Source: a virus (Duplodnaviria; Heunggongvirae; Uroviricota; Caudoviricetes). Taken from it: a stretch of DNA of 55,913 nt. The notes below the pieces were generated by a model. That model ran no database searches and had not been told where the DNA came from. It saw nothing but the letters and a program-made list of their open reading frames with translations. Location of the stretch: the IMG/VR virus record IMGVR_UViG_2778261121_000001, positions 1 to 55,913 of that record, one strand, 5' to 3'. The translations under genes were made by a program, and so were the position numbers. Positions 1 to 55,913 of the stretch are shown one piece after another; within the stretch, counting starts at the first letter, position 1; every line of letters starts with the position of its first letter.

Positions 1-110
1 CCATAACCTATTGATATTTAAGGGTATGATTGCAGGTATGGAAGGGGAGTAGTGGCGATCAACGGATTCTTATAGAAAAGAATCAAATTGTGACCGCCAT
101 TATCAATGTT

Positions 111-845
111 TTACATAGTTTTGTTTAGCAGAGAGAGAATTTCATCACTAATTTCACTCGCCTGTTTGATAGCCAATGCAGTTACCTCTTCTATGGTTGG
201 TGACTGTTGATGCTCATGTTTGGTTTCAGTTATGACAATGTGTTCTTCACCTGAATTTGCGCATAGTGCCGCATTGACGATAAGGTTTGAGTAAGAATTT
301 AGCAGAGCACTGTTGATGAACGCTTTCACGGTATTACTGTCTGCACCAAATACATCTTTTCTGACCGCTTCAGCCTCACAGCGAACCCCTGCAGCAACAT
401 CGTGAAGAACATGTATGGCCTTGGGGCTTGTTTGTTCACAGTACTCAATCATTATTGTCGAATTGTTCTGTTCAACAAACGATCTGATGCCTGACGATTC
501 ACCCATAGCATCGAAGGCAGCGTGACCCGCACTGGTAGAGATATCTTCATAGAGTTCTTCATCGCTATCTTTTTCTTCAGGTGTCGAGGTGTCTTCATCG
601 TCGTAATAGATATTGCCTTTAATCAGTGTTTTGGACACTTGATATAAACAATAAGAAACGAGATTTAAGCATTGGATTTTAGCTGTATTGTCCTTTGTCG
701 CCTCGCTCTTCAGTTCTTTCGCTTCTTCAGTAAGGCTGTTGATAAGACTTTGTATTTTTTCCAACGCGTTAGGCGCACACTCCGCGTTGTCCATAAAGAA
801 TTTATAACCAGTCCCAGGGATTTCTAAACTTTTCAACTTTTTCAT
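111..845 (-). CDS. hypothetical protein (244 aa), last gene of a three-gene operon
   Basis: ORF in track; no recognisable motifs; co-oriented with the two upstream ORFs. Confidence 0.45.
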   Translation of the reverse strand: MKKLKSLEIPGTGYKFFMDNAECAPNALEKIQSLINSLTEEAKELKSEATKDNTAKIQCLNLVSYCLYQVSKTLIKGNIYYDDEDTSTPEEKDSDEELYEDISTSAGHAAFDAMGESSGIRSFVEQNNSTIMIEYCEQTSPKAIHVLHDVAAGVRCEAEAVRKDVFGADSNTVKAFINSALLNSYSNLIVNAALCANSGEEHIVITETKHEHQQSPTIEEVTALAIKQASEISDEILSLLNKTM

Positions 846-890
846 TTCTTTGATAATCCTAAAAACAAACTACCAATGCTTTAATATCTG

Positions 891-1190
891 TTACCAGTTC
901 CAGCACTCAAGCCCTTCAACGACCGGTGCGCCACAATCGAAATGTACAGAGTCAAAACCTACATCAAGTACTTTCTGAATGTTAGCAATTGCGCCTTCGG
1001 ATATACCATATCGACGCAAGTTGTCTTTCCAGACATCATCCTGTAACCCGGCGTGGACAATACAACCGCCGTCAATTTGCGAAACCCAATCCAGCTCATT
1101 GCTTGCGATCATGAATCGGCGAGCATCTTCCTCTGATGTATGAGATGAACTGATCAATGCCACCTGGTAGGATTGAGTAATATTTAACAT
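891..1190 (-). CDS. hypothetical protein (99 aa)
   Basis: ORF in track; 7-nt overlap with the upstream ORF suggests translational coupling. Confidence 0.4.
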   Translation of the reverse strand: MLNITQSYQVALISSSHTSEEDARRFMIASNELDWVSQIDGGCIVHAGLQDDVWKDNLRRYGISEGAIANIQKVLDVGFDSVHFDCGAPVVEGLECWNW

Positions 1191-1432
1191 CCTCTCTCCC
1201 CGTTTGGAAACAACTCATTCGCCGTAGTGGATATAACCTCCCAATTAACGCCGACATCAGCGTTATGGCATTGTCTGATTTTTTGCATCACCTGTACGCA
1301 TTGTTCATCAGTGAGATCTGTCCTTACTTCAGCAATATCTTCTTTGTGCCACATAACCATGAGTAATGGTTCGTCTTCTGGATAGTTTTTCAGTTTCTCG
1401 ATGATTTCTTTTGCTGTTCCAAACATCTTCAT
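1184..1432 (-). CDS. hypothetical protein (82 aa)
   Basis: ORF with AGGA Shine-Dalgarno; preceded at 1437-1456 by the element-specific AAACAACTTGTTTTCTTAT motif. Confidence 0.45.
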   Translation of the reverse strand: MKMFGTAKEIIEKLKNYPEDEPLLMVMWHKEDIAEVRTDLTDEQCVQVMQKIRQCHNADVGVNWEVISTTANELFPNGERGC

Positions 1433-1436
1433 ATCC

Positions 1437-1456
1437 TAAACAACTTGTTTTCTTAT
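1437..1456 (-). promoter_or_regulatory. conserved 5'-leader motif TAAACAA-S-TTGTTTTCTTAT (instance 1)
   Basis: Near-identical copies at 15756-15775, 16484-16503, 26710-26729 and 38441-38460, each 5-45 nt upstream of a start codon. Confidence 0.5.
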
Positions 1457-1585
1457 GTGCTTTATTATCTCAAACAACAAAACACAGAAAACAAATTGTT
1501 TTAGGGTTTGTGCAAATCAGAAGGTATTGCGTCTATATGAAAATGCCCAGCGTATTGCTGGGCATTGTGAAGAATGGTTGTTTAG

Positions 1586-3619
1586 TTACTTAACTTGGTG
1601 GCCTGGTTTAGCACCAGCATCCGGGCTTAACAGGAAGATATCTTTCCCACCGGGGCCAGCAGCCATCACCATACCTTCGGAGATACCGAAGCGCATTTTA
1701 CGCGGAGCCAGGTTAGCCACCATAATGGTGTGACGACCAATCAGTGCCTGTGGGTCTGGATAAGCAGAACGGATGCCTGAGAAGACATTGCGTTTTTCAC
1801 CACCTAGATCCAGCGTCAGACGCAGCAGTTTGTCAGAACCTTCAACAAACTCTGCGTTTTCAATCAGCGCCACGCGCAGGTCAACTTTGGCGAAGTCGTC
1901 AAAGGTGATAGTTTCCTGAATCGGGTCGTCAGCCAGTGGGCCAGTTACCGGTGCGGCTGTGGCTTTCACTTCTTCTTTGGATGCTTCCACCAGTGCTTCA
2001 ACCTGCTTCATATCGATGCGGTTATACAGTGCCTTGAACGGATTCACTTTATGGCCCAGCAACGGTTGCTGGATGCCATCCCAGGTCAGTTCTGTATTCA
2101 GGAATGCTTCTGCACGTTCAGTCAGTTTCGGCAGTACCGGCTTCAGGTACGTCATCAGCACGCGGAACAGGTTAATGCCCATAGAGCAAATCGCCTGCAG
2201 ATCGGCATCGCGTCCTTCCTGCTTCGCCACCACCCACGGAGCCTGTTCATCGACATAGCGGTTAGCCAGGTCAGCCAATGCCATGATTTCACGGATAGCT
2301 TTACCAAATTCACGGCTTTCCCATGCTTCGCCAATCACTTCAGCGGCATCAGTAAAGGTTTTGTACAGTTGCGGGTCAGCCAGTTCGCTTGCCAGCACGC
2401 CGTCAAAACGCTTGTTGATAAAGCCTGCATTACGGGAGGCCAGGTTAACCACTTTGTTCACGATATCGGCATTCACGCGCTGAACGAAATCCTCCAGGTT
2501 GAGATCGATATCATCAATGCGCGAAGAGAGTTTCGCAGTGTAGTAGTAACGCAGGCTGTCAGCGTCAAAATGATTCAGCCAGGTGCTGGCTTTAATAAAG
2601 GTGCCGCGAGACTTGGACATCTTCGCGCCGTTCACCGTCACATAGCCGTGAACAAACAGGTTGGTCGGCTTGCGGAAGTTGCTGCCTTCCAGCATGGCAG
2701 GCCAGAACAGGCTGTGGAAGTAAACAATATCTTTACCGATGAAGTGGTACAGCTCGGCGGTGGAGTCTTTCTTCCAGTATTCATCGAAGCTGGTGGTATC
2801 GCCGCGCTTGTCGCACAGATTCTTGAAGGAACCCATGTAGCCAATCGGCGCGTCCAGCCAGACGTAGAAATATTTGCCCGGCGCGTTCGGAATTTCAAAA
2901 CCGAAGTAAGGCGCATCGCGGGAGATATCCCACTGTTGCAGGCCGGATTCAAACCACTCCTGCATTTTATTTGCCACCTGCTCCTGCAACGCACCGCTGC
3001 GGGTCCATGCCTGCAACATTTCGCTGAAAGAAGGCAGATCAAAGAAGAAGTGTTCGGAATCACGCATTACCGGGGTAGCGCCAGAAACCACCGATTTCGG
3101 CTCGATCAATTCAGTCGGGCTATATGTTGCGCCGCAGACTTCACAGTTATCGCCGTATTGATCTGGCGCTTTACATTTCGGGCAGGTGCCTTTTACAAAA
3201 CGATCCGGCAGGAACATGCCTTTTTCCGGGTCGTACAACTGAGAGATAGTGCGGTTTTTAATAAAACCGTTCTCTTTCAGGCGAGTATAGATAAGCTCAG
3301 ACAACTGACGGTTCTCTTCGCTGTGCGTCGAGTGATAGTTGTCATAGCTGATGTTAAAGCCTGCGAAATCAGTCTGGTGTTCCTGACTCATTTCGCCAAT
3401 CATCTGCTCCGGTGTGATACCAAGCTGCTGTGCTTTCAGCATGATCGGCGTACCGTGGGCATCGTCGGCACAGATGAAATTAACCTCGTGGCCGCGCATT
3501 CGCTGGTAACGAACCCAGACATCAGCCTGGATGTGCTCCAGCATATGGCCGAGGTGGATTGAGCCGTTAGCGTACGGCAGCGCGCACGTCACCAGAATTT
3601 TCTTCGCGACTTGGGTCAT
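1586..3619 (-). CDS. metG: methionine--tRNA ligase
   Basis: Translation from [29 protein letters not shown] to the C-terminus matches E. coli MetG almost residue for residue; start set at the MTQ methionine rather than the longer track ORF. Confidence 0.95.
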
Positions 3620-3776
3620 AGTAGGCATTACTTCTTTGTAGTGAAAAGGGGCTTGATAGTAACAAAATGGCCTTATGTCTGCCATGTGATAACAGCATTT
3701 CTCATAAATGATTAAATGTCGTAGCTGGAGTACACTACAAGGCGACAATTGCGCAAATTAAAATAAAGGAGACGGG

Positions 3777-4877
3777 ATGAGCGAGTCCAAATCGCCGGAT
3801 GCCCTGAGAGCAATGGTAGCCGGTACGCTGGCTAATTTTCAGCACCCAACCCTGAAACACAACCTGACTACGCTTAAAGCGTTACACCATGTTGCGTTGA
3901 TGGATGACACACTGCATGTCGAACTAATCATGCCTTTCGTGTGGAATAAGCCTTTTGAAGACCTGAAAGAGCAATGTAGTGGTGATCTGCTCCGTATCAC
4001 TGGCGCAAAGGCTATTGACTGGAAGCTGTCGTACAACATTGCCACGCTTAAGCGCGTCAAAAACCAACCAGGCATTAATGGCGTTAAGAATATTATCGCC
4101 GTAAGCTCAGGCAAGGGCGGTGTAGGCAAATCGTCCACAGCAGTAAACTTGGCACTGGCGTTGGCTGCTGAAGGTGCGAAAGTTGGTATTTTGGATGCCG
4201 ATATCTACGGGCCATCAATTCCAACCATGCTGGGCGCGGAAAACCAACGTCCAACCTCACCAGACGGTACTCACATGGCACCTATTATGTCTCATGGCCT
4301 GGCAACCAATTCTATTGGTTATCTGGTCACCGACGACAATGCGATGGTGTGGCGTGGACCGATGGCTAGCAAGGCGCTGATGCAGATGTTGCAGGAAACA
4401 CTGTGGCCTGATCTGGACTATCTCGTTCTCGATATGCCGCCGGGCACTGGTGATATTCAATTGACGCTGGCGCAGAACATTCCTGTAACGGGTGCTGTGG
4501 TGGTAACTACGCCGCAAGATATCGCGCTGATCGATGCGAAGAAAGGCATTGTGATGTTCGAAAAAGTCGAAGTGCCGGTACTGGGTATCGTCGAAAACAT
4601 GAGTGTGCATATTTGCAGTAACTGCGGTCATCACGAGCCAATTTTCGGCACCGGTGGCGCAGAGAAACTGGCCGAGAAATACAACACGCAGTTGTTAGGC
4701 CAAATGCCACTTCATATCTCACTTCGTGAAGATCTGGATAACGGAACACCAACCGTTATTAGTCGTCCAGATAGCGAATTTACGGCTATTTATCGTGACC
4801 TCGCAGATCGCGTTGCTGCCCAAATGTATTGGCAAGGTGAAGTAATACCTGGCGAAATCGCATTCCGCGCAGTGTGA
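3777..4877 (+). CDS. apbC: iron-sulfur cluster carrier ATPase ApbC/Mrp
   Basis: Walker A SSGKGGVGKSS plus CxxC near the C-terminus; strong similarity to E. coli Mrp; divergent from metG as in enterobacterial chromosomes. Confidence 0.93.
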   Translation: MSESKSPDALRAMVAGTLANFQHPTLKHNLTTLKALHHVALMDDTLHVELIMPFVWNKPFEDLKEQCSGDLLRITGAKAIDWKLSYNIATLKRVKNQPGINGVKNIIAVSSGKGGVGKSSTAVNLALALAAEGAKVGILDADIYGPSIPTMLGAENQRPTSPDGTHMAPIMSHGLATNSIGYLVTDDNAMVWRGPMASKALMQMLQETLWPDLDYLVLDMPPGTGDIQLTLAQNIPVTGAVVVTTPQDIALIDAKKGIVMFEKVEVPVLGIVENMSVHICSNCGHHEPIFGTGGAEKLAEKYNTQLLGQMPLHISLREDLDNGTPTVISRPDSEFTAIYRDLADRVAAQMYWQGEVIPGEIAFRAV

Positions 4878-4914
4878 TAAAAAGGCGGTGCATTGCACCG
4901 CCTAATCAGTTCTC

Positions 4915-5304
4915 CTACATCACGGGACAATCATCAAACTCGCCACTTCTTGCGTCGTTGATAATGTGAGTGATCACACCAAACACGGCATTGCTGCCCG
5001 TGCATCCATCGTCATCCTTTGGCAATGCTTCCTTCTTACCGGTTCTTAAATCCTCCAGATGCTGACGTGGGTACTTCCGGTATCTTTTTACGCGATATTC
5101 CCCATCCAGAGCGCATACAAGCAGAGAACCATCAACCGGGGTAAGTGAGGAATCGACCACCAGCAATGCACCCTGTAATATTCCCTCACGATGATGACTA
5201 TCAGCTGCCCTCATGAAGTAGGTCGCTGAAGGATGTCTAATTATCTGCTGATCAAGAGAAATACGGCTCTCAGCATAATCCGCCGCAGGAGAAGGGAAGC
5301 CCAT
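4915..5304 (-). CDS. UmuD'-like protein (pre-processed UmuD homolog, HumD-like)
   Basis: Begins GFPSPAADY, the position of the UmuD autocleavage product, and aligns with the UmuD C-terminal domain; LexA box immediately upstream. Confidence 0.7.
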   Translation of the reverse strand: MGFPSPAADYAESRISLDQQIIRHPSATYFMRAADSHHREGILQGALLVVDSSLTPVDGSLLVCALDGEYRVKRYRKYPRQHLEDLRTGKKEALPKDDDGCTGSNAVFGVITHIINDARSGEFDDCPVM

Positions 5305-5320
5305 AATACTCGCCTCTTAG

Positions 5321-5340
5321 TACTGTATACACATACAGTG
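5321..5340. promoter_or_regulatory. LexA (SOS) box
   Basis: TACTGTATACACATACAGTG fits CTGT-N8-ACAG, 17 nt upstream of the 4915..5304 start codon. Confidence 0.65.
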
Positions 5341-5528
5341 TATATTGAAGCTATATATTTTTGAACTCTATCTCTTAAAAAAGATGTTAATAAGATGCTA
5401 ACTATTGAAAGGCATAAATATATACAATTCAAACAAACGTTATTTTTAACAAATTTTTTCTTCCCATTGACTTTTTCGAACGCCTTGTCAGGTCTAAAGT
5501 GCGCAGAAGTCACTTTTTCCTTCCTGAG

Positions 5529-5537
5529 TTATCCACA
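5529..5537. promoter_or_regulatory. DnaA box (TTATCCACA)
   Basis: Perfect consensus 9-mer in an AT-rich ORF-free region; the same TTATCCACAGGC 12-mer recurs at 35078. Confidence 0.4.
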
Positions 5538-5635
5538 GGCTTATGCACTTGCATGAAAAATCTATTCACACTATCTTAATTCGCAAGACACTGATGTTGC
5601 AGTATTGAGGGTATGTTGGGTTAAAAATAGACATT

Positions 5636-5666
5636 AAAAAGCCCAGTTGACTAGGCTGGGCTTTTT
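5636..5666. terminator. bidirectional intrinsic terminator-like hairpin
   Basis: AAAAA-GCCCAG-loop-CTGGGC-TTTTT. Confidence 0.5.
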
Positions 5667-5966
5667 AAAAGGAAACAGAGTTTGCGGCTCTGTTCCTGAG
5701 CCATAAGTATCTGGCGACTGAATTAAGATTAACCGAATGTACTGGATTCATCAAGAAACGTTGAGTGGTCATACTAGGTAATAATGACCATTTACTAAAC
5801 ATCGTTGTTCTCAAAGAAGATTTAAGTCCAGGTTTTTGGTGACTCTAAAACCTTACCTTAACTCGAAATCGTGCCGTAAGTATCTGGCGACTACAGATAT
5901 TGCAACTGCAAAGGCAAGCCCAAAGGTATTTGCAGCTAGGCGCGATAAAACTAAGTGAGGCCTGTT

Positions 5967-6050
5967 ATGGTTAACTTACTGTTCAAAATCGTGCCGCCGA
6001 TGTTCGCGATTATCAAAGCGATCATTGAGTACGTAAACCAGCGTCCATAA
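5967..6050 (+). CDS. candidate small hydrophobic peptide (27 aa, MVNLLFKIVPPMFAIIKAIIEYVNQRP)
   Basis: ATG with GAGG 8 nt upstream; followed directly by a strong plus-strand terminator; below the ORF-track size cutoff. Confidence 0.25.
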   Translation: MVNLLFKIVPPMFAIIKAIIEYVNQRP

Positions 6051-6064
6051 CGCTAGTTGCTACA

Positions 6065-6096
6065 GGCCCCATCAAGAGCATGGGGCCTCTTTATCG
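6065..6096 (+). terminator. intrinsic terminator
   Basis: GGCCCCAT-loop-ATGGGGCC followed by a T-rich run. Confidence 0.55.
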
Positions 6097-6105
6097 TACT
6101 ATTGC

Positions 6106-6771
6106 TTATTTTTTACGGACTGAGTTGTTCACTGCTCTGGCAATTTTCTCCCGCAATTGCTGCGCTCCGTGGTACTGAACCGCAATATCCCGCAACTCGT
6201 TCACCAGTTCTCTAATCTGGTGATCTTTAAGCTCATTATTTGGGTGATGGGTAACAACTCTGGTTAATTCACCCTTGTCTTTTGCTCTTACGTATGCAGC
6301 TCTTGTGCATTCGACCCATGTATTACCGCCTACATTAACTTCGTAGATTAGGCTGGACTTATCTATCAATTCGGAACAAATACGGGCCGTGGTCTGGCAA
6401 CTAGAGCATTCGCAGTTATCGCGGAAACCGTGGTCTACTGGCTTCGGTTTCACATCATCAACTTTTTCTACCCTATTGGAATTTAAATACTTCGAAGCCT
6501 TGCTATGCCAATCGCTGGTTTTAGGATCTTGTCCATCCATCAAACGCCAGGCTTCAGCGATTAACTCATAACTAGTGACTGTAGCTTCCTGCGCATCACC
6601 AATAAGTCGTGTAATCTCTCTTTCAAGCCGACCGCCTAGCTCTGTTTTAGTGCAATGTTCTGACCAATCGCCAGCCTCAAGCAGCGCGAGAATGCTTAAA
6701 ATATCGTCCAATAGATCAGTGGTATTATCGACTTCCTTCTGAAACTCACCGGCTACTGATTTATGCATCAT
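6106..6771 (-). CDS. hypothetical protein (221 aa)
   Basis: ORF in track; first of a tightly packed run of minus-strand genes with overlapping stop/start codons. Confidence 0.5.
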   Translation of the reverse strand: MMHKSVAGEFQKEVDNTTDLLDDILSILALLEAGDWSEHCTKTELGGRLEREITRLIGDAQEATVTSYELIAEAWRLMDGQDPKTSDWHSKASKYLNSNRVEKVDDVKPKPVDHGFRDNCECSSCQTTARICSELIDKSSLIYEVNVGGNTWVECTRAAYVRAKDKGELTRVVTHHPNNELKDHQIRELVNELRDIAVQYHGAQQLREKIARAVNNSVRKK

Positions 6772-7421
6772 TCGTCATCCTCATCCGAGTCATCCTCATC
6801 ACAGGATGAGAGTAGTGGGTTAGTCATTCGCCCTACTTGAGTGGCGTAGCCACGCCGACAGAGATTGCGCAGCACACTGTATATTTCGAACATCTCGGTT
6901 CGTTCATCGCCAACATCAAGCTCAGATGCTATAGCGTGGCATTCAGTCGCGAGAGCCGATATTTTCTGAAATAACTCTGCATTATTCACTGTTCGACTCC
7001 TGCGGCGTTCTGGTAGTGGCATCCAGTGTGTGACATTGCTAATCAGACCATATTCATTAGTTTGAGGATGGTTGCCGTTATCGTCTCCGTATTTAAGACT
7101 CTCCATAAAGCCATAATGCCTATCACCATTAACGCTCACAAAGCCGTAATAAGCAGGTATAACGCCGATCTCACACGTAACCAGTAAAGGAAAACTAGTT
7201 CTCCAATTTAGCTCGCCAATTACAGGCATTCGCTCACTACAGCTTATCCAACCATCCTTAGATGCGGCTGTATTGGCATAGGCCTTACGGTGCTTCTGTA
7301 GCTCTGCTGCAATCGCTCTCACGACTTCAACTGGTGCCCTTGCAGCAAACTCAATGTTGGTGATCAGCTCATTAAGATATTTCTCGCTTGGGTAACATTT
7401 CTTATTGTTAACGGTGGTCAT
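6768..7421 (-). CDS. phage protein with a DUF551-like THWMPLPE motif and acidic C-tail
   Basis: ORF in track; motif recalled from phage DUF551 proteins, recognised by eye only. Confidence 0.45.
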   Translation of the reverse strand: MTTVNNKKCYPSEKYLNELITNIEFAARAPVEVVRAIAAELQKHRKAYANTAASKDGWISCSERMPVIGELNWRTSFPLLVTCEIGVIPAYYGFVSVNGDRHYGFMESLKYGDDNGNHPQTNEYGLISNVTHWMPLPERRRSRTVNNAELFQKISALATECHAIASELDVGDERTEMFEIYSVLRNLCRRGYATQVGRMTNPLLSSCDEDDSDEDDE

Positions 7422-7606
7422 TAGGCAGCTCTCTCAACAACAAGCAATTCGTCGTAGTCATAATCAGTTTCGGAACCATCCGTACCGAACAGAGTCACTT
7501 TGTCATCTTCCATCCAAAAAGATTTAACCGCACATTGTTGACCTTTAGATGTTATGAGCACATCACCAGGGATTACGTCTTCAGCGCGAACTTCTAGTGT
7601 TCTCAT
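7421..7606 (-). CDS. hypothetical protein (61 aa)
   Basis: ORF in track, stop/start overlap with neighbours. Confidence 0.4.
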   Translation of the reverse strand: MRTLEVRAEDVIPGDVLITSKGQQCAVKSFWMEDDKVTLFGTDGSETDYDYDELLVVERAA

Positions 7607-8133
7607 CGTGCTGACCCCTCTTTGGTTAAAATGCCTGCTGCAATGCTGTTTATGATGCTGTCAGTGCATGGAGTAGAAAGCTGGGCATCTCCAGCAATTT
7701 TCATGACCTCAACATCCGCATATCGAATACCGAGGTGTATCAGACCGGCTATACCTGACTTAAGTCGAACATTTTCCATAAACAGATCTTTTTCCCGCTG
7801 TTTAGCGGCTTCCAACTCCATCGACAATTTTTCCAACTGCTCTTTATGCTTCTTGTATTCCTGATACGCGTGCCAAGACTGACCTTTGCGCACACTATCA
7901 GTGATATCAGCAACCTGCTCTGGTGTTAGCGTGGTCAGTGGCTGTGCTGGAAAAATCATCACTTGCCCGGCATCCCAATCAAAACCAGCCTGAATTGACT
8001 GAACCTCAACTGATGGTGTTGAACCGATGCGACCAGGCGAATGAACAACGATCGTTACATCCATATCTCGACGATGGCTGTGGTTGTTGGACAAAATACG
8101 ATTCACCAACTCAGAAAATTTGGAAAATTTCAT
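7603..8133 (-). CDS. hypothetical protein (176 aa from the MKFSKF start)
   Basis: ATG at 8131-8133 with GAGGG Shine-Dalgarno and ATGA overlap with the upstream stop; the longer track ORF to 8262 would overlap the upstream gene. Confidence 0.45.
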
Positions 8134-8453
8134 GTTGATCCCTCTTTCTCTCCCCGGATAATTCTGTTGCACACATCCACACACTCGTCGCAGATGAAAA
8201 CGGCGTCCCCAGCAATTAACTTTTTGACGGCGTACTGGGATTTGTTGCAGAAGCTGCAACAAAGTGTTCGCCTGACTGATAAGGATGGAGCGCCAGATGT
8301 CAGCCGCTCCATATCGTTCTTGCGACGCAATATCACACGGCTGAACTCAACCAGTTTCTCCGGGGATATCTCCTCCTCCGTAGCGAGCGTCTCTAGTCGT
8401 TCGAGTATGTTGAAGGCTTTTTCCTGGGTAATAGCAGAATGCGATGTGGTCAT
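8130..8453 (-). CDS. small protein with a ClpX-type C4 zinc-binding domain
   Basis: [34 protein letters not shown] closely resembles the ClpX N-terminal zinc-binding domain; start set at the MTTSHS ATG with AAGGAG Shine-Dalgarno. Confidence 0.55.
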
Positions 8454-8454
8454 C

Positions 8455-9177
8455 TCACTCTCCTTTGATGCGAATGCCAGCGGCGCGGGAATCATTCCAT
8501 CGCTTTACTTCTTCACGAATTACGTCAATGCATTCTTTCGAATCCATTAGGTAATCTTCATCAAAAAGACGTTCCTGTTCGTTTTCTATCGCAACAATGA
8601 TTGCTTCAACTAACTTTTGTGCCTGAGAACCACTTTCTAACTCTGCTATGCGCTTACTTCCATCCGCGATTACTCCCTCGTAATATTCACGCTGCTCGTT
8701 GAGTTTTGATTTTGCGGCTTCCAACGCCGCAACCAATTCGTCTACAGTTCCGGCAGCTTGCAGTGCGTAATCGGTAATAGACATCTCATGATCAATTTCA
8801 GTACCGTTCTCATTAGTTGAGGTGATAGCAAAATAATCAGAGTCGATTTCGTTATCAGCTAAGTGGCGTAGCGTATCGGCAACAAGCTGACCGTTTTCGA
8901 TTAACAGCTTCCCTACCGTTAGCGCAATATCCTCGTTCTCCTGGTCGCGAGATTTGATGTATTGCTGGTTTCTTTCCCGTTCATCCAGTAGCGCCAGCAC
9001 GGTTTCTGGTCCGGCCAGAATTTTGAAGGCGTTGAGCGCATCAATATCAACACCGCTATCTTTAAGTTCCTGCTCGCTTATCAGATCATCATCAACTGGC
9101 AACATTAACAGGCGTTCCATTGCCGGAATTGCACGCTCTGCCGCCTCACGCAGTGCCTGATAGTTAATTTTGGTCAT
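8455..9177 (-). CDS. hypothetical acidic protein (240 aa)
   Basis: ORF in track. Confidence 0.5.
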
Positions 9178-9178
9178 A

Positions 9179-9478
9179 TCACATCACCCTGAATCCGTTG
9201 CATTTACGTAAAAAATCGCAGATATAGCCCTTCATTTTTTCGTGCCAATCTCGATCATTCCCATTGCACCAACCATCAGGTGGAGTCCAGTTTTCTATCA
9301 GAGCAGCCATTTTCTTTGCTTTTGCAGGAGTAGCTGTTGCGGTATCGCAGTAATGACGAGTGTCGATCAACGTATCCATACCATCGATATCAAGTACGCA
9401 AAACCATGTGTGATTCGGCATTTCAACAGATGGTATTTGTTGCCCACGTCGACGTTTATCAATAAGACATACAGTCAC
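9179..9478 (-). CDS. hypothetical protein (99 aa)
   Basis: ORF in track. Confidence 0.45.
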   Translation of the reverse strand: MTVCLIDKRRRGQQIPSVEMPNHTWFCVLDIDGMDTLIDTRHYCDTATATPAKAKKMAALIENWTPPDGWCNGNDRDWHEKMKGYICDFLRKCNGFRVM

Positions 9479-9981
9479 TGGTTGCCTCCTTCACGTAGCT
9501 CGGCGGCAAAAGCTACTGCGTGATCATGATGTTCAAGTGTGTATGCACACTCCGCAAACATCTCCACGCCCTGCGCACGTACTTCAGCCAGAAAAGCGTC
9601 GGTGGCTGGAGTTTCTATGCACTGCATTTCATGCAATGTCTGCATGTCCATAAAATCCCCGTCAGGCTCTGTGATAGTGGCGTTATATGCCGAGTAAATT
9701 TTTGACGCTTCATGTGCCAGTTCCGCAGCCTTAGATCGCAATGCCACATTCTCCGCCGCTAATGCGTCTCTCTGCGCCCGCAACTTCTCAATTTCGGCAG
9801 CCATGTAGTAACCAACCATAGCGAAAGTGGCGAAAGGGTAGTCAGAATCATCAGGAGATACGGAGGCCATTAGCAGACCATCGTGCATGTTCTGGCTTCC
9901 ATCAGTGATGGATACCGCATAAGAATCGCTGGTTTCCCGTTTATACAATACGACGACCGGGTTCTTGATTTTCTCTCTCAT
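9475..9981 (-). CDS. hypothetical protein (168 aa)
   Basis: ORF in track; overlapping stop/start. Confidence 0.45.
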   Translation of the reverse strand: MREKIKNPVVVLYKRETSDSYAVSITDGSQNMHDGLLMASVSPDDSDYPFATFAMVGYYMAAEIEKLRAQRDALAAENVALRSKAAELAHEASKIYSAYNATITEPDGDFMDMQTLHEMQCIETPATDAFLAEVRAQGVEMFAECAYTLEHHDHAVAFAAELREGGNQ

Positions 9982-10523
9982 TACGATGCCTCTAACTTAT
10001 CTAACTCTTTCAGCCCTTCACGTACCGCGTTCACAATGCGTTCCAGATACTGGTATTTCGGGTTTGGTACCGTTGGCCAGTCGGCATACCACGGATCATC
10101 ACCAAAGAGATTCAGCAGTTTGTTACCGACGCCGAAACAACAGCAGCTTTCTTTTACGTCATCGGCGTTTTCCGCCTCGTCCCACATTTCACGAGCCAGT
10201 ACGGCGTCGATTTCTCTCTCTCTTCGTAACTTTATGATTTCTGACTTCACGAAAAGCAGATTTGCATCGTTGTCATCGTCGACCGTGCTTCGCAGTTGAG
10301 AGTCGAAATAGCCGATTAGATACTCGTTGCTGACCCGCTTAATGAACGTCTGCACATCATCACCGCCCATAGCAAACCAAGCCGCAGTCCACGCTTTTCC
10401 GTAGCAGATGATGGTGATTCTTCCCTTACCAGGTTCGTAGTTTTCAATCATCACTCGAACCGGATCGAGGCGTTCCAGATCCGTCAGCACAAAGGAAAGA
10501 ACATCTATTTTTTCGACCTTCAT
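9981..10523 (-). CDS. hypothetical protein (180 aa from the MKVEK start)
   Basis: ATG at 10521-10523 with GGAGG Shine-Dalgarno and ATGA overlap with the upstream stop. Confidence 0.45.
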   Translation of the reverse strand: MKVEKIDVLSFVLTDLERLDPVRVMIENYEPGKGRITIICYGKAWTAAWFAMGGDDVQTFIKRVSNEYLIGYFDSQLRSTVDDDNDANLLFVKSEIIKLRREREIDAVLAREMWDEAENADDVKESCCCFGVGNKLLNLFGDDPWYADWPTVPNPKYQYLERIVNAVREGLKELDKLEAS

Positions 10524-11161
10524 GCAGCCTCCCACGCGCTCCAGATCAGCGATTTGTGTTTTTCATAACGTTTGATGTGTACCGGTTTCAGAAGCGCAAT
10601 ACCTTCAGTGACTTTCGCCATTGCGCTTAATAGCAACGGGTGTTCTATACCTATCCTCTCCATGTACTCGACAACATCAGCGTTGGCACCAATCTCTTTG
10701 CCGTGAAAGAGTACGTCCAGCATCAGTTCTTTCTCTGCGAGGTAGACAGCTGAAAACTCGGGATCGCGACTCACGATAGAAGAGGTATTGTCGAGCAGGT
10801 CAGCCAGCTTGATCATGCGCGTCTGCATGTCGAGATTTTGCTCCAGCTCCCGGACATTGATGATGAAACGCTGTATTCGATTGCCGTCTTCTGGCCTTGC
10901 AATGTTGGTCAGAGCCTGAACCATTTCAGCTACGCGCTCACCGAAGTGATCACGAACCATCTCTATGGTTACATGGGTGTCTTCGACCACATCATGCAGA
11001 AGCGCCGCGATTTGCATCTCCACGGTTCCGTCATGCAATGCAACAATCTCTCGGACAGCAACCGGGTGGTTGATGTAGTCTTCGCCGGTATATTTTCTTT
11101 TCTGACCAACGCCACCATGAGCGCCAGCGGCGAACATATGAGCTTCGGAAATACTAGACAT
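10520..11161 (-). CDS. HD-domain small alarmone hydrolase (SpoT/Mesh1-like)
   Basis: RelA/SpoT-type HD motifs (HDVVEDT and the N-terminal H...HP region); 213 aa with no synthetase domain. Confidence 0.6.
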   Translation of the reverse strand: MSSISEAHMFAAGAHGGVGQKRKYTGEDYINHPVAVREIVALHDGTVEMQIAALLHDVVEDTHVTIEMVRDHFGERVAEMVQALTNIARPEDGNRIQRFIINVRELEQNLDMQTRMIKLADLLDNTSSIVSRDPEFSAVYLAEKELMLDVLFHGKEIGANADVVEYMERIGIEHPLLLSAMAKVTEGIALLKPVHIKRYEKHKSLIWSAWEAA

Positions 11162-11280
11162 TCTTAACTCCGTTGTTTTCTAGTTGTGGTTATTTTCACA
11201 AATAAGAAAAGGTAGAAAACAATTTATTTAAGGCCACAACTTATGGCCTTTATTTATTCATGCCGAAGGATTTGTAGCGT

Positions 11281-11661
11281 CTAATTGCCGGATAAAATGG
11301 GGTGAGGTGCTTGCCAGTAGGCTCCACCGGTCCATGTGAACCCCATGCGAATAAGAGTGTTTATTGCGGCTTTGGTAGACTCCGATTCGACACTGGCTTT
11401 TCGAAACTCTTGAACCTCTTTCGCCAACTTGTATGTAATTGTGCAGGGGACGATTGCAGCCCAGCCTTTCTCATGACTGTTAATGACCATCTGGATGTGG
11501 CCATCCAGAATAGGTTGATTAGGCATGTTATTGAAAATGTCTGCCTGTTTTTGAATGTGAAGAAAAAGCCTTGCCAGCTCCATTTGCTCACTACGAGACA
11601 AGGGATTATCAAGAGGGCTTTTTGCAAAAGCGGCTATACGCTGTGCGTCAATGCCAAACAT
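11281..11661 (-). CDS. hypothetical protein (126 aa)
   Basis: ORF in track. Confidence 0.45.
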   Translation of the reverse strand: MFGIDAQRIAAFAKSPLDNPLSRSEQMELARLFLHIQKQADIFNNMPNQPILDGHIQMVINSHEKGWAAIVPCTITYKLAKEVQEFRKASVESESTKAAINTLIRMGFTWTGGAYWQAPHPILSGN

Positions 11662-12365
11662 CAGCGCACCTCACCATCTTTATGGCTGGACTTAACTTCC
11701 GCCATTAAATGTCTGACGTAATCGACAAGAGAGCCGCCTGGTGGAATCTGGCATTCCTCGACTAACTGGAAGTAGATATCCGCTGCATTACGTGTATTGC
11801 TACCTGTGCATATTTTTTCTTCACGAAGAGCATTACGTTCGTTGATCAAACGAACGCACTCGCCGTTACGCTGCTCCACAACGGCCTCAAGTTCTGCGAC
11901 GCGTTCACCTGGCGTCTTACCTTCTTTGCGTTGGATGGTAACGACGAAATCGCCAATTGCAGGGACGTTGTAATCCAGCTCAAGGTAGTTTTTGGCACCG
12001 CTGCGGACGAACTCACCCGCGAACATGGTAGCGAACATCGCAGAGGCCACTTCGCCGTTGAAAAGTGACTCCAGATCTAACGGAGTCCCAGCAGCAATAG
12101 CCTCTTTTGCTGTATCCATTGCATCCATGAACCGATCAAACTCACTAGCGCGCTTTTCCAGGTCTTTCCATTGCTCGCTCCAACGTTTGGCAACGAAGTC
12201 TATGAATGTTTTCGCGGATTCATCAAAATTCCCCTCAAACTTAACGATGCCTTTATCAATAATGATCTGGCCTACCGCATCCTCTGCATAACCTTTCAAT
12301 GTAAACTTGAAAGGAAAATCGGAATGGCCTGTGACGTTAAAATGCTCTAACTGGAGGTTGCTCAT
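11661..12365 (-). CDS. hypothetical protein (234 aa)
   Basis: ORF in track; start in the conserved GAAAAACACATG context. Confidence 0.5.
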   Translation of the reverse strand: MSNLQLEHFNVTGHSDFPFKFTLKGYAEDAVGQIIIDKGIVKFEGNFDESAKTFIDFVAKRWSEQWKDLEKRASEFDRFMDAMDTAKEAIAAGTPLDLESLFNGEVASAMFATMFAGEFVRSGAKNYLELDYNVPAIGDFVVTIQRKEGKTPGERVAELEAVVEQRNGECVRLINERNALREEKICTGSNTRNAADIYFQLVEECQIPPGGSLVDYVRHLMAEVKSSHKDGEVR

Positions 12366-12426
12366 GTGTTTTTCTCTTATCGTTTAGTTACTACATTCTT
12401 ACACAAATTAAGTAAGCATTTACCTA

Positions 12427-14112
12427 TCATTTAACGCGTTTGAAAACGTATACGCTGACTGTGATCCCGGTATCTTCAAACTCGTTGGTAAACGACTTCC
12501 CTTTGGCATAAACGTAATTATCCATCGTCATCCAGCTCAGGATTGGCGCAGTGCCCGGCAATACTGCTACAAGACGACCGCCGAGTTTCAGATGCCCCAG
12601 CGCAGCCAGCGTGTGCTCTCTATGACGACCAAGCGAGTACGGCGGGTTCATAACGATTTTGTCGAACTGATAACCTGCGTTGTCCTCAGACCACTTTATG
12701 AAGTCGCAGCAAATCGTGTTCGTATACCCTTTTCCACGCAGGATATCAGCGAAGAGAGGTGCGATTTCTATGCAGGTAACATCTTCCAGATCGGCGTTAA
12801 TATAGGCCAGAAGATCCCCACGTCCGGCTTGAGGCTCCAACAGCTTCTCACCAGGCTTCAATTCAGTGGCTCTTGCAACGTACTCAGCAATCAAGCGTGG
12901 GGTAGGGTAGAACTGGTGTGATTTTGTATCCGGTATTAAACCGGTAGCCACAATCGTATTTAGCGTATGGCCGATGTCATACGGGAACTGCCAGTGCTTT
13001 TTCTCCTGCACGCCGCCAATGAAGCTCAGTGTGCGCTCAAGCTCTTCCACCTGCGACTTCTGGAGAGCTGAATCAGAGAAGTACCATACGCCTTTGTCTT
13101 TGCTCAATCGCCCGTCACGAAGCGCAGTGCGAACCGGCACGGAGATCGTCTTCTGGATTAACCCGAACTGCTTTGGTGCCCGTGTTTTTGGCGCAGTTCG
13201 GCATGGCGCGGGAATTGCAGCAGGCATACTGTAAGCCAGCACCTCATTCAACTTCCAGGCCACGTCAGGATGTATTTCAAAGTGAACGTTGCCGTTCTTG
13301 AACATCTTCACGCGCATCAGATTTCCATCGACGTTCATCCAGTCACCGGTCTGGCAGTCGTTTGCCCGATACGCAGCTGATAGCACCTCAGCAGTGCGGT
13401 TGATGGTAATAAATTCTTTGTGCGCGAAGAAATGAAGCAAGACACGCAGATCGTCGATGTAGTCCTCTTTGCGATAGTTCACGCTAACGCTGTCCCGCCA
13501 GAAATCAGAAATGCAGTCAGCGATTATCAGACGCTCGCTGAAACCGTTTGTCTTATTTGTCTTGTGCGCAGGACTCAGCGCCTTAAACAAGCCATACACG
13601 CGCTCAGAGAGATATTTGTGCCTGTCATTCAGCAAATTAAGCATCGTGGGTATGACCGTTTCTGCTTTGAACTCCGGTACACCAACGAACTCTTTAACCT
13701 TCATCTGGTAGCCGGTTCTGTCAGTTTTGATGACTTCCTGTTTGCCCTCTATAAACTGCTCGCGCCACTCATCTCGACGGGAAGCTGGCATGATCAGCAA
13801 AACGTTAGTCATGTCCGTGACCTTCCTCCAGTACTCGGCCCAAATATTCTGTTTCACCCATTCCAGATCGACTTTATCCAACCAACCTCGATTTAAACGC
13901 GAGCGATCTTCATCTGGTCGATGGTTTAGTCTCAGCAGGCGATTAATCATGTTGTGGCGTTCGTCGCCATAAACGAAGTCGTGAACCTGATACATGAAGG
14001 CGATCTCTTTCTCGCACTCGGCCACAATTTCGTGGATGACGTTCATTTCCTGCCGATAGTCGATAGCAGTGTTTGAGTTGGCATCGTCGATGATGGAAAG
14101 GGCTGTATTCAT
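12427..14112 (-). CDS. DNA amino-methyltransferase (C-terminal NPPY domain) fused to a ~380-aa N-terminal domain of unknown function
   Basis: C-terminal FYPTP, LEPQAGRGDL (motif I) and NPPY (motif IV); N-terminal domain has no recognisable motif. Confidence 0.7.
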   Translation of the reverse strand: MNTALSIIDDANSNTAIDYRQEMNVIHEIVAECEKEIAFMYQVHDFVYGDERHNMINRLLRLNHRPDEDRSRLNRGWLDKVDLEWVKQNIWAEYWRKVTDMTNVLLIMPASRRDEWREQFIEGKQEVIKTDRTGYQMKVKEFVGVPEFKAETVIPTMLNLLNDRHKYLSERVYGLFKALSPAHKTNKTNGFSERLIIADCISDFWRDSVSVNYRKEDYIDDLRVLLHFFAHKEFITINRTAEVLSAAYRANDCQTGDWMNVDGNLMRVKMFKNGNVHFEIHPDVAWKLNEVLAYSMPAAIPAPCRTAPKTRAPKQFGLIQKTISVPVRTALRDGRLSKDKGVWYFSDSALQKSQVEELERTLSFIGGVQEKKHWQFPYDIGHTLNTIVATGLIPDTKSHQFYPTPRLIAEYVARATELKPGEKLLEPQAGRGDLLAYINADLEDVTCIEIAPLFADILRGKGYTNTICCDFIKWSEDNAGYQFDKIVMNPPYSLGRHREHTLAALGHLKLGGRLVAVLPGTAPILSWMTMDNYVYAKGKSFTNEFEDTGITVSVYVFKRVK

Positions 14113-14154
14113 AATTGCACCATTAAGAAGTGATTTGTTTAATGGTGCAATTAT
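14111..14154 (-). promoter_or_regulatory. perfect 16-bp inverted repeat sequestering the methyltransferase start codon
   Basis: ATAATTGCACCATTAA-N12-TTAATGGTGCAATTAT; the ATG at 14110-14112 lies at the base of the stem; no U-tract follows. Confidence 0.5.
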
Positions 14155-14215
14155 TTCAAAAATGAAAAGGTACTAAATAGAAATAAACAGGCAATCCTTC
14201 AAATAAAGGCATTGG

Positions 14216-14830
14216 CTAATCATACTTGGAGGTATTTATCACCAGAATTTTGTTTGTATAAATCTTCTTAATATCCCATGTGACATTACCGGAATACCAT
14301 TGACCGTTATATACTTGGTTTCCAGTTGCACCTGTCATTGTTACATAGACAGGTCTGTCGTAATCGGTTCGTCTATAGTTATATACTCCAACCATAGCAG
14401 GCATTACCGCACATGGATACCCCATATCTATTGTAAATTGAGGGTCAGAAATAGTGATAAGTTTCGCATCAAGGGGCATCATCTCACCGTGATACACCAT
14501 TGCGCCTGCGCTGTTATACATGGCAATGCCATAGCCAGAATGTGGTAACACCATATCAGAAAAAGCATAAACTGTTATTGTTCCGGGGCTACCATTTACC
14601 TGATGCAATCTGAGAGCATTGTATCCGTTACTATGCTCATGAATAAACATCATGTTCGCCTTATTACTGCTTTTTATGAAAAAAAAACATGATTTGTTTG
14701 ATGGGATTGATGTTTGAAAAACAGAACCTTTAGATGTAGACATTGTCCCTTTATTAATCAGATTTTGCGGAGTAAATTCTGGACTCATCCACAAACTTCC
14801 ATCTGATTGAGTAATTGACATCCCGAACAT
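14216..14830 (-). CDS. hypothetical protein (204 aa), AT-rich cassette gene 2
   Basis: ATG at 14828-14830 with GGGGA Shine-Dalgarno 2 nt after the upstream stop; visibly lower GC than its surroundings; contains a T9 tract. Confidence 0.4.
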   Translation of the reverse strand: MFGMSITQSDGSLWMSPEFTPQNLINKGTMSTSKGSVFQTSIPSNKSCFFFIKSSNKANMMFIHEHSNGYNALRLHQVNGSPGTITVYAFSDMVLPHSGYGIAMYNSAGAMVYHGEMMPLDAKLITISDPQFTIDMGYPCAVMPAMVGVYNYRRTDYDRPVYVTMTGATGNQVYNGQWYSGNVTWDIKKIYTNKILVINTSKYD

Positions 14831-14832
14831 AA

Positions 14833-15114
14833 TTATCCCCAGTATGTGTATATGTAAGAACCAAGCCCCGTATATAAATTTGACCAACTAACCGTATTTC
14901 CATTAATAGTAACATTTGGAACAGGTAAATTGATGTAGTTGTCGTTGTTAAGAGGCATTAATGACCACACGGCATGTAGTGATTTACCCGGTGGCGGATT
15001 AGAGTACGTCTTAGAGCCTGATGACGCCGTAAATCGATCAAGAAAAAAAATAGGTGTAAGGAAGCCAGTAACGTTAATTCCTTTATTGTTGTAAATCCCT
15101 GTACCGTATGCCAT
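14833..15114 (-). CDS. hypothetical protein (93 aa), AT-rich cassette gene 1
   Basis: ORF with AAGGATGA Shine-Dalgarno; AT-rich; contains a T8 tract. Confidence 0.4.
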   Translation of the reverse strand: MAYGTGIYNNKGINVTGFLTPIFFLDRFTASSGSKTYSNPPPGKSLHAVWSLMPLNNDNYINLPVPNVTINGNTVSWSNLYTGLGSYIYTYWG

Positions 15115-15168
15115 TTTTCATCCTTGTTTTTATCAACATAATATGGCCGATCATGCGGCCATATCAGA

Positions 15169-15738
15169 TCAATTAGAGCTTTGAAAGGCTTTGTGTGGTT
15201 GTGTTGCGAGGTTATGTCGATGGCTTAACTCACGCATCATGTCTTCAAGGCGACTCTTTGTGTCGTCGAGTTGGTCGGCCATTGCTCCCAAAAGCTGACG
15301 AACGGCCATCGGATCATCGCTGTTTAGTGATGGCATTTTATAACCCGCCTGAGAAGACATAAGATTGAACGCAGACATCAACATCGTTAGAGAGGATTTA
15401 AGCCCAGCAATTTCACGATCTTTGCTGGCAATAATCGCCTCACTCTTGTTAGTGTCATCAGTTCGTTGAGTCTCGCTCACCATATCCAAAGTCGCCTGCA
15501 ACTTATCAGCGCGCTCTTTTTCAGCAAGATAATGAACACCGAAATGATGTGCTAAAGCTACAACCTGAGTTGGCTCTTCAAAGGTGGACTCAAAATTAAG
15601 TGCTGTAACCACTCTCTCAAATATGGAAACGTCTTCTATTCCTCGAAGAATGGCTAACATTTTGACCAGTTCATTAGCATCCATTTCTTCGAATAAGGCG
15701 TTTTGTTCATCAGCTATCGCTTTGCATTTCTTGCACAT
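15169..15738 (-). CDS. hypothetical protein (189 aa)
   Basis: ORF in conserved start context; 5'-leader motif at 15756-15775. Confidence 0.5.
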   Translation of the reverse strand: MCKKCKAIADEQNALFEEMDANELVKMLAILRGIEDVSIFERVVTALNFESTFEEPTQVVALAHHFGVHYLAEKERADKLQATLDMVSETQRTDDTNKSEAIIASKDREIAGLKSSLTMLMSAFNLMSSQAGYKMPSLNSDDPMAVRQLLGAMADQLDDTKSRLEDMMRELSHRHNLATQPHKAFQSSN

Positions 15739-15877
15739 GTGTTTTTCCTAATGCTTAAACAAGTTGTTTTCTTATTGGCTTTATTGTGATGTGGCATAAA
15801 AGGGGAGCAAGCTAAACGTAAAGGTGCAAACTCTCTATTTCGGTCAACGAAACACAAGGGCCATTTGGCCCTTGTCA

Positions 15878-16036
15878 TTAACACGTTGCTTTACGGACTA
15901 GCGGATAAGCGAAGTAGATCGCCAGACCAATGAGGACGCCATCAGAAATGACAGACATCATCTTTCCCGTAAAATCCACCAACACCGCCATCACCAGAAG
16001 AGCAATGACGGTCACAAGCCGGAATCTCTCAAGCAT
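15878..16036 (-). CDS. candidate small membrane protein (52 aa)
   Basis: Translated by hand: MLERFRLVTVIALLVMAVLVDFTGKMMSVISDGVLIGLAIYFAYPLVRKATC; TAATG stop/start overlap with the TerB-like gene; below track cutoff. Confidence 0.35.
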   Translation of the reverse strand: MLERFRLVTVIALLVMAVLVDFTGKMMSVISDGVLIGLAIYFAYPLVRKATC

Positions 16037-16461
16037 TAGAGATAAGCATCCAGTGACAACTGAAGCGCCTGTGCGATCTTTTTCAGTGCCAGCTCTTCTT
16101 GTTCGCCAATACCGTCTTGGTCGGCAATATCAAGGCACAGACACAGTACATCTACTGCATCATTAGTCCCGGCCACATCAGCCAGCTCACGTAAAGCCTG
16201 GGCATTAGCGCGGCGCGGTGAGGCTTCGTATTGAGCACGGATATTGGCGCTCATTTGGGCAATCTCACCAGCAAACGGAGAAAACGCAGGCAGAGCTGCA
16301 ATTGTTTTCTCAAGAATGGAAATTTCCTTTGCGTCGCATGTGCCATCGGCATAGGAGATCATGTACGCGCCCCACACGGTGGCTTCAACCGCATCTCGGT
16401 TCTCCATTTTTTTGACCTCGATAACAGCTTTACGAGTTTTCTTTTTGAATAAACCTAACAT
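16036..16461 (-). CDS. TerB-like (tellurite-resistance TerB domain) protein
   Basis: 141 aa; resemblance to TerB judged by eye over the helical core and acidic C-terminal region; 5'-leader motif at 16484-16503. Confidence 0.5.
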   Translation of the reverse strand: MLGLFKKKTRKAVIEVKKMENRDAVEATVWGAYMISYADGTCDAKEISILEKTIAALPAFSPFAGEIAQMSANIRAQYEASPRRANAQALRELADVAGTNDAVDVLCLCLDIADQDGIGEQEELALKKIAQALQLSLDAYL

Positions 16462-16554
16462 GTGCTTTCCTTTTGTTATTTGTTAAAACAAGTTGTTTTC
16501 TAGTTACATGAATTGCTTACGAAAAGACGGTCAATGCATATGCACTAACAACCG

Positions 16555-16752
16555 TCAGAAATAACCAAGTACCGAACCGACTGGAAAAACAAAAATCCCA
16601 ACAACACGAGCCAAGGTCATACCAGCCTGAAACTGGAGATCACCAGAGCAAACGAGTTTTACAATGTTCGATACCCAACCGGCGGCCATGAGAGCTATGA
16701 AAGCCAGAATCGCCAGCCAAGTTTTTCCAAAGTGATTTGAAAACCAGTTCAT
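16555..16752 (-). CDS. small membrane protein (65 aa, two hydrophobic helices)
   Basis: ORF in track; stop/start overlap with the upstream ORF. Confidence 0.4.
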   Translation of the reverse strand: MNWFSNHFGKTWLAILAFIALMAAGWVSNIVKLVCSGDLQFQAGMTLARVVGIFVFPVGSVLGYF

Positions 16753-17000
16753 ACAACCGCCTTAGTCACAGCATGATCCTGAGTAACTGGATGAACTTGA
16801 GGTATCGCATCCACCGTCATCCCATCCAGAGTGACAGGACGCTCTACTGGAGTGGTGGTAATTGTCGTCGACGGAGGTGTGGTGATGGATGAACCCGGCA
16901 TCAAAAGGCTCTGGCCGGCTGGAACGGCTATCGTCGCCAGTGAAACTATAATGAGAACGTAGGCCATTGGTTTCAGCCTCTTTCTTTGAAAATTTTCCAT
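16749..17000 (-). CDS. membrane/secreted protein (83 aa, N-terminal hydrophobic segment, Pro/Thr-rich)
   Basis: ORF in track; embedded in a different frame within 16762..17256. Confidence 0.35.
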   Translation of the reverse strand: MENFQRKRLKPMAYVLIIVSLATIAVPAGQSLLMPGSSITTPPSTTITTTPVERPVTLDGMTVDAIPQVHPVTQDHAVTKAVV

Positions 17001-17256
17001 TCGAACTGTCCTTGTTGTTTTTCTCCTTCACTAAAGGCCGTGTACTTTTCGCTTCGCGTGAAGAACCAGAGGTAACAATCGCCCCCACGTTCGCAACAAC
17101 TGACGCTTGCTTATCTAAACGTTCATTCAGCAACCGAACGGCAGTCTCTAGTTCATCAAGACGTGACAGAACACGACCGCTAAATAATTCGGCCAAAATT
17201 TGACGTAGTGAACGAGGACGTTTAGTTGCAGAAGTGAAATAGGTTTGACGTGCCAT
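16762..17256 (-). CDS. hypothetical protein (164 aa; C-terminal half low-complexity and overlapping the 83-aa ORF)
   Basis: ORF in track; the N-terminal ~85 aa look genuine, the remainder may be overlap artefact. Confidence 0.35.
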   Translation of the reverse strand: MARQTYFTSATKRPRSLRQILAELFSGRVLSRLDELETAVRLLNERLDKQASVVANVGAIVTSGSSREAKSTRPLVKEKNNKDSSNGKFSKKEAETNGLRSHYSFTGDDSRSSRPEPFDAGFIHHHTSVDDNYHHSSRASCHSGWDDGGCDTSSSSSYSGSCCD

Positions 17257-17401
17257 GTGGACTCCATCCAGTGTCAGAAAGAGTTGCGGCTGGCGATTGC
17301 CAGCCGCCTTTCTCGTTCCATCCTGGAACTGTGTCTTACCGACACATTGTCATCCTGACGCCGATAAGATACATGATTTAAAATGATAGGTAAACACTTA
17401 C

Positions 17402-17995
17402 TTACTGCTTGTTGTAAACAAAACCAATATCTTTCTTGTGAGGCATATCTGCTGCGGAAAAAGCTGCGATCTTCGCGAGTCGATCACATATTTCATTTTC
17501 ACGATGCCCGGCGTGACCTTTAACCCACTTCCAGCGAATATTATGTCGACTTGCAGCCTCATCCAGACGCTTCCACAGATCAACATTCTTTACCGGTTTT
17601 TTGTCAGAAGTCACCCATCCATTGCGTTTCCACCATTTCATCCACTGTGTCATGCCGTTTTTCAGATACTGGCTATCAGAGTGCAAAATAACGTTGCATG
17701 GATATTTCAAACGCTCCAGCCCGATAAGTGCCCCCATCATCTCCATGCGGTTATTGGTGGTGCTATGAAAACCATCTGAGAACTCGCGTTCCTCACCACG
17801 ATACTGGAGAACTATACCGTAACCGCCCGGGCCACCCGGATTTTTAAGGCAAGAGCCATCACTGAAGATTTTCACGGTTTTAAGCTGGGGATTGAACTCT
17901 ACGACAGGCGTTGTGGAATTGGTGCGGGGAGAATTTTTGTTTTTGGCTTTTTTGCGAGTTTTTGCTTGCGATCGGGCTGGTGTCTTCGTCGTCAT
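17402..17995 (-). CDS. rnhA: ribonuclease HI
   Basis: High similarity to E. coli RnhA ([30 protein letters not shown]); start set at MTTKTP with AGGAG Shine-Dalgarno. Confidence 0.85.
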
Positions 17996-18580
17996 ATAAA
18001 CTCCTGAATCAAGCGCCGCGCCGATTTTTTTCCTCGCGCGTGCGCACACGCGTGCGTGTTAATAATTATTAAAATAAACAAATTACTTCCCAGAACAGGT
18101 TTTTATAAACCTGAACTGAACGAACGAAGTGAGTGAAGTTCACCTCGAACGAAGTGAGAGGTTGTCTTTTCAGGTAATACTCTCCCAGGGAGGTGAGTAT
18201 AAAAATCCCTCACCAACCTGGTCGTTTCATAACCTGAAAAGTCATGGTCTAAGTCTACTGCCAGCTTAGACTTGGGAAGTTATGGATGACAGCACCCCAG
18301 AACCGAGATCTTCCCACACTTTATGAAGGGGAGTACTGGATTCAACCTCTCGAAACACCCCAGACTCGACAATCATAAAGTGACCCTTGTCTCTGCTCAC
18401 TTTGGTTCCCCCTTCCCCGACACCTAAACGGCACCAGTTCTACGCTGGTAGTGAGCTTTTTTTAAACCTGACGCCAGTGACGCTTACCCCCACCCATCAG
18501 GTCGAGTCTCCAGTCTACGACTGGAAACTATCAGATCTTAGCACTTACAAATCATCTTATGAATAGTTTGTACTTATCTA

Positions 18581-18811
18581 TCATTGCGATTGATTATTTT
18601 CTCGACCATGTAGTTGAACATTCAAGGCAAACACCTCGTTGATCAACTCACCTAAAAGCTGTTCAACAAGTTCGCGATGCTCCCCAAGATGCAAGCACTT
18701 AATTGCCCATTCGTACAAGTTGAAAGCCTGCTCGCGATCTTTCATCATTTCACGGGCCTGGGCCAGAAAATCGCTCTCTACGAGCGCAACGACATTAGTC
18801 GGGTATGACAT
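18581..18811 (-). CDS. hypothetical protein (76 aa)
   Basis: ORF; start set at the ATG with AAGGA Shine-Dalgarno. Confidence 0.4.
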   Translation of the reverse strand: MSYPTNVVALVESDFLAQAREMMKDREQAFNLYEWAIKCLHLGEHRELVEQLLGELINEVFALNVQLHGRENNQSQ

Positions 18812-18996
18812 GTTAGTTTCCTTAAAGTGATTCATAAAATCGATTTTAAAGCGTCTGGGAAGGGGTTCTAGTGGATTCTGTAGTGATGTTCAGGTCTGGA
18901 GTCTCTGATACAAAACAGCCTGCTTCCGTATATTAATAATTAATATGTAGTTATTTATATATACAGAAGCAGGCTAATTACAGACGCCAGAACAAA

Positions 18997-19590
18997 CTAA
19001 GCAGCCTTCTTTGATGGTCTTTTTTTTCTGACCACATTCGCAGGATCATACCCTCCCAGACTTTTCATGACGTCCAAAGGGATCTTGCTTATAGAGTGCC
19101 CAGCGTCCTGACAGAATCCTCGAAAAACAACGAGCATACTGCCACCGGGGTTGATGTTTACTTCTACCTGACCAAAATTGACGTCAGGCTCGACAAACGC
19201 TACGCGGCCACCAGACAGAATAATCGTCTCATTCGCATACTCTGTTGCACGCTCATACCACTTTGTATCGAGGGATTGAGGAATTAGCATCACTGTTGTA
19301 ACTCCGCGAGCCTGCTCACGAATAGCCGCATCAATCCAGGGGGAGATTTTGGAGTAGGGTGGATTGAGGAAGGCAATTGTACCTGGCTGTCCCCATTCAG
19401 ATTTCAAAGCATCACGCTCAATGCCTATGAAATTAGGCAGCTTTGCGTTGTCCTTGTTGCAGGCAACGTCAACATCAAATGTCACTCCAAGATAACGTTG
19501 AATGGCAGAAAACAGCCAATCAGGTGTTCTCCAGAGGTCACGAAGAGAGTTGTCGCGCTTTCGCTGTTTGATTTTTTCGGCTGCAATCAT
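18997..19590 (-). CDS. phage Dam-type DNA N6-adenine methyltransferase
   Basis: 197 aa with NPPY motif; palindromic operator-like motif 10 nt upstream of the start. Confidence 0.75.
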   Translation of the reverse strand: MIAAEKIKQRKRDNSLRDLWRTPDWLFSAIQRYLGVTFDVDVACNKDNAKLPNFIGIERDALKSEWGQPGTIAFLNPPYSKISPWIDAAIREQARGVTTVMLIPQSLDTKWYERATEYANETIILSGGRVAFVEPDVNFGQVEVNINPGGSMLVVFRGFCQDAGHSISKIPLDVMKSLGGYDPANVVRKKRPSKKAA

Positions 19591-19654
19591 CTTCTTTCTC
19601 GATAGGTAAGTGATTACCTATTTTTGCATTTGATTTTATGTCTGGCAATCAAAT

Positions 19655-19733
19655 AAAACGCGCCAGAAATGCAAACGAGAAGCTCTCTGGCGCGTTTTTG
19701 TGGTGCTGGGTATGTGATTGGCTTACCCAGCAC
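19655..19733 (-). terminator. tandem terminator hairpins
   Basis: AACGCGCCAGA/TCTGGCGCGTT stem with U-tract, then a 10-bp GTGCTGGGTA/TACCCAGCAC stem, downstream of the 19774 stop. Confidence 0.5.
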
Positions 19734-19773
19734 TATAAAGCTCTCTATGGGCTTTATTTTCAGTAGGGGAACG

Positions 19774-20583
19774 TCATCCAATAGTGTACTCCGCGACAAA
19801 CTTCTTAACGATCGGTGATTCTTCGTTCAATGTTAGATTTCCACCGTCTCTAACGGCAATTCCTGTCGCTGGAAATACAGCCATCATTTGACCAGCCTGA
19901 GTTGACGCAGTGTTAAGCGGATACGGTTTTTCTGGATTGCTCATTAAAGCAATCTTAATACTATTACTTGTAGCCTTCTTTTCTGTGAGAAGGTGTCTCA
20001 TGGAAATTACCGTGTAAACACTAATATCTGGACCTCCGCTAAACCAATTAAGAAGGTTTAATATCTTATCCTTTGCTTTGACAGGCGCGTTCTCATAAGC
20101 ATCTAAAAAAATATCTTTCTCTAAACCCGCTTTATTGAAAAACGCATCATCTTTATCACTTAGAGTAAAACGAGGACCTCTTGCAGTACGCGCTTTTTTA
20201 TTTGTGTTGCTATCATTTGACTGTTGAACTTTTAATTCATCATTAATCTCAACACACCCTTCAACCTCGATGATCCCCAACTGTTCTGGTTCGTTTTCGG
20301 CAGCTTCACCACTTTCAGCGTTAATTACGTTTATAGGCTCATGCGCTAACTCCAACTCATTTAAAGCTGAGCTGAAATCACCTGCTTTTTCTTCATTGAA
20401 CAGTTCTTCGGCAACATCATCAGAACTCATGGCTACGCCAGCATCGAGGCCTAGAAGCAGATCGTCAATATCATCAGTATTTTCAACCTGTGCAGCTTTT
20501 TTTACCGGTTCATCAAGTGATTGCAACATAGCTGTCAGTTCGTCCAGATCATCATTTGTCATTACATTTTCAACCGAACTCAT
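19774..20583 (-). CDS. hypothetical acidic protein (269 aa)
   Basis: ORF in track. Confidence 0.5.
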   Translation of the reverse strand: MSSVENVMTNDDLDELTAMLQSLDEPVKKAAQVENTDDIDDLLLGLDAGVAMSSDDVAEELFNEEKAGDFSSALNELELAHEPINVINAESGEAAENEPEQLGIIEVEGCVEINDELKVQQSNDSNTNKKARTARGPRFTLSDKDDAFFNKAGLEKDIFLDAYENAPVKAKDKILNLLNWFSGGPDISVYTVISMRHLLTEKKATSNSIKIALMSNPEKPYPLNTASTQAGQMMAVFPATGIAVRDGGNLTLNEESPIVKKFVAEYTIG

Positions 20584-20741
20584 GTAAGTCTCCTTCTGTT
20601 TGGTTACATTTGCGTTTCGATGGCTACATTTTGACTAAACCTATCAGGCGGAAAAGTATTAAATACAGGCAGGAAATGATTGAAAGGCGACTGTTCTTTA
20701 AAAGAAAGCCTACTTTAAACTTTTTAAAGTAGGCTTTTGTT

Positions 20742-21299
20742 TTACACAATTTCAGAGGGTAATTTAAAAAATCCGTACTTATTACGTGCCTTAAAGAAGC
20801 ATTGCATCATTAAGTTTGTGTCATATAAGGCACTATGTGCTTTGGCATGATCGTATATAAAGCCAAGAGAGAAGGCCAACTCTTCAAGGCGGGGACGTTT
20901 ACCGTCTTCTGTGGCCCACAATCCAGATAACATAGTATCTATAACAGGAACGTCTGGCAGTCTTACTCCATACCCTGAAAACTCGTGTCGAATAAATGGT
21001 ATATCAAACGCTTCGCCGTTATGAGCAATCCACGCACTACATGCCACCATATAAGCGCCAATTTCGCTGGCATGATTTGACAACAAAGGTTCAGCTGCGA
21101 GCTGTTCCAATGAAATGCCATGAACGGCTTGAGCTTTCGGATCTATGTTTCTGCGAGGGTTAAAACGCATCTCCAGACTATCAATATGTCTCTGTGTCTC
21201 CAGTTCATAGCGGGTAATTGCGATTTCAATAATTTTATGACCAGCAAGGAAATCCAGTCCCGTAGACTCGATATCGATGCCTGCAACAATCGTTGTCAT
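20742..21299 (-). CDS. DnaQ-like 3'-5' exonuclease (DEDDh family)
   Basis: N-terminal GIDIESTG (Exo I) and C-terminal H-x4-D motifs. Confidence 0.7.
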   Translation of the reverse strand: MTTIVAGIDIESTGLDFLAGHKIIEIAITRYELETQRHIDSLEMRFNPRRNIDPKAQAVHGISLEQLAAEPLLSNHASEIGAYMVACSAWIAHNGEAFDIPFIRHEFSGYGVRLPDVPVIDTMLSGLWATEDGKRPRLEELAFSLGFIYDHAKAHSALYDTNLMMQCFFKARNKYGFFKLPSEIV

Positions 21300-21308
21300 C
21301 AGAACTCC

Positions 21309-21728
21309 TTACAACTTCTTAGCGCCCTTAAGTAGTGCGCTACGTACAAATTGAGCCGCTTTTTTCAAAGTTTCTTCACTGGTTTCACAGACAATCGGAT
21401 CTTTCCACTTACCTGACGCAGTGTTGAGAATATTGATTTGGTTGCTATCCAGACAAACAGAGATATAAAGCACCGTGCCACCAGCCAGCATCAAATGCAT
21501 AGGAAACAGAGGCTTTTTACTGTCTTCACTGAACTGAGACATGGCGATGTTAATGGCTTCACCTACTTGTGCGCCAACAAGCCCCTGCGCAGTTTCGAAT
21601 ATGGCACGAATAGCCAGACGAGCCTCTCGATCGGTCATAAGCGACCGGGAATGTTCGTCCGCTACACGAATCAAAGCCTCTGTTGTTTTCCGATCCAGTT
21701 CATCTTCAAGCAACATTTCACTAAACAT
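21309..21728 (-). CDS. hypothetical protein (139 aa)
   Basis: ORF in track. Confidence 0.45.
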   Translation of the reverse strand: MFSEMLLEDELDRKTTEALIRVADEHSRSLMTDREARLAIRAIFETAQGLVGAQVGEAINIAMSQFSEDSKKPLFPMHLMLAGGTVLYISVCLDSNQINILNTASGKWKDPIVCETSEETLKKAAQFVRSALLKGAKKL

Positions 21729-21789
21729 TTTTTATCCTTAACCCATTTTGAGAGTTTTATTGTCGCAATGTCGAAGAGGCGAACAATTT

Positions 21790-22434
21790 CTAATGAACGG
21801 TTACTCGGCCACAGAACCGGTTTTCTATCTTTTCTACCGCGTTATCGAGCATTCTCATTACTGATCTGGCTCTTGCTTCAACTGTGCGATACCGGTTGGA
21901 AACGACGAAGGTTTGCAGATCTCCCCTTTGCGGATGCAGGTGAATTTTTGTCAGTTCCCCGCACATCAACGCATCAATACGAGCGACATACAGACGGTCT
22001 AATGATGCTCGTTGTGACCGCAAGTAATCTCGCTCTGAGAGAGCGACCCCTGGGCGTAGGCCAGCAATGGCGTTAAAGTTTGAAATAGCAGTTTTGTGGC
22101 AAAACTTTTCGATATCGAGGGCTAACTCAATACATCGATCTTCATTGGTATGGCCGACCAAATCCAACGTGTAGGCCATAACATCAGCAGGTGTGCGATC
22201 GATAACAAAGCCTTCAACACCACGCGTAAGTAGCTCTATATGCTTTGCTATTTCCATTTGAATCTGAAGCCGCTCATATAGAGGCATAGACTCACCTACT
22301 CGAACACCGAGTCGGCTCATCAAACTTCCGACACCAGCATCCACGTAAGGGATTCCGTAATGTTTGTCGATATATTTTGCCAGGGTTGTTTTCCCACTGC
22401 CCTGAGCACCAGTGATCCCAATCCGGTAATCCAT
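21790..22434 (-). CDS. P-loop NTPase, probable nucleotide kinase
   Basis: Walker A GAQGSGKTT at the N-terminus; sits in the nucleotide-metabolism cluster. Confidence 0.55.
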   Translation of the reverse strand: MDYRIGITGAQGSGKTTLAKYIDKHYGIPYVDAGVGSLMSRLGVRVGESMPLYERLQIQMEIAKHIELLTRGVEGFVIDRTPADVMAYTLDLVGHTNEDRCIELALDIEKFCHKTAISNFNAIAGLRPGVALSERDYLRSQRASLDRLYVARIDALMCGELTKIHLHPQRGDLQTFVVSNRYRTVEARARSVMRMLDNAVEKIENRFCGRVTVH

Positions 22435-22910
22435 TACGACCTTCTGTATACGATCTGCGAAAAGCCAGGCTCTTCCTCGCTGGCTCGTTGGGTAAAAACT
22501 GTTTCAACAGGCACAAAGCCTAAATTACGCATCATGCTTGCCGGGAAGAATGCATCGGCGTTTGGCACATCAACGCCGATGTGGGAGAGCCAAATCTCTT
22601 CAACATGCGGCATGAATAGCGAGTAAATTTGTTCCCCGCCAATAACCCACACAGGCTCTGGTAATCGCAACACATCATCCACACCAGCAGGGTAGAATCC
22701 ATTTGGTACAAAGCCATGAGAGCGCGTCAAAACGAGGTTATGACGCTCTGGAAGAGGGCGTTTGAGACTTTCCATCGTTTTACGCCCCATAACGACAGTG
22801 GCGTTTTTGGTGAGTCTCTTAAATAGCTTCAGATCGGTAGAACAACGCCAGGGGAGTTCATTCGCTATGCCGATCTCATAGTTACGGCCAACAGCAGCGA
22901 TCATCTTCAT
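22434..22910 (-). CDS. dihydrofolate reductase
   Basis: Aligns with FolA across its length (IG..N.LPW, VMGR.T.ES, VIGG..IY). Confidence 0.8.
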   Translation of the reverse strand: MKMIAAVGRNYEIGIANELPWRCSTDLKLFKRLTKNATVVMGRKTMESLKRPLPERHNLVLTRSHGFVPNGFYPAGVDDVLRLPEPVWVIGGEQIYSLFMPHVEEIWLSHIGVDVPNADAFFPASMMRNLGFVPVETVFTQRASEEEPGFSQIVYRRS

Positions 22911-23368
22911 TTGCTCACCTCATAGATGACCGGTCGATGGTGAGAGTCAGCTAAAGCGGCACGGAGTCGAGGATCGTGCACCAGCGCAGCGATAAGCAGA
23001 TCGCCTTTATGCTCCGCTAATGTGCGCTTAATATGCTTCTCATAACTGGTGCCATTCGGTACAAGATGAAGCCAGTCATAATCAACGCCAAAATCTTTCA
23101 GCCATCGTTTAGTTGGCGCTTCAAGAGTTTCAGAGCGGCTACTGATAAGCACCACTTCAGCCCCTGAGCGAGCAAAACCACGCAACATACGGCTGGTGGG
23201 GAAAATGAGTTCATCACCGGCAATGAGCTGGCCTGCATCCGCGTCAGATACTGATTTACGATGGCTGGCATTTGCCAGCACACCTTCAATTTCGCATAAG
23301 ACATACATACCTCTTGCCATATCACACCGCCACTGGAACCTTGATCCACGGTAGAGGGTCATAGCCAA
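22907..23368 (-). CDS. hypothetical protein (153 aa)
   Basis: ORF in track between the DHFR and thymidylate synthase genes. Confidence 0.4.
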   Translation of the reverse strand: MAMTLYRGSRFQWRCDMARGMYVLCEIEGVLANASHRKSVSDADAGQLIAGDELIFPTSRMLRGFARSGAEVVLISSRSETLEAPTKRWLKDFGVDYDWLHLVPNGTSYEKHIKRTLAEHKGDLLIAALVHDPRLRAALADSHHRPVIYEVSK

Positions 23369-24425
23369 GAATTAAAACCTCGTCCCATTTGAAATCATCC
23401 AACTCTGACCATTCATGAGGGAAAATAACGACCGGATCTGAATGCTCTGGAGCCTGTCGTTTCATTAGCTCACACACACCTTCCATGTGGTTGTTGTACA
23501 AATGCACGTCAAAGCCAAAATGCACAAATGCACCGGCCATGTGACCCGTAATCTTCGCGAGAAAATGAGTGAGAATGCCATAGCCAGCAATATTGAATGG
23601 CATACCAACAAAAGTGTCTACGCTACGCTGTACGAGGCAGGAGTTGAGGATGCGTTTGGGGATTCCAAGTTCATCCAGTTCAGCTTCAGTAACACTGCCG
23701 TCCATATCCAGATCGTATAGCATCTTGGTGTAGATAGACTCGTAACCGAGGCGACTGTGTTGAAGACCAATGTCAGTTGCCATCGTTAAACGGGTTTCAA
23801 AATCCAGCTCACGACTCCACAAAGAGAAGACAAAGTGGCAAGGTGGCAGTTTCATATCCTCAAGCTCGCCTACGTTCCATGCGTTAAGCATGATGCGACG
23901 ATCGGTAGGGTTCGTGCGCAGTGTATCGACAATACGCTGTAGCTGATCGATTTCACGGGACAGCACTACGCGATCTTCACTGATACCCAGGTATCCCTCG
24001 ACTTTGTACCCGCGTTCACGGAAAGTATCGATCTTGCTCAGATATTCACTATGGCTCACGATTCGGGTATCTTCCCATCGACGCCACTGCTTACCGTAAA
24101 CCGGCCCCAAATCGCCATTCTCATCGGCCCATGCATCCCAAATCTTAACGCCGTTATCCTTGAGAAATTGGATGTTTCCCGTGCCTTTCAGATACCACTC
24201 AAGTTCGACAAGTAGTGGCTTAAGATTTACCGCCTTTCCAGAAATAAGCGGCACAGTCCCACCAGTAAGCATGTAGTAAGAGGGAACGTAGCAGGTGCTT
24301 AAAGTACCAGTGCCTGTGCGATCATCAGCCTGCACGCCGCTTTTAAGCACCGTCTCAATAACTTTTGCATACGATGCGTTTGTTACCTGACCGTTCGTAT
24401 GCTCTCGATTCAAAAGGAGTGACAC
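23322..24425 (-). CDS. thymidylate synthase family protein with two large insertions
   Basis: DRTGTGT, WADENGDLGPVYGKQWR and catalytic PPCH motifs conserved; 367 aa versus ~264 for ThyA; GTG start with GAGG Shine-Dalgarno. Confidence 0.85.
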   Translation of the reverse strand: MSLLLNREHTNGQVTNASYAKVIETVLKSGVQADDRTGTGTLSTCYVPSYYMLTGGTVPLISGKAVNLKPLLVELEWYLKGTGNIQFLKDNGVKIWDAWADENGDLGPVYGKQWRRWEDTRIVSHSEYLSKIDTFRERGYKVEGYLGISEDRVVLSREIDQLQRIVDTLRTNPTDRRIMLNAWNVGELEDMKLPPCHFVFSLWSRELDFETRLTMATDIGLQHSRLGYESIYTKMLYDLDMDGSVTEAELDELGIPKRILNSCLVQRSVDTFVGMPFNIAGYGILTHFLAKITGHMAGAFVHFGFDVHLYNNHMEGVCELMKRQAPEHSDPVVIFPHEWSELDDFKWDEVLILGYDPLPWIKVPVAV

Positions 24426-24595
24426 AAAAACCTCACAAAGATAAGTAATTACTTATTCATCGTGTGAGTTTACATTCATTGAGAGAACAAGACCAGACAG
24501 ATAAAAAAATGGTGGCCATAGGCCACCAAAACGAATAGTCATTCCAGAGTTTTATTACGCATGTTAAATATACACAGATAGATAACTACCTACAA

Positions 24596-25465
24596 TTATT
24601 TTTTGATCATTCCGTACATTGCTGAGGCTTTAGCTTGCTCAACAAAGGAGGATAAATCGACATCACTATAGGTTGGAGACTTCAGAATCTTTCCATCGGA
24701 AATTCGAAAACCGATCATCTTATCGGTACCATCAGCATGGCGAAATCCCAGGTCTGAAGAGTCGTATTTGCAGTTGGCCACAGCCTGGCGACGTTCCTCT
24801 ACATCAGCAGGCCATAATTTTGTCATGTTAGACCGATGAATTTCGCCAACCAGCTCGACTACATTGATACCGAGGAAATCAGCCAGTCGATAGGTCATCA
24901 TGCACGCCACATAGATTTTGTTCATGACACGGCGCAGTTCCTGAATCAGCTCAGAATCCTTAACAGTCTTGTTCTCAAGTTTATCTGCCAGCTCTTCGAG
25001 CATACATGACGCCTCACGAGCTTCCTGAAATGGCATTGCCATATCATCGAAAACAGTGTTACCGGGCACAAAAATTGTCTGCATAAAGCGATCAATGCTC
25101 TGTTCCTGCGTGTAATAGGTCATGCCGGTAGAAATACCACCTTTGATGGCGACCATCGTACCAACACCAACGTATAAAAAGTCGGCCATTGCATCCAGCA
25201 GTTGCTCAATATCCCCATTCATTGCGGCTGGAATACCTTCCACTACAGCTTCTTCATGAATCAGGCTTGCACGGAGACGAAGCAGCTCTGGTGTCGGCAT
25301 AACGCGTCTCGGATGCTGGAAGAGTTCATGAAACTGATCGACCATCTTGTAAATACTTTCAGTAGCTACACCATGACCTTCATGCAACTCATATGGTTCT
25401 GGCTTAAATCCAATGAGACGATCGGTGGCAAGTTTCAGGTGGTCAGTCAGTTTGGTAAAGTTCAT
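24596..25465 (-). CDS. hypothetical protein, possibly a tandem MazG-like NTP pyrophosphohydrolase
   Basis: Weak by-eye resemblance to EExxE/D-containing all-alpha NTP-PPase repeats. Confidence 0.35.
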   Translation of the reverse strand: MNFTKLTDHLKLATDRLIGFKPEPYELHEGHGVATESIYKMVDQFHELFQHPRRVMPTPELLRLRASLIHEEAVVEGIPAAMNGDIEQLLDAMADFLYVGVGTMVAIKGGISTGMTYYTQEQSIDRFMQTIFVPGNTVFDDMAMPFQEAREASCMLEELADKLENKTVKDSELIQELRRVMNKIYVACMMTYRLADFLGINVVELVGEIHRSNMTKLWPADVEERRQAVANCKYDSSDLGFRHADGTDKMIGFRISDGKILKSPTYSDVDLSSFVEQAKASAMYGMIKK

Positions 25466-25542
25466 GCTAGTTTTGTTCCTTCTTAATTCTTGTGATCCAT
25501 TGTGGCCCAGCGTTGCCAGGCCACATAATGCTTTGTATCGGT

Positions 25543-26685
25543 TTACAGGTCTGCAAACTGGCTTAGAGAAGCCTTATCCACGGTAGAATCGATCTGACCT
25601 ACCAGATATGTGCTTTGCTCTGCCTCTTGTGGTGCAATTTGCAGTGTGTCGGTTAACAACCACTTGTTCATCCAGACCAGCGGATCTGTGGTAACTTCTG
25701 GAAATAAAGCCTTCAGGCCAAGACGATTCATAGCCAGATTGGTGCGGTATTTTACATAGGTCTTCAGAATATCCGCGTTTAAACCAATCATCGAACCGTC
25801 TTTGAAGAGATAGTCTGCCCAGTTCATTTCTTGTTCGGCGACTGATTTCATGGTGTCGTAAATGACGTTTTCTTCATCAGCAGCAATCTCTTTCCACAAT
25901 AAGCCTTCGCGACCGGTACGCATGAAGCGGATCATGCGTTCAGTTCCTTCGCAATGCAGAGCTTCATCACGGGCAATAAAGCGCATAATTTTGGTGTTAC
26001 CCTCAAGCAACTTCCGTTCGCCAAAGGCAAACGTACATGCAAAACTTACATAGAAACGGATCGCCTCAAGCGCATTAATGGACACCAACGTGCGGAAAAG
26101 CTGACGGTGCAAAGGGTATGGCTCCCAGCCATATTCATTTACGTACAGACGTTCAAACTCTTTCTCACCTAACGACTGGCGCTCGCAGGTCATCCCATAA
26201 AGCCTGTCATATTCAGCAGAGATACTGATCGCTCGGTTGATGATTTCTTCATCCGTAACAATACCGTCAAAAACAATACTCGGATCGTCCACCATGCCAC
26301 GAATAATGTGGGTGTAGCTGCGGCTATGGATAGTCTCAGAGAAAGACCATGTTTCAACCCACGTTTCCAGTTCAGGAATAGAGATAAGCGGCAGAAGCGT
26401 TGCATTTGGGCTACGTCCCTGAACTGAATCGAGTAACGTTTGATAACGGAGATTGCTCAGAAAAATGTGACGTTCGTGGTCCCGCAGCTTCGTGTTGAAG
26501 TCGATACGATCACTCGAAATATCAACTTCTTCCGGCCGCCAGAAGAAAGACAATTGACGTTCAATCAACTTTTCAAAATCACGGTATTTTTGCTGATCGT
26601 AACGTGCCACGTTGACAGATTGTCCGAGGAACATAGGCTCTTTGGTTGCATCATTAGCACCCAAACGGAACGTTGAATATGACAT
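25543..26685 (-). CDS. nrdB: ribonucleotide reductase class Ia beta subunit
   Basis: 380 aa; resemblance to NrdB recognised by eye; conserved start context and 5'-leader motif. Confidence 0.85.
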
Positions 26686-26785
26686 GTGTTTTTCCTTTTT
26701 TGATGTGTTTAAACAAGTTGTTATCTTATGTGTTTAAACAAGGCTTACAAATCAAAGATAAGGTGGGGATATACCCCACCATATG

Positions 26786-29101
26786 TCAGATTTTGCAGGC
26801 TCCGTCGCACTCATCTTCTGGCTCGACGGCTACAGCTTGCGTAAGTGGATTCTGCGCTTCGTCGTCATCACGCTTTCCTGCACCATCTCTGGTGTTGTGG
26901 TAGTAAAGCGTTTTAACTCCCATCTTGTAGGCGAGAAGCAAATCTGACAGTAGCGTCATCATTGGGACTTTATCGCCTTCAAAGCGAGAAGGGTCATAGT
27001 TGGTATTGGCTGAAATAGCCTGGTCAAAGAACTTCTGGATGATCGCCACCTTTGTCAGATAGCCGCGGTTGTCCGGCATATCCCACAGGTATTCATACTG
27101 TTCCTTCAGTTTTTCAAACTCAGGCACGACCATCTTAACGATGCCGTCCTTAGAAGATTTCACCGACACCGGTCCACGAGGCGGTTCGATGCCGTTGGTG
27201 GAATTAGTGATCTGGCTGGAAGTCTCGCATGGCATTTGTGCCGTCAGTGTGGAGTTGCGAAGGCCGTATTTTGCAATACGTTCACGCAGTTCTTCCCACG
27301 GCATCTTTAACTCAAAGTTGGTTTCGCCACTTTCGTCTAATGAAGAACGGTAATGGTCGATCGGCAACTGACCAATTGCGTACTTGGTCTGCTCAAACCA
27401 GTCACACTCACCTTTTGCTTCAGCAAGTCGGCAGCTGGCATCAAGAAGGTAATACTGGATAGCTTCGAACGTTTCATGCACCAGTTTATTGCCAGCGGTA
27501 TCAGAATAATGAACGCCATTCTTTGCCAGGTAATAAGCAAAGTTGGTTACACCAATTCCCAAGCTACGACGAGCTTTGGCAGGCACTTCGGCTGCCTCCA
27601 TCGGATAGTCTTGATAATCCAGTAACGAATCCAGTGCAGCAACGGCATAGAACGCCACCTCTTTAAGAGACTCCAGTGAACGGATGGCTCCGAGGTTAAA
27701 AGCGGATAAAGTGCATAGCGCGATCTCACCGTTCGGGTCGTCGGTAAATGCCAGTGGACGAGTGGGTAGAGTGATCTCCATGCACAGGTTTGACTGGCGA
27801 ACAGGTGCAAGAGCAGGAATGAAAGCGCCATGCTCGTTAATATGATCGACGTTCGCAATATAAATTCGGCCCGTGGACGCTCGTTCCTGCATCAGAGATG
27901 AGAACAGCTCAATGGCAGGTACTGACTTCTTGCGAATTGAATCATCGGCTTCGTATTTATGGTACAGCTTTTCAAACAGCTCCTGGTCTGTGAAGAAGGC
28001 TTCGTACATATCAGGCACATCATGCGGGCTGAACAGAGTGATGTTCTCGCTTCTGACGAGTCGACGGTACATTAGACGGTTACTCATGACGCCGTAATCA
28101 AGATGGCGAACGCGGTTTTCATCAATACCACGGTTATTTTTCACCACCAGCAGACTTTCAACTTCAAGATGCCAGATCGGGTAAAACGCTGTTGCTGCGC
28201 CACCACGAACACCACCTTGCGAACAAGATTTAACAGCCGTCTGGAAATGCTTCAGGAATGGAATAACTCCAGTATGGGTGGCTTCACCATTGCGGATCTC
28301 GCTGCCCAGCGCACGGATACGGCCAAAACCAATACCAATTCCAGCACGACGTGAAACGTAGTCGATAATTGCGGCTGAAGCTGCACTAATCCCTTTCAGA
28401 CTATCGCCAGACTCAATCAGCACACAACTGGAGAACTGACGGGTTGGAGTACGGACGCCGGCCATGATTGGTGTGGGCAGAGACAGTTTGAACGTACTTG
28501 TAACGTCATAGAAACCTTTGACCATCTCCATACGTGTTTTGCCAGCGCAGTCGTCTTCCCAATTCTGGAACAGACACATGCCTACCAGCATATAGATATG
28601 TTGCGGCCCCTCATGAATCTCACCAGTAACACGGTTTTGAACGAGGTATTTGCTTTGCAACTGCACCGTAGCTGCATAGCCAAAAAGATCGTCACGTTTC
28701 GGCTTAATGTAATTGCCGAGTTCTTCGATCTCTTCAAACGAATAATGTGTCAGCAAATCCTTGTCATAAACGCCCTTGTTAACGTTCTTGACAATATGTT
28801 GGTAGAAGTTCGGATAGTCGTAACGACCGAAGGCATCTTTGCGGATTTTAAAAATGTTCAGGCGGGCAGCCACCTGTGAGTAATTTGGTGCTTCTGGTGA
28901 GATCAAATCAGCGGCAGATTTAACCAAAGCCTCATGCAACTGGCTGGTGGTAATCCCATCAAAAATGCTGGCCGCAGCTCCCATTGCTACAGCGGATGCG
29001 CTTACACCACGAATGCCTTCTACGCCATACATTACGACGCGGTTGTATTTTTCTTCGGATAACGGCTCTGTTTGGCCGTTACGTTTTACGATGCTTATCA
29101 T
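26786..29101 (-). CDS. nrdA: ribonucleotide reductase class Ia alpha subunit
   Basis: 771 aa aligning with E. coli NrdA through the active site and C-terminal CxxC tail. Confidence 0.9.
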   Translation of the reverse strand: MISIVKRNGQTEPLSEEKYNRVVMYGVEGIRGVSASAVAMGAAASIFDGITTSQLHEALVKSAADLISPEAPNYSQVAARLNIFKIRKDAFGRYDYPNFYQHIVKNVNKGVYDKDLLTHYSFEEIEELGNYIKPKRDDLFGYAATVQLQSKYLVQNRVTGEIHEGPQHIYMLVGMCLFQNWEDDCAGKTRMEMVKGFYDVTSTFKLSLPTPIMAGVRTPTRQFSSCVLIESGDSLKGISAASAAIIDYVSRRAGIGIGFGRIRALGSEIRNGEATHTGVIPFLKHFQTAVKSCSQGGVRGGAATAFYPIWHLEVESLLVVKNNRGIDENRVRHLDYGVMSNRLMYRRLVRSENITLFSPHDVPDMYEAFFTDQELFEKLYHKYEADDSIRKKSVPAIELFSSLMQERASTGRIYIANVDHINEHGAFIPALAPVRQSNLCMEITLPTRPLAFTDDPNGEIALCTLSAFNLGAIRSLESLKEVAFYAVAALDSLLDYQDYPMEAAEVPAKARRSLGIGVTNFAYYLAKNGVHYSDTAGNKLVHETFEAIQYYLLDASCRLAEAKGECDWFEQTKYAIGQLPIDHYRSSLDESGETNFELKMPWEELRERIAKYGLRNSTLTAQMPCETSSQITNSTNGIEPPRGPVSVKSSKDGIVKMVVPEFEKLKEQYEYLWDMPDNRGYLTKVAIIQKFFDQAISANTNYDPSRFEGDKVPMMTLLSDLLLAYKMGVKTLYYHNTRDGAGKRDDDEAQNPLTQAVAVEPEDECDGACKI

Positions 29102-29118
29102 GTATCACCAAATAAAGA

Positions 29119-29140
29119 GGGCCACTAAATATAGTGGCCC
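29119..29140 (-). promoter_or_regulatory. hairpin in the nrdA 5' leader
   Basis: GGGCCACT-loop-AGTGGCCC followed on the minus strand by UCUUUAUUU; lies between the operator-like motif and the nrdA start. Confidence 0.4.
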
Positions 29141-29174
29141 ATGTTAATAGATAAGCACTTACCTATCAATGAAA

Positions 29175-29744
29175 TCAAATGAGAGACTTAAGAACATCGC
29201 GCACCTGGCGGAACTGATCTGTTTGCATACCGGTATGGATGGCAGCCACCGCATCAGCCAAATGTTCGTTTTTGTTCACGAGAACATCCTGTCCAGATTG
29301 CTTACGACGCAGCCACGGTGCTTTAGGGTGTTTTTTCGTAGCCCACTGGATAATCTCTTCTTTCGATGTAGTAAGTTTATTGCCGACAAAATGCTTGATT
29401 TCGTTTGGAGTAACCTGGATCAATGGCTTATCCACACACGCAAGTACACCGATACAAATACCGTAAGACGTCTGCGAACGAGAGTTTTGGCTCCCAACCG
29501 GTAGCTCACAAAAAACCATATTTGCCTTATCAATGATTGGCTTCGCAACACGCCATATTTCACTGGCGCGGCGCAGATCGTCACTGTTCACACGAACGGT
29601 CTTTTTGTTACTCCCCGCTTTAGTCTCAACAAGAGTAAGGCCGTGAATCTCAAGTTCGTCCGTCTCAAGGTCTAAAGTGCCCACAGCAAGCCCAAAGTTG
29701 CTCATTGAGGGATCAACACCAACTACGCTGATTTTTTTACTCAT
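29175..29744 (-). CDS. RuvC-like Holliday junction resolvase (putative)
   Basis: 189 aa; N-terminal VVGVDPS resembles the RNase H-fold resolvase start; placed in the recombination cluster. Confidence 0.5.
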   Translation of the reverse strand: MSKKISVVGVDPSMSNFGLAVGTLDLETDELEIHGLTLVETKAGSNKKTVRVNSDDLRRASEIWRVAKPIIDKANMVFCELPVGSQNSRSQTSYGICIGVLACVDKPLIQVTPNEIKHFVGNKLTTSKEEIIQWATKKHPKAPWLRRKQSGQDVLVNKNEHLADAVAAIHTGMQTDQFRQVRDVLKSLI

Positions 29745-29753
29745 ATAGTCTCC

Positions 29754-30497
29754 TTACCATGTTCCCCATATAGGGTTTTCCAATAATCTCGCCTCCAACG
29801 AATTGGCTACTATTGCCGTTTGCAACGTTGGTTGGGGATAGTTTGCAAAGTCTGAATACTCATTTTCCTGCGTGACACGTTTATCTGCGGCATGTTTAAC
29901 ACCACTTGCTATGAAATGACGCATGATGCCCAATAGCCTCCGACTGTCTGCACTATCGTTTGCTAAAACATGAGGGAGCTGAAGTTCGATTTCTACCATT
30001 TCTCCATACTTACCAACAAACTGTAGTTTGTCCGCACTGTACTTTTTATCCCTCCTTTGGATAAGGAAACCAGTAAAAGCATCACCTGGCGATGCCAAAC
30101 TATCCACCCGCTTATTGGCAAGTCGAATAAGGTTCGTGAAAGCCATACAGTGATGCGCACCCATTCCCCCAAAGAACCCTTCGCTATTAATGTTAAGATC
30201 TTCAGTTTCATGGGATGCAATAAACCCAGGCCCGACGTTGGGAAGATATCCCCCCTCAACAAAAGGATTAATCAGGATCGGCGCAATACATCCAGGTGGT
30301 AGTGATTTCAAACTTTGCATCAATGGCGTCTCGGATATTAGACCAAGCAACGCGGCGAATTGTACTCCGTCAATATTGTTGCTTCCCCACAGAATACGTG
30401 GAGCCGCACCATTGGAAGTATGCCCATTGATCAGTTTTATCGACTGCATCACTGCAAATACCTGCAAAAACTGCGAGCGGCTTAATTTAAACGACAT
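29754..30497 (-). CDS. hypothetical protein (247 aa)
   Basis: ORF in track between the resolvase-like and SbcC-like genes. Confidence 0.45.
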   Translation of the reverse strand: MSFKLSRSQFLQVFAVMQSIKLINGHTSNGAAPRILWGSNNIDGVQFAALLGLISETPLMQSLKSLPPGCIAPILINPFVEGGYLPNVGPGFIASHETEDLNINSEGFFGGMGAHHCMAFTNLIRLANKRVDSLASPGDAFTGFLIQRRDKKYSADKLQFVGKYGEMVEIELQLPHVLANDSADSRRLLGIMRHFIASGVKHAADKRVTQENEYSDFANYPQPTLQTAIVANSLEARLLENPIWGTW

Positions 30498-32403
30498 AGC
30501 TGCGCCCCTCTTTAACTTCCAGCGTAATAGTTTCCCGGAACCATGACTTCATCTCTTTATGGGAGATAATCAGCACAGTACCTCGCTCGCGAGCTTTGGA
30601 CTCCAGAATACCCATGAGGCGTTCAAGACCGGCTGTATCGAGTGCATCGTCAATTTCGTCGCCGATAAACAAATCGATGTTTTTACTCGCCCGGTTACTA
30701 ACCAGATCCTGCAATGCCAAAGAACACGCAATGCGAACCTTCCGCTTCTCACCACCAGAGAGGGTCTGGAACGACTTACTTGAACCTTTCTTCTGCACAC
30801 TAATGTTGAATTTGTCGCGATACTCACCTTTTTTAGTGACATCCATCGTCGACCACTCAGCAGTAATATTCCCGTCAGACAACGTATTGAGATACTCGGC
30901 AGTGCGTGTATTCAGGAAAGGCGTAACAGACGTCAAAATATGAGAACGCACCCCGGCAGGAGAGTAGACCTGACGAGCTTTTTCCAATAGCAACGTTTGT
31001 TCCTGAATAGCCTTCAACTCATCTTTTAAGGACTTGAAGGTAGACTTACTGGATACCAAGTTATCTTCGTGTCTGGCGATAAGAGCAATAAACGGATTAA
31101 TCTCTTTTGATATACGATCGACCTCAGTACGAGCACGAGTCACAAGAGACTCAATAGCAACAACCTCCTTCTCACGATGACGCAAAGATGAGAGTTGTTT
31201 CGTAAGCTCTTCAATCCGGGCAATGATAGCCGTTACATCAGGTGTCGTTTTAACAAGGGCAGACTCAATGCTTAACGCTTTCTCAAGATTCGTTTTGTGT
31301 TTAGCCATTGCCTCTGCAAGTGTCTTCGCCTGACCAATTTCCTGACGTGCTTGTTCAATGAAACTCTCCTTCACCGTTGATAGATCTTCTTCGCAGTAGG
31401 CTTTGCCACAAGTAGGGCATGGTGATCCCACTTTAGTACCAACCTCTTCTGCTTTGGTCTTAAAATTACGCGCGCGGTTCATTGCATCAGCCTGACTATT
31501 TTCTGTAGCTTTGATGCTTGCCCGAATATCAGTTATCGCACCACGAACTTTGAGCAACTTGGCGTCATGTTCTTCTTTTGAGGCTAACTTTTTGCGCTCA
31601 CTTTCGATTGCCTTCTCGGTATCACGTATCTGTTCGGGAAGAGTGCGGATCTCAAGTTCAACTTCCGTTAACTCAACTTCGGCACTGGCCAGCCCAGCCA
31701 GGGCATCGTCATAACGTTTAGAACGCTCTTGCTCCCATGATTCAGAGGAGGCTTTCGCTGACTCAATTTCTGACTGTGTTGCCTCAATGGTCGAGATTGT
31801 CGACTCCAATTTGGTTTTAACCACATCCATACGTGCGGCAGCTGCATTAGCTCGCTCACGAGCAATAGCGTAGGCGCGTGTCAGTCTGTCAACGCCAGCG
31901 GCTTCTTCTACGATGGTTTTGAGGTTTTTGTCGGACATTCCAGGTAAATCTGGCATAGCTTCTTGGCTCGCATAGATGGAAGCCATGAAAACCTCTTTAG
32001 ATGCACCGATCAGACGCTCGACGAACTCCTGCGTCAGCGCATCTTTGCCTTTCGTCATATCGCCATCTTCACCACGAACGATAAGACGATTTTTGAACTC
32101 TTTGTGTTTACGGTGACGAATGATTGCGTATCTCTTGCCTTCATCCTCGATGGTTACTGCAACACGACAGTTCTTTTCATGGTCGGTAGACAACACATCG
32201 TCACCCTTCACACCATGAGCTGTTTCGCCATAAAGACACCACATCAGGCTATTCATTAGCGTTGACTTTCCAGAGCCATTACTTGATGCGGAACTATCAT
32301 CACTATTAACACCCTGAATAAGCACTAAACCACGCTGATCTAACTCGACCTCCGCGCTGGCGATAGCCATAAAATTCTCAACCTGGAGCTTTAAAAACTT
32401 CAT
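30487..32403 (-). CDS. SbcC/Rad50-like ATPase (phage gp46-like)
   Basis: N-terminal P-loop GSGKST, central CPTC zinc hook, C-terminal LSGGEKRK signature and DE Walker B. Confidence 0.8.
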   Translation of the reverse strand: MKFLKLQVENFMAIASAEVELDQRGLVLIQGVNSDDSSASSNGSGKSTLMNSLMWCLYGETAHGVKGDDVLSTDHEKNCRVAVTIEDEGKRYAIIRHRKHKEFKNRLIVRGEDGDMTKGKDALTQEFVERLIGASKEVFMASIYASQEAMPDLPGMSDKNLKTIVEEAAGVDRLTRAYAIARERANAAAARMDVVKTKLESTISTIEATQSEIESAKASSESWEQERSKRYDDALAGLASAEVELTEVELEIRTLPEQIRDTEKAIESERKKLASKEEHDAKLLKVRGAITDIRASIKATENSQADAMNRARNFKTKAEEVGTKVGSPCPTCGKAYCEEDLSTVKESFIEQARQEIGQAKTLAEAMAKHKTNLEKALSIESALVKTTPDVTAIIARIEELTKQLSSLRHREKEVVAIESLVTRARTEVDRISKEINPFIALIARHEDNLVSSKSTFKSLKDELKAIQEQTLLLEKARQVYSPAGVRSHILTSVTPFLNTRTAEYLNTLSDGNITAEWSTMDVTKKGEYRDKFNISVQKKGSSKSFQTLSGGEKRKVRIACSLALQDLVSNRASKNIDLFIGDEIDDALDTAGLERLMGILESKARERGTVLIISHKEMKSWFRETITLEVKEGRSYVV

Positions 32404-32678
32404 ATAACACCTCTGATACCGTGTGTTAGCTTTTGGCCTTCTTTCAATCTGAACTCCGTATGCGCCGGGAAGGATCTGCGCCTCAATACGCCTTTTCTTG
32501 TTAACCTTCCAAGATAAAACGCTACGGGATTTCCTTGTGGCGGGTAGGGCTTGTGAAACATCACCGTCTGGCCTCGTTCAAGTCTTTTCATCGTGATGGC
32601 AAAGTCTCGAAAGCTCCCATAACGACTTTGCTTCACACAGCCTCCGAACTCTCCGCTTCGGTGAGGATTTCCTGACAC
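32400..32678 (-). CDS. possible small basic protein (92 aa, GTG start)
   Basis: ORF fills the 229-bp gap between the sbcD- and sbcC-like genes with stop/start overlap; start uncertain. Confidence 0.25.
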   Translation of the reverse strand: MSGNPHRSGEFGGCVKQSRYGSFRDFAITMKRLERGQTVMFHKPYPPQGNPVAFYLGRLTRKGVLRRRSFPAHTEFRLKEGQKLTHGIRGVI

Positions 32679-33718
32679 AAAATATCCAATTTGCTCAGAT
32701 CAAATCCGCCGTCAGTATCGTGGACAATCTTGCAATAAGCAGATACCGACTCTCCCAGGCTATCGATTTTGCTGGTTTCAGTTGTGCTGGCTGTCCCTTC
32801 CATCATTGATGACTTACGGATGAAGTTGCACACGACACCTTTTGCACCCATTGTTTTGAGGATGTTCTGGTACTTAATGCCTTCTTCATCGTTCTCAATT
32901 ACGGCGCGGAAACGCACGTAGTTGCCGCGAATTTGGTCATCAGCAACATCATCTTCCAGGTTAATGAATTTAGGCGCACTGGTTTCGTAGTGACTGAAAC
33001 TGCCGTCCGGGTTTACGATCATGTAGCCAGCCAGAGATCCAACATCTCCCCAATTTTGATGAGTCAGTGCACCGACACTGATAACTCCAGGAATGACCTC
33101 TTTGTGGTTGTGGTAATGCCCACTAAGCACGAGACGAAAGCCGATATCCTTTAACTCCTGCGCATCGATACCGACGTCAGGCATTGTTGGAATGGCTTTG
33201 TTAATGGATGTATGGATAACAACGTCATGATTATCACCTTCTACGCTCTTACGTAATGCTTTCAGATCGCTGATAAGCTCCGCATGATTGTTACGCCAGC
33301 TAATCAGGTGGACAGTCACATCACCAATTTTTATTGAGTGTGGGCGATTGCCACATACGATTACCACGCCGATAGAACTCAGCGATGCTGCTGCGTTGGC
33401 GCTATATACTGAATCGTTGGTTTCAAGATCGTGATTACCGGCCAGCATTACTACTGTCAGATCAAGCTCGTTGATAATCCACTTGTACGTTTCAGTTACG
33501 TAATGCAAAACAGAAGGGGACACAGTTCCTCGGACGTGAAATGTATCACCGGCAACCAACATGTACTTACAACCGGCCTTCTTCATGGCGATGGCTGCTT
33601 CTTTCGTTGCTTCCAACTGTATTTCAAGTCTGGAGTTAAGCCCCTCAGCGTTCGTCGTGGAGAACGCATCCCATTTGTGGTAGTGGCAGTCAGAAATGAC
33701 GCCGTATGGCAAAGTCAT
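32633..33718 (-). CDS. SbcD/Mre11-like nuclease (phage gp47-like)
   Basis: Calcineurin-like phosphoesterase motifs (DCHYH, GDTFH, GNHD). Confidence 0.8.
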   Translation of the reverse strand: MTLPYGVISDCHYHKWDAFSTTNAEGLNSRLEIQLEATKEAAIAMKKAGCKYMLVAGDTFHVRGTVSPSVLHYVTETYKWIINELDLTVVMLAGNHDLETNDSVYSANAAASLSSIGVVIVCGNRPHSIKIGDVTVHLISWRNNHAELISDLKALRKSVEGDNHDVVIHTSINKAIPTMPDVGIDAQELKDIGFRLVLSGHYHNHKEVIPGVISVGALTHQNWGDVGSLAGYMIVNPDGSFSHYETSAPKFINLEDDVADDQIRGNYVRFRAVIENDEEGIKYQNILKTMGAKGVVCNFIRKSSMMEGTASTTETSKIDSLGESVSAYCKIVHDTDGGFDLSKLDILCQEILTEAESSEAV

Positions 33719-33972
33719 GTGTTTTTCCTTTGTGGTTATTTTGATACAAATTCTAAGAGCAATGAGGAGGTAAACAACTATGCATAACGGTATGTTAGGA
33801 ATGAAACGAGCGCCTTAATATACAAAATTTATAAGTAAGTATATACCTATTTATCGTGGCGCAACTTTGCTTGTCTGTATGACTAAAAATAAGACTGGAT
33901 CACTGTAGAACGCTATGAGAGCTATTTTGAGGGGGCGTAGATTCTATCTACGCCAATATACGATCTGGAGGG

Positions 33973-34617
33973 TTACAGCGCGTCAGTGGGCTTTTTACGC
34001 GCTGCATTTATGCTTATGACGCCAGCTTTAGGACGTGGATCGACAAGGTTCAGTTCTTCTTCGCTATGGTATTCAAGGTCGAACTCACGTTTTACATGTC
34101 TGATGTAGATTGCAGTGAGCAGGCTATCTTTGGTCAGGAAGTGTCCGTAGGATTTGCGGATCACTTCTTCAACCTTCTCGATTTTCTCACCACCCATGCA
34201 GAGGTGATTAAACCGGCTGTGTTTCCGCAACATCTCGTCAACTGGGCCTGAGTAAACCTTGTCTACTTTCCCAAAACGAATGATTTTTCCTGTATCTGCG
34301 GATACAAGGCAAATCAGTTTGTCTGGTGATAAACGATCTCGCCACGTTACTCCTGAACGGAGTGTGTTGAAGTAGGGCGCATCCAATCCGATGATCGGTT
34401 TACGAAATGCGAGCAATGGAACGTACCTGATACAACTATTCAAATGAAAGTTCACACCAGCCTTATCAAGTTTAATTCTGGTTTCGTAGATCGGGCACTT
34501 CGCCGCTATACCGCAGATATCACAAAGTAACTTCTGCTTATTCAGGTTGGAATTTGATTCGATAGTGTAGGAGCCGTCCTCAAGACGACGAACCCAGCGC
34601 GTGCGTTTTAGATCCAT
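33973..34617 (-). CDS. hypothetical protein (214 aa) adjacent to the origin
   Basis: ORF in track. Confidence 0.45.
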   Translation of the reverse strand: MDLKRTRWVRRLEDGSYTIESNSNLNKQKLLCDICGIAAKCPIYETRIKLDKAGVNFHLNSCIRYVPLLAFRKPIIGLDAPYFNTLRSGVTWRDRLSPDKLICLVSADTGKIIRFGKVDKVYSGPVDEMLRKHSRFNHLCMGGEKIEKVEEVIRKSYGHFLTKDSLLTAIYIRHVKREFDLEYHSEEELNLVDPRPKAGVISINAARKKPTDAL

Positions 34618-34718
34618 AATCGTTTTTTCAGTAGTTATTGGCCGATGCTACGATAACTCATTAGGCATACCTTAATCTGCATTTGCCTGTTTTACTTATC
34701 CCAGTTATCCACTGGATA

Positions 34719-34776
34719 GATCCAAATAAGAGATCCCAAGTAAGATCAAATAGAAGATCCAAAGAGATCCCCGATC
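34719..34776. promoter_or_regulatory. cluster of six GATC sites
   Basis: GATC at 34719, 34732, 34744, 34756, 34766 and 34773 within 58 bp. Confidence 0.5.
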
Positions 34777-34817
34777 GCCTCTAGCCGTTGCGGTTACTGG
34801 TCTGAAAGGGTGTTGCC

Positions 34818-34920
34818 ATCCACTATGGAGAGCAAAGAAACCTCTGTAGAGAGCTGAATAACCGCTATGAAGAGTAAAACAACCACTCTGGAGAGCTGTA
34901 TATATCCACTGTAGAGAGTA
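34818..34920. repeat. iteron array A (5 copies, ~21-bp period)
   Basis: Repeats of (A/T)NCCACTRTRGAGAGC at 34818, 34839, 34860, 34881 and 34905. Confidence 0.7.
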
Positions 34921-35077
34921 GAGCACATTGTCTTTTATGGATAACTTAATGACTTAATTCTTCATTAACATACTGATATACATAGATATATTTTAAACTC
35001 TACTCTTAGTCATGATTCTTATGTCCTTAAATATCCACAGAAGAGTAGAGTTACCTGTTCTTGAAATCCTCTGATTT

Positions 35078-35086
35078 TTATCCACA
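35078..35086. promoter_or_regulatory. DnaA box (TTATCCACA) in the AT-rich spacer between iteron arrays
   Basis: Perfect consensus 9-mer with AT-rich DNA and GATC sites on either side. Confidence 0.5.
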
Positions 35087-35198
35087 GGCCCGATCCAGTA
35101 ATTCAGATCACAAAGAGAACCAAAGAGACCCATAAAGACCCAATAAGATCCCCGCCCACCTCAAACCGTTGCGCCATCTGCCTTCAGACATGATCGAT

Positions 35199-35320
35199 AT
35201 CCACTATAGAGAGCGAATAATCCACTATAGGGAGCAAAGCAACCACTATAGAGAGGAGAAAAACCACTATAGACGGTAGGATAACCGCTGTGATGAGTGC
35301 TACTATCCACTGTAATCAGC
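35199..35320. repeat. iteron array B (6 copies, ~21-bp period)
   Basis: ATCCACTATAGAGAGC-type repeats at 35199, 35220, 35241, 35263, 35284 and 35305, directly upstream of repA. Confidence 0.7.
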
Positions 35321-35360
35321 AAAGGCCACCAAAGCCGTCGAATAACAAGAGACATTTGGA

Positions 35361-36416
35361 ATGAGCGAAAACGGCAATAAAAACATAGCGATCGTTGAAG
35401 CATTTTCAGAAACAGATAAAAAGACAGGCGAAGTTGTTACGTTGGTTCCTAACACTAATAACACTGTTCAGCCTGTTGCTTTGATGCGTCTGGGCCTCTT
35501 CGTTCCGACGCTGAAATCGACATCCAGAGGAAGAAAGGGGCAAATGGTCTCTATGGATGCCTCTGCTGAACTCAAACAGCTGTCTCTGGCAAAAGCCGAA
35601 GGGTACGAAGACATAAGGATCTCTGGCCTTCGGCTTGATATGGATAACGACTTTAAAACGTGGGTGGGAATAATCCACGCGTTTGCCAAACACAAGGTCG
35701 TTGGCGATACTGTCACGTTGCCGTTCGTTGAGTTTGTAAGGCTGTGTGGCATTCCGACCGCCAGGTCATCAGCGAAGTTACGCAAACGCCTGGACAGTTC
35801 GCTAAGCCGTATTGCCACAAATACCATCTCGTTCCGTAGCAAAGGCTCTGATGAGTTTTACGTAACGCATCTTGTGCAAACGGCAAAATATAGTGTCAAG
35901 CACGATACGGTCGAACTGAAAGCAGATCCCAAGATTTTCGAACTCTACCAGTTCGACAAAAAGGTTCTTCTGCAACTCCGGGCTATAAACGAACTCTCAA
36001 GAAAAGAATCCGCTCAGGCGCTTTATACTTTTATTGAAAGTTTGCCGCCTGATCCGGCACCAATATCACTAGCCCGTTTACGCGCCAGACTTAATCTGAC
36101 AAGTCGCACTATTACTCAGAATGCGACGGTAAGAAAGGCTATGGAACAGCTGCGAGAGATAGGATATCTCGATTACACGGAAGTTAAGCGCGGAAACTCG
36201 GTCTACTTCGTCATCCACTATAGGCGGCCAAAGTTACGCCAGGCACAAATATCAACAAAAATCGATAATGATGAGACGGAATATAGCCTCCCAGATGAGA
36301 ATCAAGATGACATTATCGACGTTGTGCCTGACGAAAAAGAAGGCAAAATGGTCATGTTGAGTAAAGAAGAACTGGCGCTTCTCGAAGAGTTGCGCAAGGC
36401 AAAGACTCGCAAATAG
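35361..36416 (+). CDS. repA: plasmid replication initiator (RepA-like, iteron-binding)
   Basis: 351-aa plus-strand ORF flanked by iteron arrays on both sides; family assigned from this P1-type arrangement, not from a sequence motif. Confidence 0.7.
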
Positions 36417-36417
36417 C

Positions 36418-36900
36418 CCAACCACTGTAGTTAGTAGTAAGGCTCACTATCCACTGTAGTGAGCCTTACTTATATCTGTAATTCGCTATCCACTATAGTG
36501 AGTATCGTTATCTGTTGATAACCACTGTAGGCAGTAGAATGCAAATACTGAATCAAATGTTAGTGATCACTAACACTGATGAAACAAGGGCTGCGAGGTT
36601 AGTGGTCACTGGGTATCTTGGAAAATTTACTGTCTATAGTGGTTGTTGTCGCCCTCATCTTTGAGCGTATCCACTGTGGCGAGTGGATATCCACTGAAAA
36701 CAGCAAAGGCTTACTCACCATAGTGGATACCCGCTGGACATCTCACTCCAATACTCACCATAGTGGTTGTTTGATGCGAATGAAAGGCTGTCTACTCGCT
36801 ACAGTGGTTAGCAGATATGTAGGAAGAGAGGACTGCAGACCACAGTGGATAATGAGCTGATACGAATGCGGTGAGCTGGCTACTCACCGCAGTGGTTGGT
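36418..36900. repeat. downstream iteron array (about 11 copies, both orientations)
   Basis: CCACTGTAG/CCACTATAG cores and their reverse complements between the repA stop and the next gene. Confidence 0.7.
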
Positions 36901-36904
36901 GCTA

Positions 36905-37117
36905 TTAGTGTATTTTCTTTAACAGACCCCAAAGTGTTCCGGCTTTTGTAGTCAGTTTTCCTGTTTCTGGATCGTACATACGCCATTCACGCCGCTGGTG
37001 GACGATATACCCATCTTCACGCTCCAGACGCTCAAGAACGCCAGGCTGCTTGAAACCCTTAGCACGCCAGTATCCGCTTGTTTTCTCGATTTCCAGACCT
37101 GCTAGTGTTAATGCCAT
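36905..37117 (-). CDS. hypothetical protein (70 aa)
   Basis: ORF; TAATG overlap with the upstream gene. Confidence 0.4.
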   Translation of the reverse strand: MALTLAGLEIEKTSGYWRAKGFKQPGVLERLEREDGYIVHQRREWRMYDPETGKLTTKAGTLWGLLKKIH

Positions 37118-37452
37118 TATCCAACCTCCTTGCAGTCATCGAAAAGGTAGCTTTGCTGAGAAGCGTGAACGCCATAGAAGCCCTTGTATTTGTTGTATAC
37201 GAAGTGGTCTTCTCCGACGCCGGTTAATTTGCCATTACGGTTTGTGAGATATGGGGATGACAATACTCGATCGTCACGCACAACATAGAACTGGTCGCCG
37301 CTGTCTACGACCATCGCTCCATATGGTGCTTTTATGACGTCGGTAAGAGCGCCATTCTTAACGTCGGCTACAGACATTTCACACTGATAAACAGTGGTGT
37401 CGGCCACAACGATCGAAGAAAGGAACAACAGCGCGAATGGGATGGCCTTCAT
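37117..37452 (-). CDS. secreted protein (111 aa, cleavable signal peptide, two Cys)
   Basis: N-terminal MKAIPFALLFLSSIVVA signal-like segment. Confidence 0.5.
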   Translation of the reverse strand: MKAIPFALLFLSSIVVADTTVYQCEMSVADVKNGALTDVIKAPYGAMVVDSGDQFYVVRDDRVLSSPYLTNRNGKLTGVGEDHFVYNKYKGFYGVHASQQSYLFDDCKEVG

Positions 37453-37628
37453 GCTGCCACCTCTTTGATTACATCAAATGCTGAATTAAATACGAGCACG
37501 ATAGCCAAAGCGTTTATGACTACGTCGTTCACCGGGGAAAAGACTTTACGAATGACACCAGTGAAAATGCAGTCGATGACAAAAGCTATTGACACGATGA
37601 GCAACAAGTATTCAATAAAAATCTTCAT
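37449..37628 (-). CDS. candidate small membrane protein (59 aa)
   Basis: Hand-translated hydrophobic ORF with ATGA overlap to the downstream gene; no clear Shine-Dalgarno. Confidence 0.3.
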   Translation of the reverse strand: MKIFIEYLLLIVSIAFVIDCIFTGVIRKVFSPVNDVVINALAIVLVFNSAFDVIKEVAA

Positions 37629-37667
37629 GATAGGTAGATACTAACTTATATAAATTTTACTGTAAAC

Positions 37668-37943
37668 TCACTCAAAAGTGCTGATGCTTAGAATACGCTC
37701 AAGATGTGCGGCATCTTCATCACTGATTTGTTGAGTCTCTTCTACATACCAACAGTTGCCGTTATGCCAACAAACACCATCATCATCAACCATCACTGAA
37801 TCAGCGTCATGACCTGTATATTCAACGAGAATACGCTGGATCAGCGCGTCAATTTCTTCGTCGTTAAGGCCATCGGCTTTGACGATAAAAAGCGGAAATG
37901 CGTCATAGACAGTGCTGGTAACGATTCGAACTAAAACTCTCAT
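37668..37943 (-). CDS. hypothetical acidic protein (91 aa)
   Basis: ORF in conserved start context. Confidence 0.45.
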   Translation of the reverse strand: MRVLVRIVTSTVYDAFPLFIVKADGLNDEEIDALIQRILVEYTGHDADSVMVDDDGVCWHNGNCWYVEETQQISDEDAAHLERILSISTFE

Positions 37944-37998
37944 GTGTTTTTCCTTTTGTGGTTAGTGTTTACTTATTTTGTTAGTTATGAATAGGCGA

Positions 37999-38424
37999 TC
38001 AATCGTCTTGTTTAGGGAAAAACTGTTCAATAACTCTGTCAACGGCTGTGTCTATATGGAGTAGATGCCACACAACCATATCTTTGCTCCCCATGCCTTG
38101 TGTGAATATCACGTCATACTTACGCCATGCGCAGTGGAACCAATATGCTGAGTTATCAATTGGTAAATCCTCTCCCGCCTCTTTGAAGTATTTCAGCAGC
38201 ATTGCTTGCTCTGCCGTTGGCGTTGGACCTATTTCCTGAGCGTACATACGGATGAATCGCTGCCAGTCTGTCTCGTCGGGGGTTGGATCTGGTGGGGTCA
38301 TTTCTGCGATAGCGTTTCGTAGCTGATGCGCCCAATCAGGTTCAGGAAAGCCTTTTGCTACTTCATCATCAATAACATCCAGAGCCACGTTTGCGGCATC
38401 GTAGAGTTTCTTAATAGCTGTCAT
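37999..38424 (-). CDS. hypothetical protein (141 aa)
   Basis: ORF; 5'-leader motif at 38441-38460. Confidence 0.45.
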   Translation of the reverse strand: MTAIKKLYDAANVALDVIDDEVAKGFPEPDWAHQLRNAIAEMTPPDPTPDETDWQRFIRMYAQEIGPTPTAEQAMLLKYFKEAGEDLPIDNSAYWFHCAWRKYDVIFTQGMGSKDMVVWHLLHIDTAVDRVIEQFFPKQDD

Positions 38425-38474
38425 GTTTTCTTATCCTTTTAAACAAATTGTTTTCTTAATAAGATAATTGCGAT

Positions 38475-38498
38475 AAAAAAGGCGTCCAACTGGACGCC
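38475..38498 (-). terminator. intrinsic terminator downstream of the SPFH gene
   Basis: GGCGTCCA-GT-TGGACGCC followed by UUUUUU on the minus strand. Confidence 0.6.
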
Positions 38499-38516
38499 TG
38501 ATCTTCTTAAGTAGAG

Positions 38517-39347
38517 TTATTTCACTGTAATGAAAGGAGTGTTAGCGCCTTGAGTCATGTACTGCGGTAACTGACCATTCCATTTATTGATGGCTTCCAG
38601 TTCCATAACGTTCGGGTTTTGACGCAGAGCTTCACCGCGCAGACGAATGGCATCTGCTTCTGCCTGCGCACGAGCACGGATAGCATCAGCTTCACCATTA
38701 GCCTGTTCACGCAGCATATTCGCCTCAGCTTTACGTTGTTCTACTTCCTGCTGACGTTGCAGAGTACGCTGGTTAGCCGTTACTTTGGCGTTGATAGATT
38801 CTATGACGGTTTTTGGGTAATCAGGCTTTCCAACCCATGACAGGCTCAGTACCTCAATACCAACCGGAGACATCTCTTTCTGAATATCTTTCAGTGCGTT
38901 GTCCAGCAATTGTGCCTTACCACCGTCGATAAATGAGTCAGTGGTCATACGGCTGGCCAAACGGTTTAGAGAGTCGGCAATTTTCTGACGCAGATCTGAT
39001 TCGGTGATATCGTCTACGCCTTTGCGATAGGTCTGGAACACCGTCGTTACCTTGTCACGATTAACCAGATACGCAACGCCAATTTTGTGACCAATAGCAG
39101 TACCGTCACTCATCTGGAATGTGAACGGCTCGTCGTAGGTCTTCATTTGTTTGAAGGTCGGGAATACGTAAAGTTCGGTGTTAAGACCTGTCCATTGGCG
39201 ACCAACGCCAACCACTTCACCAATCCCTTTGTCTTCACCTAATTTGTTTACTTTGATGCCAACGTATCCAGGCTCCACGCGATCGCAGCCAGTAAGACCC
39301 ATTGTGCAAATAGCCGCCAGAGCAACTGCAAGTAAACCTTTCTTCAT
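38517..39347 (-). CDS. SPFH/band-7 (prohibitin/HflKC-like) lipoprotein
   Basis: Lipobox LTGC after a signal peptide; Ala/Glu/Arg/Gln-rich coiled-coil C-terminus; SPFH assignment by eye from the overall lipoprotein/coiled-coil layout. Confidence 0.6.
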   Translation of the reverse strand: MKKGLLAVALAAICTMGLTGCDRVEPGYVGIKVNKLGEDKGIGEVVGVGRQWTGLNTELYVFPTFKQMKTYDEPFTFQMSDGTAIGHKIGVAYLVNRDKVTTVFQTYRKGVDDITESDLRQKIADSLNRLASRMTTDSFIDGGKAQLLDNALKDIQKEMSPVGIEVLSLSWVGKPDYPKTVIESINAKVTANQRTLQRQQEVEQRKAEANMLREQANGEADAIRARAQAEADAIRLRGEALRQNPNVMELEAINKWNGQLPQYMTQGANTPFITVK

Positions 39348-39350
39348 TAC

Positions 39351-39551
39351 TTATTTCCCCTTTGCTTTGATTAATGAGTTAATAAACTTACGACCAGCAA
39401 TAAGACCGATTACAGGAGCACCAAAACCAACGATAACTCCAAACATGACTGCTAAATCACTCTTGGTAGAAATCAGCGACGGAACCAGTAAACCGTAGAT
39501 GAGAGCCACTGAAAGGCCTGTGGTTACTGCCAATAGATAGATTTTGATCAT
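39351..39551 (-). CDS. small two-helix membrane protein (66 aa), partner of the SPFH protein
   Basis: ORF in conserved start context, 3 nt upstream of the SPFH gene. Confidence 0.5.
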   Translation of the reverse strand: MIKIYLLAVTTGLSVALIYGLLVPSLISTKSDLAVMFGVIVGFGAPVIGLIAGRKFINSLIKAKGK

Positions 39552-39581
39552 GTGTTTTCCTATGTGGTTGTTATGTGAAAA

Positions 39582-39609
39582 TGATAAGTAAGCACTTATA
39601 TATTTTCAA
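39582..39609 (-). promoter_or_regulatory. sigma70-like promoter TTGAAA-N17-TATCAT overlapped by the palindromic operator-like motif
   Basis: -35 at 39604-39609 and -10 at 39582-39587 on the minus strand; TAAGTGCTTACTTA lies in the spacer. Confidence 0.45.
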
Positions 39610-39614
39610 GAGAT

Positions 39615-39637
39615 AAAAAAGGCGTCCTGTGGACGCC
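39615..39637 (-). terminator. intrinsic terminator downstream of the recA-like gene
   Basis: GGCGTCC-ACA-GGACGCC followed by UUUUUU on the minus strand. Confidence 0.6.
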
Positions 39638-39643
39638 TTGTGT

Positions 39644-41983
39644 TTACTCTTCTACTGACTCGGTGGGATTGTCTTTTGATCTCCGGTCGTCGATTGCCTG
39701 TAAAGCCGCAATGATTTCAGCTAGTGGCTTCTCCCGATACATCTCGACGATCTGTGATTTGGTGTATTTCTTGTCACCAATTTCTACTCGACCGCTGGCG
39801 TTCTTTGGCAGGTATCCTTCTTCCAGCATGTACTCGACGAGCGATTCGATAACGTCGAGGCCACGAGTAGGATCGAAGTAGAATTTCCAGGTGCATTTGC
39901 CATACGGTGGTGCAACTTTGTTTTTGATGCATTCTGCGCCTACGTCCTGGCCGATCTTCTCTTTACCATCCTTCATCACCGATGCACCAAGACGGATACG
40001 TACAGAAGCGTAGAACTTCGGTGAATCTCCACCTGGCGACGTAGTAGGGTCGCCAAACATTACACCGATTTTTGTGCGAACCTGATTCAAGAAGATGATG
40101 CAGGCGTTGTATTTGCGTGCCCACAAAGCCAGAGTAGGGAAGTTCGCACTCGTCGCACGAGCCAGTGCCGTATTGTCGTTCATGTTTAGCTGATCTTTGT
40201 CTTTGGCTGTGCCTTCAGCCATCTTTTCGAACTTCTCGGCTTTGGAGTTCGGAACCATAGACGCAAGAGAGTCAGCCACGATACAGATAGGTGCTGATTC
40301 GGGGATAAGCTCTTCATCACGAACCAATTTAAGTATTGTGCCGATCAACTCTACAGAGTCTTCGAAGGTATCTGGCTGCTTGTACACCCACTGACCGTCA
40401 TCCTCATCTGCGTTCAGGCCATTGGCTACAGCCAGGCCAACGTCAAAACTGTTTTCATGATCGAGGAATACCGCCAGACCATCTTGTTTTTGAGCGGAGA
40501 TCATCGCTGCTGTTGCAAGGAATGTGTTGTGGCTGATAATCCCGTTAGACCAGAAAGAGTGTGTTTCCGGCATCGCTACGTCGAACGTTGGTGCTTCACC
40601 TTCCTCAATAGCCACGACTTCGTCGTAGAACAAGTTAGAGCCAATTACCGCTGCCAGTTGTGCAAACAGATGCTCGTTAAAACGATTCTTTCTGCCAATG
40701 AAGGAGACATAGATTTCTCGCAGTTTGTCTATTCCGACACGATCGCCGCGGCCAATAACGTGGTCTACCAGAGCGTAGTCTTCACGGGTGGTCTTGGTGA
40801 GCGACTCGTAGAGTGATTTCACTAAGCCGCTGATGTGCGGAACATAGCCTGAGTAAGTGCGGTCAAAACCAATGTCCCGTTTGGTTGCCACTGATAAACG
40901 TGCCGGAGATTCGAAACCAATCGTTGACAGAAAAAGGTCGTAATTAGAGCCACTGAATGACAGCCGGTAATATGTATTTTCATAACCCGCGACGTGTTTT
41001 TCAGAGATAGTTGACGTAATCCCCAGATTCAGGAGCATGAGGCGAATTTGCTGTAGCAGCAGCCCACTCGCGCTCACAACCTCAATGCAGCGACCATCAT
41101 TGACGTGGCATTCCAGCTCAAAGTAGCCGCGAAGGAATGCAATTTGAGCCTCGCTATTGGCGCGACGCACACTCAACGGAACCTGCTTGCCAGCAGCTTT
41201 CTCATACTCCAGACCATATTCTTTAAAAAGCAGCGAACGCACCTCTTTGCTAAACAGCACATGGTCTTCCGAGCCGTTATGTTTTCTCGTAACTGGCATC
41301 TTGTCTGATACCAGCGAAATGAGGCGGTAGTACTCATCCTTGATGAAAGGATCTGTGTTAGAAAAATTCACTGAATTTTCAGAGGCCACGTATCCGTCAG
41401 CAATTAAATAGCCCATCAGTTTTGCGATATTGGCATCCAGGTGCTGATCGCCGAATTGATGTGTGCCAACCATTGAAGGAATCGTGTCGCCTACACTGAT
41501 TTTTTCAGCATGTCGCCAGACGACATTACCTAAGTCGTCAACCACACGGATTGGGTGACGGAACGTAGCCTCGATATAACCGCCTGATGCCAGCTTAATA
41601 CGCTTGAATTTGCGATGGTTGTTCCATGTCAGGTGTGAGGTCTTCTCTATCACGCCATTTTCATTGATGAGTCCAACGTTATGCTCTACATCGCGAGTAG
41701 TGCATGTCGCTTTGTACCCTTCAATCTCAAACAACTCTTTCACTGTTACCATTCCACGCTCCGTCAGCAGCATGGTGTCTGCGGTAACACATTTCCCCGC
41801 ACTTGGAGGACCGAATACTTCGACGATACGACCACATGGGAAGCCGCCATCGTAACGACCGGAAATAGCTTTGTTTAACGGAGGAAAGCCTGTGTCAATC
41901 CAATGAGTTACTTTCTGAATTTCGTCGTTGCTACCGATTTTCTTTTTCAGAGCAAGTGCCAGTGCGGATTTTCCTTTTGCCAT
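39644..41983 (-). CDS. RecA-like recombinase interrupted by an intein
   Basis: Exteins (64 + 293 aa) give a RecA-sized protein with Walker A GPPSAGK|TFLAT split by the intein. Confidence 0.8.
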   Translation of the reverse strand: MAKGKSALALALKKKIGSNDEIQKVTHWIDTGFPPLNKAISGRYDGGFPCGRIVEVFGPPSAGKCVTADTMLLTERGMVTVKELFEIEGYKATCTTRDVEHNVGLINENGVIEKTSHLTWNNHRKFKRIKLASGGYIEATFRHPIRVVDDLGNVVWRHAEKISVGDTIPSMVGTHQFGDQHLDANIAKLMGYLIADGYVASENSVNFSNTDPFIKDEYYRLISLVSDKMPVTRKHNGSEDHVLFSKEVRSLLFKEYGLEYEKAAGKQVPLSVRRANSEAQIAFLRGYFELECHVNDGRCIEVVSASGLLLQQIRLMLLNLGITSTISEKHVAGYENTYYRLSFSGSNYDLFLSTIGFESPARLSVATKRDIGFDRTYSGYVPHISGLVKSLYESLTKTTREDYALVDHVIGRGDRVGIDKLREIYVSFIGRKNRFNEHLFAQLAAVIGSNLFYDEVVAIEEGEAPTFDVAMPETHSFWSNGIISHNTFLATAAMISAQKQDGLAVFLDHENSFDVGLAVANGLNADEDDGQWVYKQPDTFEDSVELIGTILKLVRDEELIPESAPICIVADSLASMVPNSKAEKFEKMAEGTAKDKDQLNMNDNTALARATSANFPTLALWARKYNACIIFLNQVRTKIGVMFGDPTTSPGGDSPKFYASVRIRLGASVMKDGKEKIGQDVGAECIKNKVAPPYGKCTWKFYFDPTRGLDVIESLVEYMLEEGYLPKNASGRVEIGDKKYTKSQIVEMYREKPLAEIIAALQAIDDRRSKDNPTESVEE
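40526..41791 (-). mobile_element. intein with LAGLIDADG homing-endonuclease domain (422 aa)
   Basis: Starts with Cys after GPPSAGK, ends with HN before Thr; LAGLIDADG-like blocks (LMGYLIADGYV, FLRGYFELECHV). Confidence 0.7.
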
Positions 41984-41985
41984 GA

Positions 41986-42258
41986 TCAGGCTCCTTTTGT
42001 TTCGTTGATTCGTTTTAAAGCGGCGGATTCATCGAATACAATCGCATCGTGGTTAAGGAGTCTGGATACACGAGCGAGGATTTTTACGACCTGCTCGCTG
42101 ACTAATCCAAACTCGCGATCTGTCGCTTTCATTCCGGCAGTGCCTAGAATTGACGGCAGTGCGATGACAGCGTACTCACCGTGATAAAAGACAATCTCTT
42201 TTGCCAGTTGGGTAGGGGTGGTGGTAGCGCCATTAATAATCGATTTAAGCATTAGCAA
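41986..42258 (-). CDS. hypothetical protein (90 aa)
   Basis: ORF in track between the FEN and recA-like genes. Confidence 0.4.
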   Translation of the reverse strand: MLMLKSIINGATTTPTQLAKEIVFYHGEYAVIALPSILGTAGMKATDREFGLVSEQVVKILARVSRLLNHDAIVFDESAALKRINETKGA

Positions 42259-43247
42259 TACCTTTCGAATGGAAGAACAAACACTTCAAGGTCTTCAAGG
42301 AACGAACGGAAATTCAGCTCGTAGCACAGTTGCTCGAATGCTTTCACGTCACGATTGCCTTTGATTGTTTCGATTTCGGTAGGCGGAAACTTCGTCTCAA
42401 TCAGGTTCATTAGCGTGATGTTTCTCTTGAACGCTTCGAGCATTCGACAGCCTGTTTTCTCGTTGAAGGCATTCTTCGCTAGTTTGTTGAAGGCGGTCTT
42501 ATGACGCCCTTTATTAACCACGATTGAGCCGTCGTTGATGCCGCGTACCATCGTTGCGACACTTCCCCATTCATGCAGCAGCTCTTTCGCACCGCCAGCA
42601 CCAATGCCTCCAACACCGCTAATGTTGTCCGAGTTATCGCCTTGTAATGCTTTTGCTTCCAAAAATGCGCGAGGCGTGGCGAATCCTGTCAGCTCCGCAA
42701 ATTGCTCAAAATTAACCTGCTTGTTTTTGGCGTCTTCACGCAGGCTTACCCAGCTTACGTTTTCGCGAACTAACTGAAGCCAGTCGCTATCGCCTGTTAA
42801 CAGATAGATGTGTTCAACGATTGGCTGCGGTGCAATACTGGATACCAGCAGCCCGGCCAGATCATCCGCTTCTGCATCTTTTGCAATGAGTTGGGTAACT
42901 CCAAGCGCGGTCATCATTTTGAGGATGTATGGCTTCTGGATAGCAAAGCCTTCCTTCATCTTTTTTATATCAGGGTCGTTGTCGCGATTTGCCTTGTAAT
43001 CCGGGTAAAAGTCGCGACGCTTGTCACTAAATCCATCCCAAAGAATCATAGGTCGGGCATGGAGGATGGAGGCATAACGACGAACGTTCTTAACGAAGCC
43101 GAAAGCAGCCTGTACTTCCATTTCGCCGTTATACAATTTGTCAGATTTTTGGTGGTAATAACCCAGGCTATTGCCATCTACGAAGAGATAATTCACCGGT
43201 ACATTCCTTCCAAAAAGTAAGGCGTCCGTAGACGCCTTACTGGTCAC
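42252..43247 (-). CDS. 5'-3' exonuclease / flap endonuclease
   Basis: N-terminal YLFVDGNSLGYY start typical of the Pol I 5'-exo/FEN family; helix-hairpin-helix GIGAGGAKEL; GTG start lies inside the upstream hairpin. Confidence 0.7.
   Translation of the reverse strand: MTSKASTDALLFGRNVPVNYLFVDGNSLGYYHQKSDKLYNGEMEVQAAFGFVKNVRRYASILHARPMILWDGFSDKRRDFYPDYKANRDNDPDIKKMKEGFAIQKPYILKMMTALGVTQLIAKDAEADDLAGLLVSSIAPQPIVEHIYLLTGDSDWLQLVRENVSWVSLREDAKNKQVNFEQFAELTGFATPRAFLEAKALQGDNSDNISGVGGIGAGGAKELLHEWGSVATMVRGINDGSIVVNKGRHKTAFNKLAKNAFNEKTGCRMLEAFKRNITLMNLIETKFPPTEIETIKGNRDVKAFEQLCYELNFRSFLEDLEVFVLPFERYC
43212..43240 (-). terminator. terminator-like hairpin downstream of the SSB gene
   Basis: GTAAGGCGTC-TACG-GACGCCTTAC followed by UUUUU on the minus strand. 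Confidence 0.5.
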
Positions 43248-43256
43248 GTAATGGGA

Positions 43257-44285
43257 TTACAGAGAGTCCAGTTCTCTCAGCAGGTCATCAATACCTTCAT
43301 CTTCCGTCGCAGATGCGGTTGCTACAGATGTCGCTGCGACTGCTTCAGACTCTTTGACTGATACGGTAACGGCAGCGGAACTTGCCTCTGGTTTAAATTC
43401 AGTTTCAACGGCACGGAGGATTTCTTCATCAACCAGACTGGTTGGTTCAGAAGCCGGTGTGTGTGCGGTTGCTACAGCCGTCGCTCCTTCTGTATGACCA
43501 GTGACAGAGCCAAATCCAGGCAGTGCCGCGGCCGATGTTTTCGCGGTAGAGGAAATTGCTGGTGCCGATGCAGAGGCAGTTGGTGCTGCGATGCCAATCA
43601 GACGACCCATAGTGCGAACTGTCGAGAGAAGACGAGTTTCATCAGCCTGATTTGCGTATGCGATCAGATCATGCTGGGTATTCCAGAATTTATCTTCGAT
43701 ATCGCCTTTGTAGACTTTACGCTTAGGCGAGACGTCATATTTGGTATCGCGACCAGAGCCAGTACGTTTAATCAGGAAAGCGTAGCCTTCCTCTTTGCTC
43801 AGTGGATTACCGATATCATCAGCGATGTCTTCGGTGATTGCTTTGCAGATATCATCGAATACAGTGGAAGGCAGTTCGATTAACTGGCATTTCTCTGCAT
43901 CGGCGAAATCCTCACGAGCTGAAAGAATGCCGTTGACCAGGTAGCGAGGAGTGGCACGCATTTGACCGATGCGTTCTTCCATTGCTTTGTTACCCTTGTG
44001 ACGAGCGCGACCTTCCATCACCATTTCGCATAGCTGACAAGCGCGACCGTGAGTATGTTGCTCACAAATATAAGCGTTGGTTGCTTCTTTACCTTCCTCG
44101 TTCTGATACTTAACGTAGTGCATACCGAAAGTCTGGAAGAACTTACCGTTTGGGTCGTCTTTATTCGGGAAGATGCGGATATAGTTGACGCCGTCTTTTA
44201 AGCGAGTCAGATCAACGTTGTTACCACGTTTGGCAGCAATGTCTTCACGAGTTTTGTTAAGCAAATCAAGTAATGTCTTAGACAT
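43257..44285 (-). CDS. single-stranded DNA-binding protein (T4 gp32-like, putative)
   Basis: Cys/His cluster CEQHTHGRACQLC and acidic C-terminal tail ending DDLLRELDSL. Confidence 0.5.
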   Translation of the reverse strand: MSKTLLDLLNKTREDIAAKRGNNVDLTRLKDGVNYIRIFPNKDDPNGKFFQTFGMHYVKYQNEEGKEATNAYICEQHTHGRACQLCEMVMEGRARHKGNKAMEERIGQMRATPRYLVNGILSAREDFADAEKCQLIELPSTVFDDICKAITEDIADDIGNPLSKEEGYAFLIKRTGSGRDTKYDVSPKRKVYKGDIEDKFWNTQHDLIAYANQADETRLLSTVRTMGRLIGIAAPTASASAPAISSTAKTSAAALPGFGSVTGHTEGATAVATAHTPASEPTSLVDEEILRAVETEFKPEASSAAVTVSVKESEAVAATSVATASATEDEGIDDLLRELDSL

Positions 44286-44402
44286 GTGTTTCTCCTTGTT
44301 GTGATTTGGCCGATGGCGCTATGCGCGTTGGGCTTTCGTTCATTCGTGGCTCTTTCGAACTGTTAAATAATAGATCAGTACTTACTTATTATCTATCAAA
44401 AA

Positions 44403-44834
44403 TCAACGGGGAGTAATAAAGCGTTCAGAGCCTAATCGCTCTAATTCAACGATGGCCATCTTTGACGCCTGAACGATCATGTCTCGGCGATGCGAAAAGG
44501 CGGCGACAGCATGTTTGTATATGTCTGCGATGTGCCGTGCTTCATCCAACTTCTGCCGTTTAGACAGATACTGTGGGTTTGTTTTAACCTTAGCGTCCAG
44601 TACAGACTCGTTGAACTTAATGCCGTTCATACTCAAGTTCTTACGCTCTGTGTCGTATAGCTTTGCTTCAACAGCTTCAAGGTTAAGTTTTGCCTCTGCG
44701 ACACTTCTTTCTGCATGAGCGAGTTTTGAGCCATACTCCATTAAAAGGCGGGGTTGTCTACGCCAGACTTCCTCCAGATTGTCTCGGTCAAACTCGAGAT
44801 CAGACATTATTTTCTCGTAAATATCGGTGATCAT
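44403..44834 (-). CDS. hypothetical protein (143 aa)
   Basis: ORF in track. Confidence 0.45.
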   Translation of the reverse strand: MITDIYEKIMSDLEFDRDNLEEVWRRQPRLLMEYGSKLAHAERSVAEAKLNLEAVEAKLYDTERKNLSMNGIKFNESVLDAKVKTNPQYLSKRQKLDEARHIADIYKHAVAAFSHRRDMIVQASKMAIVELERLGSERFITPR

Positions 44835-44959
44835 GTGCTTTCCCTTTTACTTATCATTTTATATTGATTATATCATTGTGATGATAAGGCAAGGAGTTCG
44901 AGGATAGGGGATATGAGGGGATAAGGGAAAACATGGCCATAGAGGCCATGTTTATTGGA

Positions 44960-46129
44960 TCACGTCTTAATAGTTTCTGCTACGTCGGCTAATATAGCTT
45001 CTAGTCGTTCTCCCTCTTCAGGTCTGAAGTAAAGAATGTTGGGGTTAAACCCGTAAAAGACAGTAACGTCAAGGTCTGGAAGATACTCCTTCCTGCCGAC
45101 CAAATCGGATGGCTTGTTTTTGTTGTTAAACAATGAAGTTGCCCGGCTGCCACACGTCAGCACATAGGTCGGACGCACCAGATTGATCTCTTCACGCATA
45201 AAGTCGGTGAACTGGCCGATCTCGTCTTTGGTGTAGTCTTTTTCTTTGTCTTTAACCTTCTTGCAAACGCCTGTGACATAGAGATCGCCCATGCGTAAAT
45301 CTCCAGCCGTCAATAGCTTGGCCTTAAAATCGTCGTATCCGTTCTCCATAAAGTAACCGGTTCGAGCATCATTGCCGTTCGCATTGTCCAGAATGATCAT
45401 GATTTTCGGCTTAATACCAATGCTGGGGCGGATTAGTTCATCACCTAAGCCCATTTCAGCCGCCATCCGTGTCATGAGCACGTTAATCTCAGCCGAACGT
45501 TTGGGGTTCATCTCAAACGGACGTGAGGCTTTAACTGCGTCTATGACAAGATTTCCCATCAATTCAGCCTGGTCGCGTAGGCGCTCTGGATCAGTTGCTG
45601 GCAGACTACCTGGCTCGATGGATGCAAACGCCCCTACTTTTTGCAGCGATTCGCGCACTCGACTATTACAGGCACGTTTCTCGACAGCTTCTTCGAATTG
45701 CGCAAGTGACTCGAATTTGCCACCAACCTTTTCTCGCGCTCTCATGATGGCCTGGCAGCCATTCTCAGAACACCCCTTCACAGCAGAGAAGGGCGCATAC
45801 AGCACCTGGCTGCCATCTTCAAGCGTGCGGATCTCGATTCGGTTAGATGACACGTTAACGTCTGGTGGCAATACGCGAATACCATAGGTCAGCGCATCTT
45901 TAACCAGCCCCTGGTGTTTATCTTCGCCAAGAATAGTGAGAGCAGCAGCGAAAAACTCTGCGGGATAATGAGTTTTCAACCACATAGATTGATAACTGAT
46001 CAAGGAGTAAGCAACAGAGTGTGATTTGTTAAAGGCGTATCCACCGAACTTTTCAAAGGCGTCCCATATTTCCTGGGCTTTCTCAGGGCTAAGACCTTCC
46101 TGCTCGGAAATAACTTTTGCAATTTTCAT
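44960..46129 (-). CDS. DNA polymerase III alpha (DnaE) C-terminal fragment
   Basis: Begins MKIAKVI...FEKFGGYAFNKSHS, aligning with the DnaE fingers region; own ATG in the conserved GGGAAAACACATG context. Confidence 0.75.
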   Translation of the reverse strand: MKIAKVISEQEGLSPEKAQEIWDAFEKFGGYAFNKSHSVAYSLISYQSMWLKTHYPAEFFAAALTILGEDKHQGLVKDALTYGIRVLPPDVNVSSNRIEIRTLEDGSQVLYAPFSAVKGCSENGCQAIMRAREKVGGKFESLAQFEEAVEKRACNSRVRESLQKVGAFASIEPGSLPATDPERLRDQAELMGNLVIDAVKASRPFEMNPKRSAEINVLMTRMAAEMGLGDELIRPSIGIKPKIMIILDNANGNDARTGYFMENGYDDFKAKLLTAGDLRMGDLYVTGVCKKVKDKEKDYTKDEIGQFTDFMREEINLVRPTYVLTCGSRATSLFNNKNKPSDLVGRKEYLPDLDVTVFYGFNPNILYFRPEEGERLEAILADVAETIKT

Positions 46130-46149
46130 GTGTTTTCCCGTTGCTAGCT

Positions 46150-46851
46150 TCAAATGCTTGCTTTTTTTAAGATATTTGCGATTTGAGTGTTAGATATGCC
46201 GAATTTTTCTCGCAACTTTTCGTAGGTTGCGCCAGCTTTGCGCAAGGCGACCACTTCAGCTCTTGCTTCGTCATCCAGCTTTTTGGATGCCCTTGAGGCA
46301 ACGATCGGCCCACCAATACGTGCCCATTTCTTCCCGGTGACGATATGGTGAATATAAAGCTCAGTTAAACCATATTCGGCCGCGAGGTCTTTGTTCAGAG
46401 CACCCTCTGACTTTTTAATGCGAATAGCAATGACGACTTCGTTGGTTAGCTTGGCGTTGTAGCGCCTCTCACCAAACTCAACGGTATCGTGTGCAATGGC
46501 GTCAGCCATGTTGTCGACTTGAGTGCCATACGCGAGATTGAAGGGCGCATTGTTTGATGGTTTACCGTCAAGATGACGAATAAGTAAGCCTTCTGGTCGT
46601 TCTCCGTGGAATGCAGTTGCTACCAGATAATGAACTGTGCGGTCGTATTTGACGCCGTTGACGCTTAGTTTCACGCCAAGATGTCCAAAATCATTGATTA
46701 CGCGAGGTTTTAGGATTTGCCCCTTCTTCACCCATTCGCCCCCTTTGGGGGCTGTTTGTATAACATCTAATGAGCGAATGCGTCCTAAACTGGATGCTTC
46801 GTAATAACCTTCAAATTCAGGAATAGATTTCCAAACTTCTTCCACCGTCAA
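46150..46851 (-). CDS. HNH homing endonuclease inserted within dnaE
   Basis: 233-aa ORF in a different frame from both dnaE halves, overlapping the upstream stop and ending 18 nt before the downstream ATG; family assigned from the split-gene context, no HNH or NUMOD motif checked. Confidence 0.6.
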   Translation of the reverse strand: MTVEEVWKSIPEFEGYYEASSLGRIRSLDVIQTAPKGGEWVKKGQILKPRVINDFGHLGVKLSVNGVKYDRTVHYLVATAFHGERPEGLLIRHLDGKPSNNAPFNLAYGTQVDNMADAIAHDTVEFGERRYNAKLTNEVVIAIRIKKSEGALNKDLAAEYGLTELYIHHIVTGKKWARIGGPIVASRASKKLDDEARAEVVALRKAGATYEKLREKFGISNTQIANILKKASI

Positions 46852-49211
46852 ACTCCAAAATCAACAATATCAGCGTTGTCACTCATCGCTTCGTCATAGG
46901 TCCTGCGTTTGCCGTCAGAGCACAGCAGCATGGCCTTTTTGTGGACTTCTACTGTGCTTCCGTCTTCAAGTGACAGTGTCACCCAGCCTGCTTGTGCTCG
47001 TTCTACAAAATCGCTGCCGATCGCTTTCATCTTTTCCATGTTCTTCTTACCGATGGCGGAACGCAGAGCATCAGCCTCCGCCATAGAGAATCCAGCGAGC
47101 ACACGAGAGCTTTTCATAATTTGCTCTTGATAGAGCAAAACGCCGTTAGTTTCTTTGGTTGTTTCCTCAAGACGAGGATGAATTGAATGTGGAGCCATAA
47201 AACCTTTGGCGACAGAAACATAGTCATCCAACATGCCTGACTGAATTGGCCCCGGCCGGAAGAGCGCAGTTGTAGCAACAACCGTTTTAAAGCTCATTGG
47301 CTCAATTCCACCACCTAAATCTTTAAGCAGCTTGCGCATTGGGCCTGATTCAAGCTGGAAAACACCTTGAGTGTACCCAGCAGCAAAACCATCCAGCACC
47401 TTGCGATCCTCAAGAGAAATGGCATCAAGATTGATATCTTCACCTGTGTTCTCTTTTATGTAGCGTTTTGCACTATCGAGCAAATCGAGAGTTGCCAGGC
47501 CAAGCACGTCTAGCTTAATTAGGCCCATAGCCTCGCAGTAACGCTTGTCAAATGCGATACAACGCGCGTCACCACGGCGTTCAACCGGTGTACGTTCTGT
47601 CAGAGGAACACCTGCTACGATCATCCCTGCCGCATGTCTACCAAAGCCACGCATAAGGCTTTGTAACTTGCAGGCTGCATTGAATGCATCAGGATATTTT
47701 GTTGCGTATTTGTCGAGACTTGCCAGTTGTTCGCGCAGCTCTTCCAATGGAAGGCTATCATCCTCGACGTTCTTCAGTTCTTTTGATACCGCCATATCTG
47801 CGGACTCCACACCATAAATACGAGCGGTGTCACGTAGTGCAGAGGCTGCGCCCAGGTAGGTGAAGTTCGGAATGCCTGCAACGTAATCTTCGCCGTAGCG
47901 TTCATTCAGATACTCGATCACCTCATGGCGACGTGCCTGGCTGAAGTCCAAGTCCGCATCTGGCAAGTCGAGACGCTCAGGGTTGATGAAACGCTCAAAC
48001 AGAAGACCGTGACGGATTGGGTCGACGTTGGTTATGCCTATGCACCACGCCACCAGAGAACCGGCAGAGGAACCACGACCAGGCCCGACAGGAATGCCAG
48101 TTTCACGGCTGTGATTCATCAGATCGCGTACCATCAGGAAGTAACCACAAAATCCCAGGCGAGTCAGCGTGTCCATTTCGTACTTAAGCCGTTCAACATA
48201 AATCCTGTTCTCAGAAGCCGGTGGTGTGTAGCCAAACTCTTTTGTGGTAAGACGTTTACGCAGCCCAGCAACGGCCAGTTTCATCAGCGTTGCAGGCTCG
48301 TCGTCTGCCATCTTTGGCAGTGCTGGTGGCAATTCATGCCAGCGCCATGTGCAGGCATCGATAATGGTATCCTGCGTTGTTGAGGCCATTGCAGCTGTTA
48401 CCGGCACATCCATGCGAACGGAGAAGGCTTTAAGAGCCTCAAGGAGATGGCGGCGACCATTGACGGCGTTATCTCGCTGGTGGGGGATACGCAGACGATG
48501 CGGCTGGTCGATTTTGATGTTGTTCGTAACCATGTGCGCAATGTCTTTAATGTCTGCATCGTCGATCGATTCGTAATAAGCGGGATAGAACGCTACTGGC
48601 TCTATTTTCAGTGCTCTGGCGACTTTCATCGCCCGGACGTTAATCTGGTCGTAGAATGGTGTAGGGTGCGGATAAACCACACTATAGAAGTTGTCTTTTC
48701 CACCTGCTGTAATCAGTGAGCTTATGATTTTTGCAAAATCGTTGCGTTGGAACACGCTACCGATGTCGGAAGTGAGCAGGATGATGTTGCCTTTGGCATA
48801 TGTAGAAACCAACTGTTCGAGCGAGAGACGCGGTACAAAGTAGAACTGTTCTCGTGTGTTGGCCACCGTCATTAGTTCGCAGATGTCGCGATATCCTTGC
48901 TCATTTTTAATTAGAGCGGTAAACGAGTAGTTACGTCCTCGCTCTAATGATTCCATACATCCCTTAGACTCTTTAGCAAGTTTAGCCCGGTACTCGTATG
49001 TGGGATCATCAACGATATTTAGTTTCACACCACAAATAACCGCCATGTCGTCACCAGCGGCACGTTGTAGTGGAATAACACTCGCAATATTCATGCTATC
49101 TGCTGAAATTACAGCGGTGTAGCCAGCTTCTCTGGCAATCTTCACCGCGTTTTCCGCTTTTAAAGCCGACTCCCCAAGTGAGAAGTCAGTTCGAACCATC
49201 AGTGCCTTCAT
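46848..49211 (-). CDS. DNA polymerase III alpha (DnaE) N-terminal fragment (PHP and polymerase core)
   Basis: 787 aa aligning with the DnaE N-terminal two thirds; conserved start context. Confidence 0.85.
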   Translation of the reverse strand: MKALMVRTDFSLGESALKAENAVKIAREAGYTAVISADSMNIASVIPLQRAAGDDMAVICGVKLNIVDDPTYEYRAKLAKESKGCMESLERGRNYSFTALIKNEQGYRDICELMTVANTREQFYFVPRLSLEQLVSTYAKGNIILLTSDIGSVFQRNDFAKIISSLITAGGKDNFYSVVYPHPTPFYDQINVRAMKVARALKIEPVAFYPAYYESIDDADIKDIAHMVTNNIKIDQPHRLRIPHQRDNAVNGRRHLLEALKAFSVRMDVPVTAAMASTTQDTIIDACTWRWHELPPALPKMADDEPATLMKLAVAGLRKRLTTKEFGYTPPASENRIYVERLKYEMDTLTRLGFCGYFLMVRDLMNHSRETGIPVGPGRGSSAGSLVAWCIGITNVDPIRHGLLFERFINPERLDLPDADLDFSQARRHEVIEYLNERYGEDYVAGIPNFTYLGAASALRDTARIYGVESADMAVSKELKNVEDDSLPLEELREQLASLDKYATKYPDAFNAACKLQSLMRGFGRHAAGMIVAGVPLTERTPVERRGDARCIAFDKRYCEAMGLIKLDVLGLATLDLLDSAKRYIKENTGEDINLDAISLEDRKVLDGFAAGYTQGVFQLESGPMRKLLKDLGGGIEPMSFKTVVATTALFRPGPIQSGMLDDYVSVAKGFMAPHSIHPRLEETTKETNGVLLYQEQIMKSSRVLAGFSMAEADALRSAIGKKNMEKMKAIGSDFVERAQAGWVTLSLEDGSTVEVHKKAMLLCSDGKRRTYDEAMSDNADIVDFGV

Positions 49212-49389
49212 GTGTTTTTACCTTTCTGGTTTTTTTGATTTTGTCATTGGGGAAGCCTACGAACTTCCCATGCATCGAAATCGCAACTTCTTTTGCTGAT
49301 TGGTGACAATCGGGCTTGTCTGGACACACCAGACAAGCCTTACCAGTTTCAGAAGCAGCGATAAGAGAGCCGAAACATCCTTTACGCAC
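49186..49389 (-). CDS. possible small Cys-rich protein (67 aa)
   Basis: ORF in track overlapping the dnaE start by 26 nt; contains C-x-x-C-x5-C-H. Confidence 0.25.
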   Translation of the reverse strand: MRKGCFGSLIAASETGKACLVCPDKPDCHQSAKEVAISMHGKFVGFPNDKIKKTRKVKTHEGTDGSN

Positions 49390-49391
49390 GA

Positions 49392-50627
49392 TTAACCAAA
49401 TATTTTTTGAACAACTTCACGAGCTGCTTGTGCAGAAGCTGAAGGGAGTTTGTTAATGAAAGAACGCTCAATACCTGTCACAAAGTCGCCTCTCATCATT
49501 CCAATCTTGGCCGACAACAAAAGCTCACGAGGCCCAATCGGTTGGCTGATGTTGTGTTCTTCGTATCCATCGCGAACGATACCGGCAAACTTAACCATCT
49601 TTTCAGCGTATTCATCCACGATGCCAGCATTTATCAACATGTTGATCTCTGCCTCTTTGCTCATGTATTTCACATTCGAAACGATGCCAAAACGCGAAAA
49701 GTTCGCGGCGTTCTGGATGTTTGTACCCTGGTACAAGCCGGTTTCATCACCAGATCCGTTCGTGTTGCCAGTGCCAATGAAAGCAAACCGTTCATGCGGA
49801 GTAATGCGACGCCATTCTGGAGTCGCCTCTTTGATGACCAACGCTTCACCTTCCAGCACTGGCTGATACACGCCAAGAATTTGTGGAAACGCAAAGTCGT
49901 ATTCATCCGCGAGGTAAACCCAGCCATGCTTCATTGCGAGCGCAAGCAAGCCAGGTTCGAAATACGTAGAGCCATCACGCGCCAGAATTTGCCCCGTAAC
50001 ATGTGCCTCTTCCATTGATGCTGTATGTTGGGCACGGATCAACGGACGATTGAGCAAAGCACATAGCTGTGTAGGCAATGACGATTTGCCTGTTCCTGCA
50101 TGACCCCACAAATAGCCAGGTATGCCAAGTTCAAGCATCATGAAAATATCTTTGATCAGTTCGAAGTTGCCATATACGTAGCCTTTCTTCACTTCGGGAA
50201 CGAACTCTGGATACGGCGTATTGACGTTGACGCTAACCATGAGCGGCGTCCCACGTTTTGTTCCGAGTTCTTCCACCGTTACGTTTAGCAGTTCGTGAGC
50301 TGCGACCAGATCTGTCTTGTACTCAACTGTGCCTGTGTAGCCAGGGCTACTGGTCAAGCCAGAAGATTTGGCCATTTCGCTTTTTTGCTCGGCACGTTTA
50401 GCTTGAATTGCATCAAGTGCCTTTTTCGATAGCGTTGGCTCATCTGGAAACTGCGTTGTGTACATTTTCAGTACGGTGTCAGGATCGGCATCTTTTACTG
50501 ACTCAGGAATGCCCTCGCAATTACCATTGGCTACATGGGACTTAAAATAGTGAAATGATTTGCCGCACCACTTGCAAACAAGGTAATCAGAATGATTTTT
50601 TTCATTTTGCAGTGCAGTAGTCGTCAT
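49392..50627 (-). CDS. AAA+ ATPase (MoxR/CobS-like) with N-terminal zinc ribbon
   Basis: Walker A GHAGTGKS, Walker B YLADEYD, N-terminal CKWCGK...C. Confidence 0.7.
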   Translation of the reverse strand: MTTTALQNEKNHSDYLVCKWCGKSFHYFKSHVANGNCEGIPESVKDADPDTVLKMYTTQFPDEPTLSKKALDAIQAKRAEQKSEMAKSSGLTSSPGYTGTVEYKTDLVAAHELLNVTVEELGTKRGTPLMVSVNVNTPYPEFVPEVKKGYVYGNFELIKDIFMMLELGIPGYLWGHAGTGKSSLPTQLCALLNRPLIRAQHTASMEEAHVTGQILARDGSTYFEPGLLALAMKHGWVYLADEYDFAFPQILGVYQPVLEGEALVIKEATPEWRRITPHERFAFIGTGNTNGSGDETGLYQGTNIQNAANFSRFGIVSNVKYMSKEAEINMLINAGIVDEYAEKMVKFAGIVRDGYEEHNISQPIGPRELLLSAKIGMMRGDFVTGIERSFINKLPSASAQAAREVVQKIFG

Positions 50628-50722
50628 GCGTTTTTCCTTTGTTCTCTAATGAGCGTTCAACTTCTTATATAAATATACCATTAACTATCGTAAGTGGTTA
50701 CTTATCATTAAGGCTGTTTTAT

Positions 50723-52831
50723 TCAATTCAAAATGATACGAGATAGTTCAGTAACTACAGATGAACCAAGACTATCAACGCTCGTTACCAGGGCATGATT
50801 TGAGTAAAATCTCTCCGGTGCGTCAGTCATGATGCCAATTGCCATCAAATCAATGTCAGTCTGCGTTTCAATTTGCTTCGCAACCGAACGCAAATGAGCG
50901 TCAAAACCTCTCCCAACAGCCCACGGCGCGCCATCGCTCAGAACAAGCATGATCTTCCTGTCCTCCAAGCGACCGGAAAATAACGATGCAAGGCTGGCTA
51001 TGCTTTCACCATCCACGTTATTAAGAAGTGGGAATGTGTAGCCTACGCACCCCATACGTGAGCGAACTTCGCGAGAATTTACCTTTTCATTCCAATTTTT
51101 GATGATAGGTAGCATTAAAGATTCAAAGCGAGAGAACTCATACTTGACAGCCTTAAGTTCTCCTGCCGCCATATGACTACCAAATGTAGTGAAGCCGGTG
51201 ATAATGTTGGGAACATTTATTCGATCAAGGGCATCGGCGATGGTATATGCACTTGCAAGAGCCAATTGTATCGTTATACCACTCATTGAACCTGATAAAT
51301 CAATCACTTGTTGAACACAGGCGTTAACGGCTTTAGATTCTTCTTTTTTACGAAACACGCGATCATCATTCATTGCTAATCTGTAGATACTAGAACCATG
51401 AATGCGCCCCCGACGCTGGCCCGGTATAAACTGAACTCTGTTTCTGCTTGCTATTGCACGTTCCAGGTCTTTTGCTAGCGTCGACGAAACACCTGACGAA
51501 AGATGCTTTTCAATATATTTGTCGAAGAGCTGGTTGCCTTCAGGAACGATGCGATAGCGGCTGATTGGATATCCTCCTAAATCAATATCGGAGAATGTTT
51601 TAATAAGCCGTTTGATATGGGCTTCTGCCTGATCAATCGAGCCGATGAAGTCGTATGAGCGATTGTATGGCCTGTATTCGCTTTTCGAGCTTTCTGTTAA
51701 CTCGCTTTTAATCGTTTCGGATAGAGCATCTTCTGTCATGCCTCCGACTTCATCTTCTATGCTATCCAGCTCCTCTAAAGCCTCTTCCAGACTCATTTTT
51801 GACGGAGTTGGAATATCTGAAGAGCCGTCTTCTGTCGTTTTTCTTTTTTCGTGGTCAGCGGTTAATGATTCTGACGCCGCGTTATCAGAAGCACCAGAAT
51901 CTGATACCTCTTTATCATTTTCTGTATCATCGAATATTGTTTCTGATGATTCAGAATTATCTGAATCATCACTGTCGTTATTATCATGTTTGTGCTTACT
52001 ATGTGATTCTGATTTGATAGATTTGTGATTATCTAACGCTGAGGGTGTCTCATGATCTTCGTTATCTTCATTATTTTCTCCAGAGGCATCCGTCTGGTCA
52101 GCGTCTGAAGGATCGGAAGTTTTTCCCGGAGCTGACTCCTTACCTTTGCTTTCACTTTCAGTGTCTTTGAGGATCTTAGCTATGGTCGCAGCCACCTTTA
52201 CACAATCCTCGGTGCAAGACATGTTACGCACGGCCACATCGATACCATGTTCTTTTAATAATGAAATTGGTTTCTCAATGACAGGCCAATATTCATCCAT
52301 GAAATCTACGAACGGTGCTTGGCCATCCCAGGCTCTTACAACCGGACAGAGAAAGAAGTTTAGAAAAAGCGCGCGCTGATCTTTGCCACAATAAGCAATA
52401 GCCTCTGAAGCCTTTGGTTTAAAGACTTTTTCGATTATAAGGCGCTGAGTTGCCATCAGATTACGTCTTGTTCCGTTAAAGACCTGACCCATTTTTCGCT
52501 CGATGAACACGTCTTCTAAGGCATTCCATAGCGACCAGGAAGGAACGCGTCCTTTTTCTCTCATTTTGTTGGACACACGAATATCGGTAAACAAAATGTG
52601 AGCAACCTCATGATCGAGAAATCCGCGCACAGCATTCATCAATGCCGGTGTTGCGTTATCCGGGATTGATGGGATGTTTACGAGAATTGGCTCTCCATCA
52701 TCGTTATAGCGTACATAAGCGTCGTCCCCTCGTTCTGCAACAGGGATGTTTTTACCTGAAAGGAGAGCGACTACTCGTTTTACACTGTCACGGAAGTCCT
52801 GAACCTCTTTGATGGAACGTTTTTTAGACAT
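50723..52831 (-). CDS. von Willebrand factor A protein with long acidic Ser/Asp-rich linker (CobT-like)
   Basis: C-terminal MIDAS motif DLSGSMSG; central acidic low-complexity region. Confidence 0.65.
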   Translation of the reverse strand: MSKKRSIKEVQDFRDSVKRVVALLSGKNIPVAERGDDAYVRYNDDGEPILVNIPSIPDNATPALMNAVRGFLDHEVAHILFTDIRVSNKMREKGRVPSWSLWNALEDVFIERKMGQVFNGTRRNLMATQRLIIEKVFKPKASEAIAYCGKDQRALFLNFFLCPVVRAWDGQAPFVDFMDEYWPVIEKPISLLKEHGIDVAVRNMSCTEDCVKVAATIAKILKDTESESKGKESAPGKTSDPSDADQTDASGENNEDNEDHETPSALDNHKSIKSESHSKHKHDNNDSDDSDNSESSETIFDDTENDKEVSDSGASDNAASESLTADHEKRKTTEDGSSDIPTPSKMSLEEALEELDSIEDEVGGMTEDALSETIKSELTESSKSEYRPYNRSYDFIGSIDQAEAHIKRLIKTFSDIDLGGYPISRYRIVPEGNQLFDKYIEKHLSSGVSSTLAKDLERAIASRNRVQFIPGQRRGRIHGSSIYRLAMNDDRVFRKKEESKAVNACVQQVIDLSGSMSGITIQLALASAYTIADALDRINVPNIITGFTTFGSHMAAGELKAVKYEFSRFESLMLPIIKNWNEKVNSREVRSRMGCVGYTFPLLNNVDGESIASLASLFSGRLEDRKIMLVLSDGAPWAVGRGFDAHLRSVAKQIETQTDIDLMAIGIMTDAPERFYSNHALVTSVDSLGSSVVTELSRIILN

Positions 52832-52929
52832 GGCTAATCCTTTGTTATGAAAACAAATTATTTACTAGTGTGTTTAATGTAGCACTGCGCGAACAGGGAA
52901 CTAAGCCATTCGCGCAGGGAGAAGAGGGG

Positions 52930-53142
52930 TTAACAGATTCTGACGGCTAAAGACCCGGAGCCGGTATTGAGAAGCGTGAAGCGTTTGTTGTTAAGTTCGA
53001 ATATAAAGCCAGTTGTGTCATTCACACCAACCTGAATCTGCTCATTCGGTAGATCGGTGAGGATGTCAGCTACACACTCATCAGCTAATTTCTGTACGTG
53101 TCCGATCTCAAGAGCGATTAGGCTGGAAATAGTGGTTTTCAT
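52930..53142 (-). CDS. hypothetical small protein (70 aa), divergent from the HTH regulator
   Basis: ORF in track; position suggests a Cro/Coi-like role. Confidence 0.4.
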   Translation of the reverse strand: MKTTISSLIALEIGHVQKLADECVADILTDLPNEQIQVGVNDTTGFIFELNNKRFTLLNTGSGSLAVRIC

Positions 53143-53393
53143 TCAATCAATCCATTCTAACTTATACTATGGTAAGGAATACTACTAAAATTTGTATCAA
53201 TACTGAATACATCTATATCAGATGCAAGTTAATTTTCTTACCTATTTGGGGCTAGTTTTTCTCCATGCATGGACCTTTGCTCGGTCTTACAAGTGCCTGC
53301 CGAAAAAAATGATAATAGCTTTACAACCCTAACCTTTGATGTAATATCGGTAAGCACTTACCAGAGAGAATTAAACGCGCAAAGGTTGTAACA

Positions 53394-53780
53394 ATGTCTG
53401 ACAACAAGATTGAATTTATAGAAAGTCGCTATGCTGCTTTTATCGCAGGGCTGATTGAATCCTCACCTATGAGTCAGGCACAAATAGCCCGACTTATTGG
53501 TTATAAAAATGCCAACAACCTTTCTTTAATTAAAAGTGGCAAAATTCCTTTGCCTATCGATAAGGTTCGTCCGTTGGCGCTGGCGCTGGGTATTGAGCCA
53601 AGTCGTCTTATGATGATGGTGCTGGAAGAACGCCAACCTGAACTCGCAGCATTTTTATACAAAGAAGGCACCGCTCCTCTTAACGAGGACGAAAAACAGG
53701 TTCTTGCTGCATATAACGAGCGATTCGGTAAAGAGAAAGGCGCATCACAAAAGGTTGTTGAGGCCATAAAGTCTCTATGA
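53394..53780 (+). CDS. helix-turn-helix (XRE-family) transcriptional regulator, candidate repressor
   Basis: HTH MSQAQIARLIGYKNANNLSLIKSG; GGTAAGCACTTACC palindrome at 53349-53362 upstream. Confidence 0.65.
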   Translation: MSDNKIEFIESRYAAFIAGLIESSPMSQAQIARLIGYKNANNLSLIKSGKIPLPIDKVRPLALALGIEPSRLMMMVLEERQPELAAFLYKEGTAPLNEDEKQVLAAYNERFGKEKGASQKVVEAIKSL

Positions 53781-54878
53781 AAAATTTACACGAATAAGCT
53801 CTGTTGATAGACGATCTCCCTTGAATTTGTGGTCAATTTCGTCTAAATCCGGTTGCTCTACGATTGATGCGATGTACGTCGAGAAACTTTCTAAGGCGTC
53901 TCGCATCTCGTCCATATAATCGTGTCGGTCGTAGACCCGATCTATCCCCTCAAGACTGTGGTTCATGATTTTGCGTGATACCTCCTGGCTTATGCCTAAT
54001 GCTGGGAAGTAACTACGCGCAGTACGGCGCAAATCTCGGGGTGTAAATGGCTCAAGCTCCATCAGTTCTGGTCGTTCCAGAATACGACGTAATGCCTGGG
54101 CTATTGCCACTTTAGACATAGGAAGGTCTTTCCCGATTTTTTTATTCGAAGGCACGAGCCACTGGCTGCCTTTACCGTATTCGAACAACTCTTCAATACA
54201 TGTGCGCATTAATGTGCTTAAAGGCAGCGAATGCTCACGGGCAGATTTGTTCCTCTTGCCTTGATTCCAAACCCCACGCTTAAGATTGAACTCACTTTTT
54301 TTAGCCCGCAGTACTTCGTCAGGTCGTCTTGCGGATACAAGACACAGCCTGGCCGCCCATTTTGTACCAGCGCACACATTGAAGTAGTCCCATATATTCC
54401 AGAACACCCATACCTCTGCGTCGGTCAGCTTCCGCTCGCGAGGTGTTGGCTTTGCGCCACCGGCAACTTTGTTTAGTGACATATCATTTAACGGTGACAC
54501 ATCGATCATCCCCTGGAAGGCACACCAGCTAAGGAACTGCTTCATCAGAGAGAAAACGCGGCGGCCCATAACAATTTTGCCATCCAGTATTAGAGGGTTG
54601 ACCAGTTGGTTCACCATGAACCTATTAATGTCACTTACTTTTACATCGGCAATGTGCGGCAAAACATGTATCAAAATACAATGAACAGCGATCTCTGGCC
54701 GACGTCTTGTTATCAGCAAAGATAAGCGAGTGAATAACATGAATGCGTCCGAGAATCTCATGTCATTGCTGACCTGGGAGATCATAACGGCCTGCATTTG
54801 AGATGCTCTTTCGAGATACTCAATCGCCTCTTTTGAGGTGTTCTCCGCAGCGCGTGCTCTGTCAAAGCTATTTTTCAT
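53775..54878 (-). CDS. tyrosine site-specific recombinase (integrase/Cre-like)
   Basis: C-terminal catalytic signature R...HSLR...Y (PRDLRRT, NHSLEG, YDRHDY). Confidence 0.8.
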   Translation of the reverse strand: MKNSFDRARAAENTSKEAIEYLERASQMQAVMISQVSNDMRFSDAFMLFTRLSLLITRRRPEIAVHCILIHVLPHIADVKVSDINRFMVNQLVNPLILDGKIVMGRRVFSLMKQFLSWCAFQGMIDVSPLNDMSLNKVAGGAKPTPRERKLTDAEVWVFWNIWDYFNVCAGTKWAARLCLVSARRPDEVLRAKKSEFNLKRGVWNQGKRNKSAREHSLPLSTLMRTCIEELFEYGKGSQWLVPSNKKIGKDLPMSKVAIAQALRRILERPELMELEPFTPRDLRRTARSYFPALGISQEVSRKIMNHSLEGIDRVYDRHDYMDEMRDALESFSTYIASIVEQPDLDEIDHKFKGDRLSTELIRVNFS

Positions 54879-54976
54879 ATGACAATCACCGAGTTACGCC
54901 GATGCACTGTATAAGTAAACAGTATATTAGGCATAGATTCTTATAGGATCAAGAGTCAAAGTAACTCATTTTTAGT

Positions 54977-55009
54977 AATGATTCCATACATAGTAGGTAT
55001 GGAATCATT
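54977..55009. other. candidate recombinase target site: 13-bp perfect inverted repeats around a 7-bp spacer
   Basis: AATGATTCCATAC-ATAGTAG-GTATGGAATCATT, 99 bp upstream of the recombinase start. Confidence 0.5.
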
Positions 55010-55061
55010 TAGACGTTGTTTTTTGAATTTTAAGGGAAACAGGAGTGAGTGTTTGGTGGGA

Positions 55062-55087
55062 ATAAAAAACGGCTCCTGTGAGCCGTT
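55062..55087 (-). terminator. intrinsic terminator downstream of the glutaredoxin gene
   Basis: AACGGCTC-ACAGG-AGCCGTT followed by UUUUUAUU on the minus strand. Confidence 0.45.
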
Positions 55088-55091
55088 AAAA

Positions 55092-55337
55092 TCAGAGGGT
55101 GCTGACATGTGCGGCCAGCTCTGTGTATCCGCCAATCGGTTGACCATCGATCAGCACTTGGGGGATAGTCTCTACCGGTTTACCAACAATTTCACTTAGT
55201 TTTTCCTTGTCGATACCGGCAGTGGTGATGTCGATGTACTCATAATCACCGTAGCCATGTCCCTTTAGTTGCTTCGCCAGCTCGACCGCACGTTTGCAGT
55301 ATGAGCAGTTATCTCGTCCGTAGATAGTGATCGTCAT
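55092..55337 (-). CDS. glutaredoxin (Grx1/NrdC-like)
   Basis: CSYC active site; C-terminus GKPVETIPQVLIDGQPIGGYTELAAHV closely matches E. coli GrxA; start set at MTITIYG with GAGGT Shine-Dalgarno. Confidence 0.75.
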   Translation of the reverse strand: MTITIYGRDNCSYCKRAVELAKQLKGHGYGDYEYIDITTAGIDKEKLSEIVGKPVETIPQVLIDGQPIGGYTELAAHVSTL

Positions 55338-55511
55338 TGTTACCTCGTAGAATTGATATGTAACTTTACTTACAAAGAAGATAGGTATGTGCATACCTAT
55401 CTTTGCAGTCTGCATTATAAAGCTATTAAAGCCTCGATCAATCTATTAATTAAGGCATTGTTTGGTTAACATTAGCCTAATATTTTATAGTTAGTAGAGT
55501 GAAATACATAC

Positions 55512-55913
55512 ATGCCTTTTTTAATTTTCATTATTATACTACTGCTCACCGTCATTTTTTGGGATTGGGTTGTTTTAAATGGTCAAACTGTTGGAACATT
55601 GGCTACAGCATTTGCTTTTATAGCAACAGCATGGAATGCCTACGAAGCGAGAAAAAGTGCAAAAGCAGCTTTTTCAGCCCTTCAATTAACAACAGAATCA
55701 TTGTTCGAAATGCGAAAGAGTGCATTTAAACAATGGTTTGATTCCTTATTAAATCAACATGATGAGTTATGTCTTCTTGCAAAACAAATTATCGATAAAC
55801 ACAAAATTAATTTAAACAGCGATGAGTTACATAGACTATATTACCCATTGGTAAAACAGCATGAGGTAATACAGTATGTTAAGCATATTATTAATATATT
55901 TGAGTATGTGGAT
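55512..55913 (+). CDS. partial gene for a two-helix membrane protein (5' end only, runs off the window)
   Basis: Open frame of 134 codons with no stop, checked codon by codon; N-terminal MPFLIFIIILLLTVIFWDWVVL and TVGTLATAFAFIATAW hydrophobic segments; strongly AT-rich. Confidence 0.4.
   Translation, partial: MPFLIFIIILLLTVIFWDWVVLNGQTVGTLATAFAFIATAWNAYEARKSAKAAFSALQLTTESLFEMRKSAFKQWFDSLLNQHDELCLLAKQIIDKHKINLNSDELHRLYYPLVKQHEVIQYVKHIINIFEYVD

Follow-up and report, generated by a model that had tools for sequence, protein, structure and literature searches.

The window, that is, the whole 55,913-nucleotide stretch of viral DNA that was analysed, carries between 33973 and 36900 what is very probably (probability about 0.85) an iteron replicon of the P1/RepFIB family that serves the theta-mode plasmid maintenance of a pLF82/Cyrano-type phage-plasmid in the SSU5 supergroup. 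Its anatomy, homology, conservation and distribution could be read directly by sequence analysis. Deposited, annotated and typed records of the element and of its RepA already exist, and as a discovery the replicon is ordinary. Its one less familiar feature is that the origin is doubled in tandem, a trait common to a whole branch of related enterobacterial plasmids: the upstream module is a 381-bp tandem duplicate of a whole P1-oriR-like unit, composed of a DnaA box, GATC repeats, a GC spacer and iterons. The region is organized as follows.

33973-34617, minus strand: unrelated ORF, an ASCH-domain protein by the annotation of Cyrano
34696-34713, plus strand: distal left DnaA boxes, TTATCCCAG (2 mismatches) and TTATCCACT (1 mismatch)
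34719-34776, plus strand: distal GATC repeats, six sites in AGATCC-type repeats, 7-13 bp apart
34777-34817, plus strand: distal GC-rich spacer, holding CCGTTGCG at 34785-34792
34818-34918, plus strand: distal iteron array, 5 copies (34818, 34839, 34860, 34881, 34904)
34936-34944, minus strand: distal right-hand DnaA box, TTATCCATA on the minus strand
34945-35077, no strand: inter-module spacer, AT-rich in this element and its lineage only
35078-35086, plus strand: proximal DnaA box, a perfect TTATCCACA
35090-35158, plus strand: proximal GATC repeats, degenerate, with GATC left at 35092, 35106 and 35147
35159-35198, plus strand: proximal GC-rich spacer, with CCGTTGCG at 35166-35173 and a GATC at 35192
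35199-35319, plus strand: proximal iteron array, 6 copies (35199, 35220, 35241, 35262, 35283, 35305)
35361-36416, plus strand: repA, encoding a 351-aa initiator of the Rep_3 family, called RepA in Cyrano, SSU5, pMT1 and pHCM2
36213-36227, plus strand: iteron-like site within repA, ATCCACTATAGGCGG, encoding IHYRR, a twelfth beyond the 11 downstream
36420-36534, plus strand: downstream array, part one, 4 forward iterons
36559-36609, plus strand: two conserved non-iteron boxes, GTTAGTGATCACTAAC and GTTAGTGGTCAC, 39 bp apart
36630-36900, no strand: downstream array, part two, 1 forward and 6 reverse iterons

All the elements pointed out in the sequence-only reading are present, far above chance. 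The iteron motif AWCCNCTNTRRNNRG has 21 matches in the 56-kb window, all within 34818-36809, where 0.15 would be expected, and this number was reached in none of 100 shuffles. The two upstream arrays of five and six copies were both located by motif and spacing (21-23 bp), and the CCGTTGCG box described ahead of each (repeat family D9) is found at the two positions listed. The AT-rich stretch with a DnaA box between the arrays is also real: 34920-35020 is 68-80% A+T, and the perfect box at 35078 follows. The six-site GATC cluster (Poisson ~9e-7 per 70-bp window for six sites in 58 bp) is the densest in the window; it was, however, taken for a separate upstream feature and in fact belongs to the distal origin module, of which it forms the left half. 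The extent given to the replicon needs a similar correction: the replicon lies inside 33973-36900, but a start at 33973 takes in the unrelated minus-strand ORF, for which a Pfam search returned no match.

The left half of the distal module can be aligned with P1 oriR DNA. Its left DnaA boxes correspond to the tandem boxes of P1 oriR, the DnaA binding site in K02380, and its GATC sites to the Dam sites annotated in the same record. All six of these sites (6/6) are kept in SSU5, pMT1 and pHCM2, and by analogy they are presumed to be the Dam/SeqA target and the opening region. The GC-rich spacer is the counterpart of the GCCGCGCC spacer in P1, SJ46 and PhiR41_1. DnaA boxes with one mismatch are found at 34705, 34936 (minus strand) and 35031, and the predicted boxes at 34705, 34936 (minus strand) and 35078 flank the origin in a P1-like layout; the P1 origin has DnaA boxes at both flanks (PMC4980987). 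The TGGATAAC core of the right-hand box is invariant across a five-sequence alignment, and two related loci (L045 and L031) have perfect reverse DnaA boxes at the place equivalent to 34936.

The inter-module spacer is the least conserved portion of the upstream region. It contains a promoter-like TTAACA-16-TATATT at 34965-34992, which is not conserved. The AT-rich stretch 34925-35077 was considered as an unwinding element, and this reading was rejected because SSU5, pMT1 and pHCM2 share neither its AT-richness nor its sequence. In the proximal module the central repeats read AGAACC, AGACCC and AGACCC, and Rahnella shows the same central degeneration. The proximal iteron array occupies the position of P1 incC, which bears the annotated repA -35 and -10 signals, and is presumed to be the repA promoter/operator. 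A sigma-70 scan of these iterons gave no convincing conserved repA promoter; the combined promoter and terminator scan returned 8 promoter-like sites, where 4.0 +/- 2.2 were expected, none of them convincing or conserved for repA. The arrangement is not that of a single origin module directly upstream bearing the repA promoter, since there are two modules and the promoter was not located convincingly.

The RepA-like initiator claimed for this locus contains both domains of the Rep_3 class, defined here by Pfam PF01051 and PF21205. The N-terminal WH1 domain is matched by Rep3_N (E 1.3e-10, 42.2 bits, cut-off 22.4), and the C-terminal WH2 domain by Rep3_C (E 1.3e-4), a marginal match because its 22.6 bits stand against a cut-off of 21.1, but backed by the full-length alignment with P1 RepA. 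The proposed comparison with P1 RepA bears out the similarity to plasmid initiators: identity to P1/P7 RepA is 47.5% over residues 40-293 (E 1e-71), and ~44.5% to RepFIB-type RepA. No solved structure in the PDB was matched by the RepA sequence at E <= 0.01, and NCBIfam gave no match. RepA of this element is ~58 C-terminal residues longer than that of P1, and its gene starts with ATG, in contrast to the CTG of classical RepFIB (PMC11983097).

Downstream of repA, where about 11 iterons in both orientations had been reported, exactly 11 are counted at one mismatch or less in 36420-36900, 5 forward and 6 reverse. They would provide an incA-like copy-number control. This number is the lowest among the relatives compared (12-14 in pHCM2, pMT1 and SSU5, 19 in pE16EC1016-4). 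An Rfam scan of 34500-37200 at E <= 1 returned zero RNA families; therefore, an antisense-RNA control element is unsupported.

The phage-plasmid context proposed for the replicon is borne out by the whole window, which is collinear with Cyrano/pLF82, CMS-2020a and PhiR41_1 and, more distantly, with SSU5. The window flanks are 96-98% identical to the first three and ~80% to SSU5, and the collinearity of the SSU5-type phage and replication genes places the element in the supergroup. Cyrano (pLF82 of the AIEC E. coli LF82, OV696614) shares 99.5% nucleotide identity over 33973-36900 and 100% of RepA; it is a plasmid with 5.5 copies per chromosome, whose virions are ciprofloxacin-inducible (PMC9928086). 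SSU5, S. Typhi pHCM2 and Y. pestis pMT1, at ~82-84% identity, possess the same dual upstream modules and share the gene neighbours, an ASCH-like and a cra-like ORF, neither of which has a match in NCBIfam. In total, 339 plasmid records match the replicon, pMT1 and pHCM2 among them. IncFIB is the replicon type in the records inspected, and the sole type in 3/4; this type, a MOB-suite typing in PLSDB, is assigned here via matching plasmids (a 99.3% identical one, pMT1 and pHCM2). The replicon and its context are therefore already known, given the near-identity of Cyrano, the ~83% identity of SSU5, pHCM2 and pMT1 and the IncFIB type of the matching plasmids.

The oriR/incC-repA-incA organization suggested for the locus holds, RepA being homologous to P1 RepA and the half containing DnaA boxes, GATC repeats and GC spacer aligning with P1 oriR. 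The same parts follow in the same order: DnaA boxes, GATC repeats, GC spacer, five iterons, repA and a downstream array in two orientations. However, P1 has one module and this element two in tandem, 381 bp apart, and the iterons differ, AWCCACTRTAG in P1 and GATGTGTGCTGGAGGG here. In RepFIB (F, P307 and pO157), for which the P1-like phage SJ46 stands here, an upstream origin and downstream control iterons flank repA as well, but there is only one upstream module, with TTGACTATACGCGA iterons. For FIB replicons, the downstream block is the stronger incompatibility and control determinant (PMC11983097).

By analogy with these systems, RepA monomers would bind the iterons at 21-bp spacing and, together with host DnaA bound at both flanks, would open the adjoining GATC-repeat region. 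Dam methylation is presumably required for initiation, and SeqA on hemimethylated DNA would block immediate re-initiation. RepA on the iterons adjacent to repA would repress its own promoter. Copy number would be limited by the 11 downstream iterons, as by incA in P1, through titration of RepA and through pairing ("handcuffing") with the iterons of the origin. For P1 and FIB replicons, control by handcuffing and by autoregulation is the accepted view (PMC11983097). We infer all these binding and regulatory steps, as well as the way in which the two modules share out their tasks, considered below.

The duplicated array had been called unusual. This is true in comparison with P1 and RepFIB, but the trait is not peculiar to this element, since SSU5, pMT1, pHCM2 and others share it. 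Among 79 surveyed loci of RepA relatives, 36 have two modules, 14 a distal origin with only iterons by repA, and 29 one module. The duplication, scored in distant relatives by ungapped self-match, is kept in SSU5, pMT1, pHCM2 and 35/78 assessable species-representative loci. In the dual-module loci, the distal copy has 5-6 GATC sites and the proximal copy fewer in 35/36 (means 5.5 vs. 3.4). Between orthologues, which are related, non-independent sequences, the host-factor half is 72.1% identical in the distal and 64.9% in the proximal module, the distal being more conserved in 121/136 pairs; the iteron halves show the opposite trend (69.4% vs. 71.6%). In the 14 further relatives, repA is preceded at a distance of 425-850 bp by a GATC-rich origin cluster. 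Four of these loci were read by eye: beside repA they retain only iterons, and decay of the proximal DnaA/GATC half is partial or complete.

Since the distal GATC sites are kept and this copy is better conserved, the somewhat favoured interpretation makes the distal copy (34696-34944) the true origin, with the proximal copy (35078-35319) mainly providing the repA operator iterons and an extra pairing partner. The proximal module may still fire as an origin, because a perfect DnaA box and 3-4 GATC sites remain. If the two jobs are divided in this way, origin iterons and rep operator are separate sites, as in F RepFIA (ori2/repE) and pSC101. In those replicons, Rep dimers bind an operator made of inverted half-iterons. 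Here, on the contrary, the operator would be a duplicated direct-repeat array that is still origin-like.

More tentatively, and with considerable doubt, the whole branch may have duplicated the origin module and split the two jobs of P1, the distal copy serving as the Dam- and DnaA-dependent origin and the proximal one becoming a pure operator, an architecture that would be undescribed. The branch meant comprises pLF82/Cyrano, SSU5, pHCM2, pMT1 and plasmids of Rahnella, Erwinia, Pantoea, Buttiauxella and Cedecea. If this is true, living intermediates extend from second origins that are almost complete to arrays of iterons alone.

It is rather unlikely that both modules are active tandem RepA-dependent origins, redundant or condition-dependent. 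For example, the GATC-rich distal module could fire on fully Dam-methylated DNA and the GATC-poor proximal one under low methylation or strong SeqA sequestration. Each module indeed has a DnaA box (a perfect consensus in the proximal one), AGAYCC-type repeats, a GC spacer and five or six iterons, and the element encodes its own Dam-family methyltransferase, at 18997-19590. Furthermore, the conservation of the proximal AGACCC variants all the way from E. coli to Rahnella is suggestive of selection and not of decay. Against two active origins stand the 14 related loci without detectable duplication, the four loci in which the proximal host-factor half has decayed in part or in full beside an intact distal origin, and the faster evolution of this half in the proximal than in the distal module.

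Even less probable is the reverse assignment, in which the proximal module would be the only origin and the distal one an extra negative-control or incompatibility array, comparable to the extra iteron groups of RK2 or to P1 incA. It would agree with P1, RepFIB (SJ46), PhiR41_1 and the 29 surveyed loci, where the single module lies directly upstream of repA, at ~-236. However, iterons alone would suffice for a control array, and the distal module is not only the better conserved but, in all loci with two modules or with a distal one only, retains a complete complement of DnaA boxes together with 5-7 GATC sites. Finally, that the repA region is a relic, the prophage being kept by the other replication system of the element (Pol III alpha, SSB, recombination genes), is highly improbable: Cyrano does have many replication genes besides repA, but against a relic stand an intact repA, iterons that are far from random and are kept across genera, IncFIB as the sole replicon type given for pA17EC0026-1, pMT1 and pHCM2, and the presence of relatives on large plasmids as well, some of them complete records of 230-670 kb.

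The replicon maintains a widespread family of enterobacterial phage-plasmids, including the plague plasmid pMT1 and S. Typhi pHCM2, and SSU5-like elements have been reported with resistance genes (bioRxiv 10.1101/2025.09.12.675607). Knowledge of the firing module, and of the iterons that determine copy number and incompatibility, is relevant to curing designs like the FIB ones (PMC11983097). It also bears on the reading of IncFIB typing and on interchangeable replicon cassettes in otherwise near-identical phage backbones.

The two conserved non-iteron boxes of the downstream region follow the four forward iterons that open the array and precede the rest, most of which are reverse. It was considered that the paired GTTAGTGRTYAC boxes might be inverted half-iterons forming sites for a RepA dimer, but this reading is weakened by PhiR41_1, whose iterons are unrelated and which has the same box. 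The boxes also resemble Tus Ter sites, at 9/11 core positions, a likeness too weak to claim. Unlike in P1, the control array is not followed by parAB. The Cyrano "MinD" ORF was considered as a partition ParA and rejected, as it is a NUBPL/Mrp-type ATPase.

The replicon is organized around a RepA-like initiator, as the sequence-only reading had proposed, with the Rep3_N and Rep3_C domains both present in ORF 35361-36416. The degenerate iteron motif AWCCNCTNTRRNNRG has 21 matches in the 55.9-kb window, all within 34818-36809, for an expectation of 0.15 in dinucleotide shuffles (maximum in any shuffle, 2). The features are as follows.

33973-34617, minus strand: ORF, ASCH-domain protein according to the annotation of Escherichia phage Cyrano
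34818-34918: distal iteron array, five copies, 21-23 bp spacing
35199-35319: proximal iteron array, six copies, 21-23 bp spacing
35361-36416, plus strand: repA ORF, 351 aa; Pfam Rep3_N (WH1, E 1.3e-10) and Rep3_C (WH2, E 1.3e-4)
36420-36900: eleven downstream iterons, five forward and six reverse
36559-36574: non-iteron box GTTAGTGATCACTAAC, a perfect 16-bp palindrome
36598-36609: non-iteron box GTTAGTGGTCAC, 39 bp from GTTAGTGATCACTAAC

Both predicted upstream arrays (five and six copies), the two copies of the box CCGTTGCG ahead of them and the iterons in both orientations downstream (about 11 had been announced) were recovered. The AT-rich interval is there as well, as are a perfect DnaA box at 35078 and three further boxes with one mismatch each. 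The six-site GATC cluster (34719-34776) is the densest in the window. The start of the feature, placed at 33973, has to be moved, as it takes in an unrelated minus-strand ORF; this ORF, for which Pfam gave no match, belongs to the phage backbone, outside the replicon. A sigma-70 scan located no convincing repA promoter in the region. The best sigma-70-like site (TTAACA-16-TATATT, 34965-34992, plus strand, 10/12) falls within the AT-rich stretch that separates the two modules and is oriented toward repA; it is lineage-specific, not being conserved in SSU5, pMT1 and pHCM2.

Cyrano (OV696614), in which the ORF bears the annotation RepA, matches the replicon region at 99.5% identity, and Salmonella phage SSU5 matches it at 82%. 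Cyrano is the plasmid pLF82 of adherent-invasive E. coli LF82, an SSU5-like phage-plasmid with 5.5 copies per chromosome and ciprofloxacin-induced virions (PMC9928086). Outside the replicon, the window aligns collinearly with Cyrano, CMS-2020a and PhiR41_1 at 96-98% identity and has the gene content usual in SSU5-type elements (Pol III alpha, RecA-like, SbcCD-like, ribonucleotide reductase, integrase, repressor). This bears out the phage-plasmid reading, which has been published before. The plasmid collection contains 339 matching records, among them S. Typhi pHCM2 and Y. pestis pMT1 (~83% identity). All four plasmid records inspected are of IncFIB type, which in three is the sole type, on a non-mobilizable plasmid. 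As existing records cover the replicon, the RepA annotation, the IncFIB typing and the phage-plasmid carrier, the finding in its original form is already known; a modest interest remains in the conserved duplication of the origin and its apparent division of labour. An Escherichia marmotae plasmid of 166 kb (NZ_CP146383.1) carries 34640-36900 at 100% identity (positions 96438-98698). Members of this phage-plasmid family usually measure 105-115 kb, so this plasmid may have gained a large insertion or have formed as a cointegrate.

Over residues 40-293, RepA and P1/P7 RepA share 47.5% identity (E 1e-71); with the RepFIB-type RepA of P1-like phages the identity is ~44.5%. The DNA left of each iteron array is homologous to P1 oriR, with P1 ACTTATCCACATTATCCACTGGATAGATCCAAT corresponding to ACTTATCCCAGTTATCCACTGGATAGATCCAAAT in the window, followed in both by AGATCC-type repeats and a GC-rich spacer. 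In the P1 record, the annotated DnaA binding site and Dam methylation sites precede incC, repA and incA, and with a homologous RepA and oriR the proposed P1-type oriR/incC–repA–incA layout holds. Given this homology to annotated P1 elements, what was called an upstream "array" is in each case a complete oriR-like module, made up of a DnaA box, GATC repeats, the GC spacer with its CCGTTGCG box, and iterons. The iterons vary between replicon types, as expected from initiator specificity, and the homologous P1 and RepFIB replicons presumably work in the same mode. However, the element lacks the single origin-plus-operator module of that family, and the parAB genes found beside the P1 replicon are not adjacent to this one. 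Cyrano's annotation calls ORF 3777-4877 (plus strand) a "septum site-determining protein MinD"; its match to PF10609 (E 2e-102) identifies it as an iron-sulfur P-loop ATPase of the NUBPL/Mrp type rather than a partition ParA.

The alignment with P1/P7 RepA stops at residue 293 and leaves out the C-terminal extension. Residues 294-351 (window 36240-36413) form an acidic linker and a C-terminal helix, and this region has a weak, sub-threshold match to T4_y05I_C (E 0.005). Within repA, an iteron-like site ATCCACTATAGGCGG (36213-36227) codes for the conserved peptide IHYRR. About 40 relatives have this peptide; in 19 of them an arginine codon is AGR, which keeps the iteron match or nearly so, and the others have CGN codons, which abolish it. 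In some lineages this may be an intragenic RepA site.

The two upstream modules (34696-34944, distal; 35078-35319, proximal) match at 81 of 120 ungapped positions at an offset of 381 bp. On the same self-match score, the single-module controls (P1, SJ46 for RepFIB, and PhiR41_1) reach 50-53. Duplication and spacing are kept in SSU5, pMT1, pHCM2 and one further E. coli plasmid; a 230-kb Rahnella plasmid, with repA DNA of only 72% identity, has the duplication too. For a wider survey, 80 species-representative loci with RepA relatives at 62-91% identity were fetched; 78 had enough upstream sequence, and with the window the 1.1 kb upstream of repA was scored in 79 sequences. Two modules at an offset of 280-400 bp were found in 36, from genera including Yersinia, Kluyvera, Buttiauxella, Rahnella, Erwinia, Pantoea and Cedecea. 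In another 14, the self-match score detects no duplication, and the GATC-rich cluster lies 425-850 bp upstream of repA. Four of these, inspected by eye, have a complete distal origin and iterons alone adjoining repA, the proximal DnaA/GATC half having decayed partly or wholly. A single P1-like module at ~-236 occurs in 29, mostly large Pantoea contigs or plasmids with a shorter RepA; most single-module Pantoea matches stop at RepA residue 292-317, short of the C-terminal helix. The doubled array, flagged as unusual, does depart from the textbook prototypes, yet within this branch it is the norm. The literature searched contains no description of the dual-module architecture, the likeliest primary papers lying outside its scope, and novelty is not claimed.

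The modules differ in what they retain. Five to six GATC sites are kept in the distal module, and the proximal one has fewer in 35 of the 36 dual-module loci (means of 5.5 and 3.4); its central repeats read AGAACC, AGACCC and AGACCC in the window, a pattern shared by Rahnella. Orthologous halves were compared in 17 diverse dual-module loci (136 pairs). The host-factor half, containing the DnaA box and GATC repeats, is 72.1% identical in distal and 64.9% in proximal modules, and better conserved distally in 121 of the 136 pairs, although survey and pair counts alike come from related, non-independent sequences. The iteron halves show the opposite trend (69.4% vs. 71.6%). DnaA boxes bound the distal module on both sides (34705 and, on the minus strand, 34936), as they do the P1 origin (PMC4980987), and the distal-only relatives seen by eye indicate a lineage able to lose the proximal host-factor half, not the distal one. 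On these grounds the distal module is read as the origin proper. The proximal module would be a duplicate retained mainly for its iterons, which would serve as repA operator and perhaps also as an additional pairing partner; this division of labour is given a probability of roughly 55%. The proximal module still has the perfect DnaA box and several GATC sites, which would suit a second active origin, an unlikely reading given the weaker conservation of that half.

The eleven downstream iterons are the counterpart of P1 incA and of the RepFIB E-K iterons, the stronger negative-control determinant there, thought to act by handcuffing (PMC11983097). Their number is 12 in pHCM2 and the Rahnella plasmid, 13 in pMT1, 14 in SSU5 and 19 in pE16EC1016-4, so that the window has the shortest array among its close relatives; such variation is of the kind that would be expected to tune copy number. 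In pE16EC1016-4 (3268-4045 of that locus, vs. window 36414-36906), the array includes a run of tandem ~41-bp units with one reverse iteron each. The boxes GTTAGTGATCACTAAC and GTTAGTGGTCAC separate the first four forward iterons from the remaining, mostly reverse, ones. Both occur in all close relatives (SSU5, pMT1 and pHCM2 among them), in Rahnella plasmids and also in PhiR41_1; since the iterons of the latter are unrelated, the factor binding these boxes may not be RepA.

In PhiR41_1 and CMS-2020a, the backbone is 89-90% identical to the window up to 34806 and 96-97% from 36905 onward. Between these points (window 34807-36904), they have another RepA (48.8% identity), other iterons and a single module. 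On the left, the junction coincides with the edge of the first iteron, where the conserved host-factor half gives way to the iteron array. Iterons, repA and control array, the parts that make up the specificity cassette, have been swapped relative to these two elements.

A further gene of the window (18997-19590, minus strand) codes for a 197-aa DNA N6-adenine methyltransferase of the phage type (Pfam Dam PF05869, E 5.9e-38), which the Cyrano annotation also lists as an adenine methyltransferase. If GATC-specific, this enzyme could allow the element to methylate the GATC cluster of its origin without relying on the host. A palindrome, ATAGGTAAGTGATTACCTAT (19602-19621), lies 12-31 bp upstream of the start of this gene, and similar words occur elsewhere in the window (GTAAGTGGTTAC and GTTAGTGTTTAC; positions 50690-50701 and 37961-37972). 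With one mismatch allowed, the pattern GTTAGTGRTYAC is found 8 times for 0.58 expected, and may be the operator of some regulator.

What the first reader, a model, noticed from the sequence alone, without database searches (positions are those of the whole stretch)
36905..37628. Membrane–secreted–cytoplasmic three-gene operon next to the incA-like iterons
A 59-aa membrane peptide, a 111-aa signal-peptide protein with two cysteines, and a 70-aa soluble protein are linked by ATGA and TAATG overlaps. None has a recognisable function. The position beside the replicon is where phage-plasmids often carry exclusion or addiction functions.
Basis: seen in the sequence. Interest (0 to 1): 0.4.

Follow-up and report, generated by a model that had tools for sequence, protein, structure and literature searches.

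The report
Phage-plasmid envelope operon beside replicon
Three tiny overlapping genes next to the replication origin of an SSU5-type plasmid-prophage are real and conserved (a membrane hairpin peptide, an exported disulfide-stapled beta-barrel and a phage P1 Cra-like protein), but their function is untested; the best guess is a phage accessory module acting on the cell envelope.

Summary
On the minus strand (37628 to 36905) three ORFs of 59, 111 and 70 aa overlap by ATGA and TAATG. The genes and both overlaps are conserved in SSU5-type phage-plasmids (phages SSU5 and Cyrano, Y. pestis pMT1, Klebsiella plasmids, 210 of 5,426 complete E. coli genomes). All three evolve under purifying selection (median dN/dS 0.14, 0.12, 0.09).

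- **Gene 1** is a two-pass membrane hairpin.
- **Gene 2** has a canonical Sec signal peptide and two invariant cysteines, and is predicted to be a small beta-barrel. Its family (phrog_2077, no Pfam) also occurs as an accessory gene in unrelated phages.
- **Gene 3** is a homologue of phage P1 Cra, a non-essential protein of unknown function. So "nothing recognisable" is not quite right.

A conserved promoter-like element sits directly before gene 1 and overlaps a palindromic motif found across the whole genome. The trio is therefore probably its own transcription unit, reading into the iterons.

I found no homology to any exclusion, toxin-antitoxin, lysozyme-inhibitor or defence family. My best guess, at about one in three, is a phage accessory envelope module working like T4 Imm/Sp. 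Addiction is unlikely. Function remains untested and interest is moderate to low.

The parts
37629..37666 (-). Promoter-like element directly upstream of g59. The -35 is TTTACA (37666-37661) and the -10 is TAGTAT (37643-37638). It overlaps an 18-nt motif, AGTTAGTATCTACCTATC (37629-37646; palindromic core 37631-37644), that abuts the ATG. There is no Shine-Dalgarno sequence, so the mRNA may be leaderless or have a very short leader.
   Evidence: - Consensus scan.
- The element is almost invariant in 8 diverged relatives whose synonymous sites are saturated.
- The motif is kept in remote loci L012 and L017, where a 15-20 nt leader with a Shine-Dalgarno sequence follows.
- The motif recurs in intergenic regions genome-wide.
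37449..37628 (-). g59: a 59-aa two-pass inner-membrane hairpin peptide. TM1 covers about residues 3-26, followed by a basic loop (R27 K28 ... P32), then TM2 at about residues 36-54. The predicted topology is N-out/C-out.
   Evidence: - ORF and hydropathy.
- Conserved, including where it is left unannotated (Klebsiella, Citrobacter).
- dN/dS 0.14.
- phrog_2535, function unknown.
- Remote counterparts of 45 and 51 aa share the loop motif (K/R)(K/R)-(A/V)-F-x-P.
- The topology is inferred from the positive-inside rule.
37117..37452 (-). g111: a 111-aa precursor of an exported protein of about 94 aa. The signal peptide is residues 1-17 (nt 37402-37452), with a VVA|DT cleavage motif. The protein is predicted to be an all-beta small barrel with invariant C24 and C107.
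   Evidence: - Sequence.
- Family alignment: C24, F55, S66, P67 and C107 are invariant in 18 members, down to 24% identity.
- AlphaFold model: pLDDT 83.5, ten strands, residues 1-15 disordered.
- phrog_2077 for all 18 members, no Pfam family.
- dN/dS 0.12.
36905..37117 (-). g70: a 70-aa basic cytoplasmic protein of the phage P1 Cra family.
   Evidence: - tblastn to P1/P7 cra: 43.5% identity over 62 aa, E 9e-5.
- phrog_804, E 4.6e-34.
- A profile search recovers only SSU5-like and P1-like elements.
- Invariant G-Y-W-R-x-K-G-F motif.
- dN/dS 0.09, and 96% identity to SSU5.
- AlphaFold model: pLDDT 83, helix-helix, four strands, helix.
36419..36900 (.). incA-like iteron array between the 3' ends of repA and g70. 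The trio's transcript would run into it, because no terminator-like site was found between them.
   Evidence: Repeat families D2-D7, D10 and D11. No terminator-like site on the minus strand between 36300 and 36905. Iterons begin 2-5 nt after the g70 stop in IncFIB-type relatives.
37668..37943 (-). g91: an acidic 91-aa protein (phrog_2209) immediately upstream. It is conserved with the trio in all SSU5-like lineages. A degenerate copy of the palindromic motif precedes it at 37962-37975.
37999..38424 (-). DUF7238 protein (141 aa), the first gene after the terminator. It is part of the conserved five-gene block DUF7238 - g91 - g59 - g111 - g70.
   Evidence: Pfam PF23885, E 4.4e-38. The same order is found in remote loci L012 and L017.
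38480..38499 (-). Intrinsic-terminator-like hairpin (AGGCGTCCAGTTGGACGCCT followed by TTTTTT) after the SPFH gene. It marks the upstream boundary of the block.

Best explanation
The three ORFs are real, co-transcribed and translationally coupled genes of an SSU5-family plasmid-prophage. They form the last transcription unit before the replicon.

- g59 is a two-pass inner-membrane hairpin with both ends in the periplasm.
- g111 is exported by the Sec pathway. Its signal peptide is cleaved after VVA, and it folds in the periplasm into a beta-barrel of about 94 residues. An invariant disulfide (C24-C107) links its first and last strands.
- g70 is a small basic cytoplasmic protein of the P1 Cra family.

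Working model: g59 and g111 are made in fixed proportion and act together at the periplasmic face of the inner membrane as a phage accessory (moron-type) envelope module. The most likely role is to block a periplasmic step of infection by another phage, either DNA entry or the wall-piercing enzyme. This is the logic of T4 Imm (membrane) plus Sp (periplasm). Alternatively the module neutralises some other periplasm-acting factor. Cra is a separate, more conserved cytoplasmic function carried on the same message.

The unit is preceded by a palindromic operator-like motif shared by most transcription units of this phage family. It therefore seems to be switched with the phage programme, not expressed as a plasmid-maintenance function.

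What is shown (computationally): the gene structure, the coupling, purifying selection, the export signal, the invariant cysteines, the family distribution and the Cra homology.

What is inferred: export, the disulfide, the topology, a g59-g111 partnership, the timing of expression and the biological role.
For: **Gene reality and coupling**
- ORFs and overlaps.
- Conserved in 8 diverged and 2 remote relatives.
- dN/dS 0.14, 0.12 and 0.09.

**Own transcription unit**
- A TTTACA-N17-TAGTAT element abuts the g59 ATG. It is nearly invariant across relatives.
- A terminator lies upstream of the block.

**Export**
- Canonical n/h/c regions and A-x-A-type cleavage sites occur in every family member.
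- The AlphaFold model leaves residues 1-15 unstructured.

**Disulfide-stapled barrel**
- C24 and C107 are invariant in 18 members, down to 24% identity. They lie on the first and last predicted strands.

**Accessory (moron) character of the barrel family**
- It is the second gene, after a 76-aa ORF, of the early-left operon beside cro in Pantoea phage PdC23. There it is followed by a 46-aa membrane peptide.
- It sits beside Arc/antirepressor genes in the tail regions of Mu/P2-like prophages.
- It follows a P4-type primase.
- It sits in an E217-like tail region.
- BFVD structural neighbours are uncharacterised phage lipoproteins and secreted proteins.

**Link between the membrane peptide and the barrel**
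- A small two-pass peptide with the same loop motif precedes the barrel, translationally coupled or within 8 nt of it, in three deep SSU5-like lineages.

**Accessory status**
- The module is fused and broken in S. Typhi pHCM2.
- It is replaced by a type I R-M system in pRHB03-C12_2.
- P1 cra is non-essential (PMC10695390).
Against: - There is no experimental evidence of any kind, and no expression data were found.
- Only 1 of the 5 AlphaFold models was confident.
- No sequence relation was found to Imm, Sp, Cor/Bor, SieA/B, MliC/PliC or any PADLOC model.
- Outside SSU5-like elements the barrel usually lacks a membrane-peptide neighbour. The partnership is therefore not universal.
- g59 and g111 do not evolve faster than the cytoplasmic neighbours g91 and DUF7238 (69-75% identity to SSU5). 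There is no arms-race signature.
- The motif before g59 also precedes structural and DNA-metabolism genes. Expression in the lysogen is therefore not implied.
- The role of g70 in the model is unexplained.
Confidence: 0.35

Rival explanations
1. Three unrelated small accessory genes are simply packed together, as is normal in phage genomes. The overlaps reflect compaction, and there is no joint mechanism. g111 acts alone in the periplasm, g59 alone in the membrane and Cra alone in the cytoplasm.
For: - Barrel homologues occur without a membrane peptide or a Cra homologue in most non-SSU5 contexts.
- Cra occurs in P1 without the other two.
- g70 evolves far more slowly than g59 and g111.
- Short overlaps are common throughout this genome.
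Against: - g59, g111 and g70 stay contiguous, in the same order and coupled, in three lineages whose barrel proteins are only 28-31% identical.
- PdC23 also pairs the barrel with a small membrane peptide.
Confidence: 0.2
2. A periplasmic protein inhibitor for lysogenic conversion. g111 binds and neutralises a peptidoglycan-degrading enzyme (lysozyme, a T6SS amidase or transpeptidase effector, or a phage tail lysin), as MliC, PliC, ACP or T6SS immunity proteins do. g59 acts as a membrane tether.
For: - One remote homologue lies in a prophage island beside a Tlde1-domain protein and other exported small proteins.
- The small, disulfide-bonded periplasmic barrel architecture fits.
Against: - No member hits Pfam MliC or any inhibitor family at E<=1.
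- The PliC/MliC chains in the PDB are not matched by the family profile at E<=10.
- From memory, MliC/PliC carry the motifs SxSGAxY and YxxxTKG. These are absent from the family alignment.
Confidence: 0.15
3. A lysis-timing accessory. g59 is a holin/antiholin-like membrane peptide and g111 a periplasmic sensor or regulator (compare T4 RI/RIII lysis inhibition). They are expressed in the lytic programme.
For: - g59 is a short two-pass peptide with polar residues inside its hydrophobic segments (E6, D19, N39, N48, D52).
- The motif before it is shared with lytic units, including the holin and tail genes.
Against: - The complete lysis cassette (holin, endolysin, Rz/Rz1) lies elsewhere in the closely related phage Cyrano.
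- There is no holin family hit.
- The inferred N-out/C-out topology is, from memory, opposite to that of two-pass class II holins.
- In PdC23 the barrel lies in the early-left operon.
Confidence: 0.1
4. A replicon-linked control function. Transcription from the g59 promoter runs through the incA-like iterons, convergent with repA, and/or Cra binds DNA. Either effect would modulate copy number or dimer resolution.
For: - There is no terminator between g70 and the iterons, and the last iteron ends 5 nt from the g70 stop.
- The trio keeps this convergent position next to three different replicon types.
- The Cra family is restricted to two plasmid-prophage families. In P1 it sits beside lox-cre.
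- Cra is basic.
Against: - An exported barrel and a membrane peptide cannot act on DNA.
- P1 cra is far from the P1 replicon and is non-essential.
- Persistence across replicon swaps argues for inherited synteny rather than co-adaptation.
Confidence: 0.1
5. An addiction (toxin-antitoxin) module. g59 is a membrane-damaging toxin, neutralised by one of the other two products.
For: - Small hydrophobic peptides next to plasmid replicons are often type I toxins.
- g59 lacks a Shine-Dalgarno sequence.
Against: - There is no toxin-antitoxin, PADLOC, Pfam or NCBIfam hit.
- No Rfam antisense RNA was found.
- Cyrano has recognised TA pairs elsewhere (HicAB, KacT, RelE/ParE).
- The module is broken in pHCM2, which is nonetheless widespread. 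It has been replaced in other plasmids.
- The barrel family occurs in non-plasmid phages.
Confidence: 0.06

Closest known systems
Phage P1 Cra (cre-associated protein, P1_gp002; phrog_804)
   Same: g70 is a true homologue.
- 43.5% identity over 62 of 70 residues.
- A shared invariant G-Y-W-R-A-K-G-F motif.
- Similar length (70 versus 73 aa).
- Both are encoded by enterobacterial plasmid-prophages.
   Different: - In P1 the gene lies between lox and cre. Here it lies at the end of the membrane-peptide/barrel unit, beside the iterons, and the only integrase gene is about 16 kb away.
- Cra has no known function, so membership explains nothing about mechanism.
Phage T4 superinfection exclusion pair Imm (small inner-membrane protein) and Sp/Spackle (small signal-peptide periplasmic protein that inhibits the gp5 tail lysozyme); from established literature, recalled from memory
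   Same: The cellular logic matches. A very small polytopic inner-membrane protein is paired with a small Sec-exported periplasmic protein. Both are phage-encoded, non-structural and non-essential.
   Different: - There is no sequence relation. Pfam Imm_superinfect is not hit and the family profile matches no PDB chain of that kind.
- Spackle is, from memory, helical, whereas g111 is predicted all-beta.
- The T4 genes are not adjacent, whereas here the two are translationally coupled.
- The function here is untested.
Periplasmic proteinaceous lysozyme inhibitors MliC/PliC and Neisseria ACP
   Different: - No sequence membership.
- The characteristic inhibitor loop motifs are absent.
- Many unrelated barrels (Cap15, YceI, OMP fragments, designed barrels) score the same or better.
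Phage morons for the cell envelope (lambda Bor, phi80/N15 Cor, T5 Llp, P22 SieA); from established literature
   Same: Small, non-essential, envelope-targeted products carried in accessory positions of temperate phage genomes. Members of the barrel family sit in such positions.
   Different: - Bor, Cor and Llp are lipoproteins. g111 has a signal peptidase I site and no lipobox.
- There is no homology.
Dispersed repressor sites: mycobacteriophage L5 'stoperators' and phage P1 C1 operators (closest analogue for the motif in front of g59); from established literature
   Same: A short conserved site is repeated in tens of copies, almost only in short intergenic gaps, before early and late units alike.
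   Different: - From memory, the L5 and P1 sites are asymmetric. This one is an inverted repeat, TAAGTA-NN-TACYTA.
- The binding protein and the effect are unknown. It could equally be a promoter element.

Membership tests
P1 Cra family (phrog_804) | Significant full-length sequence similarity to P1 Cra | tested here: met
   - tblastn gives 43.5% identity over residues 8-69, E 9e-5, to P1, P7 and relatives.
- phrog_804, E 4.6e-34.
- A profile of SSU5-type and P1-type sequences recovers P1-type proteins at E 1e-26.
- 12 columns are invariant across both types.
P1 Cra family (phrog_804) | Association with a cre-type recombinase and lox site (the origin of the name) | tested here: not met
   g70 is flanked by g111 and the iterons. 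The only integrase gene of the element is about 16 kb away (window 53775..54878). The association is therefore a P1 peculiarity, not a family trait.
phrog_2077 exported barrel family (uncharacterised) | Profile match, N-terminal signal peptide, one Cys just after it and one in a C-terminal F-(D/E)-x-C motif | tested here: met
   g111 matches with E 8.5e-64, and all 18 aligned members match. C24, F55, S66, P67 and C107 are invariant.
MliC/PliC lysozyme inhibitors (Pfam MliC) | Pfam profile match, or a profile match to solved PliC/MliC chains | tested here: not met
   No hit at E<=1 for g111 or any of the 18 relatives. The family profile finds no PliC/MliC chain in the PDB at E<=10.
MliC/PliC lysozyme inhibitors (Pfam MliC) | Eight-stranded periplasmic beta-barrel fold | tested here: inconclusive
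MliC/PliC lysozyme inhibitors (Pfam MliC) | Inhibition of c-type lysozyme | not testable with these tools
   Needs purified protein and an enzyme assay.
T4 Imm (Pfam Imm_superinfect) and T4 Sp/Spackle | Sequence or profile similarity to Imm (for g59) or Spackle (for g111) | tested here: not met
T4 Imm (Pfam Imm_superinfect) and T4 Sp/Spackle | Blocks DNA entry or the tail lysozyme of a superinfecting phage | not testable with these tools
   Needs phage challenge, adsorption and DNA-entry assays.
Toxin-antitoxin / known anti-phage defence systems | Match to any TA or defence protein model | tested here: not met
   There are no PADLOC hits for the trio or its two upstream neighbours, and no relevant Pfam or NCBIfam hits.
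Holins / lysis cassette | Holin family match and adjacency to endolysin and spanin genes | tested here: not met
   There is no holin family hit. In phage Cyrano the holin, endolysin and Rz/Rz1 genes lie about 32 kb away.
Lipoprotein morons (Bor/Cor/Llp type) | Lipobox with Cys at +1 of the mature protein | tested here: not met
   The predicted cleavage is VVA|DT, and the first Cys lies 7 residues into the mature protein in a V-Y-Q-C context.

The most novel reading that the evidence does not exclude
g59 and g111 are the founding pair of an unrecognised two-component envelope system. A membrane hairpin presents or regulates a disulfide-stapled periplasmic beta-barrel (phrog_2077) that blocks a periplasmic step of phage infection or another envelope attack. 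The barrel family would then be a new class of phage-borne exclusion or protection protein. It is spread among phage-plasmids (about 4% of complete E. coli genomes, Y. pestis pMT1), lambdoid phages and Mu/P2-like prophages. Its expression in SSU5-type elements would be wired into a genome-wide network of palindromic operator sites.
Probability: 0.2. Interest if true: 0.6.

Novelty: new variant of a known kind. Interest (0 to 1): 0.35.

Why it matters
SSU5-type phage-plasmids are common in clinical Enterobacteriaceae. The trio is in 210 of 5,426 complete E. coli genomes and in 787 PLSDB plasmids, including Y. pestis pMT1 and Klebsiella plasmids. These elements also carry resistance genes.

A conserved exported protein and its membrane partner could determine which other phages can infect these strains. 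That matters for phage therapy and for plasmid ecology.

The work also gives P1 Cra, unexplained since the 1980s, a second genomic context. Its family is limited to plasmid-prophages.

A by-product is a dispersed palindromic motif that looks like the main regulatory signal of this phage family. It gives a direct handle for finding their master regulator.

If the trio turns out to have no envelope phenotype, it is simply one more set of conserved hypothetical phage genes.

Tried and rejected
1. **Is the 76-aa protein coupled to the barrel gene in phage PdC23 a Cra homologue?** It shares the MAL... start and the ...LLKKVH end. Rejected: BLASTP aligns only 6 residues, and a Cra HMM does not hit it.
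3. **g111 as PQQ-type propeller blades.** The whole-sequence E of 2.6e-4 to designed and natural propellers comes from summing repeats that are each non-significant (i-E>=30). This is a motif-level resemblance only.
5. **Small RNA or antisense regulator in the region.** Rfam gave nothing relevant.
6. **Searches that failed.** A genome-contig scan with the full family alignment failed for lack of a conserved stretch. The afdb50 fold library was unavailable.
7. **Literature.** No paper describes these genes, SSU5 regulation or a Cra function. Two papers I wanted were not held.
8. **Arms-race signature.** g59 and g111 are no more divergent than the cytoplasmic neighbours g91 and DUF7238.
Full report
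**Where the window comes from.** The region is 97.6% identical to Escherichia phage Cyrano and 76% identical to Salmonella phage SSU5. It matches 474-787 plasmids of Escherichia, Klebsiella, Enterobacter, Yersinia (pMT1), Salmonella (pHCM2), Citrobacter and Cronobacter. The window is therefore part of an SSU5-type phage-plasmid. The three-gene stretch is present in 210 of 5,426 complete E. coli genomes, always on plasmids of about 106-110 kb and never on a chromosome.

**The observation.** Three ORFs lie on the minus strand:
- g59, at 37449..37628;
- g111, at 37117..37452;
- g70, at 36905..37117.

The junctions are GCAGCATGAAG (ATGA, 4-nt overlap) and GGATAATGGC (TAATG, 1-nt overlap).

g59 is very hydrophobic (GRAVY 1.55). 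It has two hydrophobic segments separated by a basic loop (IRKVFSPVND).

g111 begins MKAIPFALLFLSSIVVA|DT. This shows a charged n-region, a 14-residue hydrophobic core and small residues at -3 and -1. Its only cysteines are C24 and C107.

g70 is basic (pI 9.6) and has no hydrophobic segment.

RepA-type iterons flank repA. The downstream array (36419-36900) ends 5 nt from the g70 stop. The description is confirmed in every detail.

**Are they genes?**
- The same three ORFs and the same overlaps are found in SSU5, Enterobacter, Y. pestis, Klebsiella, Citrobacter and Cronobacter plasmids. This includes two records where the small ORF is not annotated.
- Median pairwise dN/dS is 0.14 (g59), 0.12 (g111) and 0.09 (g70), with synonymous sites close to saturation.
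- In two much more distant SSU5-like contigs the barrel protein is only 28-31% identical. The order there is still DUF7238, an 89-aa protein, a small two-pass peptide of 45 or 51 aa, the exported protein, then a 70-aa Cra-like protein.
- The small peptides share little with g59 beyond the architecture and the loop motif (K/R)(K/R)-(A/V)-F-x-P.

**Transcription unit.** A strong terminator-like hairpin follows the SPFH gene at 38499..38480. Downstream of it lie the DUF7238 gene, g91 and the trio.

The 39-nt gap before g59 holds TTTACA-N17-TAGTAT. The gap is almost invariant across eight relatives whose coding third positions are saturated. The -10-like hexamer ends 9 nt before the ATG and there is no Shine-Dalgarno sequence. 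The message may therefore have little or no leader. In the remote loci the same element is followed by a 15-20 nt leader with a Shine-Dalgarno sequence.

No terminator-like site lies between g70 and the iterons.

I conclude that the trio is probably a transcription unit of its own inside a conserved five-gene block, and that its transcript runs into the iteron array. This rests on sequence signals only.

**A motif shared with the rest of the genome.** The 18 nt abutting the g59 ATG (AGTTAGTATCTACCTATC) recur at three other places in the window, against 0.03 expected. The core is an inverted repeat, TAAGTA-NN-TACYTA.
- In the whole Cyrano genome it occurs 25 times with at most one mismatch. Of these, 23 are intergenic although 87% of the genome is coding, and 1.25 are expected by chance.
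- With at most two mismatches it occurs 49 times, of which 45 are intergenic, against 15.8 expected.
- The ten window copies with at most one mismatch are all intergenic.
- The sites precede structural, lysis, DNA-metabolism and partition genes alike, on either strand.
- A degenerate copy lies before g91, and another lies 34 nt before a putative repressor gene.
- Orthologous sites are retained in SSU5, pMT1 and the remote contigs. The motif is absent from unrelated phages carrying the barrel gene.

This looks like the operator of a dimeric regulator, or a family-specific promoter element. For the trio it means regulation in common with most phage units, rather than constitutive plasmid-type expression.

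**The exported protein.** Nothing in Pfam, NCBIfam or PADLOC matches it. It belongs to phrog_2077, function unknown.

A word-seeded search of 5.8 billion proteins found only SSU5-like relatives. An exhaustive profile search of 1.84 billion representatives found only 27 proteins. About a dozen of these are full-length relatives of 112-118 aa at 24-32% identity. All have a signal peptide, a Cys a few residues after it, an S-P motif and a C-terminal F-(D/E)-x-C.

AlphaFold gives an all-beta protein of ten strands with pLDDT 83.5 and a disordered signal peptide. Only one of the five models was confident.

- then outer-membrane, YceI, designed and lipocalin-like barrels;

Foldseek against viral models finds uncharacterised phage lipoproteins and secreted proteins (TM 0.6-0.74). 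The two invariant cysteines sit on the first and last predicted strands. I infer a disulfide that closes the barrel, but I could not check the geometry.

**Where the barrel family lives.** Besides SSU5-like elements, it occurs in these places:
- In Pantoea phage PdC23 and its relatives it is the second gene of the leftward early operon next to cro. It is coupled to a 76-98 aa soluble protein, and in PdC23 it is followed by a 46-aa membrane peptide.
- In the tail regions of Mu/P2-like prophages it sits next to Arc/antirepressor genes. In one case it is beside a Tlde1-domain protein and other exported proteins.
- It follows a P4-type primase.
- It sits in an E217-like tail region.

These are typical accessory ("moron") positions.

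**The Cra-like protein.** g70 matches P1, P7 and related cra genes at 43.5% identity and belongs to phrog_804. SSU5 and Cyrano already annotate it as Cre-associated/Cra.

A profile search returns only SSU5-like and P1-like elements. NCBI often mislabels the P1-type proteins as "creatininase".

P1 cra lies between lox and cre and is non-essential for plaque formation (PMC10695390). Here no recombinase is nearby. g70 is far more conserved (96% to SSU5) than g59 (69%) or g111 (74%). g91 and DUF7238 are at 74-75%, and RepA and SPFH at 92-94%.

**Dispensability and synteny.** In S. Typhi pHCM2 a deletion between short GAMV repeats fuses residues 1-34 of g59 to residues 45-111 of g111. This removes the second membrane segment, the signal peptide and C24. 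In pRHB03-C12_2 the trio is replaced by a type I restriction system. The trio keeps its convergent position next to IncFIB RepA, RepB-type and other replicons. Its adjacency to the replicon is therefore inherited synteny at a recombination-prone boundary, not evidence of a replicon function.

**Interpretation.**
- With high confidence (about 0.85): these are three real, coupled genes encoding a membrane hairpin, an exported beta-rich protein and a Cra-family protein.
- With moderate confidence (about 0.6): g59 and g111 work together.
- With low confidence (about 0.35 overall): the pair is an envelope-acting accessory module, functionally like T4 Imm/Sp or a periplasmic inhibitor. Cra would be a separate passenger or regulator.

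Addiction, lysis control and replicon control are less likely, for the reasons given under the rival explanations. No defining feature of any characterised family was met, except membership of the uncharacterised Cra and phrog_2077 families.

**Verdict.** The finding is real and well described, and the genes are already in public records as hypothetical proteins. The new points are:
- the Cra identity of g70;
- the wider phage distribution and predicted fold of the exported protein;
- the deep conservation of the membrane-peptide/barrel/Cra order;
- the regulatory motif.

Without a phenotype, interest is moderate to low (0.35). The dispersed palindromic motif may be the more productive lead.

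Noticed in passing
Window copies at 12413-12426, 17387-17400, 19607-19620, 24442-24455, 29152-29165, 33836-33849, 37631-37644, 39585-39598, 44375-44388 and 50691-50704. Degenerate copies at 37962-37975 and 53347-53360. Also found across the whole phage Cyrano genome (L027, L026, L028).: A dispersed inverted-repeat motif, TAAGTA-NN-TACYTA (extended form ATAGATAAGTA-N2-TACTTATCTAT).
- In Cyrano there are 25 sites with at most 1 mismatch, against 1.25 expected. Of these, 23 are intergenic.
- With at most 2 mismatches there are 49 sites, 45 of them intergenic.
- The sites precede early, late, lysis and partition genes, on either strand.
- Orthologous sites are kept in SSU5, pMT1 and very distant relatives.
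- It looks like the operator network of a master regulator (compare L5 stoperators or P1 C1 operators) or a family-specific promoter element.
- I found no description of it in the literature.
   Followed up: partly
L006 2750-3055 (S. Typhi pHCM2); protein P0016: A natural in-frame fusion of g59 residues 1-34 to g111 residues 45-111 (101 aa). It was apparently made by deletion between short GAMV-coding repeats. It is recorded on 1000 contigs (the count's cap). It removes the signal peptide and the first invariant cysteine, so the module is probably inactive in pHCM2.
   Followed up: partly
window 39644-41983 (-): The RecA-like gene is 779 aa here and in Cyrano and Enterobacter, against 358 aa in SSU5, pMT1 and pHCM2. 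It carries an intein with a LAGLIDADG homing endonuclease at about residues 73-486 (Pfam Intein_splicing, LAGLIDADG_3).
   Followed up: partly
L011 1-4740 (E. coli plasmid pRHB03-C12_2); also hit H117: In some SSU5-type plasmids the trio is missing. Only about 110-150 bp next to the iterons remain. In pRHB03-C12_2 a type I restriction enzyme gene takes the trio's place. The boundary beside the replicon behaves as an accessory-gene hotspot.
   Followed up: no
window 37449-37628; L005 and L007; E. coli RefSeq hits: Annotation gaps and errors.
- The 59-aa gene is unannotated in the Klebsiella and Citrobacter records.
- Only two features are listed under the E. coli RefSeq matches, so one of the three genes, probably the 59-aa one, goes unannotated there.
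- NCBI names many P1-type Cra proteins "creatininase", apparently a mis-expansion of "Cra".
   Followed up: no
L009 4305-5813 (E. coli plasmid pSLy3): A group II intron reverse transcriptase/maturase is inserted about 750 bp beyond g91, where the DUF7238 gene normally lies. This plasmid also carries a RepB-type replicon in place of IncFIB RepA.
   Followed up: no
L015 3676-5711 and L016 (a chromosomal prophage island): A remote barrel homologue sits in a cluster of envelope-directed small genes. The cluster comprises a Tlde1-domain (L,D-transpeptidase effector-like) protein, a membrane-anchored 104-aa protein and a second exported 117-aa protein. It lies just before the tape-measure and baseplate genes.
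   Followed up: no
window 36905-37117; PDB profile search: The Cra family profile weakly matches mitochondrial ribosomal protein bL36 (E 0.03). Some distant Cra members carry a C-x-C ... C pattern at the aligned positions. The match is not significant and the predicted fold does not support it.
   Followed up: partly

Follow-up and report, generated by a model that had tools for sequence, protein, structure and literature searches.

Why would an SSU5-like E. coli phage-plasmid carry, next to its RecA gene, a transcription unit devoted to an SPFH/Band-7 lipoprotein and a small membrane protein? The window, i.e. the whole stretch of 55,913 nucleotides analysed here, contains such a unit, with the two genes co-oriented and only 3 nt between the stop codon of the first and the ATG of the second (Table 1). 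The initial annotation had described it as an operon with its own promoter, bracketed by look-alike terminators, and all of these elements were found on the minus strand, either exactly where they had been placed or a few bases off. It had also put the operon between recombination genes, and this holds on the upstream side, where the neighbour is an intein-containing RecA gene, but not on the downstream side, where it is a DUF7238 gene to which no function is assigned. Our preferred explanation of the locus, detailed below, is a membrane scaffold of the SPFH type that is made of two components and would belong to the early programme of the phage.

Table 1. Features of the two-gene cassette, in window coordinates.
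Feature	Position	Strand	Basis
Upstream intrinsic terminator; ends recA transcript; left boundary, first repeat copy	39611-39639	-	9-bp stem, 6 GC pairs, T-tract
Sigma-70-type promoter of the two-gene operon, TTGAAA-17-TATCAT	39581-39609	-	10/12 consensus positions
Palindrome ATAAGT-N4-ACTTAT; candidate operator/regulon element	39584-39599	.	spans promoter spacer and start of -10
66-aa inner-membrane helical hairpin partner (putative), phrog_1130	39351-39551	-	ORF, PHROG match, AF2
276-aa SPFH/Band-7 lipoprotein precursor, phrog_200	38517-39347	-	ORF, Pfam, PHROG, AF2
Downstream intrinsic terminator; right boundary, second repeat copy	38472-38499	-	same stem as upstream terminator

The boundaries of the unit are sharp. 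Namely, the upstream terminator hairpin (39619-39639) folds with -14.7 kcal/mol (z -6.5) and the downstream one (38480-38499) with -15.7 kcal/mol (z -4.6), each being followed by TTTTTTATC. The 55.9 kb contain exactly two copies of the stem GGCGTCC..GGACGCC, as opposed to none in shuffled sequences. In pFra, the stem of the upstream terminator has changed in a compensatory manner (GGCGCCC/GGGCGCC). What is more, a close relative, E. coli D4 plasmid A, has an exact empty site, at whose junction the two terminator copies are joined precisely and a single terminator is left. Since exactly this unit is missing there, it is a discrete cassette. In pSTEC388_1, the partner is intact, while the SPFH gene is cut after approximately codon 60 and adjoins a type I restriction-modification system, and the Klebsiella relatives are without the cassette. 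In other words, the module that had been described as insulated is, by the empty site and this truncation, dispensable as well, and it resembles a moron-type cassette in carrying a promoter and terminator of its own and in being present or absent from one close relative to the next. The pair is not universal core in related phages, and no morphogenetic role is known for it. The base composition of the cassette is similar to that of its flanks (GC 0.42-0.50), giving no signal of horizontal transfer, and a search for non-coding RNA in it returned a single sub-threshold Rfam match (21.5 versus 229 bits).

The larger protein belongs to the SPFH superfamily by every measure used. The HMM search that the initial annotation had called for matched residues 23-209 to Pfam Band_7 (PF01145) with E=2.6e-30 and 106.2 bits, well above the cut-off of 23.6, and the protein falls into the lipoprotein family phrog_200 (E=3e-108). 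In the AF2 model (pLDDT 77), the SPFH alpha/beta domain (residues 23-176) is followed by a 65-residue coiled-coil helix (179-243), beyond which lies a C-terminal KWNGxLP motif. Foldseek aligned this model over its full length with erlin, prohibitin, HflK/C, stomatin and flotillin (E 1e-13 to 1e-8), the first three at about 1e-12 to 1e-13, and the family profile ranked prohibitin-1 highest (5e-10, positions 8-244), followed by HflK, HflC and QmcA. That said, this similarity of predicted fold and profile does not single out HflK/C, and the equivalog models TIGR01932 (HflC; 30.2 bits versus a cut-off of 134.4) and TIGR01933 (HflK; 18.7 versus 159.4) score far below their thresholds.

The N-terminus, MKKGLLAVALAAICTMGLTG-C21-DR, reads as that of a lipoprotein, in agreement with the earlier assignment. 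In particular, MKK-GLLAVALAAICTMG-LTG-C21 presents the n-region, the h-region and the lipobox of a signal peptide, and the heptapeptide CDRVEPG, including Asp22 at position +2, is invariant in 28 enterobacterial relatives. Because of the Asp at +2, the lipoprotein would probably be retained at the inner membrane. In E. coli Lol sorting, an Arg at +3, which is the residue present here, may weaken such Asp+2 retention. Further away, distant relatives have S, T, G or E at +2: a lipobox, defined as [LVI][ASTVI][GAS]C near the N-terminus, lies within the first 40 residues of 98 of the 150 best family cluster representatives, and only 16 of these 98 combine it with Asp+2, so that other members of the family may not all reside at the inner membrane. 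Purifying selection on the SPFH gene itself is very strong (dN/dS ~0.03).

The second protein had been annotated as a two-helix membrane partner of 66 aa, and this is what the AF2 model gives, namely two hydrophobic helices spanning residues 2-28 and 32-65 (pLDDT 77), along with a match to the membrane-protein family phrog_1130 (E=2.3e-25). Both of its termini are predicted to be cytoplasmic, which would place the 3-residue turn (29-31) at the periplasmic side; the invariant residues P24 and S28 lie beside this turn at the predicted periplasmic end of helix 1, and two more, G38 and P46, lie in helix 2. The suggestion that NfeD-like partners might be found here did not survive the HMM search: the window protein has no Pfam match at E<=0.01, eight members of its family gave only scattered noise matches at E<=10, none of them to NfeD, and the protein has nothing beyond its two helices. 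It is a member of an unnamed hairpin family and not of NfeD. Cleavage by signal peptidase I at the conserved LISA|K loop was also considered and rejected, since the -1 position varies across the family (T, M, S, Q, E or F). The partner gene is under purifying selection as well (dN/dS ~0.15), with a protein that evolves approximately 7 times faster than that of the SPFH gene and alleles that recombine independently.

How constant is the pairing? With the 66-aa protein as a query, tblastn matched SSU5-like phages only, and the wider partner family was recovered through a motif and an alignment profile. Genomes were scanned with an alignment of five sequences. The co-occurrence survey proposed at the outset then bore the pairing out: of 90 phage or plasmid loci, 85 have the partner motif upstream of the SPFH gene, as do 41 of 46 distant bacterial loci, and at 3 further bacterial loci the two are true in-frame fusions. 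Among the 150 best cluster representatives, at least 16 are fusions with the order hairpin, linker, signal peptide, Cys and SPFH domain; the 14 fusions that were aligned all have the lipobox Cys.

The SPFH family is also widely distributed. Homologues are present in 413 phage records; the family includes lytic N4-like, rV5-like, FelixO1-like, phiCbK, crAss-like and Lak phages and extends to giant viruses, and copies at least 90% identical occur in 389 plasmid records, including Y. pestis pFra/pMT1, which together with Salmonella plasmids of the same group has kept the cassette. The pair as such occurs in temperate phages (P1-like, P2-like and Stx-type) and in lytic ones (N4-like and rV5-like), in nearly every case surrounded by genes that are early or serve DNA metabolism. 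Namely, P1-like elements carry it in the dmt-ban interval, which in P1 belongs to the repressor-controlled (C1) ban operon; in the P2-like phage P88 it lies inside the early operon, in phiP27 in the early-left region, and in lytic phages next to DNA-metabolism genes. An equivalence with P1 Plp/Upl was rejected, as P1 plp is a different gene of 125 aa on the opposite strand and the pair sits between dmt and ban. Our literature search on the phage SPFH family found no experimental function, and the role of these proteins in phages has repeatedly been called unclear (PMC13239085, PMC8540360).

The regulatory region of the cassette points in the same direction as its location elsewhere. Promoter-like matches are not enriched in the cassette region as a whole (5 found versus 4.9 expected), and the block from -35 to -10 is near-invariant in all 46 of the SSU5-like upstream sequences retrieved, with divergence setting in in the flanking UTR. 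The palindrome within this block matches at 13 places in the window, where 1.4-3.6 would be expected; at least 8 of the sites lie 5' of minus-strand genes, including those for RNR, thymidylate synthase, SSB and a DNA methyltransferase, and the cassette promoter shares it with at least 7 other promoter regions of the window. The cassette accordingly appears to be part of an early DNA-metabolism regulon rather than of lysogenic conversion. Having its own promoter and terminators, it could also be expressed in the plasmid-prophage state, although the sharing of the palindrome with DNA-metabolism promoters points, indirectly, the other way.

Taken together, we tentatively propose, at somewhat less than an even chance, that the pair forms a periplasm-facing, prohibitin/HflKC-like cage at the inner membrane early in infection, possibly acting on FtsH-type proteostasis. 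The pair would be switched on together with the genes of nucleotide and DNA metabolism, and the 276-aa protein would be exported, lipidated at Cys21 and probably held in the outer leaflet of the inner membrane via Asp+2, with its SPFH domain lying flat against the periplasmic face. Many copies could then join through their long C-terminal helices into a closed ring or cage of the kind formed by prohibitin and HflK/C. As a dedicated partner of the 276-aa protein, probably at a ratio of 1:1, the 66-aa hairpin would supply the transmembrane fence that a lipid-anchored subunit lacks and would meet the SPFH domain through its own conserved periplasmic end. What such a cage would do, presumably corralling a patch of the inner membrane, is the least certain step. 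Prohibitin and HflK/C cooperate with FtsH-type proteases and are exposed to the intermembrane space or the periplasm (PMC2636767). By topology and family relationship one can speculate that the most likely client is an FtsH-type quality-control protease or its substrates, in which case membrane proteostasis would be shifted in favour of the phage during replication.

Could the pair instead defend the host cell against other phages? The initial annotation had raised exclusion or an abortive-infection-type function, and one can imagine that cage and hairpin keep the DNA of another infecting phage from entering or cause the membrane to collapse when such a phage infects. Early periplasmic or lipoprotein exclusion factors do exist in T4 and T5, and an accessory, removable cassette, the restriction-modification system beside the truncated SPFH gene of pSTEC388_1, the residence of the pair in variable regions of P1-like and P2-like phages, and the fast, independently recombining partner would all suit such a role. 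However, PADLOC-DB 2.0 at E<=0.1 had no match for the SPFH protein, the partner or the DUF7238 neighbour, and over 81 family members it returned only single, mutually unrelated weak matches, by which a known defence system is rejected. The dN/dS values of both genes, moreover, are well below 1, and a family that extends over all the lytic phage groups listed above is unusual for exclusion genes. With these negative searches, the many strictly lytic carriers, the early-operon sites and a promoter palindrome of the DNA-metabolism type, positive evidence for exclusion or abortive infection did not emerge, and we regard this explanation as unlikely.

Two further alternatives were considered. A membrane-integrity scaffold of a generic kind, acting without FtsH, could protect the inner membrane and the proton-motive force from the stress of infection, such as injection channels and holin build-up, until programmed lysis. 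The very broad occurrence of the family over phages and giant viruses and its association with early genes are consistent with this, as is the contribution of host HflKC to stress tolerance (PMC10434171); yet none of the evidence is specific to such a scaffold, which would also leave unexplained why a dedicated hairpin whose periplasmic end carries invariant residues is needed, and we consider it as unlikely as exclusion. Very unlikely, in our view, is a lysogenic-conversion lipoprotein that is expressed from the plasmid-prophage and alters the host envelope or the interaction between host and animal. Its precedent would be PM0222, which has been reported to act as a TLR1/2 agonist carried on OMVs and to contribute to virulence as a factor of its own (PMC9872710), and the cassette's own transcription signals and its retention in the Y. 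pestis and Salmonella plasmids could be read in this way. Against it stand the strictly lytic carriers, the early operons of other temperate phages together with repressor control of the P1 interval, the promoter element common to DNA-metabolism genes, and Asp+2, which in enterics argues against targeting to the outer membrane or OMVs.

Returning to the inner-membrane cage, the SPFH proteins of phrog_200 make up one of the larger protein families of phages, and the present analysis adds handles on them, namely a dedicated, conserved hairpin partner that in some genomes is fused to the SPFH protein, and a predicted periplasmic topology like that of prohibitin and HflK/C. A bolder generalization, which we put forward as doubtful, is that hairpin and SPFH lipoprotein make up an unrecognised two-component SPFH system that is widespread in phages and bacterial genomes and is sometimes produced as one precursor, to be split by Lsp. 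Phages would use it early to cage host FtsH or another inner-membrane machine and to reprogramme membrane proteostasis by this means. If true, the system would be to viruses what HflK/C and prohibitin are to cells. A 1.1-kb, two-gene cassette that is naturally dispensable in E. coli is a good test bed for the question of whether phages manipulate FtsH or membrane microdomains.

How, finally, does the pair compare with known systems? Pasteurella multocida PM0222, an HflK/C-like protein, is likewise an SPFH protein encoded by a prophage, while its reported role lies in host inflammation and virulence (PMC9872710). In the SPFH-NfeD operons (QmcA-YbbJ, YqiK-YqiJ, FloT-YuaF), a small membrane-protein gene also lies directly upstream, co-transcribed and sometimes fused, but the phage partner is without the NfeD OB-fold domain, and QmcA faces the cytoplasm, whereas the phage SPFH protein is predicted to be exported. 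T4 Imm and Sp and T5 Llp, the last a lipoprotein, are early-expressed, envelope-located accessory exclusion proteins; the phage SPFH pair, as a putatively early and envelope-located set of accessory genes, would resemble them in this, with no relationship in sequence or fold, and we know of no exclusion phenotype for the phage SPFH family. Closer are the prohibitin PHB1/2 ring and the prokaryotic p-prohibitins (SPFH4), given that prohibitin-1 is the best profile match and that the intermembrane space corresponds to the periplasm. Prohibitin forms a cage and partners the FtsH-type m-AAA protease (PMC2636767); identity to it is only ~15-18%, and the phage protein differs in being lipid-anchored, phage-encoded and accompanied by a hairpin. 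The E. coli HflK/HflC-FtsH complex, in turn, is built from a pair of paralogues, each anchored by an N-terminal TM helix, in contrast to the single SPFH gene of the cassette with its lipobox signal peptide and separate 2-TM hairpin. Nevertheless, HflK is the best single-sequence match among solved structures (E=0.007), and the complex shares with the phage protein, as modelled here, an inner-membrane SPFH domain facing the periplasm, a long coiled-coil helix and a C-terminal cap segment.

The arrangement read by the initial annotation, namely a promoter, two genes and bracketing terminators with a common stem, is present in full (see the table), and since the 55.9-kb window has exactly two copies of this stem, and shuffled sequences have none, we regard the observation as confirmed. 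Every gene in the surroundings lies on the minus strand, and the base composition of the cassette is in no way unusual. The placement between recombination genes holds for the upstream neighbour, an intein-containing RecA, but not for the downstream one, the DUF7238 gene. The intein, inserted after the P-loop (between GPPSAGK and C), is polymorphic in the SSU5-like phage-plasmid group, as it is missing from the 358-aa pFra recombinase and from several E. coli plasmids. The two ORFs of the cassette share one reading frame (TAA GTA ATG, 39347-39353), which could reflect gene fission, fusion or stop-codon read-through, or may be a coincidence, as other lineages overlap out of frame; a stop followed by one sense codon is also found in Ruegeria phage vB_RpoS-V10 (locus L095, 1654-1662). 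A 303-aa protein (P0018) encoded on one metagenomic contig combines the SPFH protein (100% identity over 82% of its length) with a DUF7238 domain; such a protein would result from a deletion taking out the downstream terminator and joining both neighbouring genes.

Features of the locus and intergenic copies of the promoter palindrome (window coordinates)
Feature	Position	Strand	Basis or context
RecA, 779 aa, LAGLIDADG intein within	39644-41983	-	ORF and domain search
Upstream hairpin terminator, AAGGCGTCC-ACA-GGACGCCTT, then TTTTTTATC	39619-39639	-	terminator search and folding
Sigma-70-type promoter, TTGAAA-17-TATCAT	39609-39581	-	consensus match at 10/12 positions
Ribosome-binding site, AGGAAA	between promoter and 66-aa ORF	-	precedes the 66-aa ORF
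66-aa ORF, hairpin partner	39351-39551	-	ORF call
276-aa ORF, SPFH protein	38517-39347	-	ORF call
Downstream terminator, AGGCGTCC-AGTT-GGACGCCT, then TTTTTTATC	38480-38499	-	terminator search and folding
DUF7238 gene	37999-38424	-	domain search
Palindrome sites	17386-17402, 19605-19621, 24440-24457, 29150-29166, 37960-37976, 39584-39600, 44373-44390, 50689-50705		intergenic, upstream of minus-strand genes

The cassette is discrete, dispensable and removable. The locus is 93-99% identical to SSU5-like E. coli phage-plasmids (phage CMS-2020a, PhiR41_1, Cyrano and plasmids such as NZ_CP058356), and of 5426 complete E. coli genomes, 195 have the full cassette on a plasmid. A further ~100, more distant copies (~76% at the nucleotide level) are chromosomal. 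The SPFH gene is found at 90% identity or above in 389 plasmid records, and the recA region is matched by 753 records. Y. pestis pFra/pMT1 and Salmonella plasmids of the same group carry the cassette, and the partner gene was found in phage SSU5. The supposed insulation of the module is borne out by relatives that lack the cassette and keep a single terminator, namely Klebsiella relatives and E. coli D4 plasmid A, where exactly the cassette is missing, the flanks are ~98% identical and recA leads directly to the DUF7238 gene. The sole terminator of D4 plasmid A has the loop of the upstream copy and the 3' flank of the downstream copy, the expected product of recombination between the two ~28-bp terminator repeats. 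In pSTEC388_1 (NZ_CP041426.1, 1-4400), the hairpin gene and promoter are still there, the SPFH gene is cut to ~60 codons, and a type I restriction-modification system (HsdM, HsdS) occupies its place; accessory or defence genes may insert preferentially at this site.

The assignment of the 276-aa protein to the Band-7 family was upheld by an HMM search (Pfam Band_7, E=2.6e-30), and the protein also matches phrog_200 'lipoprotein' (E=3e-108). It begins with a classic lipoprotein signal (MKK, then a hydrophobic core and L-T-G-C21, with Asp at +2), with the C-D-R-V-E-P-G segment invariant among 28 relatives that are 70-96% identical, and the gene is under purifying selection (dN/dS ~0.03). In the AF2 model (pLDDT 77), the predicted SPFH domain begins two residues past the lipidated Cys and is followed first by a helix of 65 residues (179-243), then by a short one and finally by a tail modelled with low confidence. 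Using Foldseek, the whole chain matches erlin, prohibitin, HflK/C, stomatin and flotillin cage subunits at E-values of 1e-13 to 1e-8. The sequence relationship to these families is remote: a single-sequence search reaches HflK at E=0.007, and an 81-member family profile finds prohibitin-1 best (5e-10), followed by HflK, HflC and QmcA.

An NfeD-like partner, which had been envisaged, did not emerge, as a Pfam search of the 66-aa protein matched no family. The protein matches phrog_1130 and is a helical hairpin (predicted helices 2-28 and 32-65) with a basic C-terminal tail, so that both termini should be cytoplasmic and the 3-residue turn periplasmic. Its gene is under purifying selection (dN/dS ~0.15), and recombination exchanges alleles of this gene separately from the SPFH gene. 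The gene (39351-39551) is mosaic in comparison with loci L029 and L050; against the latter, the SPFH gene has a dS of 0.05 and zero amino-acid changes, whereas the adjoining partner gene has a dS of 0.68 and a dN of 0.15, which places a recombination breakpoint between the two.

How far does this pairing extend? SPFH homologues are present in 413 phage records, both temperate (phiP27, Stx2a phages, P2-like P88, P1-like elements) and lytic (N4-like, 62-68% identical; rV5-like, 47%; Pseudomonas Bruynoghevirus and FelixO1-like, 37-38%), with more distant matches (25-31%) in the lytic group to phiCbK, Lak, crAss-like and Bacillus phages. BLAST with the 66-aa protein gave matches in SSU5-like phages only. 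A hairpin of the same size, aligned without internal gaps, lies directly upstream of the SPFH gene in P88, P1-like elements, phiP27 (where it is unannotated) and N4-like KpCHEMY26, and two genes upstream in 4MG. Four residues (P24, S28, G38, P46) are invariant, within a motif [LV]P-x-[LM][IV]S, and a partner profile search yielded 175 protein clusters, none with Pfam domains. The motif occurs upstream in 85 of 90 loci bearing the SPFH gene; of the other five, three belong to distant lytic phages, one is a contig cut short and one is unexplained. In a P1-type locus whose SPFH gene is 77% identical (IMGVR_UViG_2537562191_000026), the motif is absent from the 6 kb upstream, while the other 35 loci of its type do show it; divergence of the partner, a deletion or faulty assembly could be responsible. 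An exhaustive phmmer search with the SPFH protein gave 195 cluster representatives at E<=1e-30, and at least 16 of the best 150 have an N-terminal extension of 60-120 residues, recognisable in at least 12 as a hairpin with the same motif. The fusion order is hairpin, basic linker, signal peptide, SPFH domain, and the lipobox Cys is invariant in all 14 aligned fusions. The fusions also fix the topology of the partner, because its C-terminus runs into the cytoplasmic n-region of the signal peptide. At the DNA level, 41 of 46 loci from Dyella, other Rhodanobacteraceae and assorted MAGs have a separate upstream hairpin gene, and three have true in-frame fusions. By the Rosetta-stone argument, the fusions speak for a physical partnership of the two proteins, probably 1:1. 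The pair is a conserved unit well beyond the phage-plasmid studied here.

The -35 to -10 block is nearly invariant in all 46 retrieved SSU5-like upstream sequences, the neighbouring UTR being divergent. It holds a palindrome, ATAAGT-N4-ACTTAT, that overlaps the spacer and the -10 element and occurs 13 times in the window (allowing up to 2-3 mismatches; 1.4-3.6 expected), at some sites in the variant form ATAGGTAA-N4-TTACCTAT. Eight copies or more precede minus-strand genes at a distance of 14-130 nt; among the products of these genes are a DNA methyltransferase, thymidylate synthase, the large subunit of RNR, a gp32-like SSB, a CobS-like ATPase and two unknowns. The palindrome is a candidate for an operator or promoter element in an SSU5-like early regulon and, as it is common to nucleotide- and DNA-metabolism genes, the cassette seems to belong to their regulon. 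This fits the position of the pair elsewhere: in the early operon of P88 between cox and a replication gene, in the leftward early region of phiP27 ahead of xis-int, next to dUTPase, exonuclease, polymerase or ligase genes in lytic phages, and in P1-like elements between dmt/tRNA genes and ban, an interval that in P1 is the C1-controlled ban operon. The P1-like copies (L051, 5784-6828; L093, 5001-5828) encode SPFH proteins 77-78% identical to ours, whereas the genes found there in P1 itself (L094, 10652-14660) are plp, upl and tciABC, making the interval a swap site for membrane-protein cargo.

What might the pair do? The comparisons identify an exported, lipobox-bearing SPFH protein of prohibitin/HflKC type and the hairpin as its conserved partner. 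Expressed early, the lipoprotein would be retained in the inner membrane through Asp+2 and would assemble into a ring or cage, as does every structurally characterised full-length SPFH protein among the Foldseek matches, with the hairpins supplying a transmembrane fence, which a wall anchored by lipid would not itself have. Its client, more speculatively, could be FtsH-type membrane proteostasis. FtsH is universal in bacteria, in keeping with the breadth of the phage SPFH family. We favour this client because prohibitin and HflK/C, the two nearest characterised relatives, share the topology of the SPFH protein, and both modulate FtsH-family proteases (PMC2636767). Taken as a whole, this chain is tentative. 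A role in exclusion or defence appears unlikely to us, and a generic membrane-integrity scaffold is doubtful to the same degree. A function of the kind claimed for P. multocida PM0222 (PMC9872710), in lysogenic conversion or virulence, would be distinctly improbable.

The SPFH gene itself is common and already annotated, publicly as 'SPFH domain-containing protein'. Some family members (L001, L088, L090, L095 and further phage records) are labelled 'serine protease', 'SPFH serine protease', 'transposase' or 'transposase fusion protein'; the domain analysis lends no support to these labels. Papers on such phage genes call their role unclear or speculate on HflKC-like effects on lysogeny (PMC13239085, PMC8540360, PMC10269572, PMC4936722), and neither lipoproteins nor phages figure in a survey from 2009 of the prokaryotic SPFH subfamilies. 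For the dedicated hairpin partner, for its fusions and for the shared early-promoter element, we found no account in the searchable literature. An HflK or HflC equivalog and an SPFH-NfeD operon were ruled out, because their defining features were tested and are not displayed here; in particular, the protein scores far under the cut-off of the NCBIfam HflC and HflK models. The 276-aa protein is a member of the SPFH superfamily, and the cassette offers a compact, tractable system for studying the role of SPFH proteins in phages.

Follow-up and report, generated by a model that had tools for sequence, protein, structure and literature searches.

A predicted class 1 intein with a LAGLIDADG homing endonuclease in the P-loop of a phage-plasmid recombinase, and signs of its recent homing

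The interrupted recombinase

What are 422 codons doing between the Lys and the Thr of the Walker A motif of a phage recombinase, and how could the enzyme function with them there? The gene in question is on the minus strand, as are all the features described below, at 39644–41983 of the window, i.e., the whole stretch of 55,913 nucleotides analysed (positions 1 to 55,913 of IMG/VR virus record IMGVR_UViG_2778261121_000001, Caudoviricetes), and its open reading frame specifies 779 amino acids plus a stop. An earlier note, made from the letters of the window, had proposed that an intein with a homing endonuclease interrupts RecA. It is very probable, in the light of the comparisons described here, that the insert is a canonical class 1 intein that houses a two-motif LAGLIDADG homing endonuclease and lies in the P-loop of the recombinase of an SSU5-like phage-plasmid.

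The source is identified, on sequence grounds, as an SSU5-like phage-plasmid of Enterobacteriaceae by its near-identity to SSU5-related elements and its synteny with them. The window is 98% identical to Escherichia phages PhiR41_1 and Cyrano, with a common gene order, and gene order is also kept with the SSU5, pHCM2-like and Y. pestis pFra (pMT1) copies, to which identity is 83–85%. With a gp32-like SSB and a 5′–3′ exonuclease the recombinase forms a phage-plasmid recombination module. The stop of an upstream 90-aa ORF is 2 nt before the recombinase ATG, which is an operon arrangement, a Shine-Dalgarno-like AAGGAG (41992–41997) is 8 nt 5′ of that ATG and, 5 nt past the recombinase stop codon, there is a terminator-like hairpin followed by a T-run (39619–39639).

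Which recombinase is it? The Pfam RecA match to the precursor (3.4e-36) is split into two stretches, but on the spliced sequence PF00154 gives a single continuous match (residues 27–281, 145.7 bits, 2.3e-42). The Walker B and L2-like motifs align with those of RecAs, and the Walker A consensus GxxxxGKT is complete, as GPPSAGKT, only in the post-splicing form. However, the score against the bacterial RecA equivalog TIGR02012 is 132.5 bits, well short of its cut-off of 325.3, and there is no match on the spliced protein to the RecA C-terminal domain PF21096. With the mycobacterial intein-RecA model NF007072 the score is 100.7 bits against a cut-off of 1024, and only the exteins align. The PHROGs assignment is UvsX-like recombinase. 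From these profiles the host protein is to be classed as a phage-plasmid RecA-family (UvsX-like) recombinase and not as a bacterial RecA orthologue, so that, in the earlier naming of RecA as host, the family stands and the orthology does not.

The intein and its splicing signals

The N-extein, residues 1–64 (41792–41983), has the same length as in an intein-free allele and ends in GPPSAGK (41792–41812), the first part of Walker A. The C-extein comprises residues 487–779 and the stop (39644–40525), as judged from the junction reading and the comparison with empty alleles, and its first residue, Thr487 (codon ACA, 40523–40525), has the roles both of predicted +1 splicing nucleophile and of Walker A Thr. 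Between them is the 422-aa intein (40526–41791), a HINT splicing domain into which a LAGLIDADG homing endonuclease domain is set, as judged from profiles, fold and empty alleles. It occupies precursor residues 65–486, from Cys65 (codon 41789–41791) to Asn486 (codon 40526–40528), and the boundaries previously given for it are exact to the base. Read directly, the junctions are VFGPPSAGK/CVTADT on the N side and GIISHN/TFLATAAM on the C side (the slash marks the splice point here and below), which places the insertion, as had been claimed, between the Walker A Lys64 and Thr487. The predicted ligated junction is SAGK-TFLATAAMISAQK. For the ligated extein the computed size is 357 aa and 39.05 kDa, in agreement with the product of ~39 kDa previously expected, and the intein-free alleles have that same length.

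Is the splicing apparatus complete? Block A, CVTADT (41774–41791), starts with the Cys1 nucleophile; block B, TFRHP (41552–41566, intein residues 76–80), has the TxxH motif as T76-F-R-H79; block F, PTFDVAMPETHSFWSNG (40541–40591), is nearly invariant among homologues; and block G, IISHN (40526–40540), supplies the penultimate His and the terminal Asn486. With Thr+1 the full class 1 set is present, and all of it is conserved in the relatives. Class 3 inteins have no residue-1 nucleophile and have instead a Trp-Cys-Thr triad with a block F Cys. In the window Cys1 is present, the Asp of FDV in block F is at the class 3 Cys position and Ser precedes the His-Asn of block G, all of which identifies the insert, at the level of its motifs, as class 1 and not class 3.

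Profile searches with Pfam and NCBIfam gave matches above the cut-offs for intein and LAGLIDADG models: Intein_splicing, PF14890 (2.5e-11 over residues 73–486; 44.1 bits, cut-off 35.8), intein_Nterm, TIGR01445 (35.5 bits, cut-off 24.5), intein_Cterm, TIGR01443 (17.8 bits, cut-off 15.6) and LAGLIDADG_3, PF14528 (2.5e-17, in two stretches; 63.3 bits, cut-off 22.5). Chance is excluded because of the matches to the Pfam RecA, LAGLIDADG_3 and Intein_splicing profiles. The AlphaFold model of the precursor has a mean pLDDT of 67, with the intein mostly at 70–94 and the splice junctions at low confidence (<50 at residues 57–63 and 471–485). In the PDB it is closest to the TliVMA intein (7qss; E 4e-17, TM 0.66 on target), then to PI-PfuI (1dq3) and PI-PkoII (2cw7), the three spanning E 4e-17 to 1.5e-13, and RecA structures come after them; the model thus predicts a HINT fold for the intein. 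The same three are the best PDB sequence matches across the LAGLIDADG domain, but they are archaeal, in other host proteins, and have only 14–21% identity to the window intein. A genuine insertion domain of RecA is ruled out by the profile, fold and empty-site evidence. Base composition carries no signal of foreign origin, the GC content being 48.1% in the intein vs 47–49% in the exteins, and GC3 52.4 vs 50.0.

Translation would then yield an 86.5-kDa precursor (computed), which, because its P-loop is split by 422 residues, would be incapable of the ATP binding and hydrolysis of a recombinase. Splicing would proceed by an N–S acyl shift at Cys65, transesterification onto the side chain of Thr487, cyclisation of Asn486 and an O–N shift, with release of a 39.0-kDa recombinase having an intact GPPSAGKT loop and of a free intein of 47.5 kDa. 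As the intein sits between the Walker A Lys and Thr, a P-loop would only be possible after splicing, and the dependence of the recombinase on splicing, claimed from the start, is what the predicted protein implies: the loop is split by the insert and intact only once it is removed.

The endonuclease domain

The LAGLIDADG-type blocks previously noticed are two motifs 94 residues apart, both of which align to the motifs of TliVMA. The first, LMGYLIADGYV (41387–41419), has Asp at the catalytic position in the Pfam and PDB alignments. The second, FLRGYFELECHV (41102–41137), which aligns with the second motif of TliVMA, has Glu there and is non-standard in its YFELEC portion, with Cys where Gly is usual. 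The insert thereby carries, by its motifs and profile match, a two-motif LAGLIDADG homing endonuclease that would be expected to cleave. In a cell with two related phage-plasmids, the free intein would act as a site-specific endonuclease and cut the empty allele, and repair from the occupied allele would copy in the intein with a few flanking bases, i.e., homing. We infer the splicing chemistry, the cleavage activity and the target site of the intein from its sequence and from the population genetics described below.

Empty alleles and the signature of homing

Does the gene exist without the insert, and if so what is found at the site? In Escherichia phage CMS-2020a, the decisive control provided by nature, the allele has 98% DNA identity to that of the window but is shorter by exactly 1266 nt, with an unbroken GPPSAGKTFLAT across the site; from the window extein it differs at 22 of 1074 nt, and both encode 357 aa. 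A comparison was made of 22 alleles, 12 occupied and 10 empty, which were hand-picked from 691 and are not phylogenetically independent. All 10 empty ones lack exactly 1266 nt and are colinear with the predicted spliced product, with GPPSAGKTFLAT uninterrupted. Their junctions are GCAGGGAAA/ACGTTCCTT in the E. coli type, GCCGGTAAA/ACCTTTTTG in the SSU5 type and GCTGGTAAA/ACCTTCCTG in the Klebsiella type.

Both occupied and empty alleles are found within each of three extein lineages, and divergence is much lower in the intein than in its exteins. Between the window and diverged alleles, nucleotide identity is 96.8–96.9% in the intein vs 79–84% in the exteins, with a dS of 0.09 vs 1.2–1.7, and among the Klebsiella-, SSU5- and Cronobacter-type backgrounds the inteins are 99.6–100% identical and the exteins 84–86%. 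In each of three independent extein backgrounds, identity breaks off no more than ~10 nt from either end of the intein. Occupied alleles of the SSU5- and Klebsiella-type backgrounds have GCGGGGAAA/ACATTCCT around the intein, and their empty counterparts have GCCGGTAAA/ACCTTTTT and GCTGGTAAA/ACCTTCCT, respectively. For Thr+1 the occupied alleles all use ACA (12/12) and the empty ones never do (0/10), having ACG or ACC instead (10/10 sampled); this holds for a set of hand-chosen alleles and is not a population-wide statistic. From these comparisons the short tracts flanking the intein are best read as co-converted with it.

Could the intein splice while its endonuclease is dead, so that ordinary homologous recombination, between phage-plasmids resident in one cell, accounts both for its patchiness and for the discordance in identity? 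An atypical second LAGLIDADG motif would fit, decay does occur in the family, as the clearly degenerate endonuclease domains of the distant same-site relatives P0007, P0012 and P0013 show, and SSU5-like elements are mosaic, with the window differing from Cyrano in other segments too. However, random crossover points are not expected to give breaks so close to both ends in three backgrounds, which is what a double-strand break at the insertion site, with short co-conversion tracts, would be expected to leave. The endonuclease domain has also retained both catalytic acidic residues, with a dN/dS of 0.18–0.20, albeit from few substitutions (~15 synonymous and ~10 non-synonymous), and the frame is open in all full-length copies examined. 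A dead endonuclease is, on balance, distinctly improbable.

More extreme is the thought that the insert does not splice, being an inserted domain or disabling insertion, and that the recombinase in occupied elements is a tolerated pseudogene. Plasmid maintenance may not require the recombinase, and the PGAP name for the entire ORF is often just 'LAGLIDADG family homing endonuclease'. Yet the catalytic splicing residues are all intact and conserved, and the exteins of occupied alleles are under strong purifying selection (dN/dS 0.01–0.04). Moreover, the intein is in frame in 12/12 occupied alleles sampled and the ORF is full-length in 11/12, the other being the E. albertii copy, which is truncated to 614 aa and adjoins IS911 in the C-extein. 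Such a pseudogene is highly implausible. Some copies are nevertheless decaying, as that truncation and partial matches elsewhere attest.

How common is the intein? It is in 120/243 complete E. coli genomes that have the gene (~49%), plasmid-borne in every case, in ~2% of complete E. coli genomes, and in 248/691 PLSDB plasmids (~36%). Misassembled or fused ORFs are ruled out by the occurrence of the same frame in hundreds of independent complete plasmids. The intein has, to judge from its near-identity across diverged exteins, probably homed recently, and it appears still to be spreading laterally among phage-plasmids. It may be asked if the ~50% occupancy is a balanced state brought about by target-site immunity, with synonymous variants at +3 (and −4/−7) making the surviving empty alleles poor substrates, possibly together with splicing as a conditional switch on the recombinase. 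This is unlikely, though not negligibly so, and if true it would provide a natural and tractable E. coli/Klebsiella system, involving clinically relevant phage-plasmids, in which the homing cycle of invasion, resistance and decay is caught midway.

Relatives at the same and other sites

A word-indexed protein search gave just 13 relatives of the intein, but that rarity was an artefact of the index, as an exhaustive phmmer search gives 4610. Among the best 147 of these the N junction is GK/C in 124 and the C junction HN/T or HN/S in 133. Cellular-type RecA exteins account for 95 of 144 top cluster representatives, and an extein of the window type for only four, the best being P0014 and P0015 with ~50% extein identity. 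The comparison with known RecA inteins that had been advised finds the same P-loop site in cellular-type RecA (EIYGPESSGK/C...SHN/TTL) and in the 'protein RecA' of Bacillus phage fHSPT3 (GGGK/C...NHN/S). These belong to the same intein family as that of the window, with 28–48% identity, though between their exteins and the window recombinase the relationship is only distant, and several of the inteins have lost their endonuclease motifs.

The Lys/Thr position in the P-loop is the 'classic' intein insertion, common in bacteria and archaea (PMC5050341), and inteins cluster at P-loops (PMC4760082). The classic examples, mycobacteriophage TerL1-a and DnaB-b, MCM-a and RFC-a, have a GK/C...HN/T junction identical to that of the window, where, however, the host is a phage-plasmid RecA-family recombinase of Enterobacteriaceae. 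The UvsW-helicase intein of Twort-like (Herelleviridae) phages, annotated 'intein-containing DNA helicase precursor', also has the GK/C...HN/T P-loop site and is 32–34% identical over all 422 residues; unlike in the window, its host is an SF2 helicase of Firmicutes phages. The inteins of Mycobacterium tuberculosis RecA (PI-MtuI), the founding bacterial example, and of M. leprae RecA likewise have a LAGLIDADG-type endonuclease in a RecA-family protein, but at another insertion site: the window C-extein aligns to positions 71–253 of NF007072 and the window intein is unmatched. Literature searches found no paper on inteins in SSU5/pHCM2-type phage-plasmids or in Enterobacteriaceae plasmid RecA.

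The RadA inteins of Pyrococcus horikoshii and Thermococcus sibiricus are, like that of the window, in the P-loop of a RecA/RadA-family recombinase, and sit at the exact Lys/Thr position. In contrast to the window intein they are archaeal mini-inteins without an endonuclease, and their splicing is temperature-conditional. A PDB sequence search with the window intein found no RadA or RecA intein at E ≤ 0.01, all matches being weak and the best of them (8e-8) VMA inteins. An intein in the P-loop of RadA compromises the ATPase until splicing (PMC8529194). Might the window intein, in addition to homing, be a conditional post-translational switch responsive to redox, metals, temperature or DNA damage, in the manner reported for P-loop inteins of RadA and DnaB? 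This would be compatible with a canonical homing intein, and by analogy its P-loop site is of the same kind as those of the conditional P. horikoshii RadA and M. smegmatis DnaBi1 inteins, and it has a Cys1 nucleophile, an N-extein Cys at position 50 and further Cys residues within the intein. However, about half of otherwise near-identical elements are without the intein, which argues against a required regulatory role, and a switch is judged improbable.

Annotation and relevance

The window intein is nothing out of the ordinary within a well-known class, is already labelled in public databases, and leaves the understanding of inteins unchanged; what is novel is the population evidence for recent homing. 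A 97%-identical copy has the RefSeq name "intein-containing recombinase RecA", and most public records have the ORF as a bare 'LAGLIDADG homing endonuclease' or plain 'RecA'. The 779-aa ORF needs to be annotated for both of its parts, recombinase precursor and intein. With an occupied to empty ratio of ~1:1 in an easily handled host, the system could suit measurement of homing rates, co-conversion and target-site resistance, and the presence of the intein records that phage-plasmids of different genera have at some time shared a cell and recombined. The endonuclease-bearing and apparently still mobile intein circulates in SSU5-like phage-plasmids of E. coli, Klebsiella, Enterobacter, Citrobacter, Cronobacter and Kluyvera, and some of the elements that carry it come from clinical isolates.

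A recombinase gene with and without an insert

The recombinase precursor ORF in the window's ORF list, 779 codons plus stop, lies at 39644..41983 on the minus strand; AAGGAG, read from the sequence of that strand, is 8 nt 5′ of its ATG, a 90-aa upstream ORF stops 2 nt short of that ATG, and 3′ of the stop codon is a hairpin with a T-run (39639..39619, minus strand). The product is RecA-like from its N-terminus up to VFGPPSAGK, where 422 residues, CVTADT...GIISHN, intervene before it resumes as TFLATAAMISAQ.... Translation and junction reading place the insert at 40526-41791 (minus strand), exactly where the earlier note had put it, between the Lys and Thr of the Walker A motif.

Could the insert instead be a genuine RecA domain, part of the recombinase fold? 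Natural intein-free alleles rule this out. Escherichia phages PhiR41_1 and Cyrano, SSU5-like phage-plasmids with 98% identity to the window, have the same 779-aa gene, and Escherichia phage CMS-2020a has it without the insert, as a 1074-nt allele with 22 differences from the window's joined exteins and a 357-aa product reading uninterrupted GPPSAGKTFLAT; the SSU5 allele is likewise empty. As the empty alleles of CMS-2020a and SSU5 are a natural control, the intein boundaries are fixed to the codon. The joined exteins give a single unbroken Pfam RecA match (145.7 bits) and, at 357 aa, a computed mass of 39.05 kDa, in keeping with the ~39-kDa spliced product that had been predicted; the corresponding values are 47.5 kDa for the insert alone and 86.5 kDa for the precursor.

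The neighbours in the window are a small ORF, a 5′-3′ exonuclease, a single-strand-binding protein resembling gp32 (Pfam gp32, 1.7e-66) and genes for DNA polymerase III alpha, an SPFH protein and a Rep3 initiator, and at the position corresponding to this module the Cyrano annotation has a UvsY-like mediator. Together with the recombinase, these genes are a T4-style recombination/replication module on a plasmid-prophage. The host protein had been named RecA, and this stands at the level of the family; it is not, however, the bacterial RecA orthologue, the precursor reaching 132.5 bits on the RecA equivalog model against a cut-off of 325.3, and a profile search of the joined exteins finding no RecA C-terminal domain. 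PHROGs assigns the exteins to ‘UvsX-like recombinase’.

Identity of the insert and its predicted splicing

On the precursor, Pfam RecA (3.4e-36) matches in two stretches with the insert between them, and LAGLIDADG_3 (2.5e-17, two stretches) and Intein_splicing (2.5e-11, residues 73-486) are also matched, each above its curated cut-off; the NCBIfam models for the intein N-terminal and C-terminal domains both pass theirs. The remaining NCBIfam matches, to intein-containing RFC small subunit, aIF2, GyrA, DnaB and V-ATPase A, fall far below cut-off and reflect common intein sequence, not a common host protein. All class-1 catalytic elements are found: Cys1, a block B TxxH (TFRH), block F (PTFDVAMPETHSFWSNG), the His-Asn end of block G, and Thr at +1. 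The LAGLIDADG-type blocks that had been noticed are there as two motifs, LMGYLIADGYV and FLRGYFELECHV, whose Asp and Glu, respectively, occupy the positions aligned with the catalytic residues in the endonuclease of the TliVMA intein. AlphaFold modelling of the entire precursor from a ten-sequence alignment gave a mean pLDDT of 67; the intein is for the most part at 70-94, and both junctions are of low confidence. The model's top Foldseek match in the PDB is TliVMA (7qss, E 4e-17, target-normalised TM 0.66), and other top matches are the endonuclease-bearing inteins PI-PfuI, PI-PkoII and PhoVMA, with many RecA structures after these. The profile evidence is clear, and the reading in the earlier note is right: the element is a class-1 intein of textbook form that includes a LAGLIDADG endonuclease.

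As first translated, the protein has 422 residues between Lys and Thr of the Walker A motif, and the ATP-binding loop can therefore form only after removal of the insert. By established intein chemistry, an N-S shift at Cys65 would be followed by transesterification to Thr487, Asn486 cyclisation and an O-N shift, releasing a 39-kDa recombinase and a free 47.5-kDa endonuclease. There is precedent for an inactive precursor in a P-loop RadA intein, with which ATPase activity is compromised until splicing (PMC8529194).

Signs of recent homing

Intein DNA is present in 248 PLSDB plasmids, always at >= 90% identity (Escherichia 123, Klebsiella 71, Enterobacter 41, Citrobacter 6, and others), and in 120 of 5426 complete E. 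coli genomes, with no chromosomal copies. Set against C-extein DNA, found in 243 E. coli genomes and 691 plasmids (Yersinia 63 and Salmonella 40 records included), these counts give an occupancy of ~49% in E. coli and ~36% overall. Two plasmid matches are partial, K. pneumoniae CP052352.1 with 91% coverage in two places and E. coli CP057895.1 (69.9 kb) with 19% coverage, which suggests rearranged or truncated intein copies.

Alleles were compared in a hand-picked, not phylogenetically independent sample of 22, of which 12 are occupied and 10 empty. The exteins fall into four lineages with a DNA difference of 14-18%, namely E. coli, SSU5/pFra (pMT1), Klebsiella and Cronobacter types, and the first three have both occupied and empty alleles. 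The inteins group otherwise: in Klebsiella-, SSU5- and Cronobacter-type exteins they share 99.6-100% identity among themselves and 96.8-97% with the window's, and when the window is compared with these alleles, synonymous divergence comes to 0.09 for the intein and 1.2-1.7 or saturated for the exteins. Under vertical descent an intein usually diverges faster than its host protein. In the RadA example of that pattern, intein identity is 69.8% and extein identity 85.5%. Here the intein is the less diverged, the reverse of the vertical pattern, which means that it has recently passed laterally from one diverged allele to another. The sequences bear a clear mark of recent homing that crosses phage-plasmid lineages as well as genera, with about half occupancy. 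On the population data, when two related elements share a cell, free intein would cut the empty allele, and repair would copy the intein in.

The switch in identity between intein and extein is within ~10 nt of either intein end. Occupied SSU5-type and Klebsiella-type genes have the junction GCGGGGAAA / ACATTCCT (here and below, a slash marks the junction), and the matching empty junctions are GCCGGTAAA / ACCTTTTT and GCTGGTAAA / ACCTTCCT, respectively; such differences are the footprint expected of short co-conversion tracts. The Thr+1 codon is ACA in 12/12 occupied alleles and ACG or ACC in 10/10 empty ones, an association that, in alleles hand-picked and not phylogenetically independent, is suggestive. 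The data also suggest, at low probability, that synonymous variation of the target site shields the remaining empty alleles. Endonuclease-domain dN/dS, 0.18-0.20 from few changes, is consistent with a working enzyme.

Relatives and prior annotation

How new is the element? Novikova et al. (PMC4760082) count RecA as one of the leading intein hosts in bacteria (56 inteins in Actinobacteria, Cyanobacteria and Proteobacteria) and emphasise that inteins cluster in P-loops. An exhaustive, profile-free search with the intein as query, counting cluster representatives, gave 4610 relatives at E <= 1e-3 and 188 at E <= 1e-30. Among the best 147, the N-junction is GK/C in 124 and the C-junction HN/T or HN/S in 133; the 144 of them with at least 40 extein residues comprise 95 of cellular RecA type (EIYGPESSGK/C...HN/TTLAL), 16 of UvsW-helicase type, 29 other P-loop proteins and 4 of the window's type. 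The site is of the most typical kind, and the host protein among the most typical kinds. The P-loop site is shared with those cellular-type RecAs and with the RecA of Bacillus phage fHSPT3 (GGGK/C...NHN/S), whereas mycobacterial RecA inteins are at a different site. Of the phages sequenced, ~100 Herelleviridae have a relative over the full length of the intein, at 31-34% identity; the fHSPT3 RecA intein is one of these, and another is in the UvsW helicase of Twort-like phages, annotated as an intein-containing precursor.

In three aligned cellular-type RecAs with the same P-loop site (P0007, P0012, P0013) the first LAGLIDADG motif is lost from the intein, as is much of its endonuclease domain, and all splicing blocks are kept, a state that fits the degeneration phase of a homing cycle. 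An ENA metagenome contig, k141_7541, has the window's gene order (dnaE - gp32 - exonuclease - recombinase) and, in the same place in the P-loop, an intein with 44% identity. At 7400-7470 it has an in-frame TGA where HSFWSNG has its conserved Trp, because of which callers split the gene into 478-aa and 306-aa ORFs; the codon may be a nonsense mutation or a sequencing error, or may be decoded as Trp.

RefSeq WP_022649903.1, from Enterobacter, Citrobacter and Kluyvera plasmids, is named ‘intein-containing recombinase RecA’, and its intein has 96.8% DNA identity to the window's. Database annotation had thus recognised the element before; no paper on this phage-plasmid intein was found in the searchable literature. 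Public names for the gene are inconsistent: ‘LAGLIDADG family homing endonuclease’ in most RefSeq E. coli and Klebsiella plasmids, elsewhere ‘recombinase RecA’, ‘RecA’ or, in PhiR41_1, ‘hypothetical protein’, and the full-length PHROGs family, phrog_9666, is of ‘unknown function’. What is added here is the exact empty-site control and the homing signature described above.

A second homing element

The DNA polymerase III alpha gene (44960-49211, minus strand), uninterrupted in Cyrano at 1168 aa, is in pieces in the window. One of 787 aa (46848..49211, minus strand) has PHP, pol3_alpha and finger domains and corresponds to Cyrano residues 1-785; the other, of 397 aa (44960..46153, minus strand), has HHH_6 and corresponds to residues 784-1166. 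Between them, overlapping each by 4 nt, is a free-standing 233-aa endonuclease ORF with NUMOD4, HNH_3 and HTH domains (46150..46851, minus strand), and the break shows no intein motifs. Compared with Cyrano, the DNA is 94.4% identical on the upstream side of the endonuclease gene and falls to 83.7% on the downstream side. In PLSDB, 243 plasmids have the endonuclease gene (Klebsiella 181, Escherichia only 7), and RefSeq places it there beside dnaE. The replication/recombination module with the recombinase intein thus has another homing element, independent of the first.

The endonuclease gene is also present, at 99.3% identity, in the Escherichia albertii plasmid NZ_CP034165.1, shortened to 63.8 kb, which has the most divergent copy of the recombinase intein (92-94% identity); there the recombinase gene, cut to 614 aa, adjoins an IS911-family transposase, and the intein copy appears to be decaying.
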